From NCBI GenBank assembly GCA_904063045.1, contig CAJFCJ010000017.1, forward strand, positions 372,001 to 436,000: a stretch of 64,000 nt of DNA, in the 5' to 3' direction. Shown here in pieces: positions 1 through 64,000 of this stretch. Origin of the DNA: Dimorphilus gyrociliatus (Eukaryota > Animalia > Annelida). The notes under the pieces are model-generated. The model was not told the origin of the DNA, did not search any database, and saw nothing but the letters and a program-made list of their open reading frames with translations. Numbering within the stretch: the stretch's first letter is position 1; each line of letters begins with the position of its first letter. The position numbers and the translations under genes were made by a program.

Positions 1-314
1 GACACCGAAAATCGAAACATGGTATTAGCGTTAGCACGGAAGAAGAGAAGGAGGCGGCTAAGATACTTAATTCAATGTCTCGTCAAGTGATCGAAGTAGA
101 CGATTCCTCTTCGCCGAAGCATAAACGCAAATCTGTACCTCATCGATTACTCTTGAGCGATCAATCCAAGAGGAAAATAGTAATGGAAGAGGGTGATAAT
201 AAAGGGGTAATTGAAGATGAGGTCAAAAAAGGAGAAGAGGAAGAGGAAGGGGAATTAGAAGAAACAGGTGAAGAAGATTATTACGAAGAGGAAGGAGACG
301 AAGGGAACAGGTGA
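1..314 (+). CDS. 3' end of a gene entering from the left; acidic C-terminal tail, possibly following a C2H2 zinc finger
   Basis: The frame is open from position 3 (HRKSKHGISVSTEEEKEAAKILNSMSRQVIEV...EEEGDEGNR*) to TGA 312-314. HRKSKH resembles the His..His end of a C2H2 finger; this is inference from a fragment. Confidence 0.55.
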   Translation, partial: HRKSKHGISVSTEEEKEAAKILNSMSRQVIEVDDSSSPKHKRKSVPHRLLLSDQSKRKIVMEEGDNKGVIEDEVKKGEEEEEGELEETGEEDYYEEEGDEGNR

Positions 315-1860
315 CGCGGTAAAATTCAATGGGTGTATTGTATTTAAACAATATTCGTTAATGCATAGACACAAAACGGCTAATGTATTATAGATTAATG
401 AGTCGTCTTTCTTTATCTTATATACAGTAGCCGCTGCTATAAACCTAACCGATACTTACGCGTAATTTTGAATAGATGCGACGAGGAGGCGGAATCAATA
501 TGAGAAGACAGTGATTCCTTTGTCGACACCGACAACAAAATCACTAGTCTTCCACACCGATAGCCGCCAGAAATTTGTTTAATCAACTTCGCTTTTTTTA
601 TTCTCGATGTTCGCGACGCCACTGCCACCGCCTTTTGCACTCACTGAAAAGAAAATTAGAGAAAAAAAAAGAAAAAAAAAAAAAACATCGTTAAAATTAA
701 TAAAACGCATTATTCGAATGTACACACCTATGATGTAAATAGTTTACACAGACCTCGTATATAAACTAGAGGTGTATCTATATAATCCATACATACATAC
801 ATACATATATGTATACAAGTCAATATACATTATATATATTAAGGTATATATACAATCTATAGATATATACAGTATATACTGCAGATATATATTTATGATA
901 GATCTGCAGTATGTGTACAAATGCACAGAACAGGTGAAACGCGAACGCACTAAGCAGACGCTTAAAAAGGTGCCGCGTATAATAGAAATTGAAGAAGCCG
1001 TCAAAAAAAGAAACGACATTCGACGCCCGTTCAAACGTCGGTTGGAAAACGGTGTGAAATAGGCCTAATGAGGCATCGGTTATTAGTTCAATTTGTACAC
1101 GTTCGCGACTCCACCCCATTCACTTTCATAAGAAACGACTGCGTATAATCAAAGTCTTTGTAACCTCACTTCTATTATGTTCTACACATTCGGAAACGGC
1201 TTCCGAGTCGGGCGTCTAGAACTAATTAGCGTCTTGCATATACATGTGCGTGTATGTACTCGTTGTATAGACGGTAAACGGACGAAGAACAATTAAAACG
1301 CGTACACGTTCTAGGTAAATATTAGCAAGCAGAATCGATCGCTGCAGAACGAACTAAGCGCTTTGAGCCTCAGTCGACTGCAAAACCGCAATTGGCTCGT
1401 TTCGCATCGAACGTGTTTGATGCGCGTATAGCAGTTCTCCCCGATATAACTGATAATCGGTCGATGGGCGTCGAAAGGCGTCGAGTAGCACTCGACGTCT
1501 ACTGAACCTATTTATACATACGCTTTATGATTATTAATGTACGAAGGGCTTAGAGTATGCATACATGCATAAATTAATGTATAGACAAGCATATTTAATA
1601 TGTATAGGTAGTTATACACGTATAAATAAATTTATGCCTATTCCTACAGCATATATGAATAGAAAATATCCTACCTATTAAATATAAATGTAGTTATATA
1701 AATACTTACGAATAGAGACATCAAGCTGGAAAAATTAGACATATGCGACGCCTTAGATAGCAATATATTTATTATATATCTATATTTCTGCCGACTTAAT
1801 ATTAATTCTGATTCTATCTAGACACAAAAACATCTCTCTCAAACACACTATACAAACCTT

Positions 1861-1868
1861 TACATATA

Positions 1869-1899
<31 letters not shown>

Positions 1900-1977
1900 A
1901 TATATATGCAGTATACACATATATAGATATAGATATTCATACATAATATGTTTATATATATATATATATATATATCA
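1861..1977. repeat. (TA)n-rich microsatellite tract
   Basis: Interrupted tatatata runs visible directly. Similar tracts occur at ~770-900, 31990-32030, 35080-35200 and 59935-59960. Confidence 0.9.
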
Positions 1978-3446
1978 TATACTTACTCTAAGTTTCTTGG
2001 CGCGAATCTAAGTGGCTTATTGACAGCCTCGTGACATTTCTAGCAGTCAAGCTTTTCTCTTTATATAGCGTAACGAGCAAAATAGGCGACAACTGCAGTA
2101 GAACTGCAACATGTAGACAAAAAGCTGACATTTGTCGCAGACCGTCAAGTGGCAGCGTCAAACTTTGATGAGCATACGAGCGTTCAATAATTGATCAGTG
2201 ACGCTACACGACCACAAAAGCGTCGATATCGAACACAAACTAAAAAAGAAAAAAAGGCCTATTGAAAAATTTTATAAAAACGAAAGAAAAAAGGGCGTCG
2301 TTCCTGTCTACAACATGTAGTCTAAACGAGCTGGAACGTAAGGATTCGTCGTCACGAAGCGTTACTCGATACTCACCTTTTCCTGTCTGCGTCGTTTGCG
2401 CATGGCTGTCGCCCCGTACACGTATACGCTCGACGCCGGCGTCGCCGCCGTTTTATACGGTGCTTTGTACAGAGGGCGTTACTTTTTTTTTATATCGACG
2501 TCTTCTATGCATAAATCGTGTCTTTTGAACAAGATTTTTTTCGCCCATTATATACCTGTATATCTAACTCTTTCGTGACTCGGGTAAAACATTCTAAAGT
2601 TTCTATTTATATTTCTTTTAAACAAAACAGAGGAAAGTCAGAGGGCTTGTTGAAAAAACAATGTAAGGGAGACGTGGCGGTAGGTAGCGTCGAATATCAC
2701 CTGCGCGTGGAGGCGAGCAAAGGCGTGCGTGTAGCATTAACGCCGGAGGACAGAATCGATGGATCGATGTAGACGCTTTTTCGTCAAAATGCGTTTATTT
2801 TTAATACGACTGCGTATACGGTATACTACGTAATCCCTCAAAAAGCCGGTTTTTTCTTTGCAATCAGTCTAAAAGCTAGGCGGCTTAAAGACGTCATATT
2901 CTAGGCGTCTCACCTGCTCGCGAAAAACACGCGCGTAACTGAACGCCCATTGTTTGTTTGTAGCTATAGAAACGTATGCTTTAATCATTAATACAGCAGT
3001 TCGTGGTTTTGAAGACGACCGCCGGAAGTGATTAGACGCCTGGCTCCTATGCAAAGCGTGACCGTAAAAGGCGGACGTCTGCGGGAGGGAATAGAAAGGG
3101 AGAGGAAGAAATCGGCTTCCCTTTAAAGGAAGGAAACTGTTGCTATCAAAACGTCGCTAAAAGCAACGCCGGAAGTTTACTAATTCCCGCGCCACGTGTA
3201 TACTTGTCGCTAAGCTAATAGCGTCGTCCCGTCTATATCGCTATTGTTTGTCAATTATTTACGGAACAGAGGGCGCACGTCTCTCCCCCCAACATTTAAT
3301 TAACTTATTCCTTCGAACGCACTTAGTCAAATTCTATAATTAATATTGCAGCCATCTAGTGTTAAATGTACGTAAAGCTAATCGCTTATTTTATTATCAT
3401 CTCAACTGCAACCTAAAATCAACTGATAGAAAATATAACGATAGAT

Positions 3447-5811
3447 TTAGGTAAATGTAAGTCCAGCTTCATTATAAACTTTGAAGATCTTCTCAATAGA
3501 AGAAATATAAGCAGCAGTACGCAAATCCAATCCAAGATTATAGCGCATTGCTGTTTTCATAATGGCTCTTGCAGACCTCTCCATAGTGTAAGCAAGTCCA
3601 GAGTGGACGATATCTTTTTCACTTGCGCCAGAAATGGCTTTCTCGAATTCCTCGCTTGGGGTGATTGGAATTCTTTCACCGCTTCTTCCGAATTTTCTCT
3701 CCAAGCTCTGTTGAACAGAAGCCAACAAATGGTAGTTACTGTCTCTTTCATATTTGAATGTCAGACGACCAAAGCTGACATGGTTTAGGTTCTTCAACCA
3801 TTCAAAATAGGAGACTGTAACACCACCAGCGTTAACGTACATATCAGGAATAACTAAAATATCCCGATCTCTCAAAATTTTGTCGGCTCCAATGGTGGTA
3901 GGTCCATTAGCACCCTCTGCAATGATCTTAGCTTGAATCCTGTGCGCATTATCTTCGTTTATAACCTTTTCGACGGCGGCAGGAACAAATATGTCGCATT
4001 TTTCAAACATAAGGTTCTCCCCTTCGTATGGCTGAGCTCCAGGGAAGCCCTGGATAGTTCTATTTTCGATAACGTAATCTTCTAGTTCTCTCGGGTCAAT
4101 ACCTGTTGGGTTAATAATCGAACCATCTCTTTCGATTATTCCAACACAACGAGCGCCAGAACGATGCAAATAACGCATTGTGTGCAAACCGACATTACCA
4201 AAACCTTGAATGATGAAGGTCTTGTCTTTAAATCCAGGTGGGATACCAATCATTGACATATAGGAAGCTTCTTGAATGAAGTTCTCAATTCCATGGAAGA
4301 TACCCTAAATGATTTATAGGAAAATTAATAGAAACATCAAAAAAAGGAAGTATTGGTTTTTTTTTGCGGTTAGTTGAAACAGAAATAAAAACGAAATCGA
4401 CAAATAATAAGGAAAAGCTCTAGAGAAATTAATGCACACCCTTCCAGTAGCTGAAATCCTGCCATGAATTCCACCCTGGGAAATGGGTTTTCCTGTTACA
4501 CAGGCAGCTGCGCTGATATCGTTCCAACCTAATGAATAAAAAAAGAATAGGAAAAAAGTGTGAGATACAGATATCATAAAGTGAGCTTTTAAAAGAGAAT
4601 ATTAAAATAAACTAGCTATTTAAACTATAATGAAAACGATAATGCAATAAGAAGAATAGCAATAGCTTGTGTTACGCTGACAACAACTTTTCACCACGTT
4701 ATAGCTGGTAAACTTACTCGACCGGTTGCCGATATTCGCCCATGAATACCTCCATGAGAAATAGGTTTACCCGTAACACAACCATAGGAATTTAAGTCGT
4801 AATGACCTGGTATTTAATGATTTAAAATGTTCTAATTTCATTTTTTAATCTAAACAAACATCAAGCTTATGCTACGACATGAATGCTAAGAATAGTTACT
4901 GTCAGAGCTCAAACGGTACCTAATGTTTGGCTGTATGTGTCCGCAATCCAGCTCATCTCACGTTCGCCAGTTCCCATATCTGGAGCGGGAACATCAATAC
5001 CAGGTCCGATAAAGCCTTTTTTTGCCAGTTCAACGGTAAATCTAGAATAAAAGAATAAAATGTAGATTATTCTCAAGAGCTTTTAATATGATTGATGAAG
5101 GTCATTTTACCTTCTAGTAATTTTTTCTAATTCAGAAATACTGAAATTACGAGGATTAATTTTCAAACCAGCCTTAGCTCCTCCAAAAGGTACGTCGACG
5201 CATGCACATTTGTATGTCATAAGTGAGGCTAAAGCCTTCACTTCATCTATATTTACATCGTCGCTATATCGGATACCTATTGATAACAAAATAGTATTCT
5301 TAATTTAGTTAGATAAAAAAAAACGGATAAAGTCAGACTCTTAAAACGGAAATTAAATTTGACACGTGATTTAAAGAACAATAGAACCATAATTTCTTTC
5401 TTTACATATGTATAGTATATAAATATAAAAACCTCCTTTGCAAGGTGTCCTATGTTGGCTGTGTTGCGCTCTCCAACCTTGGATAATTTCGAATTCTCCA
5501 TTATCTCTCTTAATGGGAAACGTAATTGATACAACGTGATTGCAGGGCTTAATCATTTTTAGGATTCCTCGCACTCTCTTTCTCTTTTCGTCCTCCGAAA
5601 TTCTCTCCCTTAAGTCTTCGACCAACTTGTCCTCCATTAAGGATGCGGCCTTGTCAAAGAACATTTCGACCATTTCGAAAAAATTAGGATCATCTCTTGC
5701 ATCTGTTGAGTTGTTAGCTTTCTGCGTGATCCCCAAAGAGGATGTTCGTAGTAAACTGAAGCCATTTTGGTTTGCAGTCCTCGATATACTTTTAAAGGCA
5801 GAACGAAGCAT
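3447..5811 (-). CDS. GLUD1: Mitochondrial glutamate dehydrogenase (animal type with antenna), 537 aa, with mutually exclusive exons
   Basis: Exons 5811-5433, 5276-5111, 5041-4920, [4806-4718 OR 4528-4440], 4304-3447; all GT-AG and the phases add up (1614 nt). Motifs [62 protein letters not shown], antenna region, C-terminal LTFT. Confidence 0.97.
4440..4528 (-). CDS. GLUD1: GDH alternative exon B ([30 protein letters not shown])
   Basis: 89 nt, pyrimidine-rich acceptor ttag at 4529-4532, donor gtgtgc at 4439, same phases as exon A. Confidence 0.9.
4718..4806 (-). CDS. GLUD1: GDH alternative exon A ([30 protein letters not shown])
   Basis: 89 nt, acceptor ccag at 4807-4810, donor gtaagt at 4717, phase 1 to 0. 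Confidence 0.9.
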
Positions 5812-6037
5812 TTTTGCTGTCTCTGAAATGAAATGATCTAATGTAAGCTAAGTGTTTGATATGCTGATAACTACTTACCAATGTGTGTTTCAACGCAAAA
5901 AGGACCTGACAAGAAGCTCGTAGTACGACCTTGAGGTGTGTCGACACGTGACTATTTTCAACCAATTAAAATATGAGCCAATAGCCGACCGTATAACAGT
6001 TGTTATCTATTTCCGCTTAATATCGCTAGGTCAAGGG
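5812..6037. promoter_or_regulatory. Bidirectional promoter region GDH / ATP synthase f
   Basis: 226 bp between divergent ATGs of two mitochondrial-protein genes; E-box GACACGTGAC at 5943-5952. Confidence 0.65.
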
Positions 6038-6626
6038 ATGCCGTTAGGAATAGGCGAATATCAACCGGGTTATAACCCAAAAATTCATGGCGCTTACGAT
6101 CCTGGTCGCTATTACGGCAAAGGTATGTCTTTCTTTCCAAGTGCACATTATAATCACTGTACCACAAAGAAATGGCGGTTTGACCGTATGACCCTCCGAT
6201 TTTTAACTGGGTACTTTTATTTCGAGGACATTTACAGTATCAATATTTTACTACAGCCGACCCAATATCGAACGTCAAACTAGGAGAACTCTCTAACTGG
6301 ATGGGCAGACGTGAAGTTTCACCACTTGGAGCATGGAGAGTTGTTCAAAGAGGTAAATTTATTGCACTTGTTAGATATAATATCAGCATAGATATTCAAA
6401 GGTTGGCACCGTTGGATGAATAACTGGATGCATGTTAAAAGACCCACTACAGCTCCCCTGATTCAAGCAGCGATGGCTGGATCATTGATATTTTATCTAT
6501 CCATGTACCATCCATTTACCAGTAAGTTATATCAAAAAGATAATAGTTCCCCTTCCCCCCTTCCCCAGATAATAATGTTATAACTATCCTTTTTCAGAGT
6601 ATCACAAACACTGCAAGTACCACTGA
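6038..6626 (+). CDS. ATP5MF: ATP synthase subunit f, mitochondrial (109 aa)
   Basis: Exons 6038-6122, 6257-6352, 6402-6521, 6598-6626 (330 nt): MPLGIGEYQPGYNPKIHGAYDPGRYYGKADPISNVKLGELSNWMGRR...WHRW...KYHKHCKYH*, the invertebrate subunit f pattern. Confidence 0.93.
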
Positions 6627-6793
6627 ATTGTTTGAAGTGATAAATGCGATTAATATATAAGAAAGATGACGAGTAGCGAATAAATATTTGCAAATAAACA
6701 TTAATGTTTGAAACGAAATTCTGAGTTTATTGTTCACATCAGATAGAAGTAGAAAAAAGGCAAGATATATAGTTAGAGAATCAGTTTTTTTTA

Positions 6794-9700
6794 CTAGACT
6801 TGATTAATTGTCTTTTGTGAATCATTCCCGTCAGCCTGATTTTGTTCCTGAAAAAGCAGATAGATAATAATAATTAGCATAATTCGTGAAATTTGTAAAC
6901 TGATACATACACTTTTTTGCATTGAGTTGTTCACCTGACCATTTTCCTAAGAGAGAAATGGAAGATTATTATTAATTGAATAAGTTAATAATATTATTGG
7001 GATAAAGAAAAATGACATTTACTGAATTAAACAAAAAAATATGTAGGTGTCTATTAGCAAATTGAATTTAAAAGGGGAATGAGTATAACTTAAAGTGTTG
7101 TGAAGAAAACAGTCCAAATAAAAGTCATAAGCAAGAGTCTCTGTGCACACAACTCATACCTTCTTTTTGCTTGATACAGTAGTTGTTTTGAAAACTGTGC
7201 GTGCAGTTTTCTCAATTTTTTTCTTACTACTAACAGTATATGTTCTATTAACAGTACTTGTCACCATGTTAGTAACAGATTTTGTAACACTTTCCGTTTT
7301 AAACTTCTGCAATTTCAAACGGTAGGGAGAGAGTAGAGAGATAGAGAAAAAATATATTCTTTTTAAATATTTGTAATAAGTTTTTCTGATGTTTTTATAG
7401 CCAGCACAGTATTTTAAAAAGACTTGACTATATATTCATAATTATCTTTCTAAAGCTTACCTCAGTTTGACTCCCTAAAAATGGCAAAAAAAAAAAACAT
7501 TATATTAATTTGTTTACTTGGATATGAATTTAATTACCTGTTCTATCGACATCGACACTTCTAACATTAGTATCACCTGTTCGCATAGAAAAAGTTCTTA
7601 AGTAAATGTGTTGGGAAAATGATATTGAATATTGCTTTTGTTAAAAGGTTCTAAGGAGAATTATTTTTAGAAGAAAAACTATCAGAAATCGCTAAACTAA
7701 TATAATTAGAAAGCACGGCTTTAAATGATTTCGTTTGGCGTACCATTATTTAACTGTAATTCATTTGAGCTAAAAGAATTAGGATTTTGGTCCTCTCTGA
7801 CTTGCTGCTGATTGATTGCATCATTTCTATTTCCAATGTCTATTTCTGCCTTATCAAAGTTAGAATTTTTTGCCACCAGTTCTGAATTGTCATTTTGCCT
7901 TTCATCAACGATTAGAGATTGTAAATTTTCGTTAGTTTGTGACTGACTATTGTCTTGCAAAGAAGATTGCTGAGAATTTGATGCGTCGTCTTGAGTTTTC
8001 TCCTCAGCGATTAGGATATTGTTATTCTGATTATCTTTGTCACTTACTATTGTGTTATCCTGTAAGGTGCCATCTGGTGAATTTTGATGTACATTGTTAT
8101 TATAAGATGAATCTTGAGAGTTTAACTGTGAATTTTTCAATGGATTAGCCTCAGCATTGGTATTATCTGGAGCTGCTTGTAACCCAGCTTGATTATTGGT
8201 ATCAATGGGGTCTGAATTCGGGTTAACTTGCTGAAGGTTGACTTCATTATTGTTCATATTATCATTATTCAAATGTGAAGCACCTGAATCATTTACTTGT
8301 AAGATCGTTGGGTGATTTTGTTCAGAGTTTGCTCTTTTAAATTGTAGAGAATCTCCGTTGGCCTGGTTATTGTTATGGACATCCACTGGATTCAATTCTT
8401 GATTATTATTAATAGTATCTGCTTGATTCAACCCTTGGTTATTGTTATTGGCATTTTCTTGATTCAAACCTTGGTTATTGTTATTGGCATCCGCCAGATT
8501 CAATCCTTGGTTATTATTAATATTATCTACTTGATTCAATCCTGGATTATTATTAACATTACCCGCCGGATTCAACCCTTGGTTATTGTTATTGACATCC
8601 ACTGGATTCAATCCTTGATTATTATTAATAGTATCTGCTTGATTCAACCCTTGATTATTGTTATTGACATCCACCGGATTCAATCCTTGACCATTATTAA
8701 TAGTATCTGCTTGATTTAATCCTTGGTTATTGTTATTAGCAGTTGCTAGATTCAAACCTTGGTTATTGTTGTTAGTATCCACTGGATTCAATCCTTGATT
8801 ATTATTATTGTTATCATTACCCACCGGATTCAATCCTTGGTTATTGTTATTAACATCCACCGGATTCAATCCTTGACCATTATTAATAGTATCTGCTTGA
8901 TTTAATCCTTGGTTATTGTTATTAACGTTTGCTAGATTCACACCTTGGTTATTGTTATTAGCATCCATTAGATTCAATCCTTGATTATTATTATTATTAA
9001 CATCCACTGGATTCAATCCTTGGTTGTTATTCTGACTGTTTTCAAGCGTTTTTTCCTGATAATTTTGTGATACGGCAGGTGAGTTATTAATAATTTGTTG
9101 ATTGCCAATTGAATTGTCACTTTGTCCCATTAAGTTGGAATCAATTTGGTTTGAATTATCTAAGTTCAAAGGGAGATCGAACAAAGTGATTGGTACAGAA
9201 TATATTATAATCAGTTGGAAAAACCTTAATGGGAGATAATAAACTAATTGAGGGTATCTTTAGTACAAAATTTTTAATTTAAATTATTAATTAATACTAT
9301 AGGTAAATCTTTTAATGAGGATAAGGTTTTCTATTTGAGTATAAGTGTAATACTGTAAATATCTTACTTGTTATTTGAGAATTCGGTGCTTCGCTATTTG
9401 TTTGTGGAGATTGATTTAAGGTATCAGTTTGTTGATTATTATTTGAAATGGGGGATTCATCTTTGGACTGGAAAAGTATTATTTTTAAAAAATTCCTAAG
9501 AAAGAGAAGCTAAACGCAAATTTGAGAGAAAGCTCACTATTTGTTTTTGAGCAGTTGAGTCTTGAGCAATGTTCCTCGTATTAGTTGTTGATGAAGGTAA
9601 CTGATCTATAATATCAGCCTTTGAATTGGCATTGTCGTCTCTAAAAAGAATTTCAATAAAATTACGTTTAAATATAGAAAATGTAATTGTATATACTGAT

Positions 9701-10518
9701 TTGGAATAGAGCTTGGAGGTGGTGGAAGATCAGCGACAATGGAATCGATATCTAATCCAGAAGTCTTCAATTTTTCAATTGCAATACCTCCAAATAAATT
9801 TTGAACGGCTGTTAAAACTTTAAGTTTCTCAGAGTTTACTTCGGAATCGCTGAGGAAATATTTTTATTGAATATAGAATACATTCTTTATTACAAGTATA
9901 GCCATGTGGTTTTTTATTGATATTTTAGTAATTATTTTATATATCTCATAAATCTACACACCATGTTTTAGCCTCAGTCATTTCTACCGATTTCCTTAAA
10001 TCATCTAACTCTTTGGACGTTGAGGCGCATTTTGCCTGCATAAAAGAAAATGTGTTACACAAACAGTTGTTTTCTATTTTTTAGATTTCTTTCAAAAGAA
10101 ATGACCTTTTTCAATACCACTACTTTTTTTTGTTAACTATAATACTGATTTTATAATATCTTACCATATCTTGTTCATAATCATTCTTCTTCTTCTCCAA
10201 TTCTGACTCTTGTTCTTCAATACGAACGCTTAATTTCTTCATCTCAGCAGTTTTTAATTCTTGTTCCGTTTCTAATTTGGACTTCTCCTGCTTAGCTGTC
10301 TCTCTTTCTTCTTGCAGTTGCTTCATGATATCTTCATTTTTTCTTCGATTATCTCTTGTTGAGTCTTCAAACTTTCTTACTAACTCAACATTTCTATGTG
10401 AAAGAGAATAATAGTTTAAGCCAAGTATCATAACCAACAAAACAAGGCCGATTATTATGAAATTTTGCATTTTTCCGGATTGATATGACCTCATTCCGCT
10501 TCTATTATTCTGTTTCAT
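6794..10518 (-). CDS. Type II Golgi membrane coiled-coil protein (GOLM1/CASC4/GOLIM4-like) with Asn/Gln-rich repeat domain
   Basis: Short basic N-tail, one TM (FIIIGLVLLVMILGLNYYSL), then coiled coil in exon 10518-10165. Several small exons splice in frame to the large exon starting at 9159, then exons 7576-7538, 7474-7461, ~7309-7160, ~6946-6911 and the last exon with TAG at 6796-6794. The family call rests on architecture only. Confidence 0.7.
8364..9031 (-). repeat. Coding minisatellite, about 18 units of ~36-42 bp encoding NNN(N)QGLNx(V/A)Dx
   Basis: Repeated ggattcaatccttggttattgtt blocks on +. Units QGLNQADTINNG-QGLNPVDVNNNN recur as a higher-order dimer. Confidence 0.95.
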
Positions 10519-10804
10519 AATATGAATATCACTTTAATAGCTTTAAATGGTTTAATCTCTTAATAAAGTTCCCTTAATTGTTGACGTTGACAATTGGGTG
10601 TCGACGTCCTGGCAGTTGAATAGGATACGAAAGCCTTTCAACGATAAGGACCACTCTATGGAAGAAATTGTAGCACAATTAAAAATAATAATTTAATTTT
10701 TAAGAAATGAAAATGTTGTTCAGAAGATAAATAGTGATAAATGTAGAATTCGAAAATAAAAGGTAAATTTTTAAAGAAATACAATAGTCACGTGACAGTA
10801 TATC
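10519..10804. promoter_or_regulatory. Bidirectional promoter region Golgi protein / ubiquilin
   Basis: 286 bp between divergent ATGs; perfect palindromic GTCACGTGAC at 10787-10796. Confidence 0.65.
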
Positions 10805-12807
10805 ATGGCGGATCAAGCCGAAGGTAGTAATATCAAAGTTGTTGTTAAAACGCCTAAAGAAAAGAAGGAAATAAACATCTCACAAAATGCCACTGTGAAA
10901 GAGGTAAATAAACGCATTGGAAATTTCAGTTTTTGAATGTTGATTGTAAATTATCAACGATTGGGGTAGCGATAATACGGAGCCTTAAGCGCGCAAGTCA
11001 TCTTGGTTACTCATTTTTCTTTTTCACAGTTTCGTCAAAATGTTTCCGAAGCCTTTAGTGCCGACATACAGCAAGTATGCTTAATTTTTGCGGGAAAAAT
11101 ATTGAAGGATGATGACACGCTGTTGCAACATAATATTAAAAACGGACTTACAGTCCATTTAGTAATAAAGAGCAAGGTATGTAACTGATATGCTTTAACC
11201 TTACAATGACTTTCACTAAATAAACTCGCTTCATTTTACAGCCAGAAACACCAACTGCTCCAGCTTCCACACCATCTAGTCAAAATACACCCCAAGGCAC
11301 TCCGCAATCAAATGCCCCTTTCGGCTCAGGATTTCTCGGAGGTTTAGGAGGCTTAGGTGGACTAGAGAATATGGGAATGGGATCTGGAGGTTTATCTGAA
11401 ATGCAGTCTAGACTACAGCAACAAATGATGAATAATCCAGAACACTTACAACAATTAATGAATAACCCCATGGTTGAACAGCTAATGTCTAATCCGGAAG
11501 TCATTCGAACAATGCTTCAGAGTAATCCTCAAATGAGGGACCTTCTTGAAGTAGTTTATATTTATTTAAATTAAAATTTTTAGATTATATTAAATGTTTT
11601 ACTATTCTTTTAGCGAAACCCTGAGATTAACCACGTTCTCAACAATCCCGATTTAATGAGACAAACTCTGGACTTGGCAAGGAATCCAGCTGCGTTTCAA
11701 GAAGTTATGAGAAACCACGATAGGGCTTTATCTAACTTAGAAAGTTTACCCGGTGGCTTTAATCATTTGCAAAGACTTTATCGTGATGTCCAAGAGCCTA
11801 TGATGAATGCCGCTAGCGAATCTATAAATCCTAACCCGTTTGCTGCCCTTGCTAATCAAGGAAATAATAGCGCGAGTTCAACCAACTCTCAAGCCGGAAG
11901 AGAAAATAGTGAACCCCTACCAAATCCGTGGGCACCACCAAGTTCCAGGTCGACCGCAAGCACGGATTCTAATGCTTCGAATACTGGAAATACAAGATCA
12001 GGTACTAGTGGAGGACCTGGCAACATATTCAATTCACCCGAAATGCAGTCATTGGCCTCTCAAATTACAGACAACCCTCAATTAATGCAAAATATGCTCC
12101 AAGCTCCGTATATGCAAGCTATGCTGCAAAACGTATCTTCTAATCCCCAATTGGCTAATCAATTGCTATCGGCTAATCCGATGTTCGCCAACAACCCAGA
12201 ACTTCGAGAAAGAATGTCGAGTCAGTTGCCAGCCATGTTGCAACAAATGCAACGACCAGAAATGCAGGCGCTTATGACTAATCCAAGAGCATTTCAAGCC
12301 ATGATGCAGATTCAGCAAGGCATGCAACAACTACAAACTGAAATTCCGGGTTTAATGAATCCTTCACCAACTTCGACTACTACTACTGGTTCTACCGCCA
12401 CAACGACCAGTTCGGAAAACACCCAAGGGGGAGGACAAGCTCCAGCTGGAAACGAGGCAGTTGGACAATTTATGGCTAATATGTTTTCCCAAATGTCGAC
12501 CGGACAGCAACAGCAACAAGTACGTTTGTTATTTGATATAGCGAAACGTAAATATATTTTTAATACGTGTACTTATCTTTTTTGTTTTTATCTAAGAATA
12601 ATCAACCACCCGAAGAACGATTTGCCTCTCAGTTAGACCAATTAGCATCAATGGGTTTCATAAATAGGGAAGCAAACATTCAAGGTATGTAGGAGAAAAG
12701 TTAATAAACTGGCTAATTTATTCAAACTTATTACTCAATTTTCAGCCTTATTAGCCACCTTTGGAGACGTTAACGCAGCGATAGATCGATTGCTTCAGCA
12801 GCGATGA
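10805..12807 (+). CDS. UBQLN: Ubiquilin (UBL - STI1 repeats - UBA)
   Basis: [20 protein letters not shown]; [26 protein letters not shown]; [18 protein letters not shown]; [16 protein letters not shown]; PLPNPW; [16 protein letters not shown]; [15 protein letters not shown]. Six exons, TGA 12805-12807. Confidence 0.96.
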
Positions 12808-13051
12808 TTACTATTCATCACAAAACCAAAAAATATTAAATAAAAATTGTATTTTTTGTGTCGTATAATTTTACGTATTGGTATAGTACGTATTATCAGT
12901 AAAGCGTACATTTATTATTATATTATTTGATAATCATTTCAAAAGATCGACTCGGATAATCGCTGTCGTATTTAAAAAAAAAACAAATTGAATTTTCATT
13001 ATTCTTTCATTTTCATTATAATACATAATTTTTTGAAAAGTAACCAACACA

Positions 13052-16000
13052 TCATGGTTTTCTGAATTCGAAACCACAAAGGTCGTAAATGGTGTCGCAG
13101 AAAGTTGCGTAGTTGACGTTATCGTATATGTTGGCTATCTGTTTTTTTTAATTGTAAGAAAGTTAAGAGTTATTCTGTTGAATAAATTAAAAAGAAGATA
13201 ATTTTACCTTGGCATTAAAGGCATCTAGAAGGGTGTTCCATTCAAATTCGGACGACACCGTTCCAGCAAGCTGAAGTTCATTAAGAACTCTACGGAATTG
13301 ATTTCTTGTTACCGTTCCATTGTGAACTTTATCGTAATCTTCGAACAAAGGGTATAATTGTATTCGTCTTTGTTTCACCTCCTTGGCGATACGATCTAGA
13401 ATGTTCTTAACCGTCTGATAATGCTCTTTTGGTAATTTTCGCTCCAGATTTTCAGATGGTCTGTACTGCTCAACCGACCTAAGTGGCTGTTTTTCTAAAT
13501 GATCAACTGTAAATATTTGTTCTACATCTCTGGAGAATCTCTCCCACTCAATATGATTAGGTTTCGCAGCCGCATAATGATCTTCCACTATAGCCAATTC
13601 AGATTCTGTCAGTTCAAATCTGCAGAGATCCAGAGCCCGACGGAAATTGGTTCTATGAATACAACCATGACGTAATTTATCATAATCTCTCATCCATTCG
13701 TGAATTCTAACCCGTTCTTTAAAGACTTTTCTCTTAATCTTTTCGAATATGCATTCTAGATCTCTACCTGGATTGATTTCTGGTAATTTTGCTTTATCGT
13801 TTGCTAATCTTATATCGGCTAATCTTTGAAGGTAGCGTAATTCTAGTTCCGGCTGTGGTTCCAAATCACTCAAAAATGCCTTGTAATTGAATCCATCATC
13901 ATTACAATAACAAGCTTCAATTGCTACTATTTCTGCCTCAGTTAAAGCTAATTCTCCCATACTTAAAGCTTGGCGGAATTGACGTTTATTCACGTGACCA
14001 CGATTATGTCTGTCAAAGTCTTGAAATATAGGTTTTAACAGTACTCTACGGTGGTCGACCCTATCATGTAGCTTTTGCATAGCCTCCTGGTAACATTTTT
14101 GATGATCGGCAGAGGCTGTTTGCATATTAATTGTTCCAGGTTTAGGCAATAGTTGCTTTTCCATTCCTGGTGGATCAATCTCGGCTGCAAAGAGAGTCCA
14201 CTTTATCATTTCCGGATTGTCTGAATCCCGGTAACGATTTGCTAATGCCTCAAATTGAGCAGGGCTAAGGTTAATCGTCCCGATAGAACTAAGACCTAAG
14301 TCGCTTAATCCCCTTCTAAAGCGTGATTTCGAGATAGATCCACTCCTTAACTGGTCATAATCGGCGAAGCACTGTTCAATTCTTCTCGAATTAGAGTGTA
14401 CATGATTACGAATAAGAGCTAAAAGCATTTCCATATCAACTTTAGAAGTATCAATAGAATTGTCCACTTTTGGTTTCACACTGTCCGCCATTTCCCATAC
14501 TTCGGGCTTCTCCGTTCCCTGAGCATAGTTGACAAAATCTATAAAACAAAAAGAATAGGATTGATAAGAAATACGTCAATTTTCCTTCTTTGGAATAGAA
14601 CAAACCCTGATCAACAGCTTGAACGAAACCAGGATAGTTTATATCACCAGTTGTAGGATCAGCAAATTTTCGGCAAAGCAATTTGAAATCTTCAGCCGAA
14701 ACATTCAAACTTAAGAAGTGTAACATTCGACTAAATTGATTTGGAGTCATTACACGGGTGAAGGCAGTACTCTGTTAATGAATCCAATTATGAGTATTAA
14801 TATTTTAAATAATAAATTAATAAATAGCTTTACTCTATCAAAATCTCTAAAGTACTGGAACATCATGATTCTCCTCTGACGAACTTTTTCAGATATTTCT
14901 TCTAATACGTGTAATACTCTTCTTTCTTCTTCACCACTTAATTGTGGTAGGTTCTAAGCAGATGTAATAAAGCGTTATACTTATTAACGGTTAAATTAGT
15001 CAAATTACCCTTCCCAATGCCCCAGTTGGAGGTCTGTGAACAGTTAGCAAAGGTTTCTTTTCTAAATCTGGCTCATTGAAGACTAGAAGAAAAAGGATGA
15101 TTGATTAGCACTAGCCAATATGGTTTTGTTGTTTGTTTTCCTTACCGTTTTCTAATACATCAACAAACTCTTTGTACCCTACTCTACCATCGCAGCGTTT
15201 GTAGAATTCCACTACTTTTTGCATATCCCCTCTGGACAGTTGGGCTTCACTACCAATTGCCAAAGAAAGACCACATATAAACTGTTGCTCAGTAATAACT
15301 CCTGAACGCAGAGGATCGTAATCCTTAAAGAATTCAGGTGTTCTAACTCGGTGTTTATGTACAGCAATACGAATTCTATCGAATATTTCTTGAAGACTTT
15401 TGTCCTCCTTTGTCTAAAGAGAATATATATATTTGTTACATTCAGGTAAATTTATATAAGTATGTCTACAAACATGAACTTTGAAGGCAGAGTCTGCTGG
15501 TTGATTAACTCTATTCAAACCTTCAGGTTCGAAGTTCGCTTGAAGATCTTCAATATCGCGATGTAAATTCAAATAATTAATTAGACCATGTTGCGCAGGA
15601 TCTCTATATTTATTTATTAAATCTGCCATATCACTCTCATTCACTTCCGGGGGTTTTGGTATACTTCTATAGAACTATCGAATAATATTTATATATATAT
15701 AGATATTTATTTATGACTGGAAGATATTAATATTGATCCTTCTTACTTGACTGAAATTAATTAAGCCTCTGTGATGAGTATCAAAATCTTCGCATTCCGT
15801 TCTTAAATTAATACCACGATACTTGTAGAATTTTCCAAGTTTCATTAATAGAAGACGAAGATTTTCTTCCGTTGCTTGATCTTGCGGTATTATCGTACGA
15901 TTACCCAAACTAATTAAATTATTAACATATAGTATATAGTATACATAAATTGTAGGTATACTAACTATTCGGGATAATCATAAACTTGATTATTAGGATT

Positions 16001-16356
16001 AACGTCCATCCTGTTTGGATCAACTCTCTTTTCAATATTTTTGCAAAATTCTCTATAGTTGAAATTGCCTCTGCCATAGTAATCTTTGAGAATTTCCTCC
16101 TCTTCAGCTGCTAACTTAATACCAACATTTTGCCATAGAACACGGAAGAATTGAGAATCTAAACAAGAATATCAATATTTTCATTGTAATATAGTTGAGT
16201 TGTTTTTTATAAAAAAAAAAGAAAAATTAGCTCACCAGTAACAAAACCGGATCGGAGTTTGTCATAGTCAAGAAAGAGTTCGTTTGGTCTTATCCGCTTT
16301 GTTAATGTAATAGAACGGATTTTTTCTTCAATGTTACCTATTCCGTTTGAGTTCAT
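13052..16356 (-). CDS. Large multi-EF-hand repeat protein (EFCAB6-like architecture; uncharacterised family common in ciliated organisms)
   Basis: Repeating units of type 'R(I/V)xxxFxD(Y/F)DxxxxGx(I/V)(S/T)xx(Q/R)FRRxL' across many exons (ORFs 13187-14491, 14451-14750, 15414-15644, 15711-15908). Probable ATG 16356; last exon IANIYDNVNYATFCDTIYDLCGFEFRKP* ends 13052. Exact ortholog not identified. Confidence 0.8.
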
Positions 16357-16855
16357 GTCGTTTTCTTTGCAAGTTTGACTATGCTTATCAGAGTACTTAA
16401 TAAAGTTATTTTGATTATATTACCTCCAGTCTTCTGTTTTAGCAACGAAAACGCTTTTGTCGTCTGCTCAACGCGTTGTTACTAAGGCGATAGCAGACGC
16501 TTGAGACAGCCATTTTTTTAATCGTCAGAGTATAACTCTAAAGCGAAAAACAATCACCTAGTAAAGAGTGTAACGCGGGGTTAAATATTAGAAAAAATAC
16601 TAGTGATAATATACAATTTATTAGAAAAGGCCAACTTTCAAGCAGACTGTGAATATTATAATTATATTTATTGTCATAAATAAGTTAATTTACTTATTTA
16701 TTTATATTTTAAAACTTGTTTTTAACAATGGAGAGCTTTCCTAAAAAATAATACTTTTTAATAAATACGTCATTTATATAGGAACAATTAAAAATTGTTG
16801 AATAGGCATATAGAATACAACAGATGTTTTTCTTTTTTAGGTTACTTTCGTATTT

Positions 16856-17886
16856 TCACCTTTTAAAAAAGTTGAATAAACTTCCGAATAAAGGCTCTTT
16901 ATCATCTATTGGTAGAATTTCTATAAGGAAAAATAACATGTATTTTTTATTGATGGACACCGCTGAATTTTGTTAATACAAACTTTCTGATGCAGTATTA
17001 TTTTCAATAACATTTACACTTCCGTCTGGTTTCGTCTCTTTCTCCATTTGATAAATGCCATCTCCAGTCTGTCGTTTAACAATATGCTTCTCTCCGTCAT
17101 TCGTTCTAATAATCGTTTCTTCTTCAACATTCTAAAATAGAAAAATTGTTTTTCAATTATTTCCAATGAAATAGATTTATTGAACATTTAACTTACAGAT
17201 CCTGTTGTTGTTCTTGAATAATAGCTAAAAGAGAAAATAGGATTCATAGTTTGTGGTTGTTTTTCAGTCATATGTCGATCTTGTTGAGTCTGAGACCAAA
17301 TATCGGCGAAATTCTCTTTATTTATTTTTCCGTCAAGATCAGAATCTTGTTTGGTATCACTAGGATTTTCTGGAATATTCCAAATGGAATCGTCTTTTGG
17401 AATCTGTAATTAATAGAGTTAATTAGAACATTTAAAAGTTACTGTTCAAATTTGTAAAATATCTCATTTAGAATAAAATCTTACAATTGTTTTTGGTGAA
17501 CGATTTTCATGACCCTCTGGTTTTAGCATGTGATCTCTCGGTGATAAGTTCTCATTTTCGTCTGATAAAGCTCCATTAGGTAATTCCGGAAACTGATTCT
17601 GACCTATTCCAATATTAGCTCCATTAAACATGCTATCAAACTCCTTACACATTTGATCAAAGTTTCTAAACATGTTATCTAAATTCCCAAAAATTACATC
17701 AGATTCAGACGTCATATTATCACTCTCATCAAATGCGCGATTAAAGCCGAACGATCGAGGTTCGCTGTAATTATTTATTTTTAAATTAAATAATAATATT
17801 ATAAAATATTTTATTAGTATTTATATTTACAATTCATCATAATTTCGAGTTGGTAAACCGAAAAAAGATCTTATAAAGTCATTCAT
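16856..17886 (-). CDS. HAX1: HCLS1-associated protein X-1-like
   Basis: MNDFIRSFFGLP N-terminus; SPRDHMLKP; DTKQDSDLDGKI; SFSYYSRTTTGS.VEEETIIRTNDGEKHIVKRQTGD; C-terminal LFGSLFNFFKR*. Five to six exons. Confidence 0.8.
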
Positions 17887-18166
17887 TATTATGATTATTA
17901 ACTGGTAATATTTTTTGCCAAAAAACTATTTCGTATTTTTGAAATGTAATAACTTTTCTTAATAAAAAATAGAGAAATATTCATTTAAAAGTAATTATTT
18001 CAAGTGAGTTTTTTAAAAAAATCCATAAATTCAACTTTTTGTTGCCACCTGGCGTTTATGCTGATTACCATCACGCCACTACTTAGTAAGAGGCGTCAGG
18101 CGATTATTATATATAGGGCTACTGTACACTGAAGTGAATAACACTGCTCATAGTTGTTAAACAGAT
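17887..18166. promoter_or_regulatory. Bidirectional promoter region HAX1 / START protein with CTCF-like site
   Basis: 280 bp between divergent ATGs; TTGCCACCTGGCGT at 18042-18055. Confidence 0.55.
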
Positions 18167-19318
18167 ATGAGTCCAATAGAGTCTGATTATATCAACAAAC
18201 GTAATGAAGTTATCAGGATCATTGAAAAATACTCAAGTGTGGATGATTGGAGTGTTTTGAAACAAGACGTAAGTAGGCTAAAATCGAATACTTTACAAAT
18301 CACCCGTTTACCGGTGAATTTTCAACCTTACTTAAAGTTTATTTCTGTTGCTAAAAACAGCAATCGCATACGATCGTTTATAGTAGAAAGTCATCAGAAT
18401 GGAATGGAACAATGTAAGTATAATATTATCAAATAGTAAGACAAAGTATATTTTTCTTTCAGCCTAGAACACCCCCTTTCCTTTCGATCCTATAATCCTT
18501 CTTTCTATCTTTCTATCTATCTATATAATACAACTTTGTTCAACTTTATTCGCACAGATTCAAAATTGAAGGTCCAGTAAACGCTAGTCCTGAGATTGTT
18601 AGAAGATACGTATGCCCAAGAATAAAAAATGGGCCGAGATCAAAGTGGGACTCTGCTATACAGAATATTCGCTGTATCCAAACGGTCAATGACGCGACCG
18701 ATATATTAAATTTCTCAACTCCTAGTCACGCAGGAGGTTTGATAGCCGAAAGAGATTTTGTAGAACTAGTCTTTCATCACAGCTCTGACACCTATGCAGC
18801 GACAATGAGTAAGTTTAAGTTACTAATAAAATAAATAACCGCAAGATTAAGGTTCAATCCCTTTGGTAAGAATTTTCTATTGACCTTAAAATTATTGCAA
18901 CAGGTGTATCAGTTGAACACGATGATTGTCCAGCCAAGCATAAAATAGTACGGGCCCAGAATTTCCCATCTGCTATGGTTTGTTACAGAAATCCATCGTT
19001 AGTACATATGTTTTCTATAACTTATAACAACTATTTTAATTTATAAAGACCAGGTATTAATTCTTTTATTGTACTTAAAAACAAAACAGGGATCCACTTA
19101 AAACGAAGTTGACAATGTACGTTCAAACCAATCCTCGTGGTTCATTTTTAATAAGAGTATTATCTGAAAAAGCCATACCGTCTATTATGTGCAAATTCAT
19201 GGAAGAATTAAGAGATGCCATCACTAATGACTTCAAACTTATCGAATCACCTGCAGAAATAAAAGGTACTACTAACGATATTGAAATTGGTGAAGATGCT
19301 TCGACTATAAAGCCATGA
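18167..19318 (+). CDS. START-domain lipid-transfer protein (STARD4/5/6-like)
   Basis: Spliced product DWSVLKQD-QSHTIVYSRKSSEWNGTIFKIEGPVNASPEIV...RSKWDSAIQNIRCI...AGGLIAERDFVELV...IVRAQNFPSAMVC...TKLTMYVQTNPRG; stop at 19318. Confidence 0.85.
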
Positions 19319-20377
19319 ATTGACTGTTAATAATTGTTAAATGACGAATTAACAATAATAATATTAATAATTATTATTATTCGAATGACAAATAATAGAT
19401 CTTATATTACTGTTAAGATCTTTCACCCAACCAAACCTTAAAGAATGCTGCTCTTGTGGATGCCATATCGTAAGAAGTATTAGTTATTAATTATTATTTT
19501 TCATTTTTTTTTGGGGGGACGGAGGGAGAATTATTCAAATAAATGAAATATTAAATACAAAAAATTGAACACATGTTAAAACCTTTCGTTATTGTCTACT
19601 CATACCGACGTCTCTCTCTTCATTTACATTCAATTGTATCCATAACTACGTAGTAGTCTTTTTTTTTTATTCGTATTTTTTTTCTTTAGACAACCTTTCG
19701 TTAGAAAAATATAGTAGTCTATAAAAAAAACATTACCATAGGCCTAAATAATCAAATATTATCAGTAAATGACGAATTAAGTAATTTTGGATAAGTTTTT
19801 GCAGTGCTAATTTTTTTCCCCTCATTTTACGCAGTTGAATTATTTAAATCCGAATAAATACTGATTATGCAACATTTAAAATATCTATTATAAGATAACA
19901 AAGAATAAGTTTCGAATGCAGCGATCGAATGATACACAATAACAATCAAAGTATCACTATTGCTTACAGCTGCATATATCCTTCTCTCTCTCTCTCTCTC
20001 TATTTCTCTCTATTTACATATTTTTTTTTACCTATCGTTATTGTGCAAATTTGTATTTATTCAATGTTGATCAATTTCTTATTTTATATAGGTTAATTAT
20101 TCGATTTTTCTCTATAATTTACCAATTATTTGAATTTTTTTCTTTCAAATCCTCCCTAGTTATGCATTATTAATTAGCCGGTTAATTTTTTTTTTGTAAC
20201 CTAGAATTTGCTGGTTTCTTCTTTTTTTATTTTCTAATTGTTCTCAAAAGAGCATTTGATTCTATTGTTACAGCCTGTTTTGGTCCAATTTCGATTTGAA
20301 TTTCTTACCAGTTTTCTTTAAGAGTACGTTACTATTTTGCCATTCTTAAAACTCATGCTTTTTTTCTGTAATGAGTA

Positions 20378-21818
20378 ATGGGTGAGAAAAAGACCAAAAA
20401 ACGTCCTAATTCGAATAGAAATGAATCGAGCAGTTTGAAAAAAAGGGTAAAGTTAGATGAAGAGGACACAGAGGCAGAAAAACAGTCAAAAGTATCCAGT
20501 GAGGACCTAAGTCTTGTCAATAAAATAATTCAAGGTGCTCCATCGTCAAATTGGAAGGCGTTACAAGCTGTTAGATTCAGTTCTTTTCATGTATACTTTT
20601 ATATGAGAAATTAATCCGAAGAATTTTCCCTTCTTAGAAAATAGCTCCTTCGGGATCAAACGCGAAAAGAAAGCCTAAGCGAAAAACTGAGAATAAACAG
20701 TAAGCAATAGTTCATCTTCGTTCTACAGACTCTATTTTTATCATAATTAATATTTTAAGATCGTCGAAACTATGGTTTGACGGTGTAGACGAAGAATTAT
20801 TGGATGATGACGTTAAAGATACAAAAGAGAAGTCGAAAAAGAAAGGACCAACTGACAAAAAAGAGTAAGAGATGAGTTTATGAGTAATCAGCATTAAAGA
20901 ATTGAAAGGGGAAGGGAGGGAGTCATATCTTCATAAGCAGTCTAATTCAATTACTACTATGATAAAGCACTTGTAATACTTTTACATTAAAAGACTTTTC
21001 TGTCTATATTTTACTGATTAATCGTTTGAAAAAGAACAACAAAAGACAATTTTTCAATTATATCTAAATATAGGTTATAACTTTATAGATTAACAAAAGC
21101 AATAGCAATGGATTGTGAGATGGTTGGAATAGGGGAAAAAGGTCGAGAATCAATGTTAGCTAGAGTCTCTCTTGTTAATCAGCACGGAGTCTGTGTCTAC
21201 GACGAATTCGTTAAACCGAGAGAAAAGGTTACCGACTATAGAACATTTGTTAGCGGTATTAGAAAATCTGATTTTGCTGCAGGTTTTTGTTACTCTATTC
21301 AATTTAAATTGTTAACCGTCTTACTCATAAAACATAACTTTCCTTCTAGCAAAAAGTTTTGATGTTGTACAAAAAGAAGTTTATAACATCATAAAGGATA
21401 GAATACTTGTTGGACACGCTTTGGATAATGATATGAAAGTAATTATTATCAATTGAACAGGGGAATTTATATAGTATTAGTAATAAAAGTAATTTCTATA
21501 ATTTTACAGGTTCTATATTTGGATCATCCAAAAAGTAAAGTAAGAGATTCAGCAAGGTATAGGCCATTTAAGGCGTTGTTTAATGGTAAAACACCTTCGT
21601 TGAAGAAACTTGCTGATAAATTATTAAATATGACTATTCAAACTGGAGAGCATAGCTCCGTCCAAGACGCTCAAGCCGTTATGGCAGTTTATATGACAAG
21701 GAGAAAAAAATGGGAAACCGAAATGAAGTTAAGAAAACCAGTTGTAGCTCCATTAAGTAAAGGAAAGTCATCAAAAAAAAGACTGAAAACAAAGAGGGGG
21801 AAAAAGAACAAAGAATAG
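20378..21818 (+). CDS. REXO4: RNA exonuclease 4 (DEDDh)
   Basis: SSNWKAL; [11 protein letters not shown]; [10 protein letters not shown]; LARVSLVN; [12 protein letters not shown]; [14 protein letters not shown]; PSLKKLA; [11 protein letters not shown]; basic C-tail. Six exons. Confidence 0.95.
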
Positions 21819-23905
21819 GAATGTTTAATATTTTCTCTCTAAATCTTTAATAACAATATATCTTCTACATTTATTATGCTCTCTACCAAGACCGATTAAT
21901 GCATTAGAACATAATAAATTCAAAGCTCTGTTTGCGAAGTAAATAATTTCATTTAACAAAAAGAAAATATTTAATACAAAAAAAGCGATAAACAAGAAAT
22001 ACTTTTCACTTGTAAACAAGTAATTATTTTTCTTGATACAAAACGAAAGATTTCTAAAGGACCTTTCATATATTACCTTCTATTCGAAATAATGAAACAT
22101 TGTTCCTCCCAGCGACGTTCTATTAGACAGTCTAAGAATATACTTTATCCGAAAGCTTCTTGTTTTTCAATCTGATAAAAAATGAGTAGAAGAAACATCC
22201 TAATTGCAATTCGCCTATATGTTTTTGTTGACGTAACACAATTATACCTTAGGTATTTAAATAGGCCTATTAAACTTATACATTTAAATTAGAAGCATAA
22301 AGTAGTTCCGGGTGAAGATTCTGTTTTATTATTAGGTATCAATATAGAAAAACCTGGTTATTGGATGAGGTTACTAAAATTAATAAAAGACAAAAAAGTG
22401 TTTCATATTACGGATAAAATAAAATTATGTAATCTAATATTGTAAAGTACGAGCATTATAACAGGGAAAAAGAAACTAAAGGTAAAATATCTGCCTTTGA
22501 CAACGGCCTTACTAATTAACAATAAAGGTATAGTGTATCCTGTTTCTTTCGGACAAAAGTACTAAGGTTATTCATCCTAAAGAGGACATAATTAAAAAAC
22601 TTTTCGGAAGGCATGATACGTTGAAATATTCATGTGTTTTAAGCAGACGAGTAGTGAATAAACAGTATATATTAGATAGTTATATGAATATTATATAAAA
22701 ATTACATGAACCTTAATATCCTTATACATTAATTCAGCTCTAGATATATCAGATATGGACTTTCTGATTTATTTATAGTAGACTAACTAATTATGGCGTG
22801 GGTGATTATACACTGTTAAATCATATTTAGAAATAATATATTGAATAGACTGTCTGTTAATATTACATTAGTACTTAGCTATACGCATATACAGTTCATA
22901 TATATTAGTATATATATACTTGGGAATACTTCTTTCCTTGTATCTATAACTCTTCTTCTCATTTCCATCTTCGGATGATGATGATCATCATTTTCTCTCT
23001 TTTCTTAATAAAAAATTGACCTTATCTATGCATTTTTCAGCTTATCAAATTTTACTCTAACGAGGACAATTATATATAACAATTGATACCTGTTTTTACA
23101 TGTAGCTAACGTGATCGTCGTGCTTCAAATTAGCGTATGGTTCTTATTTGATCCACTATTACCGTTAATTAAGGAAATTATCAGATACTGTAAAAAAGGA
23201 AAATTCTAATTTGTAGAGGTGTTTTTTTTTATTTAAAAAAAGAAGGAGATAGATTTCATTTATAAATAACTAGCATATAAGGAATTAAGGAGGGTTAAAG
23301 GAAATTGCAGTCCTTCTATATTTGCTTACATAGAAATTCTCTTTTAATTATTATCTGAAAGAAGTCTGAAAGGATGATTATTTAAATAGTACTATTTCTC
23401 GGAAAGGGAGTCTCGTGTGTTCCCTCTTCCTTTTCCATGCTTAAATTTTCTTTTTAATCATAGAATTGTCAGTGTATAGTTTCTTAAGTTAGTAAATATT
23501 TAACATCTCTCTACTCTTTATATTCCAGCCTTTTTACATGCTTACCTATAGGTACATTATAAATATGTATAAATACGCACATATATATATACATATATAT
23601 ATACTGCATATACTGTATATGAAATTAGATCTAAAGCACTATTATATGTTTTTGGCCTATTGCAGTTTCAGGATACTGCATATCTGTTAACGAACGACTT
23701 TCGACGTCGGCAAGGATTTCTATAATTTAATCTTTTTAATTAAAAAAATCCAATTGCTTCAAGTGAATATTTGTAAGCTTTTGAGAAATGATATTTTTTT
23801 AATGGACTGTTTGTTAAGTCGTATTTAAACAAGTTTTGTTTCTTCAAAGGAAGGATATATTTACTTGGAACTGTACTTTTTACGCATTATCGCTCAACTG
23901 AGGAC

Positions 23906-25642
23906 ATGCGTTTTACAAGGATACTGCACCGGTCAAACCTATACTATTTACGTAAAAGAACATGGAAAAAACAGGCGAAAATTGAAATTCCTCCACTTGT
24001 TATACCTCCTGCATGGAAGAATAAAAGTAATCCATCTAAAATGAGAAAGTAATAAATATAACAAAATTTTGAAATAATAATTTAGATGTAGAAGATCCAA
24101 ATGAATGGTTCGTAAAAAAGGAACCAGAGTGGATACCCTCTGTAAAAGATGATCCTAGATTTTCCTCGCCTCCTTTAGATCCCGATTATCACGAGAACGA
24201 AATAATGTATGAATTTAATAATAGCACAAAAATCCTTGAAGGCTAGTTTAAAGTTTTGTTTTTTTTTTCCATTAAATATCATCATTAATAAAAATTGTAC
24301 TGATTAGGAGAGGCACAAGCTTTAATTCTTACAAAATCACAAAGGAACGAGGGTATGCCGGAACCTGTAACAAGAGCAAAAGGATTAATAACTATTCCCG
24401 ATCAGGTATTATCTCTCAGCCTTTATTACCTTAAGTAACAAGAAAACTTGATAATTCTCTAGGACAAGCTAATGCAAAGATATATTATGCAATCCCATTG
24501 GTGGGATCCGACTAAAGAAAAGTTGGCTAAAAGAAAGACGGATCTCGTTTTATGGAGATATAAAGCTGAATTTGGAATTCCCCCTGAAAAGATGACGTCA
24601 GTAATTTATTTTATTGAATTAACTAATTTTCATTTGATGTATTAAATATTAATCTAAATTATTAATAAATAGGTCTATATTTTTACGTAATTTGGTAAGA
24701 CTATTAAATCTAAGTGGAAGTGAACATAAACAATTTATTGACGAACGAAGAACTACCTATCAACACCATGTTTCAGCTCAGTATCCATTTCAAGGTATAT
24801 TTATTTACGATTATGGAGCGATTGGCAATTTTCACAGTTTACATTTTCCCCATATTAGATAATACTATTTGGACTAGGTTTGTGTCCGAAGTTGCTGTTA
24901 GCGGAGAGGATCCTTTACCGAGATTTACGTCATCGGAAAATGTACACAAGACTATTGATGATAAATTACCAGATATTTATCCTATATCACCAATGGTTGA
25001 CTTAAAACGTCAACATATTTGGAGAATTGAGAACAATACGGGATGGATATCAAACTTTAATTATCAAGCTCCTCATATTATTTTTATTAACAATAATAAT
25101 AAAGGAATATATGAGCATACTGACTCGTGGAAAATTGGTCAGAACAATGCAAGAGCTTTGATGACTTGTATGGCTCACGCAACAGCTTTCGCCAAGTTTC
25201 AATACGGAGTAGGTTCTTACTTTAATTAATGTAAATTATTATGTAATTGTGAGTATTTACTTAGACGGACGTAAAGATTTTACCCCAGCCGATATGCGTT
25301 CAAGCCGTACATTCGGATAGCGTCAATCTAAATTTCGTCTTCTTTCAGGTATTTATTCTGTAATTAAATTAATTAGATCTAAATATAATTGTAATTAATG
25401 GAAAAAACCATTTCTTTCAGTTAAATACTTTAGATTTAACATCAGTCGAAACGGGAATAAAAAATCAAGTCTGGTTTGATTCCAATAATGCATTAATCGA
25501 AAGGCACGAACCGAAAAGATCCATGCTTCGGAATACAAGACTGCTTAACTACGATCCAGAAGTTCTTAGAAAAATGTTGGCTGTCTATGCATATGGAATG
25601 TTAGATGGAAGTGAAAAGTCAAGAATTGCCTCAAAAAACTAA
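23906..25642 (+). CDS. MRPL37: Mitochondrial large ribosomal subunit protein mL37
   Basis: LEGEAQALILTKS..EGMP; DPLPRFTS; IYPISPMVDL; QLNTLDL...GIKNQVWFDS; KMLAVYAYG. The second intron needs a GC donor at 24242. Confidence 0.9.
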
Positions 25643-26283
25643 AAGACCTATTGTATTGTTTGTTTGAATTATATAGAAGAGAGAGAGAGAGAGAGAGAGA
25701 GAATAGAAGTAATGGTACATTTTTTTTGTATTAAGTTTGAAATATATACATACAACAAGAATGGATTTTATTGAAGAGTTTTGTTGTGTAACTATTTATG
25801 TTTGAACTGGAAATTAGTCTAAACAAAGCGGGCAATTCGTCGCATTCGATTGCTGACACCTCTCGAGAACCGTTGAAATAATTCCTATCTTGGGTGCCAA
25901 TCTGTTTCTTTTCAATTGCGTCATTTTACTGTTACATAATATCGGATCCCGCACCGCCTTTTATCTCATACTCGGATGCCGCCCGATTACTTCGATTGTA
26001 CTTTTATTCATATTACATAAAAATGTAGCAGGAGCTTGGGCGGAGATTGATTAAACTAATTAAAGGCGTTGTTTTGTTTATCATCCGTGGAGCGATTATT
26101 CCCGTTGTTCCACGTCTCTTGTGTTTTCGCGGTCGGCTATTGTTAACGTTGAAGGCGATAATTGAAAATCCCCCCAAGTTTTTTAGATCCGCCCCCTTAA
26201 TTACGCTGTGAGTTTTTGTTCTTGAGATTTTACTCAATTGGCATCTCGAGACTCCCCTTCATTCCTTACCACATTCTCGTAAG

Positions 26284-27153
26284 ATGAACTTGCAACAATT
26301 AAATTCATCTTTGACGAAAACGCAAATAGAGGAACATACCTTTTTAGACAAAAAAAGAAAGAGAACTGTTATCAGAACAGATCCTACAAAGACTGTAGAA
26401 TGCTCATTTTGCGGTAAAAAAGTTGGAAAACATTATCACAGGTATAATAAAATAGATGATAATAATGCCTACTGCAATATTTTTAACTAATAGACTTTTT
26501 TCATTAATCCTTTTTTCAGGACACATTTACGAATTCATTCGGCCAACAGTCATTACTACTGTGATTTTTGCGGATATAAGACTACTGACGATACTAATAG
26601 AAATAAGCACGAACGAGCACACGTGACTGGAAAACCTTTCCAGTAAGTTTCTGTGTTTCTTAAGATGAAATAAGAATAAAGAAAAATATCTCTTTCCATT
26701 AAAATCAAATTAACATAATTTATCGAACACAGATGCAAAAATTGCTATCAACAATTTATCACTCCACGATCGATTCGTCATCACTTGCTCAGGGTACATC
26801 ACATTCCGACAAGCCTATTACCATCTGTCGATGCTCTTCTCCGTGAAGTATTGGAAGAGAATGATAACGCAATCAAAACTTTGACAGGAGGTCTTCCGCT
26901 ACTCTTCAAATACGATCCCTATAAAATGTCTGTTTTCAACGGAAATAGCTGTTCTGCAACACCTCCACCTCCTCCACCTGTTCCCCCGGCAAATGTTACA
27001 GTAGATTACAATGCCAACTTCCTCTTTGATACATCGTCTAATATGGAATCATCGCCATCGTGCTACTACAATCAGTCTTTCGATACCATTTACCAAAACT
27101 CCCTTCCTCCATTCTCTTTCGATCATGAATTTTCCGTTCATTCTTTGTCTTAG
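26284..27153 (+). CDS. C2H2 zinc-finger protein (3 fingers, Pro-rich tail)
   Basis: Exons 26284-26441, 26520-26642, 26733-27153: CSFCGKK...THLRIH; CDFCGYKT...KHERAH-TGKPFQ-CKNCYQQF...HHLLRVH; PPPPPPVPP. Confidence 0.85.
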
Positions 27154-27604
27154 ACGGTCAATGTCCATTTTCTGATTTTAAATGCTTAATCACGTCAGAC
27201 AAATTAATTCTGGTATAATGAAACGAATAACGATCAAAGTGTTCTTCTTTTGATGTTGGTTATTAATTCTTATAGACAACACCTGAGCTAGTATTAATCT
27301 AACTGAACCTGTTTTCTTCTATGTATTTTTCATGTATATTTTTATCATTTTGACTCAAATTTTCTTTAAATTTCAAATAAAAAAAACTTTTTCTACACAA
27401 ATCACAATGCTAGTAACGCTAATTGCTGGTAAAAATACGTGGAAATACGTAAAGGCCTACCTGACCCAGATTTATCTCCCTAATGAATAGTACGTGGGAT
27501 TAATTAAGTATGTATTGGTCTGGAGTGAGTCCGATAGACGGCGTACTCCTTATAAAAGTCGATTAAAACGTAATTCAACCATTTACAAAAATTCGTAAGA
27601 CGAT

Positions 27605-28441
27605 ATGGGTTGTCAGGCCTCTCAGCCGATTTATCCAATGGGAGTTGATCCTCGTCTTATGACTTATGGTTCGAATAATTCAAAAACAGTAGACAGCAAG
27701 TCGTTTAAGATACCTCTAACCGAAAGAGAAGTGTTTAATATCACTAAATCATGGAAAGCAATCAGTAAGAATATGACAAACACTGGTGTTAATATGTTTC
27801 TTAAGTAAGTCTATTGTATGCTATTAAAGAGAAACAATTCGCATAGTCTGAATGAATTATCAACTTTAAATTCCTACTTTTATCTTCCTTTCTTATCTTT
27901 CCTAGAATGTTTGAAACTAATGAAGATATGAAAATTATGTTTGAGCAATTTCGAACTGTTGACAATGTTGCTGATCTATGGACATCGAGAGCGTTAGAAA
28001 ATCATGCTGTGCTTGTGATGAATGCTTTGGATGATGCTATAACTAATATGGATGATGAACAGTACGTTGTTGAAATGCTCTTAACGACTGGAAAGTCTCA
28101 CAGACGATTTGAAAATTTTAACGCCAATATTTTTTGGGTAAGCATGAAAGTTATTTGTGTAAATGTTAATAATTTATTTATCTGTGAAATGTTTTTCAAC
28201 CTTCCTTCTCTCTCTCTCTCTCTGCTTTCATTATCAACTTAAATAGAATATAGAGGAGCCTTTCTTGATCAGCATTAAAGAAACACTCGGAAATCGGATG
28301 AATTCAAATTTGGAACAAGTTTATGCCAAGGCCATTCGTTTTGTGCTAATTATACTTGTGACAGGATTTGAGCAGAAAGAAGTAAAGAGTGTTAGCGGAA
28401 TGAGCACTCCCAGTAATATGAGCTCTGCTTTTTCTCGTTGA
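27605..28441 (+). CDS. Globin with N-terminal acylation motif (globin X / membrane-associated neuroglobin-like), 208 aa
   Basis: Exons 27605-27804, 27906-28137, 28247-28441, with introns at the canonical B12.2 and G7.0 positions. SWK (A helix), CD1 Phe, distal His (LENHAVLVMNAL), proximal His (GKSH); N-terminus MGCQAS. Confidence 0.92.
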
Positions 28442-29173
28442 AAATTAACAACAAATTATTGAACTAAGAAACAAATTTACAAAAACAACAAGTCACATAT
28501 GTCTATTACACAAATTTATGTTCCTACGATAGTCTTCATTTGACACGACAGCGGAAGGAGAGGAAGAAAATTATAATCTAGGAAGGCCTATAATTTTTTT
28601 AAGTTGCTTTCGAATCTTATGTACCTCTTGTATTTTTTCTATATAGCTTCCAGAACGTGCACTTGCATAAAAAGAATATATACATAAGCACATTTCACTC
28701 ACTCTCTTTCTCTCTCTCTGTTGGTGCAACACCATTAGGTATATAGAGTAACAAGAGGGAAGTTTCTGATAGGTCAATCTTTTGGAGGGGTTGGGTTGGA
28801 ATAGTGGAAGACCAAAGATTAGAGGAAGGGTTTTACCTGTTTATTTCCGTTTTTGATGTTTGTATTTAAAAGAGGACAATAAAAGAGATTAATCATTCTT
28901 ATTGCTGTTAAGATATTAAATGCTTTGTTCTATTCGAATGAAACGTATTTCTGTAGATGTATTCTCTTTTAAATGAATATTATTTAATTTATTAGAATTA
29001 GATTGTTATGAAAAAGACTGTACGTGTGTTTTCTTCTCATCTTCTCGTTCCTATCTAACCCTTCACACATCCTCGCCTTCACCCTTTCACCCCCCCCCTC
29101 CCCCCGACTCTCATAAAAATTTATCTAGGTTCACCCTCTGTCTTATCTCTATCTTCACAACGGATAGAAAGTG

Positions 29174-30979
29174 ATGTATTGTAGGAAAAAGAGAATACCT
29201 TTGATTCTTACAGCTTTATTAATATTTACAATAGTCTACTTTCGGAATAGTTATTTAACTAATAAGAAGGAAAATCACGAATGGTTAATACGAACAGAAA
29301 ACTGCGAAATACCGTTTGTTGACCCTTGGGATAAAGAGTTGACGAAGCGCCATCTAGTAAATAGAACCAGGTATTTGCGATGCCCTGACAAGCCTCCTCA
29401 TGCTCCTTTAACTTATGTTGATGGGAGTTTTGTGAGAATAAATAGGACAATTATGCGTCATGTTTATAGAGTAGAAGGCTGTGAATGTGTATATCAAGCC
29501 ATCTATAGACAAGAGAAAAGCGATAATGCTTATTATTTCGGAGAAAAAGTTAATATTTTTCAAGATGATGTCCAATTAACTCCAGAATACGAATATATAC
29601 GAGTATCCTGTCAATCGTTACCCGAAAGGGACCAATTGTATTTCAATTTCCATGCTCTAATTCATGTAAATAACACTCTGGAACAAATGTTAGATAGCAA
29701 ATATAGAGATTATACAGGAGAATCTGTTAACATCATAATGATTGGTATCGATTCTGTATCTCGTTCAAACATGATACGTCAAATGCCCTTAACGAGAAAA
29801 GTATTGAAATCAGAAATAGGAGCGGTCGAACTACTAGGTTATAATAAAGTTGGAGAGAATACCCTGGTTAATCTTGTTCCAATGCTACATGGTAAATTTG
29901 TTGAAGAACTTGGAGATGTACAATTCGACAATGTTCCCTTCATCTGGAGGATGTTTAACGATTTCGGTTATAGAACATCATTTGCCGAGGATCATCCTAA
30001 AATTTCCATTTTCAATTTTAGGCGTGAAGGATTTGATGATCCTCCAGCCAATTATTATTTAAGACCTTTAGCACTCGCAATGGAAGATCAAGAGTCAATT
30101 TGGACTAAACGACATTGTGTTGGCTCTCTGTTAGAAACTGAACGCGTTTTAGATTATCAATACCGCTTTTTAAGAACTTTCCGCCAAAAGCCATTCTTCT
30201 CTTTCTCTTTCATAACTAGAATGACGCATGATGATGTAAATTTGGCTGGTAATGTCGATAAATCTTACGCGACATTTTTGAGTAAATTAAAGAGAGAAGG
30301 CTTTTTGGAAAATGCTGTTCTCTTCTTCTTTAGTGATCATGGAATTAGATTTGGTGAAATACGACGAACAACCGTTGGAAGAATGGAAGAAAGAATGCCG
30401 TTTATGTTTATTTCTCATATGAATAAATTACTGAGGAGACGACTAGAAATTAATGCTTTACGCCTTTCAACTCCATTTGACATTTATGAAACATTAAAAG
30501 AAACTTTTAATGACTCTTGGAAAAGTGGTAGAGGTCATAGCCTCTTTCATACGATTATTCCGGAAAATAGAACATGTGTGTCAGCATTAGTCAGCGCTCA
30601 ATTTTGTTTATGTGGTTATCGTTTACCGCTAAATGAATTAGACGCAAAAGTGTACGAGGCGTCAAATGCAATCTTAAAGACTGTTAATACATTTATTGAA
30701 TTAAACACGGACGGAAGATGTGCACTGTTTAAACTCGATCGAATTTTATACGCAGGAAGTGACGACGATCACCACCTTTACGTTGCGATAGACGCGAGGC
30801 CAAGAGACGCCGAAACTGTAAAGCCAAACGCAAAAGCCTCATTTGAAGCTTCCTACAATAAACTTACGAAAAGAATTGTCGGTAAAGTTGAAAGAATTAA
30901 TTCATATGTTTTACATACGCTGTGCGTAAATGACATTACAGTTAAAGATTATTGTCTTTGCTGGGATTCTGTGTTTTAA
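29174..30979 (+). CDS. DUF229 family type II membrane protein (alkaline phosphatase/sulfatase-like fold), intronless
   Basis: N-terminal TM; CEIPFVDPW; VNIIMIGIDSVSRSNMIRQMP; GYNKVGENTLVN; GYRTSFAED; FFSDHGIRFG; EERMPF; TPFDIYETL; RTC..ALVSAQFCLC. The ORF track starts at GTG 29171; the first ATG is 29174. Confidence 0.92.
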   Translation: MYCRKKRIPLILTALLIFTIVYFRNSYLTNKKENHEWLIRTENCEIPFVDPWDKELTKRHLVNRTRYLRCPDKPPHAPLTYVDGSFVRINRTIMRHVYRVEGCECVYQAIYRQEKSDNAYYFGEKVNIFQDDVQLTPEYEYIRVSCQSLPERDQLYFNFHALIHVNNTLEQMLDSKYRDYTGESVNIIMIGIDSVSRSNMIRQMPLTRKVLKSEIGAVELLGYNKVGENTLVNLVPMLHGKFVEELGDVQFDNVPFIWRMFNDFGYRTSFAEDHPKISIFNFRREGFDDPPANYYLRPLALAMEDQESIWTKRHCVGSLLETERVLDYQYRFLRTFRQKPFFSFSFITRMTHDDVNLAGNVDKSYATFLSKLKREGFLENAVLFFFSDHGIRFGEIRRTTVGRMEERMPFMFISHMNKLLRRRLEINALRLSTPFDIYETLKETFNDSWKSGRGHSLFHTIIPENRTCVSALVSAQFCLCGYRLPLNELDAKVYEASNAILKTVNTFIELNTDGRCALFKLDRILYAGSDDDHHLYVAIDARPRDAETVKPNAKASFEASYNKLTKRIVGKVERINSYVLHTLCVNDITVKDYCLCWDSVF

Positions 30980-31766
30980 TATTAATTGATAATCAACGTT
31001 TCTGTGCATTTCGAACTAATAAAATCATATTAATCTAAAGACAAATAATACAATATAACAAAAAGAAAAGATGAGAGAAGAAAAAGAATGAAAGGGAACG
31101 AAGATAGAAAGAAAGAAGGAGAGTGTGAAAAAAATGAAAATAATGTAAATATCAACGTTACTTTCATATTATAGAAAATAACGTTCTAACGAGTTTAGAA
31201 GTGAAAATTGAGGGAATGGATGAAAGAGTTAATTCCATATTTTTTTTTCTAATAAAGAGAATGAGGACATTGAAGAGAGTAGTTTCGAGATAAAACGCGG
31301 CTTTCAAAAACTCCAAAGGAAAAATCGAATGTAATATAAAAGTTTTTACAGTGGGGAAAAATTCAGCCTGAAGTTATACTGGAAATGAAAAAAGAAGGAG
31401 AGAAAAATGATGACGTACTTGTCGAACGCTGACGGGTAATAGGTTATTTAGTACATCTTTACGCATTCATTTGTGTACCGATTTACTTTCGCTTCATTGC
31501 AGTTACTTCTCAAAGGCTAAACACCTTCATTGCTAATTATTCCGTGCTGCAATTACTCTTTTCCCTTTACGCCCAGGAAAGTATATATTGGAGAAAAGGG
31601 ATATTATCACCTTAGACGCCACTACCACCACCACCACCACTAACGCCCCCAACGTCGCCTTGGTATTCGCTTTGCTCCAACACTTTTTGTATAACGTATA
31701 AAAGAGTGAAACAGGTACGAGATTGACGTCATTCGACGCCGGCCTCTCATCCACCGAAGATGTACG

Positions 31767-34170
31767 ATGATCGGTGGAACTTCGAAAAGAATCATGGGTA
31801 TCGGTATAGTTATTACAGGAGGAATAATATTAGCCATCTCCTTAATAATGGGTATAGAATTTCCAAAGTTCGCTTATAGAAAAAATGTTGAATTTCTCTG
31901 TATATACAATGATAAACATGAATACTATAATCAATGGGTAAGTTATTAATATTTAACGTTATTTAAAAGTATAAGTTCTGACTTTATTCTATACAGTATA
32001 TATATATATATATATATAATATATCATTAAAAAGCAAAGAGAATACAGTATATACCTATTTTTATCTATCTTTTTCAAGTAATATATATGAAAAAAATAT
32101 CTTAGGCCTACTTCCGCGAAACCTAAAATTATTTCCTGCCATCTTTTTTAAAACAAATAGTACTATCGCGTGTGAGACTATATGCCTATTATAAATAGAC
32201 GTATTAGTGCATATATACCATATATGCATATACAGTATATATAGATACACAGTATATTTAATCTATATGTAATAGTCTCTCCTTCAATTTAGTCAATTTA
32301 CTTTTATGTCTAGCTACCTCTATCTGTTTTTTCTTCAGCTGGAGGACGATGAGTTCAAAAGGCATAATCTAGTCTATTTTTGGAATATTACTAATCCAGA
32401 ACAAGTAATTAATGGTTTAGAACCAAATTTACAGGATATCGGACCATATTTTTATAGACAATTTTCTTTTAAATTGAACGTTCAGTTCGTTGGCGATGCT
32501 ATTGAATACAGGAATTGGAAAAGGCAGGAATTTGATGGTAATCAAACGCTGAGATCTTGCTCGAAATGTTCCTACAAAGATAGAGTAAGCTATGTAATTG
32601 ATCGTTTGTACGTAGATAGAGTATTTTGCACCTTTTATAGTTCTCTCGATAACGAAAATTCGATTTTTTCGTCTTTTAGTAATACCAATAACTTTTACAG
32701 ATCACCCTTATCAATAAGGAATACTTGAAAGGCGTTATGTTAGAAGGAGATGAAGATAGCTATATTCTGTCTTTTCTCCCGCCTACCTTACAATCCGTTT
32801 TCGAACAATTAAACCAGGATATGTCCTACGAAGAAATTTATAGGGAATGGGGTAACTTCCGGAGCGTTAAGTTCGTTCGCTATTCTAGTAAACTGTTTTA
32901 TCCTGCAACGTTTTCGCATTTAAATTTTGCTTCCTGGTTACAATCTTCCACCTATTCGTCCAATAGAACTTTTAAGGCGGACGAAATGCAAGCCCTAATC
33001 AACGTCTTAACTTCTTCCGTATTATTTAATGATTTCAATCAATTTTTGAGATTGGTTCGGCAAACCGATCAAAACAATTCCACAGTTATGGAGAGCTTGA
33101 CCGAGTTTGTTAATAGTAAAAGATGGTTTTGCCAGCCAACATGCTGGGATTTAACATCCGATTTGTTGGTACCTTTAGCCGATTACATAATACACTTGAT
33201 ACAATTTATAAAACATAGAGCTTTAAATTTGACAAACCAAGGTAAAGTTATTACACTTACTCAATCCGAATGGGTTATTGGAAGAACAATTCATTGGAAA
33301 TTTGGTGGTGTTCAGTTAGTTAATCTACCACAACGGAGGTTAAAGGGTATATTGATGCATGACGAAACTGCGGCCGAAGCGATCGTTAATGCCGAATCAG
33401 TGCGCTTATACTCCTGCTATTCGCGTCAGACAGGATCAAAAGCTCATATGTGGAGATCATTCAATGGCCAAACACAATCAAATTCTTCCCAATTCCCTCG
33501 TGCGACAAATGATCAGCGAGTCATTGCTGCTTATATGGATAGTGTTGAGCCGGTGGAATTGACTACTTGTCAAGGAAGCTCTCCTCGAATGCAGTTTTAT
33601 AATTTCTTCTTTCCGGTCTACTGGCGTCGTCTACCCTTTGTCTGGAGTGGGAAAACGAAAGATGTACGACGGGTGGAAGCTCACGTTTTAACTTTAAATG
33701 AATCAGCCTTAAAAAAGGCAAAAAACCCTTTTATGAACGAAGATTGTCTGCAGGATATGACGGGTACTTTGAAGTTTAATAGTTGGCTTAGTTTACCTCA
33801 CTTTCGTCTTTGTAGCGAATCATTGCAAACATCTTTCAACGCTTCGCCATTTAAATACGATTTACCATGGATAGTTATTGAACCAACTTCTGGAGTCGTG
33901 TATTCATATTCAATTAGCCATCAATTAGTTATACAGCACAAAAACTCTCGCCTACCTATGTATTGGATAGACGAAAGAGCCGAAGTATCCGAATGGGTAG
34001 CAAAAAATTTTAGAGATAATACAAGAAAAATTTTACAAGCTTCATGCGCAGGTTTAATCTCATTATCTCTTTTAGCAGCCGCTACTATTGTTTGCGGTAT
34101 CCTAGTCGGTACAATAACTTTTAAGAATGGTAAAGTACTCCCAATACCTCCCAATACGCCTACATTTTAA
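31767..34170 (+). CDS. Divergent CD36/SCARB-family scavenger receptor-like protein, about 628 aa, two TMs
   Basis: Exons 31767-31937, 32339-32584, 32701-34170. N-terminal TM; YFWNITNPEQVINGLEPNLQDIGPYFYR (CD36 signature); LSLPHF; IEPTSG; WIDERA; C-terminal TM. Confidence 0.8.
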
Positions 34171-36947
34171 GGTTTTCTCCATAAAACAACGGAAATAAAA
34201 CCAAAAATTACAATAAATTACAATAAAGAATATTGACTTTCTTTTTATCTTGGAAAAAAGAGAGAAAGAGGAAAGAACCAGAGAAATTTATTCATTTGTG
34301 CTATGTAATTTATCTTTTTTGTTTTCAAATATCATATCAGTTTGTACTAATTATTAATATCTTTTAACATTTAATATCTTATAATTTCCTAACATCAGCT
34401 ATGAACGACTATTATTCATAAATGTAGAAAAAATATGATATGTTTATACATTCATTCTCTCTATGAAATATAAAGTAATGAAACGGCTAATAAACGTTAT
34501 TTATACTAATATATAGCTTATTCGATTCTCCTCGTTTCCTTGCATTGTGCTGCCATCTATCGACAACTGCAATAATTGACAGTCCCTTTCTAGCACCTAA
34601 AAGGATTGAGTATATACAGATAAATACATAGGCAAGAATATTATTAAATTCATTTAGTTAATTACTGTTTGATATAGCATGACATTTAAACAAGATTGAT
34701 AAAAAAGCTCATTATATTTTGGTTTAAGAGAGAAGGAAGATAAAGCGATTTTAAATGTATAGACTGACATCTGTTGGGTTTGTGATAAATGTCACGCAAC
34801 TCTTACAAAGAAATAGATAATGTTCCGTTATAGCAGAAATTAGGAGAAAGAGAAAGAGAGAAAGAAAGAGCAGCAGCAGCAGTAAGACAGAAACAAAGAA
34901 ACAGCGAAGGACAAACACACACACGCATAAGAATAGATTGCTAATTAAAGGAAAGAGCAAATTATAAAATATGTATTTCTACCAGTTTTATCTATATGTT
35001 CTTTTTACTGTGTAGTTGTAATTGAAAAATGATATGATGTGTAGAATGTTATTTATATCGTCTTAATTAATAGATACATAATGGACATATATATATATAC
35101 TGTATATATATAGTTTTGTATTGTATAGATAGATTATCTATATATATTATATACGTATGTAGATGTTTGTTTGTATATTTATATATATATATACGCATGT
35201 AATAATACGAATATTCATGTTCTTGTCAAGTTTATCGAGCACGTATTGAATATTTTTTATGACAGCAGTAAGGCTCCCTCTCTCTTACTCTTTGTCTATC
35301 CGTATCTCTCTCTCTCTCTCTCTCTCTATACCTGCTAATAAGTTACATATGATAACATATAATTCTAATAATAGTAATTTCAAACAAACATCAATAACTA
35401 TCAAGTATATTCAGGGAAATAAAACATCAATCGTTCAAATGAAAATGACGACTAATCTATTAATTTCTATGAGCACTTTATCCTTCCCTCTTTAGAATAA
35501 TAAGCTTAAATGTTAATATTTCAATATTTTTGAACATTTGTTATAGATATTCTATAAAAAAAATATCTATGTGTTTTGAAAATATGTAAATTATATTTTT
35601 TTAGTTATTGACGTAAAAGGAGAGTTAAAAATAAAATATCTCTATATAATAAAAATGAAAAGAGTATACAATTTACACTTTTTTTTTACAAACATAAAAA
35701 CAAATTAGTACAGGAATCATGATTCTTCTAAATACGTGCAGATATTGGTATATTCCATGTACGAGATTGAAAACAAAAACCTGTGGTTTATCAATCTATC
35801 AATCTAGAACGAAATGATTGATAAATGACCTGGATGTATAGGATTTTTATTGTTTAGTAATATCTTGTTTAATTTTTAGGGTAATTCCAAGTTTTAAAAG
35901 CTTTAAATCATTCAATGGTAATCAAAATGTCACAATTGGATTAACGAAATTGCATAATAGGGTACTATATTAAGATTGATTGATTGCGATATAGTGAAGA
36001 ATAAGAAGAATAGAATAATAGGAAAGTGTGTTTGAGGAAAAGTGCTTAGGGGAGGCGAATGGTTAACGTTGCAACAAAGAAAATGTAGGGGTAAAAGAAT
36101 CTTGCAGTATATCGAACAGTTGATCGTTTTCCTAAGAAGATTCTCAGACTTATCAGGCTCCCTTAATGCCCTTTAGCAATAATCAAAGGTAGAATTTCTA
36201 ACGCTTAACAAACAAGAGTGGTTTACAAATTAACCACTTCAGCATTTCCTATCCTAATAATGTTTGCACCGCAACAACGTAGTGTAAATAAGACATATAA
36301 AATAGCAAAAAATCACAGTTGATTTAATTGCAGTGCTCTCCTTGTGGAGATATCCTATTATTACTCTAAATTCGATATAACCTATTTACAGATTATGCTT
36401 TTGCCAAGGTGATGCTACTAAGTTGATTTACTTTTGTGAATTTTATAGGTAATCAATAAATAAAGTCGACTTTCTTCCCTAGGATAGAGATAAGGTAGCT
36501 CTCTCAACTACAATTGCAATGATTTTTATCTATCTCAATAGGATTATGAGAGGTTTATTAGGCGTAGTAAAAATATTTGCTTTCTACGTAATTGGGTTAT
36601 ATATTTCTTCCATTTCAGTCTATATTAGTGATGAGAATGTCATATATAGAGAAATTACCATAACCAATTAGACTACATTTTTTATTATTATAACGATTAT
36701 AACGATTATTCATCTAATGAATATTTGTGTTTTTTAATACTTCAAGGCATATGTCGATTTGGCCCAAGAGTTTTATTCCTTTCCCACATCAGCTTGTGCA
36801 ATTTACTCAAACATACAAAAGCTTCTTACATGGCCTTGTTACCAGCTTTGTCTTATTTCACTATTTACAAACTCGAACTGAAAGAGAGGGATATATACAT
36901 ACACAAACATGCAGACATTTGGTATATGCAGCATAGCTTCTGTGTTT

Positions 36948-36985
<38 letters not shown>

Positions 36986-39669
36986 CCTTTCTCTCTGTAT
37001 TCCTGCTCTCGCTGTTTTGTAGATAAGGTTATCTATTAATTGAGTTTGTCTAACTATATAAGTAGAATACTTTAGCTTTGATTTTGAAAGATGGTAAATA
37101 TTTATTAATAAATAATTTAGTGCCATCAGCACACAAACGTTAATGCACATATAGAAATTGAAGATGTTTGATTATTGACCATTCCCAATTTCCATCTATT
37201 TAGATAGAAAATGAAATTTAGATATGATTATTGATAAATTCTCTTTGTAGATTTTGATGAAGGGTATTCATGATCTGTTACTCATATATATCCTTCCACA
37301 TTCTTTCAATTCTTCTAAGCTGTGTGTATGCTTAATCTATTTCCTTTCATTATTTTTTTTTTCTACCCGTTGTCAGTATTTTTCCATCATTCATTTTCTG
37401 AAAATTTTCCATTAGTCTTTTAAATATATTTGACAAAGAAACATTTTTATCCTTACTTTCCTGTTTGGAAGCACTCATCTTATCAGCTAGTCTTTTGTAA
37501 ACTACTTTTAGCCTAGCTACAAAATTAGCTAGGCCTATGAAAACATATTACAGCGAGAACAGCCGGATTTGACAGATTTAGGCTTTTCGTATGAAAGCAT
37601 TAAAAAAAAAGAGTGAGAGAGTATGAGTAAGTGAGTGAGAGGGAGAGAGAATAAACTGAGTAACGAAAGACGATACAAAAAATCTTATCCGTCTAATTAG
37701 ACGCTTTTATTCATTAAAACGCTGCTAAAATCATTCATTAACTTTTCATAATTAACAAATTATACATAAAATTGACTCTTCGAAGATATTAGTTTAGAGA
37801 TCATCGACTTCAGTGACGAATAAACACCTTAAGAGTTTGTATATGCTTGAAGAAAATATGAACTTAAACATAAACTTTTCAAGTATAAATCAACATGTGC
37901 TAAATGACTAAAAGAAGATAAAATCCGTCTTCAACTTTCAGCTTTTTTTAATAACATATAGAAAAACTGGTAAAGATTGTTTCGTTGTAAACTTTCTATT
38001 TGATCTAATTGTTAAAACATTTCGAATCCATTAAGAATTTTAAGACGAGTTTCTTATCGAATCTCACATCATTAACAACCAAAAAGCCTCAATTAATAGT
38101 TAAAAAGCTCATGTCTTAAAACTAGACTAAAACTTTGTATTCCTTCAAGAAAGAAACATCCTAGTAAGTCTGCTGTCCAAATATCAAAACAATTATTCTG
38201 ATAAAGGTTTCTATTTGACTTTATTCAAAAGACAAGTTGAATTATTCATTAACTTATAAAATGTTTATACCGGAAGGAAGATTTTTTTTTTAAAATTCCG
38301 GTTTGTAGAATGTTATTAGAAACATTCTCTGGCGCCAAATAGATAGTATATACTGTATATTGTTAGTATTACGTAACAAATAGAATAAACTAAAATTAAT
38401 CAAAAGCCATAAGAATATAGTAAATAACTATGCCCTAATTTATATATATGATATACAAGTAATAAAGAAATTATTACCAATAAAAAAAAAAATCGTGCGG
38501 AAAAAGGAATTGGAATTGATCACGTTTAGGGTTTTTCTAACATTCTTGAGTTCTATATTGGCTAAATTATTTCAGGACCGGTTAGTACTTTCTGTCAGAA
38601 GTAAAATAAAATCCATACACTATATATATATATATAGATAGAGAGAGAGACAGTACATATCTTTGAGAGACGAAGAAAATTTCCACGGATGAGTTGTTTT
38701 CGGCGTTTCTCTTAGGAAATTGTAACTCTCTTTTTTTATCCCTACTTTAGAATATAACCTAGTTAGGGAAAACAATCGTTTTATTTTATAGAGGAATCTT
38801 TTTACATTACTGTCATTCATCTAATATGTTTCTTCCTGTCTTGGAATTAAAGGAGGAGGGAGAGGAAAGGAAAATATTTGAAAAAGCCTTGTATATATAT
38901 CCAAAGCGACCTCCGGCGTCCAATTAGGTTTCTTGCATCTCTAGTCTTCATTAATCCTTCTAGTTATTTAAATAAAGCGACGCTGCAAAAAGTTTGAATT
39001 TTCTACGACAAAGGTCAATTTCTCTTGACCTTAGTCTATTCCTCTTTTCGACTAGCTCAACTATGCATATTAGAACGAAACGTCATTTTATAATTATATT
39101 ATAATTCTATCTATTCTAAAGTGTACCGAAATTTTTAGACGCCTAGAACAGAGTTTATCATACCGATAGCGAATACTCGGGAAGATGTCAATAAACCGAA
39201 ATTATTCTCGTATAATTTTGTATTTACTACGCAATTGGTCAAAACTTTCTCATCTATGGGAACCGAGTAACGACGGGTAATTAAGTTCACAATTTGCACT
39301 TAGATTTTCCCTATCGTTCTTTTTTTTATCCACAGACTGTCTAATTATATCGCTTAATAATTGGCTTGCTTTTCCAATACTTCCAACTGGTTTAATTATA
39401 GGAATAAAAAAAAAAAGAAAGATTAATAATAGTTGCTGTACGATTTTCTTTCTTTCTTTGATAAAACTATGGGCGTCTCTTTTATTAAAAAACAATAACA
39501 TCAACTAGAAGCAACTAACAGTAAAGACCGTTACATGTATATATATTTATATATATATTCGTACGTGTACCGAAACTCGGTGTCTAATTATTGCCTATCA
39601 GAGAAGAAATGCTAAGAGGGATATTACTTAAAAACTATAGAAAGTAGGACAAGGAAAAGCACAGGAAAA

Positions 39670-42600
39670 TCAATAGTATGTTTCTTGTTCTATCCAGCTT
39701 CCAGGATATCTTCGTATCAAGTACTTTCTAACCTCGTCATACACGAAAATGGCCAAGGAGAACGGCATTGGTGGGATCCACCACTGGAATCTGAGCGGAT
39801 ACATTCTCAATCCCCTATCCAAACCTGGACAGTAGGCCAAGAAAGCTGCAAGAGATGTCTCGAAAAAGAGACCGAATGTTAAATGATTATTCAACATTCC
39901 CTGATGAACGATGGAGTTTCTTCTTGTCTTGCAAATACATAAATCGGCCCATTGTACAATAACGATACTGACGAAGAAAGCAGTATGGCATGTAAATTCT
40001 AGAACTTTTCTTTGAGCATAGGTCCATTCTTGACCATAAGAATCTTCTAAATCGTTAACACCCTTTGCGTCCCATTCTCGGCGAATACCGATCAGTCTCT
40101 TGGGCCAGAAACCATTTTCGCATAAAATAACGAAATAAACGAAAAATCCCGCAAGAGCTTGGAACATACCAATTTGACCATAAGCCATACCGATCAAACG
40201 ATGATTAACTAAATTGTCGCGTTTAGGATCTCTTGGTTGACGCTTCATTATGTCAGATTCGGCTTGTTCGTAGGCGAGAGAGATAGCGGGAACCAAATCG
40301 GTACCCAAATCGATACATAAAATGGTAATAGTTCCCAATGGCAACGGGATGTCTAGTAAAATGAAAAACAAGAAAGGCGAAATTTCGGGAATATTGGATG
40401 TAAGAGTATAGGCAATACTCTTCTTTAAGTTATCAAAGATAAGACGACCCTCTTCAACTCCTGTGACAATGGAAGCGAAATTATCGTCTAGCAAGATCAT
40501 ATCAGCGGCTTGTTTAGATACATCAGAACCAGCAATACCCATGGCAACACCAATATCAGCTTTTTTCAAAGCGGGGGAATCGTTAACACCGTCACCTGTT
40601 ACAGCTACAATTTGTCCTTGTCTTTGACAACCTTCTACGATAATCAATTTTTGTTGAGGAGAAGTACGTGCGAACACAATTTCGTTGTGATGTTGTAATA
40701 TACCGTCAATTTCGTAAGGGGTCATATCTCTTAAGTCTGTTCCATGGACAACGCATGCTTTGGCGTCTCTTGGATTAACTTCTTTAACATCAACACCCAG
40801 TCTTTGTGCAATATCTTCAACAGTTTCATTTCCTTCAGAAATAATACCGACACCCTTAGCAATGGCTTTGGCAGTAATCGGGTGATCACCAGTAACCATA
40901 ATTACTTTAATACCAGCAGAACGGCACTTAGCAACAGCATCTGGTACGGCAGCTCTCGGAGGATCAATCATAGACATTAGGCCAACAAAACGAAGTCCAT
41001 TTAATGGAAAGTTCTCTTCATCTGGATCGAAGTTATATCCAATTGGATAATCTTCAGCTGGTAGAGTGTAATCGCAAAAGCCCAAAACACGTTCTCCCAA
41101 ACCTCCCAATTCCATGTAAGCTTCGTTAAAGTTGCTCTTCCACTCTTCAGTCATCGGTAATTCTTCTCCCTTAACTAGAATAGTACTGCAACGGTCCAAA
41201 ATTCTTTCAGGAGCACCCTTCATAACCAATAAATAGCGAGGATCGTCTTTATCGTCAGTTTCGTGGATAGAAACTTGATATTTGTTGGTCGAATTGAAAG
41301 GAATTTCGCATATTTTCTTGTTACGTTTTCTGTAGTCTTGTACATTTCCAATGGATAATTCGCAACATTTCAACAAAGCAGATTCTGAAGCGTCACCGTT
41401 AGTTTCTCTCTTAAGGATCGGTTGACTTTCTTGGCCGGCTTTAAATTCGGCTCTGTTACAAAGCATCGCTACTCTGCTTAGAGCAAGGAAGGTGGAAGAA
41501 TCTCTATCAAATGCGGAGCCACTTTGGTCTTCAGTTGTATCAGTTTCAACGATATTATTATCGAACCACATATGTGCAACGGTCATACGATTTTGGGTAA
41601 GGGTACCAGTTTTGTCAGAGCAGATAGTGGATGTTGAACCAAGGGTCTCTACAGCCTCTAAATTCTTTACCAAACAATTTTTGCTAGCCATTCTCTTTGC
41701 CGTAAGCGTCAAGCATACAGTTACAGTAGCCAGAAGACCTTCAGGTACATTAGCTACAATGATACCGATAAGGAAAATAACGGCTTCCAACCAGCCATAA
41801 CCTAAGATAAAAGCAATAATGAAGAAGCTTATACCCAAAAAGACGGCAACAGCAGTGATAATGTGAATAAAATGAGCGATTTCTCTAGCAATCGGGGTCT
41901 CTCCCATTTCCAAACCAGAGGCAAGATTGGCGATACGGCCCATAACAGTTCTATCACCAGTGTTGATAACCATTCCTTTGCAGGTACCTTCGACAGCATT
42001 TGTGGAGAAAAAGGCTAGATTCTTAGTTTCTAATGGATTTTCGTGCGTAAACTCGGCGGAACGGCTTTGTGGTTCAGATTCACCAGTCAAGGACGAATTA
42101 TCGACCTTAAACCCATGAGCTGCGATAACACGTATATCAGCTGGAACTCGATCACCAAATTTCACTTCGACAACATCACCAACAACTAATTCTTCCGCAC
42201 GAACATTTAATTTTTGTCCGTCACGGATTACAATAGCAAATTGAGGTACCATGTTCTTAAACGAATCCATAATTCTTGATGATTTTGCATCTTGGTAGTA
42301 CGAAAAGCAACCAGTAACAACCACTACCACCGTCAGTACAATACCTAAGTACAAGTTATCGCCAGGGGCTTCTTCGTAAGTAGACGCTTGAATGGAATAG
42401 GCAACGAAACATAAAATGGCTCCAATCCACAGCAAAAGTGAAAAGCCGCCAAATAGTTGTTTGCAAAATTTAACCCATTCAGGCGTAGTTTTTGGTGGAG
42501 AAAGTTCATTTGGTCCATCTCTTGCCAGTACTCGTTTAGCTGTTTCAGAAGTCAAACCGCTATCAGGGTTACTCTCAAAACGAGCGTAGAGTTCATCGAT

Positions 42601-43025
42601 TGGAACTTTGTGCTCATCCAATTCCAACTCTTGCTTAAGATCGTCAAGTTCGTCCTTTTTCTTTCCTTTCTTGCTCTTTTTATCATTGCCTTTATCGGCA
42701 ACTGCCCGTCTGTACTCACCAGCTTCTTCGGCCTACAAAAAAGAATAGAAGAATGAAGAAATCTTATCTTATCGCATTTTTTTTCTATATTTAACTGATA
42801 ACGCCCCTAACTGCGTCAGGTAAATCGTTCAACAATTGATTCTCATGACATTGAGAAAAGTTTAAAGGGATACAATTGTATAAAGAAATGGAAATATGAA
42901 TAATAAACCGGAAAGATACAAATTAGTTCTAAGACTCGCAATAATAGTAACGCCCTTGATGTAGGACTATACTTATTCAACATTAAATGTTTCTTTAAAA
43001 CATAATCTCATACCTTGGAAGTCAT
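39670..43025 (-). CDS. ATP1A: Na+/K+-ATPase alpha subunit, 1024 aa
   Basis: Micro-exon 43025-43014 (MTSK) plus one 3063-nt exon 42732-39670. [49 protein letters not shown]-terminal ETYY. H1-H2 loop retains Q and N at the ouabain-sensitive boundary positions. Confidence 0.99.
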
Positions 43026-43984
43026 TTCCTATGTAAAGGAACGCTCGTAATAGAAGAATAAACACTTCAATAAGAAGCAAAAATTGACAAAATCGATATC
43101 AAGTTCTCCGCAGAGCTGAGCAGCTGCAGCCGTGGGCGTTCCAGATCGTCAAATAAATCTTATCTACATAGATTAGCGCATGCGTCGACGAAAAATATAT
43201 CACGTGACGGCGCTGCAATCAATATACAAGATAAGAACCAAACGGAAAATTTTCGCGATATAATATCGTGTAACAAAAAGTAAAAAATGGGCAAATAAAC
43301 CCTTAAGGGAGGCTGTCAAGGGATGAAAGAAGAAGGGAAATAAGGCCTAATAAAAATTAGGAACTACTTTATAGATTGTTTTATCCTAATTGCTCTCTTA
43401 AACGTTAAAAACAGGCGTTCTAAAAAGCTGAAAAGGTCGCGTACAAAATATAAAATGTCTATTGAAAAGTTCAAAAGCTACCACTAACAAAGGAGTATAA
43501 AGTCTAAACTGGAATGAAAAATTCCTCTCTCTCTCTCTCTCTCGCTCTCCCCTCTCCCCTCCTTCCTATAAACACTTTACAGCTTCGTAGGCCTTTTAAA
43601 TGTAAGAGTTTCGAATCTTTCGTCAACTTAACCTTGTCGGCACTAAATTTTATAGTTTCTGAGCAGAAGAAAAGAATGAAAGGAGAAAAGAAGAGAGGAA
43701 CTGGTAAGATACGGAAATTAAAAACAAAATAAAGCAAGGATACAGTGTAGGGAAAAAGCACACAAAAAGGGACATCAAATTCGATATTCATTAAGCATTC
43801 ACTTCATTTATTCCCCGCTATGCACAATTTCCAACCCTTATAGCACTTTTGCACAGCCTTATTACCATTATTATTCGTCTAACGAATTTGCCCAGTTTTT
43901 CTACTAATATTATCATTCCATAGAGGCTTTTTTTTATTGATATGTTTATATTAGTCTATTATTAAATATCATACTGTTTAGTAA

Positions 43985-44375
43985 TACAGTACTGGAAAAA
44001 ACTGTAAATCCTTCACTTCTAGATTCCTCAGGAATCCAGAAGATTTATGATTTAAGGAAAGAAATTAGCAGCAAACTTAACTTTATGGAATATTCTCCAT
44101 GAACGGAACATGGAATAGGAAAACTTGATGAAAAAGACAACAATATACGTAGAAGAGTTTTCTATGAAAGAAAGGACTTTCTGCATTCTGCTAAGCTCAG
44201 AATGAAGGCAGAAGACTATGCTGCTACTTTACAAGACCATTTTGTTCCTTCCGCTCATTATTTATATGATTCAGAGGGTATTTTATAGAAAGGATGAAGC
44301 TCGCTATACATAGAGCTTTTAAAATATAAAGCTACTTAGCAGATGAAGGGATAGTGAAACTAAAGTATTAATATA
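43985..44375 (+). mobile_element. Degenerate, internally deleted Tc1/Tc3-like DNA transposon relic
   Basis: TA+CAGTACTGG terminus-like sequence at 43985-43995. Broken frame (IY)DLRKE...RMKAEDYAATLQDHFVPSAHYLY...AIHRAFKI*SYLADEGI, resembling Tc3/Tc1 'WHDLRKE', 'MNS.DY..IL..HLLP', 'NA.IH....K..L...GI'. Has stops and a frameshift; no matching right TIR found. Confidence 0.7.
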
Positions 44376-44954
44376 TTCATGTCCTTTAAGAGTAATATAT
44401 AATTGTAAAAAAATTTTTATTGTCTAGTTTATTCTTCATACTTAAGCCTATAATCTTCGTCATATCCTCCCAAGCATACTTTGTAATCAAGTATAAAATT
44501 ATTTAAATGGCATCGTTACTATATTCTCTTATCTGCCAACCTTCATGACCTAATCCTTTTACTTAGTTAATTTCCAGAAAACAGGTAACTTAATTTGTTC
44601 CCTAATGACCGAGAAAACGACCATAAGCACGTTCTCTCTTTTTTTATGCAATATACAACTAAGAGTCAATAATTAATTCTGGTTAAAATAGGAATTAATA
44701 TTGCAAAATCCCTTAACACAAAGAAATAGGCCTTGATACAAATCCCCGTTAATTCCCTTTTTAACATGGAAATACTATGTCAAGAGCAGAGTCTCAATTA
44801 CTTGAATTGTTTATTTTACAAATAATTTAGAATAAGGCATGTCTTTAATAAAAACAAAAAAGAGATTCAGAAGAGAGAGAGAGAGATAGGAATAAAAGGG
44901 AAAAAAATGTGAGAATAATAGTTTTGTACGAAATATTTGAGTATTCAATACTTT

Positions 44955-45509
44955 TCATTCAAAGTAAAATCCATATACAGCAGCGTAGGCTGACAAGGAG
45001 GAATTTTTGTAGGAAGCCGTTGCATAAGAATCGGTTTGTTGATTCGATAAACATCTGGAAGCTGTTTGCATAGATTGTCGACCATTTTGAGTGATTGTCA
45101 CCTCTGAAACAAATTTATAACGAGGAAATTTCATTGATTTGACTCTCTCTTTTAATATTTCAGCGATATTCTTTGCCAGTTTGCCACACATTGTTTCTTC
45201 GTAAGTTTCACCGGATAGATAATTTTCCAGAACTTCGGCAATAACCCTACTTACCTCTCCGCTACTAAACTTTTCACCATTTTTCGGTTCTAAGCGATAA
45301 GTATTTGCCAACCGAACCGGCATTTTCGGTACGACGTAGTCGCCGGTTCTTTGACTACCCGCGAGAGAAGGTCGCCTCATATTGTACATTGACATTTTTC
45401 GAGAGGGATCTATCACTCTCGACATTCTCCGATGAGGAGGTGCCAGGGAAGGAACATGGCTATCACTCGAATTTGAAATAGACGCTTTTCTCTTCGGTTC
45501 CGAATCCAT
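44955..45509 (-). CDS. Tctex1-domain dynein light chain-like protein (TCTEX1D1/DYNLT5 type), intronless
   Basis: ATG at 45509 (MDSEPK). Ser/Arg-rich N-terminus; LANTYRLEP; LAKNIAEILKERVK..FPRYKFV; SRCL....DSYATASYKN.SL.AYAAVYGFYFE*. Confidence 0.92.
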   Translation of the reverse strand: MDSEPKRKASISNSSDSHVPSLAPPHRRMSRVIDPSRKMSMYNMRRPSLAGSQRTGDYVVPKMPVRLANTYRLEPKNGEKFSSGEVSRVIAEVLENYLSGETYEETMCGKLAKNIAEILKERVKSMKFPRYKFVSEVTITQNGRQSMQTASRCLSNQQTDSYATASYKNSSLSAYAAVYGFYFE

Positions 45510-45673
45510 AATTGTCGATGGAAAGCGCAAGAGAGAAAAGAAAGAATTTCGGAAGAGTTAATAAAAAGCTCGTACGACTTAATTATCGCTCGCTTTTCAC
45601 TATAACAACGCGCATACAATAGGTATCTTATGAACTGTTCAACTATTGATTTATACAGTTGACCAATCCGCGC

Positions 45674-46813
45674 CTATTTATTCTGTAGTTGATAAGCAAC
45701 GATCGAATTGTCGCTTCTCATTTCGTTGCATTTATAACAAGGTAAAGCAGACCACATTTTCTTCGTTTGATCCTTGCCAACAGCGTCAGCATTCCATGCC
45801 CCCAAGCCTCGTAAACGCCTTATAATAGCATACTTATACTTGATTTTCAAGCTGTCTACATTATCGAACCAAATCTGATGATAAATCTTTTTAGCGTTAT
45901 TGAAATAAGTAAAGTAAGGCGATTCGGCGATTTTCTCCCAATGTACCGTGTAATTCTTACTGAAAGCGGCAATATCTTCGATATTTCTCTGACTTCCTGA
46001 AGCGTCACTACAATTTACCCCCCTAAATGGAACTTTCTTTATCCAACATTTTCTAGTTTCCACTTCGTATTTGATGCAGGGATAGTCGTAACCGTACCAC
46101 GGCACCCCTAGGACTAATTTTTCAATAGGAATTCCTATCTTGGAATATCTTTCTACTCCGTGAATGGTCGTATTCAAAGCTGAATTTGCCCACGCAATAC
46201 ATTCATCGTAAATTTGACTTCTTTCATCATATGACATGACAAATAGGAAATCAGTGCTAGATGCAATTCTAAAATAATCATAACAACGTTGATCAATGCA
46301 GTCAGGTGACCAAGCTACATCGAAGGTAATTTGTAATCTTGGATCGGCTTTTTTAAATACTCTATAAGTCTCCTCAACTAATTTTGATAATCCATCTTTC
46401 AAGTCAATCCTAGTTGACGATATTGCATCCTCAAAGTCGAAATTGATACCATCCAAATGTTGAGTCAGGGTAAACTTTAATTTATCTTGCACCCACTGGC
46501 TTCTGGCCGAGGAGTTGGATAATTGATTTGTCGGATAATTGGCTATCGAAACAACTCTGACACGTCGTTCATGGGCAAAACAAACCAACTGTGGATCATG
46601 ATAGCCAACTTCGACAACAGTAGTTAATGTTGTAAAATTATACGCCCTCCAATTGTTCTTTCTTAGGCTAAACATAAAAATCTCTTTACGATTTTCTTTT
46701 ACTGATACAGGCCTACATAGTTCCTCCCGGTCGCAATGGCAAGAAAAAGCTTTGGCGGTAGTAATTAGGCAAATTAAAAAAAAAGTCCTAAAAACAAATT
46801 TAAACGCCGACAT
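45674..46813 (-). CDS. CTBS: Di-N-acetylchitobiase (GH18, lysosomal), intronless
   Basis: Signal-peptide-like MSAFKFVFRTFFLICLITTAKA, then CHC...LC.P; DGINFDFE (catalytic Glu intact); TFDVAWSP; FVMSYDE; LVLGVPWYGYDYPC; WFDN..SL..KY; GLGAWNAD. An in-frame upstream ATG lies at 46882. Confidence 0.95.
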   Translation of the reverse strand: MSAFKFVFRTFFLICLITTAKAFSCHCDREELCRPVSVKENRKEIFMFSLRKNNWRAYNFTTLTTVVEVGYHDPQLVCFAHERRVRVVSIANYPTNQLSNSSARSQWVQDKLKFTLTQHLDGINFDFEDAISSTRIDLKDGLSKLVEETYRVFKKADPRLQITFDVAWSPDCIDQRCYDYFRIASSTDFLFVMSYDERSQIYDECIAWANSALNTTIHGVERYSKIGIPIEKLVLGVPWYGYDYPCIKYEVETRKCWIKKVPFRGVNCSDASGSQRNIEDIAAFSKNYTVHWEKIAESPYFTYFNNAKKIYHQIWFDNVDSLKIKYKYAIIRRLRGLGAWNADAVGKDQTKKMWSALPCYKCNEMRSDNSIVAYQLQNK

Positions 46814-46902
46814 ATTAGGTATCATGTGATATGTATTGAAGTCACGTGATAAGGAAGTTATAAAGAAACCTAATGACGCCATCTACAGGTCTGAAAAATA
46901 TT

Positions 46903-47416
46903 CTATTTTCTTTTCAACTCCTTCACAATATCCATGATGGGGACTGTACCCTCCAAGTTAGGGTCAACAACTCGAATTAGTTCTTCGATATTTTCATCTT
47001 TCAGACGTTCGGCCATTGTTGTAAGGGAATGCTTTAAGTCGCCTGTGGAGATTACACCATCCCCTCTCTTATCAAAAATGCTCAGAGCGTCCTGTAGATC
47101 TTTCTCATTAGTCACGTATTTATTCGGGTCTGGTCCTATTATTTGAACGAGTTGCTGAACCGTAGCTTTTTGACCGATTTGATCCAAGCCCTTTTCGAGA
47201 TTCTTTAATTCCGATTCGCTTGGGTTTAAACCTACCGATCGGAGAACAATGGGTAATTCAGTTTTGTTTATTGCTCCATCGTTGTCGTAATCGAAGAGAG
47301 CATAGACCTGCTTTAGTTCCTCTGTTAATTCGGCTTGCGTAAGCTGTTACGTGATATAAAAGAGATTGGAAATGAGCAGAAGAGAGGAGAAAAACTGTCA
47401 AAAAACTTACAGTCAT
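46903..47416 (-). CDS. Calmodulin-like / myosin light chain-like EF-hand protein, 148 aa
   Basis: Exon 47416-47411 (ATG ACT, donor gtaagt) plus exon 47343-46903: ELKQVYALFDYDNDGAINKTEL.IVLRSVGLNPSESEL...LQDALSIFDKRGDGVISTGDLKHSLTTMAERL.DENIEEL. EF2 and EF4 are degenerate. Confidence 0.9.
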
Positions 47417-47612
47417 ACTTGGGCGTGATTCCTTAGACAAAGTATAAGCTTCTTTTATCAACCGGAACTATGCAGGTATTTTACTGCGCAGGTGCAAAAA
47501 AAAAATAACATACGTTAGACGGTAGATGGCGCGAAAAAGTTGTTGAATTCAAGCCCGGAGGGTAATTCGATTTCGAACACATCTGTCGGCCACCCGCATT
47601 TCGGCGAAAGGG
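47417..47612. promoter_or_regulatory. Bidirectional promoter region calmodulin-like / Olig-like, with CTCF-like site
   Basis: 196 bp between divergent ATGs; GACGGTAGATGGCGCG at 47518-47533. Confidence 0.55.
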
Positions 47613-47938
47613 ATGGACGAGACGAACGCCGCAAGGGAACTGGTCAACGCAAGAGAAAGGCAAAGAATGTACGAATTGAACAAGGCCTTGGACGCTCTTC
47701 GGCAGGTCATGCCTTATGATCACGGACCAACCGTGAAGAAGATGTCTAAAATGGCTACACTTTTACTCGCTAGAAACTATATATTACAAGTAAGTAGATA
47801 AATGAATTATTAATAATTCACTCTAAAAATAGATGATTCATGCACAAAAATAAACCATCGCAGTTACTGAAGACGCAATCTGAACTCAGGGGAGTTTTAT
47901 TCGACTTGTACAGAGAAGGGTTTTCGAAAGAAACATAA
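47613..47938 (+). CDS. Minimal Olig/Beta3-class bHLH transcription factor, 83 aa
   Basis: [47 protein letters not shown] matches the Olig loop signature [21 protein letters not shown]. Exons 47613-47789 and 47864-47938; the second exon [16 protein letters not shown] aligns with the Olig post-bHLH helix. Confidence 0.85.
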
Positions 47939-48233
47939 AACCAGCTTTATCTAACCGGTCATGCGTAAAAGAGGAACTGACGCCTTCTCTTATGGACCTT
48001 ATATTGAATTTCTTGTTTTCACTTAGCGTTATTGCCTCAGTTTACCTTTTCAAAAATAAAATAGCGCGATTTGTAAAATAGGCCTAACACCTAGTGCCTG
48101 TCTACAATAGTGCGCCATCTACATTTGACGTCATTTCGTCTACGCTGATTGGTCGGCGGCTTTCTAGGTCAATCGGGGTCAATAAATTCGCCTACCGTCC
48201 TCATTCCGCCGCTCGCTTTCAATCCGGCAGCAA

Positions 48234-49653
48234 ATGGAGAACGGCGAGACGAGAATCACATTAAATGTCCGTCCCTTCACGGGATCTGTATTTCAAATAG
48301 ACGCTGATATCTCAGATTCATTCGAAACTCTTAAAAAGACTATAGCTCGTAACGCAAAATTGTCTTCAAATCGTTTTCAATTGGTATATAACGATAGGTT
48401 AGTGTTCTACTTTTCTTATATATGAATACAAAGAACGTAGATTACTACTTTGTATGAGAAATTGAACTCAAGAAGGCCTGATAACAATTTTTTTATTCTA
48501 TTTCCGTTAGAATACTACAATCGGGTAGCGTGGCGGAAAACCGGTTGATAGACGGCTGTAACGTTTCCCTCGTGCCTAACGTTCAAAGTGGCCTGGTTTC
48601 AAATAAGAAAGAGGCGTCTACACAGGTGACACAGGCTCTGGAGAGTCTGTCCGATCAGCAGGTATGAGTTTTATCAACCGATACAGAAAAGTTATTAGCA
48701 GTGGGAGGCAAGTGGTTAAGGAGAATGAACGTGCGGCGCGCTGTGCAAAGGAATTTCACGTCGGCGCCTAGTCGCCTTTAGTTCTTAAGGAACATTGTTG
48801 TTTTGGGCACGTTTTATTTAAAAATCAAAAGGAATCATAAAATTGAAGAATATTATTGTTAATAGTAGATTTTCAGTATAAAAAAACAACTGTTCCGAGT
48901 TTTAAAACCGTGAAATATGCAGCGTGGCTGAAGTGGGTTATAGAGGGTTAATGCCCCCAGCGCCATTTCCACCTCCCTTTCCCCCCCCCTACCTACATCC
49001 CTTTCCAAATTGAAATACTTTTGGCACGTTTCTGTCTTTTTTTACAGATTAATGATTTCCTCGGAGGACGAGTTCCTTTAAACTTGCAATTGAAACTGGC
49101 TGGTCATGTTCTTCTCGTTCAGTTGCAGCTGTCAACTTCCTTATCGAAACGTAAACCTTCCAATGTTCGTACACCCACGGTGACTTTAAATACAGACGGG
49201 AGGACGGTTTGTCGGAAATTAAAAGAATTGTCTAGTCAAGCGTGTCGGAACTGCAGATCGTCGGCCGTTTTAGAGAGCGTCCGGTGCCATGGACGTGGTA
49301 TTTTCTCGGGGACATTCTCCGGCACCATTGCCCCATTGAAACACGCGGACAGCCGTAAGGTCGATACCATATTTCGGATTTTACAAGACGTTCTTTTCTC
49401 ATCATCGACCCTAAGACGTTGCGTCCGACGACACCGACGCCACAGACAAAGGAGTGGGACTGACCGGCAAGAGTCACGACCTAATTCGGCAGCTGAATTA
49501 GAGCGCCGTGCTGTTGAAAATTCCCAGACACGGAGCAAAATGGCTGAGTTACGTAACGCTCTCGAACAACGAAAGCAACGCCGCCGTGCTAGACGCGAAC
49601 GACAAGCGTCACCGTGGAAATCGAATGAAGGTTTCGAGACTGTTGTCGTATGA
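48234..49653 (+). CDS. MIDN: Midnolin (UBL - Catch - C-terminal helix), 306 aa
   Basis: Exons 48234-48397, 48511-48661, 49048-49653. UBL ending VPNVQSGL; VTQALESLSDQQINDFLGGRVPLNLQLKLAGHVLLVQLQL; HGRGIFSGTFSGTI; ENSQTRSKMAELRNALEQRKQRRRARR. Confidence 0.9.
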
Positions 49654-50562
49654 ACACATTGAATTAATGTGAAAAAAAAGAGAACGCTTTATTTACGCTC
49701 AGGGAGACGTATTTATATACTCTTGTTTTAAAATTATCGTCTCTAATACAAAATTTACACGACAATTTATTTTTTGCCGATAAATGCGTACGGCTGTTAT
49801 GACTAATCTGTATTAATCATATCCAATGTTTTGATCCGTGTCGACATCTTTCGGAAGCGATCTATTCCGAAAGTATGCGCCAACGCCATCTATGGACAAG
49901 TTGGGAAAAATTCCTAACCATACTTCAAAACAGGTTAATCGCCGTTGCCCGCAAACTGTTTCGATTTTATCGTCGTATATGCTCGAGTTAAAATAATATT
50001 AATTGTTGAAAGATTTCACGCCTGTAGCGTCTTGTAGGTAGCTCTGGAGGTATTGTGACGTTGAAATATTGTATAAAAACCGACTCTTGGCAATTTGCGC
50101 TAGTTAAACATTTGCCGCCGGTGCGTTTTATCGACGATCTAGTAGTTTGGCTTGGAAAGAGGAAAAGCGAATAGCTGAAGGAAAAGTTATAAAAAATTTC
50201 AAGGAGTATATAAAGTAAGTAATAAAAACCTCTAGTAGGAACAGTAAGAGAGAGAGAAAGACAAAGGCAAGCAAGCAAGCAGAGAGACAAGGAGTAATAT
50301 CAAAAGAAAATAAAGAAATACATATAAAACTACATAACTTGGAAAGCTAAGAGAAATATGTCTGGCGATATTTAATCAAGGGGATCTTATTATAGGAAGG
50401 AGAATGAGAGCTTTTATATAGAGAATATCAATATGAACACATGACAGCTAATTCGAAATCGGACTCATTTCGATCGGTGCGCAGTCTTTATTTTGCAGTA
50501 GCGGCACTCGACCCCGCAGGCTTTTTGACGATCGATACGGAGACTATGCGACTCGCCTTGCA

Positions 50563-52392
50563 ATGACGAAGGGTGTTGAAAAAGCTACAAAGTTCATCAT
50601 ACTTCACTATTCACCATTCAAAGCCGTATGGGATTGGATTGTTCTACTATTAGTCGTTTATACGGCAGTGTTTACTCCTTATTTTGCCGCCTTCCTTCTA
50701 AATGAAGACGAGACTCGAATGAAACTTAATTCGGATTCTATAACTCGTAAAATCAATGCCGCCACGAAACAAGCCGATCCCCTAGTTATAATCGATTTGA
50801 TTGTCGATGTTATCTTTATCTCAGATATATTTATTAACTTCCGAACTACATTTGTTAGGGATGGTGAAGTTATATCGAATGCAAGAAAAATTGCTCTTAA
50901 CTACGCCAAGGGTTGGTTTATTATTGATGCAGCAGCGGCTATACCTTTCGATCTTTTACTGTTTGGCAGTGGAACCTCGGATACGATGACCATAACAGGC
51001 ATATTGAAAACAGTCAGACTAATCCGATTGCTGCGTGTCGTTAGGAAGATTGATCAGTATTTAGAATATGGAGCCGCGATGTTATTTCTTTTAATGGCTA
51101 CTTTTACCCTTATAGCACATTGGTTAGCTTGTATCTTTTACGCAATTGCTTTTTTTGAACAACCAACTTTGAATGCACCGATAGGCTGGCTTGATAGATT
51201 GCCAAACGTTTCATCTATTTCCAGTTCGTCAGACATCCGAACACGATATATAACGGCACTGTATTTTACTTTTACAAGTCTAACTTCTGTTGGCTTTGGT
51301 AATGTCGCTCCTAATACAAATGCAGAAAAGATATTCTCGGTGTTTGCCATGCTCTTGGGCTCGTTAATGAGTGCCGCTATCTTTGGTAATGTTTCTAGTA
51401 TTATGCTACGTCTATATCAAGGAACGGAGGAGTATCGTGAAATGAGGACATGCATTAAGGAATTTATCCATTTTCATCACATACCTAAAAAATTAGCAAA
51501 AAGGCTAATGGACGCTTATCAACACACTTGGACTTATACTAATGGTGTCGATATGAATAGCGTGCTAAAGAACTTCCCTGATTGTCTACAAGCCGATATT
51601 TGTTTGCATCTGAATCGAAACTTATTGAATAATTGTTCCGCGTTTGCCGACGCCTCGCCAGGATGTTTACGCGCTCTCTCGCTAAAGTTTAAATCAAGTC
51701 ATGCGCCAGCCGGCGATACTCTTATACATCCAGGTGATATTCTAGAGTCTATCTATTTCATTGCAAGGGGCTCCATAGAGATTCTTAAAGATCAGCAGGT
51801 AGTCGTTATCCTTGGAAAAGACGACATGTTTGGGGAAAACTTGACTGAAGAGATTACAATATCAAAATCGAACTTTTGCGTTAGAGCGTTAACGTACTGT
51901 GATCTCCATAAAATACGTCTGCAAGATTTAAGAGAAATTCTAAGGGTTTATCCAGAATTCGAAGGGAATTTCTTGAAAGACTTCCGCGTTACCTTTGATT
52001 TAACTCAGAACACTCCAGAGATTGAAGAGAAGAGATTTAAACCTATAGACGGAATAGTCGATAGAAAATCGGATACTGACGTTGATGCTACTCAACAAGT
52101 GGAAGACGACGAAGGAAACTGCAAAAAAGATAAAAGAAAACAGTCGGACGGACAAGAAACAGAAGCCGAAAGGGATAGTGAGGATGAAGAGGAATTAAAA
52201 GAAGATGAAGAAGGAAATAGAGAGAATTCTATACCAAAACCGTTATTGGCAATAGATGATCGCCTTAATTCACTTTCAGTTAGGATGAAGAGTTTGGAGC
52301 AGAATTTATTCTATACAGTTGACAACATTCTATATTTATTGGGAGAAGAACCCAGAATATCTTCCGACTATTCCATTGAGAGACAACAGTGA
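50563..52392 (+). CDS. erg: Erg (KCNH2-class) voltage-gated K+ channel lacking the PAS domain, intronless
   Basis: [13 protein letters not shown]; [11 protein letters not shown]; [12 protein letters not shown]; S4 [17 protein letters not shown]; filter [10 protein letters not shown]; C-linker ADICLHLNR; [18 protein letters not shown] short upstream in-frame extension after the acceptor at 50497-50498 is possible. Confidence 0.95.
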
Positions 52393-52724
52393 AAAAAAAA
52401 GTTTTCTGATCTTCTAACCCTATAAAATTTCTCCTTTGTGCAATAGACAAGAATTTATAATTAAATTCTGTAAATATATAAACTTCGTTCTTAGAATTAG
52501 AATAGAAAGTAATAGTATTTATTTCCTGCATTTCCTTTATGAATATTCGAAAAGAACGACGGAAGAGGAGGAATAATTTGTTATCTTTTCGTATCTTTTA
52601 CTTATATTGTCATTTTTTCTTTTAATCACGTGTTAACTAGTTATCACGTGATATTACAATAAAGTTAAGAAATGTTTTCGTATTTGTGACTCAGTCAACG
52701 ACTTCCAACACTAAACATTGAAAT

Positions 52725-54581
52725 ATGAGTAAAGGAGTAGTGACATGTTTGATAATTGGAGCTGGCCAGAGGGGATACGCTTATTCAGATTTCGCTCGTT
52801 TACATCCCGACAAATTGAAAATAGTTGGTATAGCAGACAAAAATGAACTCAGAAGGAATAGAGTTAAAGATGAGGCTAATATTTCGCAACAGTACACATT
52901 TACTGGTAATTGAGTTTATTCCTTTCTTTATGCAGTCCTGTTGGAATTAATTAGGCATATATTGTTTGTTTTTACACATTCATTTTCCCTCTTTATCTGT
53001 TAGATTGGAAAGATGCCGCAAAACTGGATAGGTTTGCTGATTGCGCAGTAATATCAACACAGGATAGAGAACATAAGGTTCAAGCAAACAGAAATTCATA
53101 TATTAGTATATATGTACAGTATATATACTTTAAACGGTTTGTTTCTTTACATAGGAACCAGCGATTGCTTTTGCCAGTAAGGGATATCATATATTATTGG
53201 AGAAACCGATGGCTGTATGCAAAATATGCGCGATTTTGATTAATAAAGCTCTGTCGTTTCTTTTTGTCTTATCCTATAGGTTACAGAGGCAGACTGCAAA
53301 GAGATAGTAAAAACTTGTAAAGAAAATAACATAAATTTAACCGTTTGTCACGTTATGCGCTATACACCGGAAGCTAGAAAGATCAAAGAACTAATATCAA
53401 ATGGAAGCATTGGTGAAGTAGTCAACATTCAGCTTATCGAACCTGTTGGCTCCTTTCATTTTAGTCATTCGTATGTTAGAGGAAATTGGAGAAGAGAAGA
53501 ATTGAGTTCTTGTTCCCTACTTGCAAAATCATGCCATGATATTGATTTAATAGTAGATTGGATGGAGGGAACGAAGTGCAAGGCCGTCTCGTCTTTTGGC
53601 TCCTTGAAGCATTTCCGAAAAGAGAATAAGGTAAAGTCTGTTTTATGTATAATAGTGCCTTTTTATCTTATTAAATAATTCCCCAGCCGGAAGGGGCGTC
53701 AGATAGATGCCTTAGTTGCCACTTGAAAAACAGCTGTCCCTATTCAGCAGTAGCCTATCTCGACGAAGTTAAATCATTCAATACGGGTTGGCCCGTCAGT
53801 GTTCTATCCGACAATCCCGACATTGAGAATATTACGGAAGCGTTGAAAACTGGTCCGTACGGTAGATGCGTCTACAGTTGCGATAACGACGTCGTCGATA
53901 ATCAAGTAGTTAATATGGAATTTGAGAATGGTTCTACAGCTTCCTTTACAATGGTAGCCTTTACTAAGAAAACTTGCGTAAGAGAAGTAAAGATTTTTGG
54001 AACAAAGGGAGAAATTCGTTGCGAATTCGATGAGAATTTAGTTAAACAAGCGGATTTTGTTTCAGGTCAAACATGTGAGAGCTTTATATTTTTCTTTTCT
54101 TTTTTTTTTCAATATTGATTAGCTTCATTGATTTAACAAAAAGGAAAAAAGTAACAACATTAGCAAAATGAATATTCCTGTTTATCCTTTTAATTTCTAT
54201 TTATATATTTATCCATTCTTATTCTATTACAGATTATATTTCCAGTTTTTATTTTTTTGCAGATTTCCACACATTTAAGAGGAATGGAGGAAATTATGGT
54301 AGATTATCTGGACACGGTGGTGCTGATTATCACACTATGAAGGCGTTTGTTGACGCAGTTGCGGTACGTTATTACATTTCCTTTTTCCCTTCAAAACTCT
54401 AACGATTTTAGTTTCTTTCTCATTTTTTTTATCTAACCCTACTGTTTTTTTTATTTTGCAGGAGAGAGACGAATCGAAAAATTTATCTGGGCCAGATCAA
54501 ACTTTACAGAGTCATTTACTGGTGTTTGCAGCTGAAAAGTCACGCTTGACGAAGACTACTGTGTATCCGCAATTAAATTGA
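52725..54581 (+). CDS. Gfo/Idh/MocA-family oxidoreductase (YteT-like)
   Basis: IIGAGQRGYAY; ISTQDREH; HILLEKPM; VCHVMRY; HSYVRGNW; LLAKSCHDIDL; GPYGRCVY.CDNDVVDNQVV; GHGGADY; SHLLVFAAE. About eight exons. Confidence 0.93.
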
Positions 54582-56620
54582 GTGCATGAACTTTTCCCTT
54601 CTGTCCCTATAGCATGTTTTCTTTGCTACGCTACCGTTCTCTGCTTTCAAACGTTCTACATACAAAAATAAATTAGAAATAGTAAAGGTCTAGCGTTCAA
54701 GTTATCAGAATCCATTAGGAAACCAAAATAGAATGTTTACGTAAGCGAAATTGCTCGAACCAACGATAAACGTTCATTTTATTAACGAATATAAACTTAT
54801 ACAAACAAATTTATTGAGTTTATAGCAAGAGTTTTCCAACGGCGTTTCTTTTTCAACGTTATATTGATTCGAATAAGGAGAGGAGTATTTTAAAACGTAA
54901 AAAAGGTTGGTCTATTTGTCTGTCTAGGGAAGATAATATTGCTGATGACAGTCCTAATCTTATTTACAATATACACCTTAAACATATAACCACTTTAGCA
55001 TGTATCATAATATATATATTCAGCATATATAGACAGTATATACTACATACGAGTGTGTGAAGTGAGTATATGTTAATAACGGCACGGATGTCCACTTCAG
55101 ATGTGTGTACTTAACGTGTATATTTATGATAGATTGAGCTTGTCACTCGATAGTTATTTTCCGCGAGAATCTCAAATAGACACTTACAGAAAGCGTCTCT
55201 AATAGAAAGAACATTTCTACAAGGTCCTTATCAAATTGGCCCTGGTTTAAAAGGGAAAGTAAAAGCTCGATAAGAATGTGATCGATCGTTGATAAAAATT
55301 AAATTAAAAGGGAAAATAGAAAAGAGGGAATAAGGAAACTATAGACTATAAAACCAAATGAGGGCATGGTTAATTTGACAAAAATCTTACTATCTTTTGT
55401 TATTTTTCGACTAATACTACTTTAAAGCTTAAAAGAAAATCTTTACGAAAGGGAAAAAAGCTGATATAAAAACGTATCATGACCTTTCCACCTCACCCCT
55501 TTCCGCCCTCTTTAGAAGTAGAAAGATCAAAGAGTAATCACGAACCAATACAGTATTGACCAATTGGCGACTGTTCGAAACCAATCGAAGTCCATTCATG
55601 AGCAAGTTTGAATAAAAGGGTTAAAAATTCTAAAGTGTCAAAGAGTAGAAGGCTTAAGTAAAGAGAGAGAGAGAGAGAGAGGAGAGAAGGGAGGGGAAAG
55701 ATTCTAAATGTTTAGAATGGATTTAACAGATTTTTCCCTGTCTTGACAAATATTGTCACGATATAAAGACGAATGTCAATTGGATATAGGGTGTCAAATG
55801 TGTTAACGCAGTCATACGGTCCCTTTGAAGCAGCGATTTTTAACAGCGGAAAGTGATAGCTCCGCTGTAACCATAGAACTAGGAGACGGTTGGATATCTC
55901 CCAATAACAGCTGGAGAGACACCCCATACCGTTTACTCATAAATCAAAAAAAGGGAAAAGATCAGTTTTCCAAACGAAAATCAAGATAATAGTTTTTATT
56001 ATGGTATTTTAAATCGGTTTACGAAAAGTTAAACCATATAGTCTGGTCAATCAACCTTTAAGGCTGCCGCCTTCGTTTTTTACTGATTATCAGCATTTCA
56101 TTTTGGAAAATAATGACGATTATGTTCGATAAACAGGTCGTTAATTTATATTCAGAGGAGAGCCTAAGGGCAGCAGTTCGATTGGCTGAAAAAAATCGTT
56201 TTGACACGTTCAAATTGAAAGAACAATAAGATAAATCATAAGAAAGAAAGAAAAACAGTTTGTTGATTTATACAGAACTGACGCTTTATTGGTCTGGATA
56301 ATTATTATTTCTTTCGGGTTAAATACAGCGAGAAAAGCCTTGTCTCTTCTGTATAATTATTAGTTTTCGTCTTGTTTGTCTTATTTTAGAAGAGCCTTAA
56401 GTAATATCATTGCATGCAAACGTCATATCTTTTATCTCTCTCTCTCTCTCTCTCTCTGTTGTTTTCCCTGTTTTTGTCTCTTTGTTTTTAGTCTTTTGTT
56501 CCCTTTCTTTTTTATTTTTTTTTAGTTTACCGTAGAGAATTCTGTTTAGTTAATTCATTGTTTTTAAAGTACATTTATAGCTGTTTGTCTTCTTACACAG
56601 AAATCCTTCTTTTGTTGAAT

Positions 56621-57393
56621 TCACGTGTCTAGCTGTAATAAAAAGCAGTCTATTGTATGTGTGACGTATTCTTGGCTTTCTAAACGAACGACTTTCGATT
56701 GTAATTTCCACTTTTTAAGTAAATACTTCAAGTAATCGGAAGAACTGGAATTGTAATAAAGTAATTACAAAACTGTAATACGTTATTTGTACTATACAAT
56801 GGGAGAAAAGTAGAAATTCCTTACCATCTACGTTGTTGGGAGCACCAGCATTCTGCTTTTGGATAAGAATTTAATAAAAGAGCTATAGTAAATAAAACGT
56901 CATCGAAATCTTCCTTTTCATAAAAGCAGTCTGACGCCAAAATTACATCGATCGTTCTTAAAACCGTCGTTAATTCCCTAGCCACTCTTCCCCAATTTAT
57001 ATCCAGGCAAATTGTGTTAAATCCAACTCCGTTTTTCTCTATACTCTTCGAACGGGACGAATTATTTGACGAGGACTTATCAGCTAAATAGACTAGTTTT
57101 GCCCCAATTTTCGCGCAAAGGATACCTGGTAAGCCTGTTCCAGCTCCTATCTATTACAACTTAAAAACATAGTCAGTATACTAAGATACTTTAAACTTAA
57201 CATTTACCTCCAACACTGTTTTATTACGAATAAAATCTCTTCTTTGCCAGATGTAGTTAGCTAGTACCGGCGCCGACGGCCAGACATAGTTTTCATAAGA
57301 ACCATCCATTTCCTCAAATATTTCAACGGAAGCTTTTACATCATTTTCATTACTTTCTTTATCGTTAAAGGAGAATATTTTTGCATTTTCCAT
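56621..57393 (-). CDS. METTL23: Methyltransferase-like protein 23 (family 16 lysine/arginine MTase)
   Basis: Exons 57393-57208, 57150-56825, 56744-56621. YENYVWPSAPVLA; VLE-IGAGTGLPGI; INWG; DVILASDCFYE..DFDDVL; LLKKWKL; HTIDCFLLQLDT*. Confidence 0.9.
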
Positions 57394-60300
57394 GCTAATT
57401 TCCGAGATTATTTACTATATTATTCAAAACCAATTAAAAGAACTCTACGAAATTTTGCAATACATATTTGATAGCGCCATCTACATTAAGCGATTATAGG
57501 CCTGGAAAAGGAACAAAAGTACCCTTCTCATACATCTTTTTATCGAATATTATAATAAGTGTTGTGCAGTGTATACCAATCAAGGACTATTTAAAAAAAA
57601 AAACAGAGAGAGAGAGAGATAGAGAGAGAGAAAGAAAACGCTAATTTACGGGTCAGAGCTAATAAATCAAATGGTGATGCTTTGCTGGCTTTATCGAGGA
57701 TATTTAAAAATTAATGGACATTTAATTGTTATGAAATATCGGTGGGAAATTTTGATAAAAAATGGATTATATAGAATTTTAACATGAATTCCACAAAGTG
57801 CTGTATAATAACAGAGAGAAATTCTTGACATTTTTCAAAACGGGTTTCCCCTTCTCCTCATCTTTGTATTCTTTATCTCAAACTGATTTATGATTGTAAA
57901 GCGTTCTAAATGTATAAAAACAAGAACAAAAAAAGCAAAAACATTTCTACCTATAGGTGGCGTCATGTAATTTATTTAAATAGGATTTAGTGAATTATTC
58001 AGGCAAGATAAATAAGCAAACTGAAAAAATTTACCTAATGTATTGAAAAAGAAGTAGAAGGGTGAAAGATAGTAGAATAAAGGTTAAAGGGGGCGGAGGG
58101 GATAGATGGAGGAATATGAAAGGAAAAGGGGAGGCAAGATGGGAGGAGGAGAAGAGAAACTGATTTAAATTTAATTCGATGCATAATATCATATTTTATG
58201 TTTAGTAACCATAGTAACAAAATCCTGAAGAAGAAGAAGAAGACGAGGTAAACAAAAGTGTTATTAGCATATTTTGCGAAATATCTTAGTATGGTATAGC
58301 TTCAAATTACCCATAAATCTTATCGTCTCATTAGCCTTTAATTTAAAGTATAGTAGAGCTGTTTATGCTATACCAATTTTTCTCCTTTCTTTTCTACACA
58401 ATATCCTATTAGCATTTTATCTAAATACTTAACAAAAGGGAAAAGGTTAATAGCTCCTGAACTCTTGAAATGACATACACCATAGAAGGAGAGAGAGAGA
58501 GCGAATTTTGTGAATAGTTCATAACACTCATAAGTTTTTTTTAATAATTCCCAAGTAAATTCTAATTTAACCCATTTCGGATATAAAGCTCTTTTTGTCA
58601 CAGGAAACTAACTTCTTGGACAAATACCGACTATTTTGTCAGAATAAACTCTACTTTTTAGCTTATAACGGAGAGAGAGAGAGAGAGAGAGCAAGAGACT
58701 ATTCGAAATATTGTAAAGATTAGAACGTTATGCTGGGATAATTTCTTCGATTTTCTTACTTAATGAAGTTTTCTCATGTTCCCTTTATAATCCTTTGGGG
58801 AGGAAGCATATAAATATTTAGGTCTTAGTTACAATTCTAACCACTACTAAGCCACACCAGGCTCTTAAATAATCCGTGACTTGTAATAAATTGGTATATT
58901 GACCTTTTCTTTATCACTAGCATTAAGAAATTATTGATTAAACGGTTTGGGTATGTTTTTACCTATAGAACGTCTGTCATATAATTAAGATTTGTCTATA
59001 CTCAATTACTATTTGTTTCACTGATTAGTGTCGAATGTACGCATACACTTTCAAAGGAGGACGCTTATCCTACAACTGAACGTTGATAAGCATTTTTTTT
59101 AGTTAAAAGAACTAAATGATCCTTGAAAAGATAGACTCGAATTTTATCTTTTTTCTTTTATATCAGCTTAAGGATTGTTGGTAACGTAATACGATTTGTC
59201 TCTTACTTGGATAAACATTTTCACAAGTTCTATTTTCAAGTATAGTAGGTAGATGGCGTTACGAATCTAACTATGCTGCCACCTATTTGACATAAATGTA
59301 AATGTTCTCTTTCCAAACTTATTTACGCTTGGTTTCCTGGGGCATAAATAATTAAAAGTAAGGAAAGAAAGAAAGAAAGAAGGAGAGAAAGAAAGAGAAA
59401 GATAGATAGATAGATAAGTAGAGACTTGTACATTTATGGAATACATGGAATATGGATAAAACAATTATTATTTAATAATTGTTTGCGTCCAACGTGAAGA
59501 AATAATAAAGAAAAAGGAGAGAACCGAGAAGAAGACGACAAAAAAGAGAATTTATACAACAACAATAAGAAATAGAGTGGAAGATGGACAAGATAATTGC
59601 AGGTAAAAATATTTTAGAGGTCTTAATTTTCCGCTTTATTTCACCGAATCTCCTCATCAAGCGTTATTCTTTCTCGTTTATACTACTAGGTTAATGATTT
59701 ATATTAGAAATGAATGAAAAACGTTGTTCTTTTGTTAATAGGGAAAATGTTTAATAAAGGGAAAAAAACTCAAATTGAATAAGGCTATTAGTTATAACCC
59801 TATCATTAGAAGAGAAGGAAAGAATGAGAGGCAATTCCTTTTAACAGTTCAATTCTTCGTTTGTACAATTCAATTTAATTAGCCATATACAGTAGAGTAC
59901 ATAATAGTTACCGGCGTATGCCCTATATAAAAATGCCGTATATATATATATATATATACAGTCTATATATTTACAACTCTTCCTGTTTTTTTTTAAGTAA
60001 GTAGCCATTTTTAATAATTACTAATCTCATACGTCTATGAAACGATAAGAGAATAGTATAACATAGAAATAGTGAGATAACTAAGCATACGTATTGTATT
60101 TTGTAAATATATTGTTTAATGAGGTATAACTAATGGATAAGTACATTTTAAAAGTGTTACAAGGAAACAAAATAGTACGCTTTTGCTTGTATATATCAAT
60201 TATGCATTGAATATTCACGCCTTCCTTTAAAGCGGACGAAGAAGCAATTATGGATCGTAAAAAACATAATATACAAATAAATGAAGTGGAAGTGACAAGC

Positions 60301-62220
60301 ATTACCGTCTAAAAATTGAATAATTATATTCTAATTGTATCAAAGAGTCGGTCTAAGTGTGTAACAACATAATAAAAACTTATGTTTGTCCGAGTTAAAC
60401 TTTCGTTTAGACGTACTTTTGAAAAATAGTTTTAAGAAAATGGCGTAACTCAAATAATATCATTCGCCTCTCTCTTACGTAATTCATCGCCGCGTCATAC
60501 AACTTTCACGCACGGTATTAACAGTGATTGACCGTCACCCGTGGCGTCTAACGTCCAAAGCACGAAAGTTGATAGAATATTATCACGGTTGACGTGTGTG
60601 ACGTATTGTAGAAGTATTTTCTTCCGCCTATTATACCCAAGTTCCACTTTCGCACGATCGGGCCTGTGATGCCCGGAAGAGATAAGATCAATTTCCCACA
60701 GCGATTTCAATGTGTCGGCAGCTCAATTTCTATTATTCTCATTTATTATTGATAGTTTCGATTTTAAGAGTCTATTTGAAAACTCAATAATTAAGTACTA
60801 GACTCTGAAATACTCAAGAATCTGCTACGAGTCGTTATAAGGAAACAACGAAGCGTCTCTTTTAAAAAAAGAAGCTCTTGAATTATTCAAGGCGTCTAGT
60901 GAATTATTGTTTATAGGAGTTTTTGTTCGTCCGAGAGATGGTCGATTTAATTTGTAAAGGAAATTGAATAAACTGTTTCATTTAATGATTCCTTCTTTTT
61001 AAATATAGAATGAAGAATTGCATCATATAGGAAAGTGAATGACCTACTTTAGGTAATATGAAGAAAAAACCTCAACCGTCTCCTCCCACTTCCTCTAAAA
61101 TTACGTTATGAAAAGTAAAAACCATCTCATAAAGGAAACGTATAATTAACGAACAATCGCAATAATTTATCTTAATTAATCACCAAGTTCTCACATGAAT
61201 ATATTTACATATTAATTGAGATAAAGCGTTTTAATTGTTGATTTGAATTTGTTATGCTATTCCTTTTTCTTCTTTTAAAGTAAATATAGAGAAGGTAGGA
61301 ACGCATGTGGCTGCATGAATCATTAAAAAAATGGAAATTGAACAAACGAATAATTGTATAGTGTCCAGGCGTTTATTGAAGAATTAAATGACGAGAAAAT
61401 TTTGCTAATTTGGGACAAGACAGGTGTGAAACGTTTGATGTTTAAGGCCAGGAAGCGTCGTAGGGTGTCTCAGTTGGGTATCGTTTTGTCGCACTTCTAC
61501 CGCTTTTTTAGCAGACGAGCGTCTAATCATGTAGTAATAATTTGACACTTTCATAAAGGCCTAAAAATATTTATACCAATGAAGCGTTTAGCGGTTCGGT
61601 CAGTATCGAAATTCCGACCGTTTAAAGTGCATGTAACGCTTCTTAAATTATCGTCATTAAACTAAATTCGAACGAAAAAAGGCGTGCTCTTCTCGACGGG
61701 ACGCCGCGGCGTCTATTCACGGTCTCGCCACGCCTCGAGCGTCCGTTCGACCGTCCGTTATTCAATTCTACGTTGAAATCGCCAAAGGCTATTGCCGCTT
61801 TGATGTTTGGTCTTTTTTAATAAATATTTTCGGACTTTGGTGTTTATATCCTTAATAAAGTTGTTTATGTTTCGTAATTAGCTGATTGTTATCAATATTG
61901 ACATCTGACTCGCTTCGATATGACAAATGAGAGTGATAACTTGAAGAAAAGTGGCGGATTGAAACGTAATGATGGCATATCATGCACGCGACCTTTGAAC
62001 CAGAGAATGACGGTGCCGTGAGAATGAGTGCTCTTCATCCATACTCAATAAGCCAGCATAAAATCTCAAATGAGAATGAGCCCCATAAAATGGAACTTTG
62101 AAAAGCTTTTGTGCTTTTTTAACATTTTTATAGTTCTCAAATACAAACTTCTTTACTCTTAATAAAGAAAAATCGAAATTTTATTATTAAATATATTCTA
62201 TACACCAATATATAATTATT

Positions 62221-62255
<35 letters not shown>

Positions 62256-62262
62256 TCTCTCA
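62221..62262. repeat. (CT)n microsatellite
   Basis: Run of ctctct. Similar (CT)/(GA) runs at ~19983, 25678, 35300, 36950, 43522, 55660, 56437, 57603 and 58670. Confidence 0.9.
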
Positions 62263-63316
62263 CTCTTTCTTTCTTTCTTTTTAGCGCCGTTATTACAACT
62301 TTTTACTTCTTTTCTAACTGTCTTTAGTCAATTTTTAAATAGATCATGAATATGAATTTTTTACGAAAATTACACAGTTTGACCTACTTTTTCATTTTTT
62401 TTCCCTCTCTCTTTTCCAATGTTTCTCTTAATAAATAAACAATATGATATATAAGTAGTATAACTATATAAATGTTAACATACCAAAATTTTTCAAAAAG
62501 GAAAAAAAGAGAGGAGAATACAAGCGGATATTCGTGAGATGCTATTTAAATGCATTCCTCCAATCATTAGACATTTCTAGATAATTGCTAAATTGGTTTG
62601 ACGAATTTTTTATAGAAGAATTAAAAGATAGAATAAAAGAAAGAGTATGTAGAAGAAATTCAATAAAGAAAGTTATTGGAGGAAGAGGACTATTAGTAGG
62701 AGGTTGCGAACAATTTACATGATTTTCTTTTCTTTATTTAATATCTTTATTATCTGTTTTTTTTTTCATGAGAGAAACATGAACATTTTATATGAATATA
62801 CAATGTATTTTTTACATGTATTTCATTATATATATGTAATATATACTGTATATATGCTTACATAAGAGGAAGATATAAACAATTTTTATTCATATGTACA
62901 GGCGAATTGAACCACGTTCCTTTTTTGCATTTATTAAAAAACACATAGTAAAAGAGATTGAGAGACAAAAAATAACGAATAAAAGAAAAAGACTTCTTCT
63001 TCTTCTTCTTCTTCTTCCGGTTGTCTTATAAAAGAAGAGAAAAAAGTGAAAAAAAACATACATTAATTATATAATATACAGTTAAAACAAACTTTGCAGA
63101 GCAAATTCTTGCACACTTGAACAATAACAATAAATAAGCTTTTAAAAAGGCATAAATTATTCTGTACGGTTTTTTTTATATTCCTTTATCATAACTTCCA
63201 AATCAAAAATTGAATAGATCGACCTACTTTTCCTTGCACGTCTCTTTCTCTTTCTGTCTATAAAGTCTATATATCTCTCGTTCTCATTCTCTTTCTGAAT
63301 CTTTATTTTTGTCCGA

Positions 63317-64000
63317 TTAATCATGTTTTTCTTTCGTAGTTGTGCTCTCTTCCTTTCCTAATATAAAGTCCATACCGAATTTTAGAGGCGTTTTTGTTGA
63401 ATCATTCTTTGGTTTTTCTGGTGACTTTTCCGGTGAAGTAAGAGACGGTTGACTAATTTGCATGTAATTAATCATAGGATAGGGTATAGATAGTGGTGGG
63501 ATACTTCGTATATCTAAAGAACGTATAGGAGATATGCCAGTATGAGAATTATGAACAAGGAGATGGCGTTTTAATAGAGCTTTCCGGCAGAAATTTCTGC
63601 CACATGTACCACATTTGTAACCAGCTCTATGATAATTATTAACGTGATCTCGTAAATCGGCCTTATTCTTGAATAAGATTTCACAACACTCCAGTATTTT
63701 ATCACATTCGTGATGCATTGTTGATATATGCCTTTTTAAATTGTTCTTTCTATCCGTTACGTATTGGCATTGAGGGCACTGGAAGAGTTTTTTACCCGAG
63801 GATGTATGAACTATTGGCGGTTGGAGATCATGGTTTGTTGAATTTCTTGTCATAGCAGTCATCTGGGCCATTCTCGCAGCATGGAGTGCCAGCATCTCGT
63901 TCCTTAAATGCCAGTTGGTAACGTTAATTCTAGGAAAGTTTAGTCCAGGGAAAATAGACGGTCTTGGAACGTTGAAAGTTCCTTTACTTTGAGGAGTCAT
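63317..64000 (-). CDS. C2H2 zinc-finger transcription factor with C-terminal eh1-like motif (5' end may lie beyond the window)
   Basis: CPQCQYVTDRKNNLKRHISTMH; ECCEILFKNKADLRDHVNNYH; CGTCGRNFCRKALLKRHLLVH; LKFGMDFILG near the C-terminus. Confidence 0.88.
   Translation of the reverse strand: MTPQSKGTFNVPRPSIFPGLNFPRINVTNWHLRNEMLALHAARMAQMTAMTRNSTNHDLQPPIVHTSSGKKLFQCPQCQYVTDRKNNLKRHISTMHHECDKILECCEILFKNKADLRDHVNNYHRAGYKCGTCGRNFCRKALLKRHLLVHNSHTGISPIRSLDIRSIPPLSIPYPMINYMQISQPSLTSPEKSPEKPKNDSTKTPLKFGMDFILGKEESTTTKEKHD

Follow-up and report, generated by a model that had tools for sequence, protein, structure and literature searches.

Tandem, singly used 89-nt exons in the sole Dimorphilus gyrociliatus glutamate dehydrogenase gene predict two isoforms that differ beside the ADP/NADH pocket

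Glutamate dehydrogenase (GDH) links carbon to nitrogen metabolism. Its allostery is a textbook case of animal-specific enzyme regulation. To our knowledge, animals with two differently regulated GDHs have so far been known only through gene duplication, as in hominoids, where GLUD2, a retroposed second gene, has its key changes in the antenna region and pivot helix. In pyruvate kinase, the tandem, equal-length and mutually exclusive exons 9 and 10 of PKM rebuild the allosteric effector pocket and leave catalysis intact. Mutually exclusive exon clusters such as Dscam exon 6 and that of 14-3-3 xi are controlled by competing RNA pairing. Our search of the literature for a described mutually exclusive exon in GDH returned nothing relevant, and the exon pair of the annelid Dimorphilus gyrociliatus is unreported in the literature searched. 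Our main reading, to which we assign a probability of roughly 0.8, is that this worm has a single GDH gene with tandem exons 4A and 4B, that exactly one of them enters each mRNA, and that the two resulting 537-aa isoforms probably differ in their response to ADP or NADH.

A profile search of the 77.9-Mb assembly identified DgyrCDS10792 as the sole GDH gene of D. gyrociliatus. It lies on the minus strand of the window (the whole 64,000-nt stretch analyzed, positions 372,001 to 436,000 of contig CAJFCJ010000017.1), with a coding span of 3447-5811 and five coding exon positions, the fourth being occupied by two tandem 89-nt paralogous exons. Residue numbering follows bovine GDH (1hwy), with the G contributed by coding exon 3 (e3) carried into the exon 4 reading. 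The features are as follows.

From 5879, past 5900, minus strand: upstream 5' UTR exon; the 8-nt loose ends AATGTGTG of runs X1 and X3 equal window 5880-5887
5823-5878, minus strand: 5' UTR intron of 56 nt; joint 5822>5879 in run X8
5433-5811, minus strand: coding exon 1, with the transit peptide and the start of the substrate domain (ATG at 5811, ends in phase 1); open reading frame, GT donor 5432-5431, RNA joint 5274>5431 (cut +2), exact match to residues 1-127 of protein P0264
5111-5276, minus strand: coding exon 2; RNA joints, AG acceptor 5278-5277, peptide IRYSDD...EKITR present in P0264
4920-5041, minus strand: coding exon 3 (e3), its final base, G, opening the Gly188 codon; sequence and RNA joints
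4718-4806, minus strand: exon 4A, 89 nt, phase 1 to 0, 29 residues; RNA contig of run X3, intact ortholog in L008
4772-4781, minus strand: 5' arm of a candidate stem, within exon 4A (TTGTGTTACG); inverted repeat I1, arm kept in minimum-energy folds
4707-4713, minus strand: second candidate stem, intron positions +5 to +11 past the 4A donor (GTTTACC), complementary to GGTAAAC in exon 4A (4771-4765); repeats I7 and I15
4667-4676, minus strand: 3' arm of the first stem, in the 4A-4B intron (CGTAACACAA); conserved block, inverted repeat
4529-4573, minus strand: conserved intronic stretch just before 4B, with the pyrimidine tract and branch-point region; 36/45 nt identical to L008
4440-4528, minus strand: exon 4B, 89 nt, phase as 4A, 29 residues; RNA contigs of runs X1 and X8, present in proteins P0130 and P0264
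4395-4439, minus strand: conserved intron flank downstream of 4B; 37/45 nt identical to L008
3447-4304, minus strand: last coding exon (e5), with the NAD domain, antenna, pivot helix and stop codon; PF00208 (E 2e-48), open reading frame, 73-81% identity to animal GDHs

The gene encodes an animal-type hexameric GDH (PF02812 plus PF00208, GLUD1-like) as judged from its ELFV domain, its full-length similarity and the presence of Arg211, His209, Ser213 and Arg217. PF00208 matched window 3768-4235 (E 2.1e-48), and database relatives carry both PF02812 and PF00208. The last coding exon was 69-81% identical, over 100% of its length and including the antenna/pivot region, to annelid, mollusc, arthropod and vertebrate GDHs.

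The two paralogous 89-nt exons of identical phase and with intact splice sites, as described in the original prediction, were recovered to the base at 4806-4718 and 4528-4440. Exon 4A has a weak pyrimidine tract, is preceded by ...ataccAG and is followed by the consensus donor GTAAGT; the tract before exon 4B is long and strong, ending in ...cattAG, and its donor is GTGTGC. The exons are identical at 56 of 89 nt. The assertion that third positions had diverged around an unchanged protein core is correct, because the 21 codons C197-R217 contain 17 synonymous changes on 17.3 synonymous sites against a single non-synonymous one. Both 29-mers align to residues 189-217 of bovine and human GDH (E ~1e-11 for 4A and ~1e-10 for 4B), in agreement with the segment 188-217 assigned earlier.

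Because 89 is not a multiple of 3, inclusion of both exons or of neither had been expected to shift the frame, and translation of the two joins bears this out. With double inclusion, 4B read after 4A stops after 10 codons; with double skipping, e3 joined to e5 reads YLPWN* and stops after 5 codons. Therefore, only single-inclusion mRNAs can encode GDH. Each of these encodes a 537-aa mitochondrial isoform, the two differing only in the exon 4 segment, whereas mRNAs carrying both exons or neither would be expected to decay.

The junctions to be sought had been set beforehand, and we looked for them in assembled RNA contigs. Inclusion of 4B between e3 and e5 (4920>4528 and 4440>4304) was found in spliced contigs of runs X1 and X8, and inclusion of 4A in a contig of run X3, with joints at 4804>4918 and 4303>4717 corresponding to 4920>4806 and 4718>4304. 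These joints also confirm the proposed donor at 4920 and acceptor at 4304. Neither the joint of both exons (4718>4528) nor that of neither (4920>4304) occurred in any RNA contig of the three informative runs, for which contigs only were used. The X3 contig showed four differences from the window inside exon 4A.

We further compared the locus with that of a sibling lineage; both exons, flanked by AG/GT sites, are present in its genomic contigs L008 and L009. Divergence between the window and L008 was estimated by the Nei-Gojobori method (NG86), with synonymous sites being saturated (pS 0.5-0.8). In exon A, 16 synonymous and 2 non-synonymous changes left the frame open, and pS (0.72) and pN (0.03) resembled those of the rest of the gene. 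Exon B had only 2 synonymous and 1 non-synonymous changes (86/89 nt identical), its pS of 0.094 standing against 0.65 in e5 (NG86; Fisher p=1e-6). The remainder of the introns was ~56-59% identical to L008 (56% for the rest of the intron downstream of 4B), and exon 4B with ~45 nt on each side is nearly invariant at the nucleotide level. These substitution patterns indicate purifying selection on both exons in that lineage, where synonymous sites are saturated. With both junction sets present in RNA, both exons under such selection and a single GDH gene in the assembly, the proposal that mutually exclusive splicing yields two isoforms from one gene stands.

A candidate stem of 10-11 bp, formed by exon 4A with the intron that follows it, encloses the 4A donor and occupies homologous places in both lineages. 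In L008, CAGTAACACAA pairs with TTGTGTTACTG, which amounts to one compensatory G-C to U-A change (two distinct sequences, one covarying pair). In a shuffle test on these only two distinct sequences, stems as good arose in 22/2000 shuffles of the window (p 0.011) and 0/2000 of L008 (p <0.0005), with fold z-scores of -2.3 and -3.1. The 3' arm sits in a conserved block, although the 4A-4B intron is only ~59% identical overall. The second stem lies beside the 5' splice site, as inverted repeat I7 in the window and I15 in L008 (10 bp, perfect), and the 13-nt GTAAGTTTACCAG is invariant. Among the inverted repeats, no conserved docking or selector partner for exon 4B was found, the others being A/T-rich or not common to both lineages; nor did the comparison of the two lineages reveal a single docking site for which selectors at each exon compete. 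Exon 4B, with its strong acceptor, may be the default exon; the regulated choice may be 4A, whose acceptor is weak and whose consensus donor would sit within a hairpin.

The isoforms differ at positions 189, 190, 192, 193, 194, 195, 196 and 205. His209, Ser213 and Arg217, expected to be kept in both, are indeed kept, as is Arg211, and a 12-residue stretch is identical in 4A, 4B and bovine GDH. S213, R217 and H209 have been reported as GTP contacts, and Arg211 as a substrate residue (PMC8228935; PMC7536180), and PMC11983793 assigns His195, Ser204 and Gln205 to a water network in the ADP/ECG pocket. The suggested nearness to the regulatory site thus has support at 195 and 205, which belong to this network; at 205, exon A of the sibling lineage has Q, so that this difference is not conserved. 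The exon 4 segment is expected to lead into the hinge joining the substrate domain to the NAD domain, with positions 195 and 203-205 lining the ADP/regulatory-NADH pocket. Distinct allosteric behavior of the isoforms is plausible, given that 195, 196 and 205 lie beside the ADP pocket: the likeliest effect would be a different ADP or NADH response (Tyr195-Gly196 versus Ala195-Ala196), whereas catalysis and GTP contacts would stay as they are, catalytic Arg211 and His209, Ser213 and Arg217 being the same in both.

The most serious alternative is that the worm makes both isoforms but that they do not differ enzymatically, the pair being kept for folding, stability, hexamer assembly or a splicing-level switch of expression. 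Among animal GDHs (128 distinct segments), positions 189, 190, 192, 194 and 195 are widely variable, so that both versions fall largely within natural variation; residues with documented GTP or substrate roles are identical in both exons, and Q205H is not conserved. However, the six differences at 189, 190, 192, 194, 195 and 196 are also present in the sibling lineage, across saturated synonymous divergence, and Mytilus toggles the same 189, 192, 194 and 195. Position 195 is also part of the pocket network described above, and two states of 4A are rare, G196 occurring in 4 of the 128 segments and H205 in none. We therefore consider functional equivalence unlikely, though it is the competitor that survives best.

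A further alternative is that exon use is fixed by lineage, the reference using 4B only and the X3 lineage 4A only, with no switch within an animal. Each run indeed shows one form only: 4B is the form in the reference-identical transcriptome, runs X8 and X1 being identical or >99% alike to the window, and 4A inclusion was seen only in X3, which is 95-99% identical (~2% divergent) and whose 4A>e5 joint has just 21 nt on one side. Contigs, however, report the dominant path and drop minor variants, so that 4A in X3 is the dominant assembled path there. Moreover, both exons, splice sites included, are intact in the reference as well as in the far more distant L008 and evolve under purifying selection, whereas an unused exon would have decayed at a pS of 0.5-0.8. 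Fixation by lineage is thus improbable.

That exon 4A is a decaying pseudo-exon or splicing noise might be suspected from its weak pyrimidine tract and from the protein collection, in which a search of the P0130 cluster (three members) and a region search with the A-like P0127 found no 4A-containing protein of this lineage. We regard this as very improbable given the 16 synonymous against 2 non-synonymous changes relative to the sibling, the retained frame and AG/GT sites, the place of 4A in the dominant assembled path of X3 and the candidate conserved exon-intron stem. The top P0127 matches (Teladorsagia and Timema) were considered as diverged exon pairs and rejected, since their duplicated segments are identical, as in assembly or model artefacts.

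Finally, the deposited model CAD5122355.1 (556 aa), which fuses a truncated 4A to 4B through a cryptic donor after ...CATGGAG and so adds 19 hinge residues, can hardly be right, because this joint occurs in no RNA contig, the exon boundaries in all four runs being 4806/4718 or 4528/4440, because the duplicated CVTGKPIS motif was found in no other GDH searched, assembly duplications aside, and because the same chimera recurs in the Mytilus edulis model P0243 (CAG2217465.1), for which RefSeq gives two 542-aa isoforms. Both models being chimeric, each should be replaced by two isoforms. In the worm, the chimeric public model hides the exon pair, while the Mytilus counterpart is annotated as RefSeq X1/X2 (XP_071128713/XP_071128714 in M. 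edulis and XP_076075140/XP_076075141 in M. galloprovincialis).

The Mytilus pair is the closest counterpart in the same gene. It involves the same exon (89 nt, phase 1, bovine 188-217) as a tandem duplicate used one copy at a time, and its isoforms have the same length and vary within that exon alone. Both animals toggle positions 189, 192, 194 and 195; at 195 a bulky residue alternates with a small one (mussel R/S, worm Y/A). In contrast to the worm, Mytilus also toggles 212 (I/T) and leaves 190, 196 and 205 untoggled. The mussel exons are only 31 nt apart and therefore cannot be spliced to each other, whereas the worm, with an intron of 189 nt, depends on the frame and, in all probability, also on RNA structure.

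Seven other loci (Paralvinella, Lottia, Bugula, Rotaria, Saccoglossus, Lamellibrachia and Mizuhopecten) each had one copy of the exon and no second. Rotaria has two tandem GDH genes instead. Ridgeia showed one form only, judged from protein alone, and the annotated GDH isoforms of Lingula, Lineus, Tachypleus, Varroa and Oratosquilla showed no difference in this exon. Since Lottia, a scallop and two further annelid genomes lack the pair, the worm and mussel duplications probably arose independently, although 29 residues are too few to settle the matter. A single ancient duplication common to both was considered and is unsupported by the species distribution. A broader and distinctly tentative reading is that marine invertebrates (dinophilid annelids and mussels) duplicated the 89-nt exon for one wall of the ADP/regulatory-NADH pocket at least twice and splice it in a mutually exclusive manner, which might yield an effector-sensitive and an effector-insensitive enzyme, with a hairpin around the 4A donor possibly gating the choice in the worm.

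The worm and Mytilus loci point to splicing as a way to alter just the stretch beside the ADP/NADH pocket. The isoform pairs, natural and minimal at 5 to 8 residues apart, could serve to dissect this pocket, and the near-invariant 4B together with the candidate covarying hairpin of 4A offers a compact system for how a two-exon choice is encoded.

Among the known systems, Dscam and 14-3-3 xi have conserved pairing of an intronic element with sequence at an alternative exon, with compensatory substitution between species. For such pairing the worm has one candidate stem with one compensatory change between two sequences, formed by 4A with its own downstream intron around the donor, and no competing selectors were found. 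The GLUD1/GLUD2 pair likewise places two GDHs of different allosteric behavior in one organism, an analogy in outcome only and, on the worm side, a predicted one; GLUD2 is a separate retroposed gene, and its changes lie outside 189-205. PKM is another enzyme with another fold, and its allosteric outcome (FBP activation of M2) is experimental whereas that of the worm GDH is predicted, yet in both cases a central metabolic enzyme swaps tandem exons of equal length.

We analyzed the glutamate dehydrogenase (GDH) gene of Dimorphilus gyrociliatus, a compact gene of the animal type on the minus strand of the window. Its last coding exon matches PF00208, and no other such match was found in the 77.9-Mb assembly. 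A transcript with a single exon at position 4 has 1614 nt of coding sequence and encodes 537 residues. The minus strand at 7721-9184 also holds a 487-aa open frame in which Asn-rich repeats, of the NNNNQGLNP/QADTINN type, make up the larger part.

Parts of the GDH gene, in window positions
5878-5823, minus strand: intron in the 5' UTR, 56 nt
5811-5433, minus strand: coding exon e1
5276-5111, minus strand: coding exon e2
5041-4920, minus strand: coding exon e3
4806-4718, minus strand: coding exon 4A, 89 nt, AG acceptor and GT donor
4528-4440, minus strand: coding exon 4B, 89 nt, AG acceptor and GT donor
4304-3447, minus strand: last coding exon, e5 (PF00208, E 2e-48)

The original prediction had placed two mutually exclusive exons here, and both lie exactly at the predicted positions with the expected splice sites. 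Their peptides, including the G contributed by e3, match residues 189-217 of bovine GDH (E about 1e-11 for 4A and 1e-10 for 4B). Searches took each exon singly, and natural database proteins (P0130, P0264 and P0127) served for comparison at full length. The two exons are identical at 56/89 nucleotides, and their 21 codons from Cys197 to Arg217 are saturated for synonymous changes (17) and show a single non-synonymous one. Reading 4B after 4A leads to a stop after 10 codons, and joining e3 directly to e5 leads to one after 5.

To examine splicing, four RNA runs containing the gene were aligned to 3400-5900. All consist of assembled contigs, which report the existence of junctions and not their ratios; none of the runs showed both forms. 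In run X8, which has very high depth and no differences from the window, one contig joins e1, e2, e3, 4B and e5, and a coral metatranscriptome, X1, with over 99% identity, shows the same path. A contig of the marine metatranscriptome X3 (95-99% alike, differing almost exclusively at third codon positions, with four differences inside 4A) joins e1, e2, e3, 4A and e5 at exactly 4920>4806 and 4718>4304, the short side of the latter joint being only 21 nt. None of the contigs from the four runs contained both exons or neither. Because each set of junctions was found and double or no inclusion never was, 4A and 4B are real exons, spliced at the predicted sites and used one at a time. At position 4145, a first codon position in e5, the reference has C and the contigs of X1, X2 and X3, which are independent runs, have T; the C thus represents an allele peculiar to the reference or else a mistake in the assembly.

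The public D. gyrociliatus model, CAD5122355.1 (DgyrCDS10792), contains e1, e2, e3, 4B and e5 letter for letter. It also carries 57 nt of 4A, truncated at an internal GT and fused to 4B, and this fusion hides the exon switch in the public record. The truncated-4A>4B joint was absent from the contigs of all four RNA runs. An older Mytilus edulis model, CAG2217465.1, shows the same chimera, a truncated first copy fused to the second; both models are 556 aa long with a duplicated CVTGKPI motif, so gene predictors erred alike in two phyla. The GDH models of Teladorsagia circumcincta (P0311) and Timema bartmani (P0121) contain exact repeats of about 80-95 residues, which have the look of duplications in the assembly or the model, unlike diverged alternative exons.

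We further compared the gene with a sibling lineage, found through the last-exon ORF of a relative (protein P0265) as genomic contigs in five Logan assemblies; contigs L008 and L009 span the entire region. Its e5 protein is 95% identical to that of the window, and synonymous sites are near saturation (Nei-Gojobori pS 0.48 in e2, 0.83 in e3 and 0.65 in e5). It carries both exons, each of 89 nt with AG and GT retained, and its 4B peptide begins WNDINAAAC. Exon 4A differs at 18/89 nucleotides (about 16 synonymous changes, 2 non-synonymous; pS 0.72, pN 0.03), a pattern that it shares with the constitutive exons and that rules out a pseudo-exon. In exon 4B just 3/89 nucleotides differ, and its pS of 0.094 is far below that of e5 (Fisher p=1e-6). 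The 45 nt flanking 4B on either side are 80-82% identical, compared with about 56% in the remainder of those introns. Constraint of this kind, acting on the nucleotides of an exon and of its flanks, usually marks a regulated alternative exon. Since 4A and 4B are each far nearer to their ortholog than to their paralog, the duplication is older than the split of the two lineages.

The A and B peptides differ at 189 (H/W), 190 (Y/N), 192 (L/I), 193 (N/S), 194 (S/A), 195 (Y/A), 196 (G/A) and 205 (H/Q). The sibling lineage retains the differences at 189, 190, 192, 194, 195 and 196; it has N at 193 in both exons and Q at 205 in both, so that the predicted H/Q contrast at 205 holds in the reference lineage and fails as a shared feature. 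We surveyed this segment in other animals, in 128 distinct versions. Position 205 is Q in 123 and H in none, position 196 is A in 123 and G in 4, and position 195 is H in 71, S in 25, Y in 9, A in 9 and R in 8. Exon A is nearer than exon B to other annelid sequences (e.g., HGDLNNHAC and HGDLNAFAC), and its LNAYGC motif also occurs in two annelid-like metatranscriptome proteins (P0127 and P0128). A contig of Rotaria sp. Silwood1 (L006) has two tandem GDH genes (86-2144 and 2352-4925), the second with Gly196 and a residue other than Gln at 205. These are the rare states of worm exon 4A, present there through exon duplication and in Rotaria through gene duplication.

The ligand site of bovine GDH whose network includes His195 and Gln205 is presumably the ADP pocket. 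His195, Ile203, Ser204, Gln205 and His209 belong to a water network around that ligand, and the site also involves Asp119, His85 and Arg86 (PMC11983793). ADP contacts include Arg86 and Asp119, and the main GTP contacts include R217, with S213 and H450 minor (PMC8228935). H209 and S213 participate in hydrogen bonds that stabilize GTP binding; H209 in addition serves as a hinge and comes near regulatory NADH (PMC7536180). Catalytic and GTP-contact residues are the same in both isoforms. It is thus a reasonable prediction that isoforms A and B would differ in their response to ADP or regulatory NADH.

We compared RNA structure in the window and L008. In both lineages, TTGTGTTAC(G/T) in exon 4A is complementary to (C/A)GTAACACAA in the intron, the arms being 95 nt apart in the window and 124 nt in L008.

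4781-4772 with 4676-4667, minus strand: 4A stem in the window, 10 perfect pairs

The stem has 11 pairs in L008, and the sole differing position is compensated, being G-C in the window and U-A in L008. The stem's intron arm lies within a conserved block, although the rest of this intron is poorly conserved. Intron shuffling reached the observed stem lengths in 22/2000 trials for the window and 0/2000 for L008, and the minimum-energy folds of both sequences include the stem (z-scores -2.3 and -3.1, respectively). A second stem, of 7 pairs in the window and 10 pairs in L008, joins GGTAAAC of 4A to intron positions +5 to +11 (GTTTACC); the 13-nt GTAAGTTTACCAG is invariant between the two. Each stem either encloses the 4A donor or abuts it. 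Judged from a single covarying pair in two distinct sequences, the odds are about even that the stems are a device controlling use of this donor. The same comparison revealed no conserved pairing partner for 4B.

At exon 4B the pyrimidine tract is long and the donor moderate; at 4A the tract is poor, and the donor, which fits the consensus, lies inside the hairpin. Because 4B is the form in the reference-identical transcriptome and in a 98%-identical Logan protein (P0130), we take it as the probable default and 4A as the form under regulation. Between them lies a 189-nt intron, which has sufficient length for splicing, so exclusivity rests on the reading frame, with mRNAs that have both exons or neither meeting an early stop, and probably on RNA structure.

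A pair of this kind also occurs in Mytilus. The RefSeq GDH isoforms X1 and X2 of M. edulis and M. galloprovincialis have 542 residues each and differ at five, all within this exon (SNDINARAC...RIS versus YNDMNSSAC...RTS), and transcript-derived proteins of a bivalve-like species show both forms (P0179 and P0196).

M. edulis exon pair, in positions of genomic contig L013
8551-8639: first exon, 89 nt
8640-8670: spacer, 31 nt, GT to AG
8671-8759: second exon, 89 nt

Among the other animal GDH loci compared, Paralvinella, Lamellibrachia, Lottia, Mizuhopecten, Bugula, Rotaria and Saccoglossus each had a single copy, with no second one found. Two independent duplications, in the worm and in Mytilus, are therefore the simpler reading, which 29 residues cannot prove. 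In Diadema setosum, GDH isoforms X1 and X2 (XP_072165728 and XP_072165729; 545 aa each) show 7 differences, all within 511-543, which suggests a second, unrelated alternative exon pair for the C-terminal end in another phylum.

Mutually exclusive exons are a familiar kind of gene structure; descriptions of the worm or Mytilus GDH pair were not found in the literature searched. The anatomy of the worm pair is well supported, and its functional role is putative. Both pairs toggle residues 189, 192, 194 and 195, with a bulky residue opposed to a small one at 195. They differ in how single inclusion is secured: the Mytilus spacer is too short for splicing as an intron and enforces exclusivity alone, whereas the 189-nt intron of the worm has the length for splicing.
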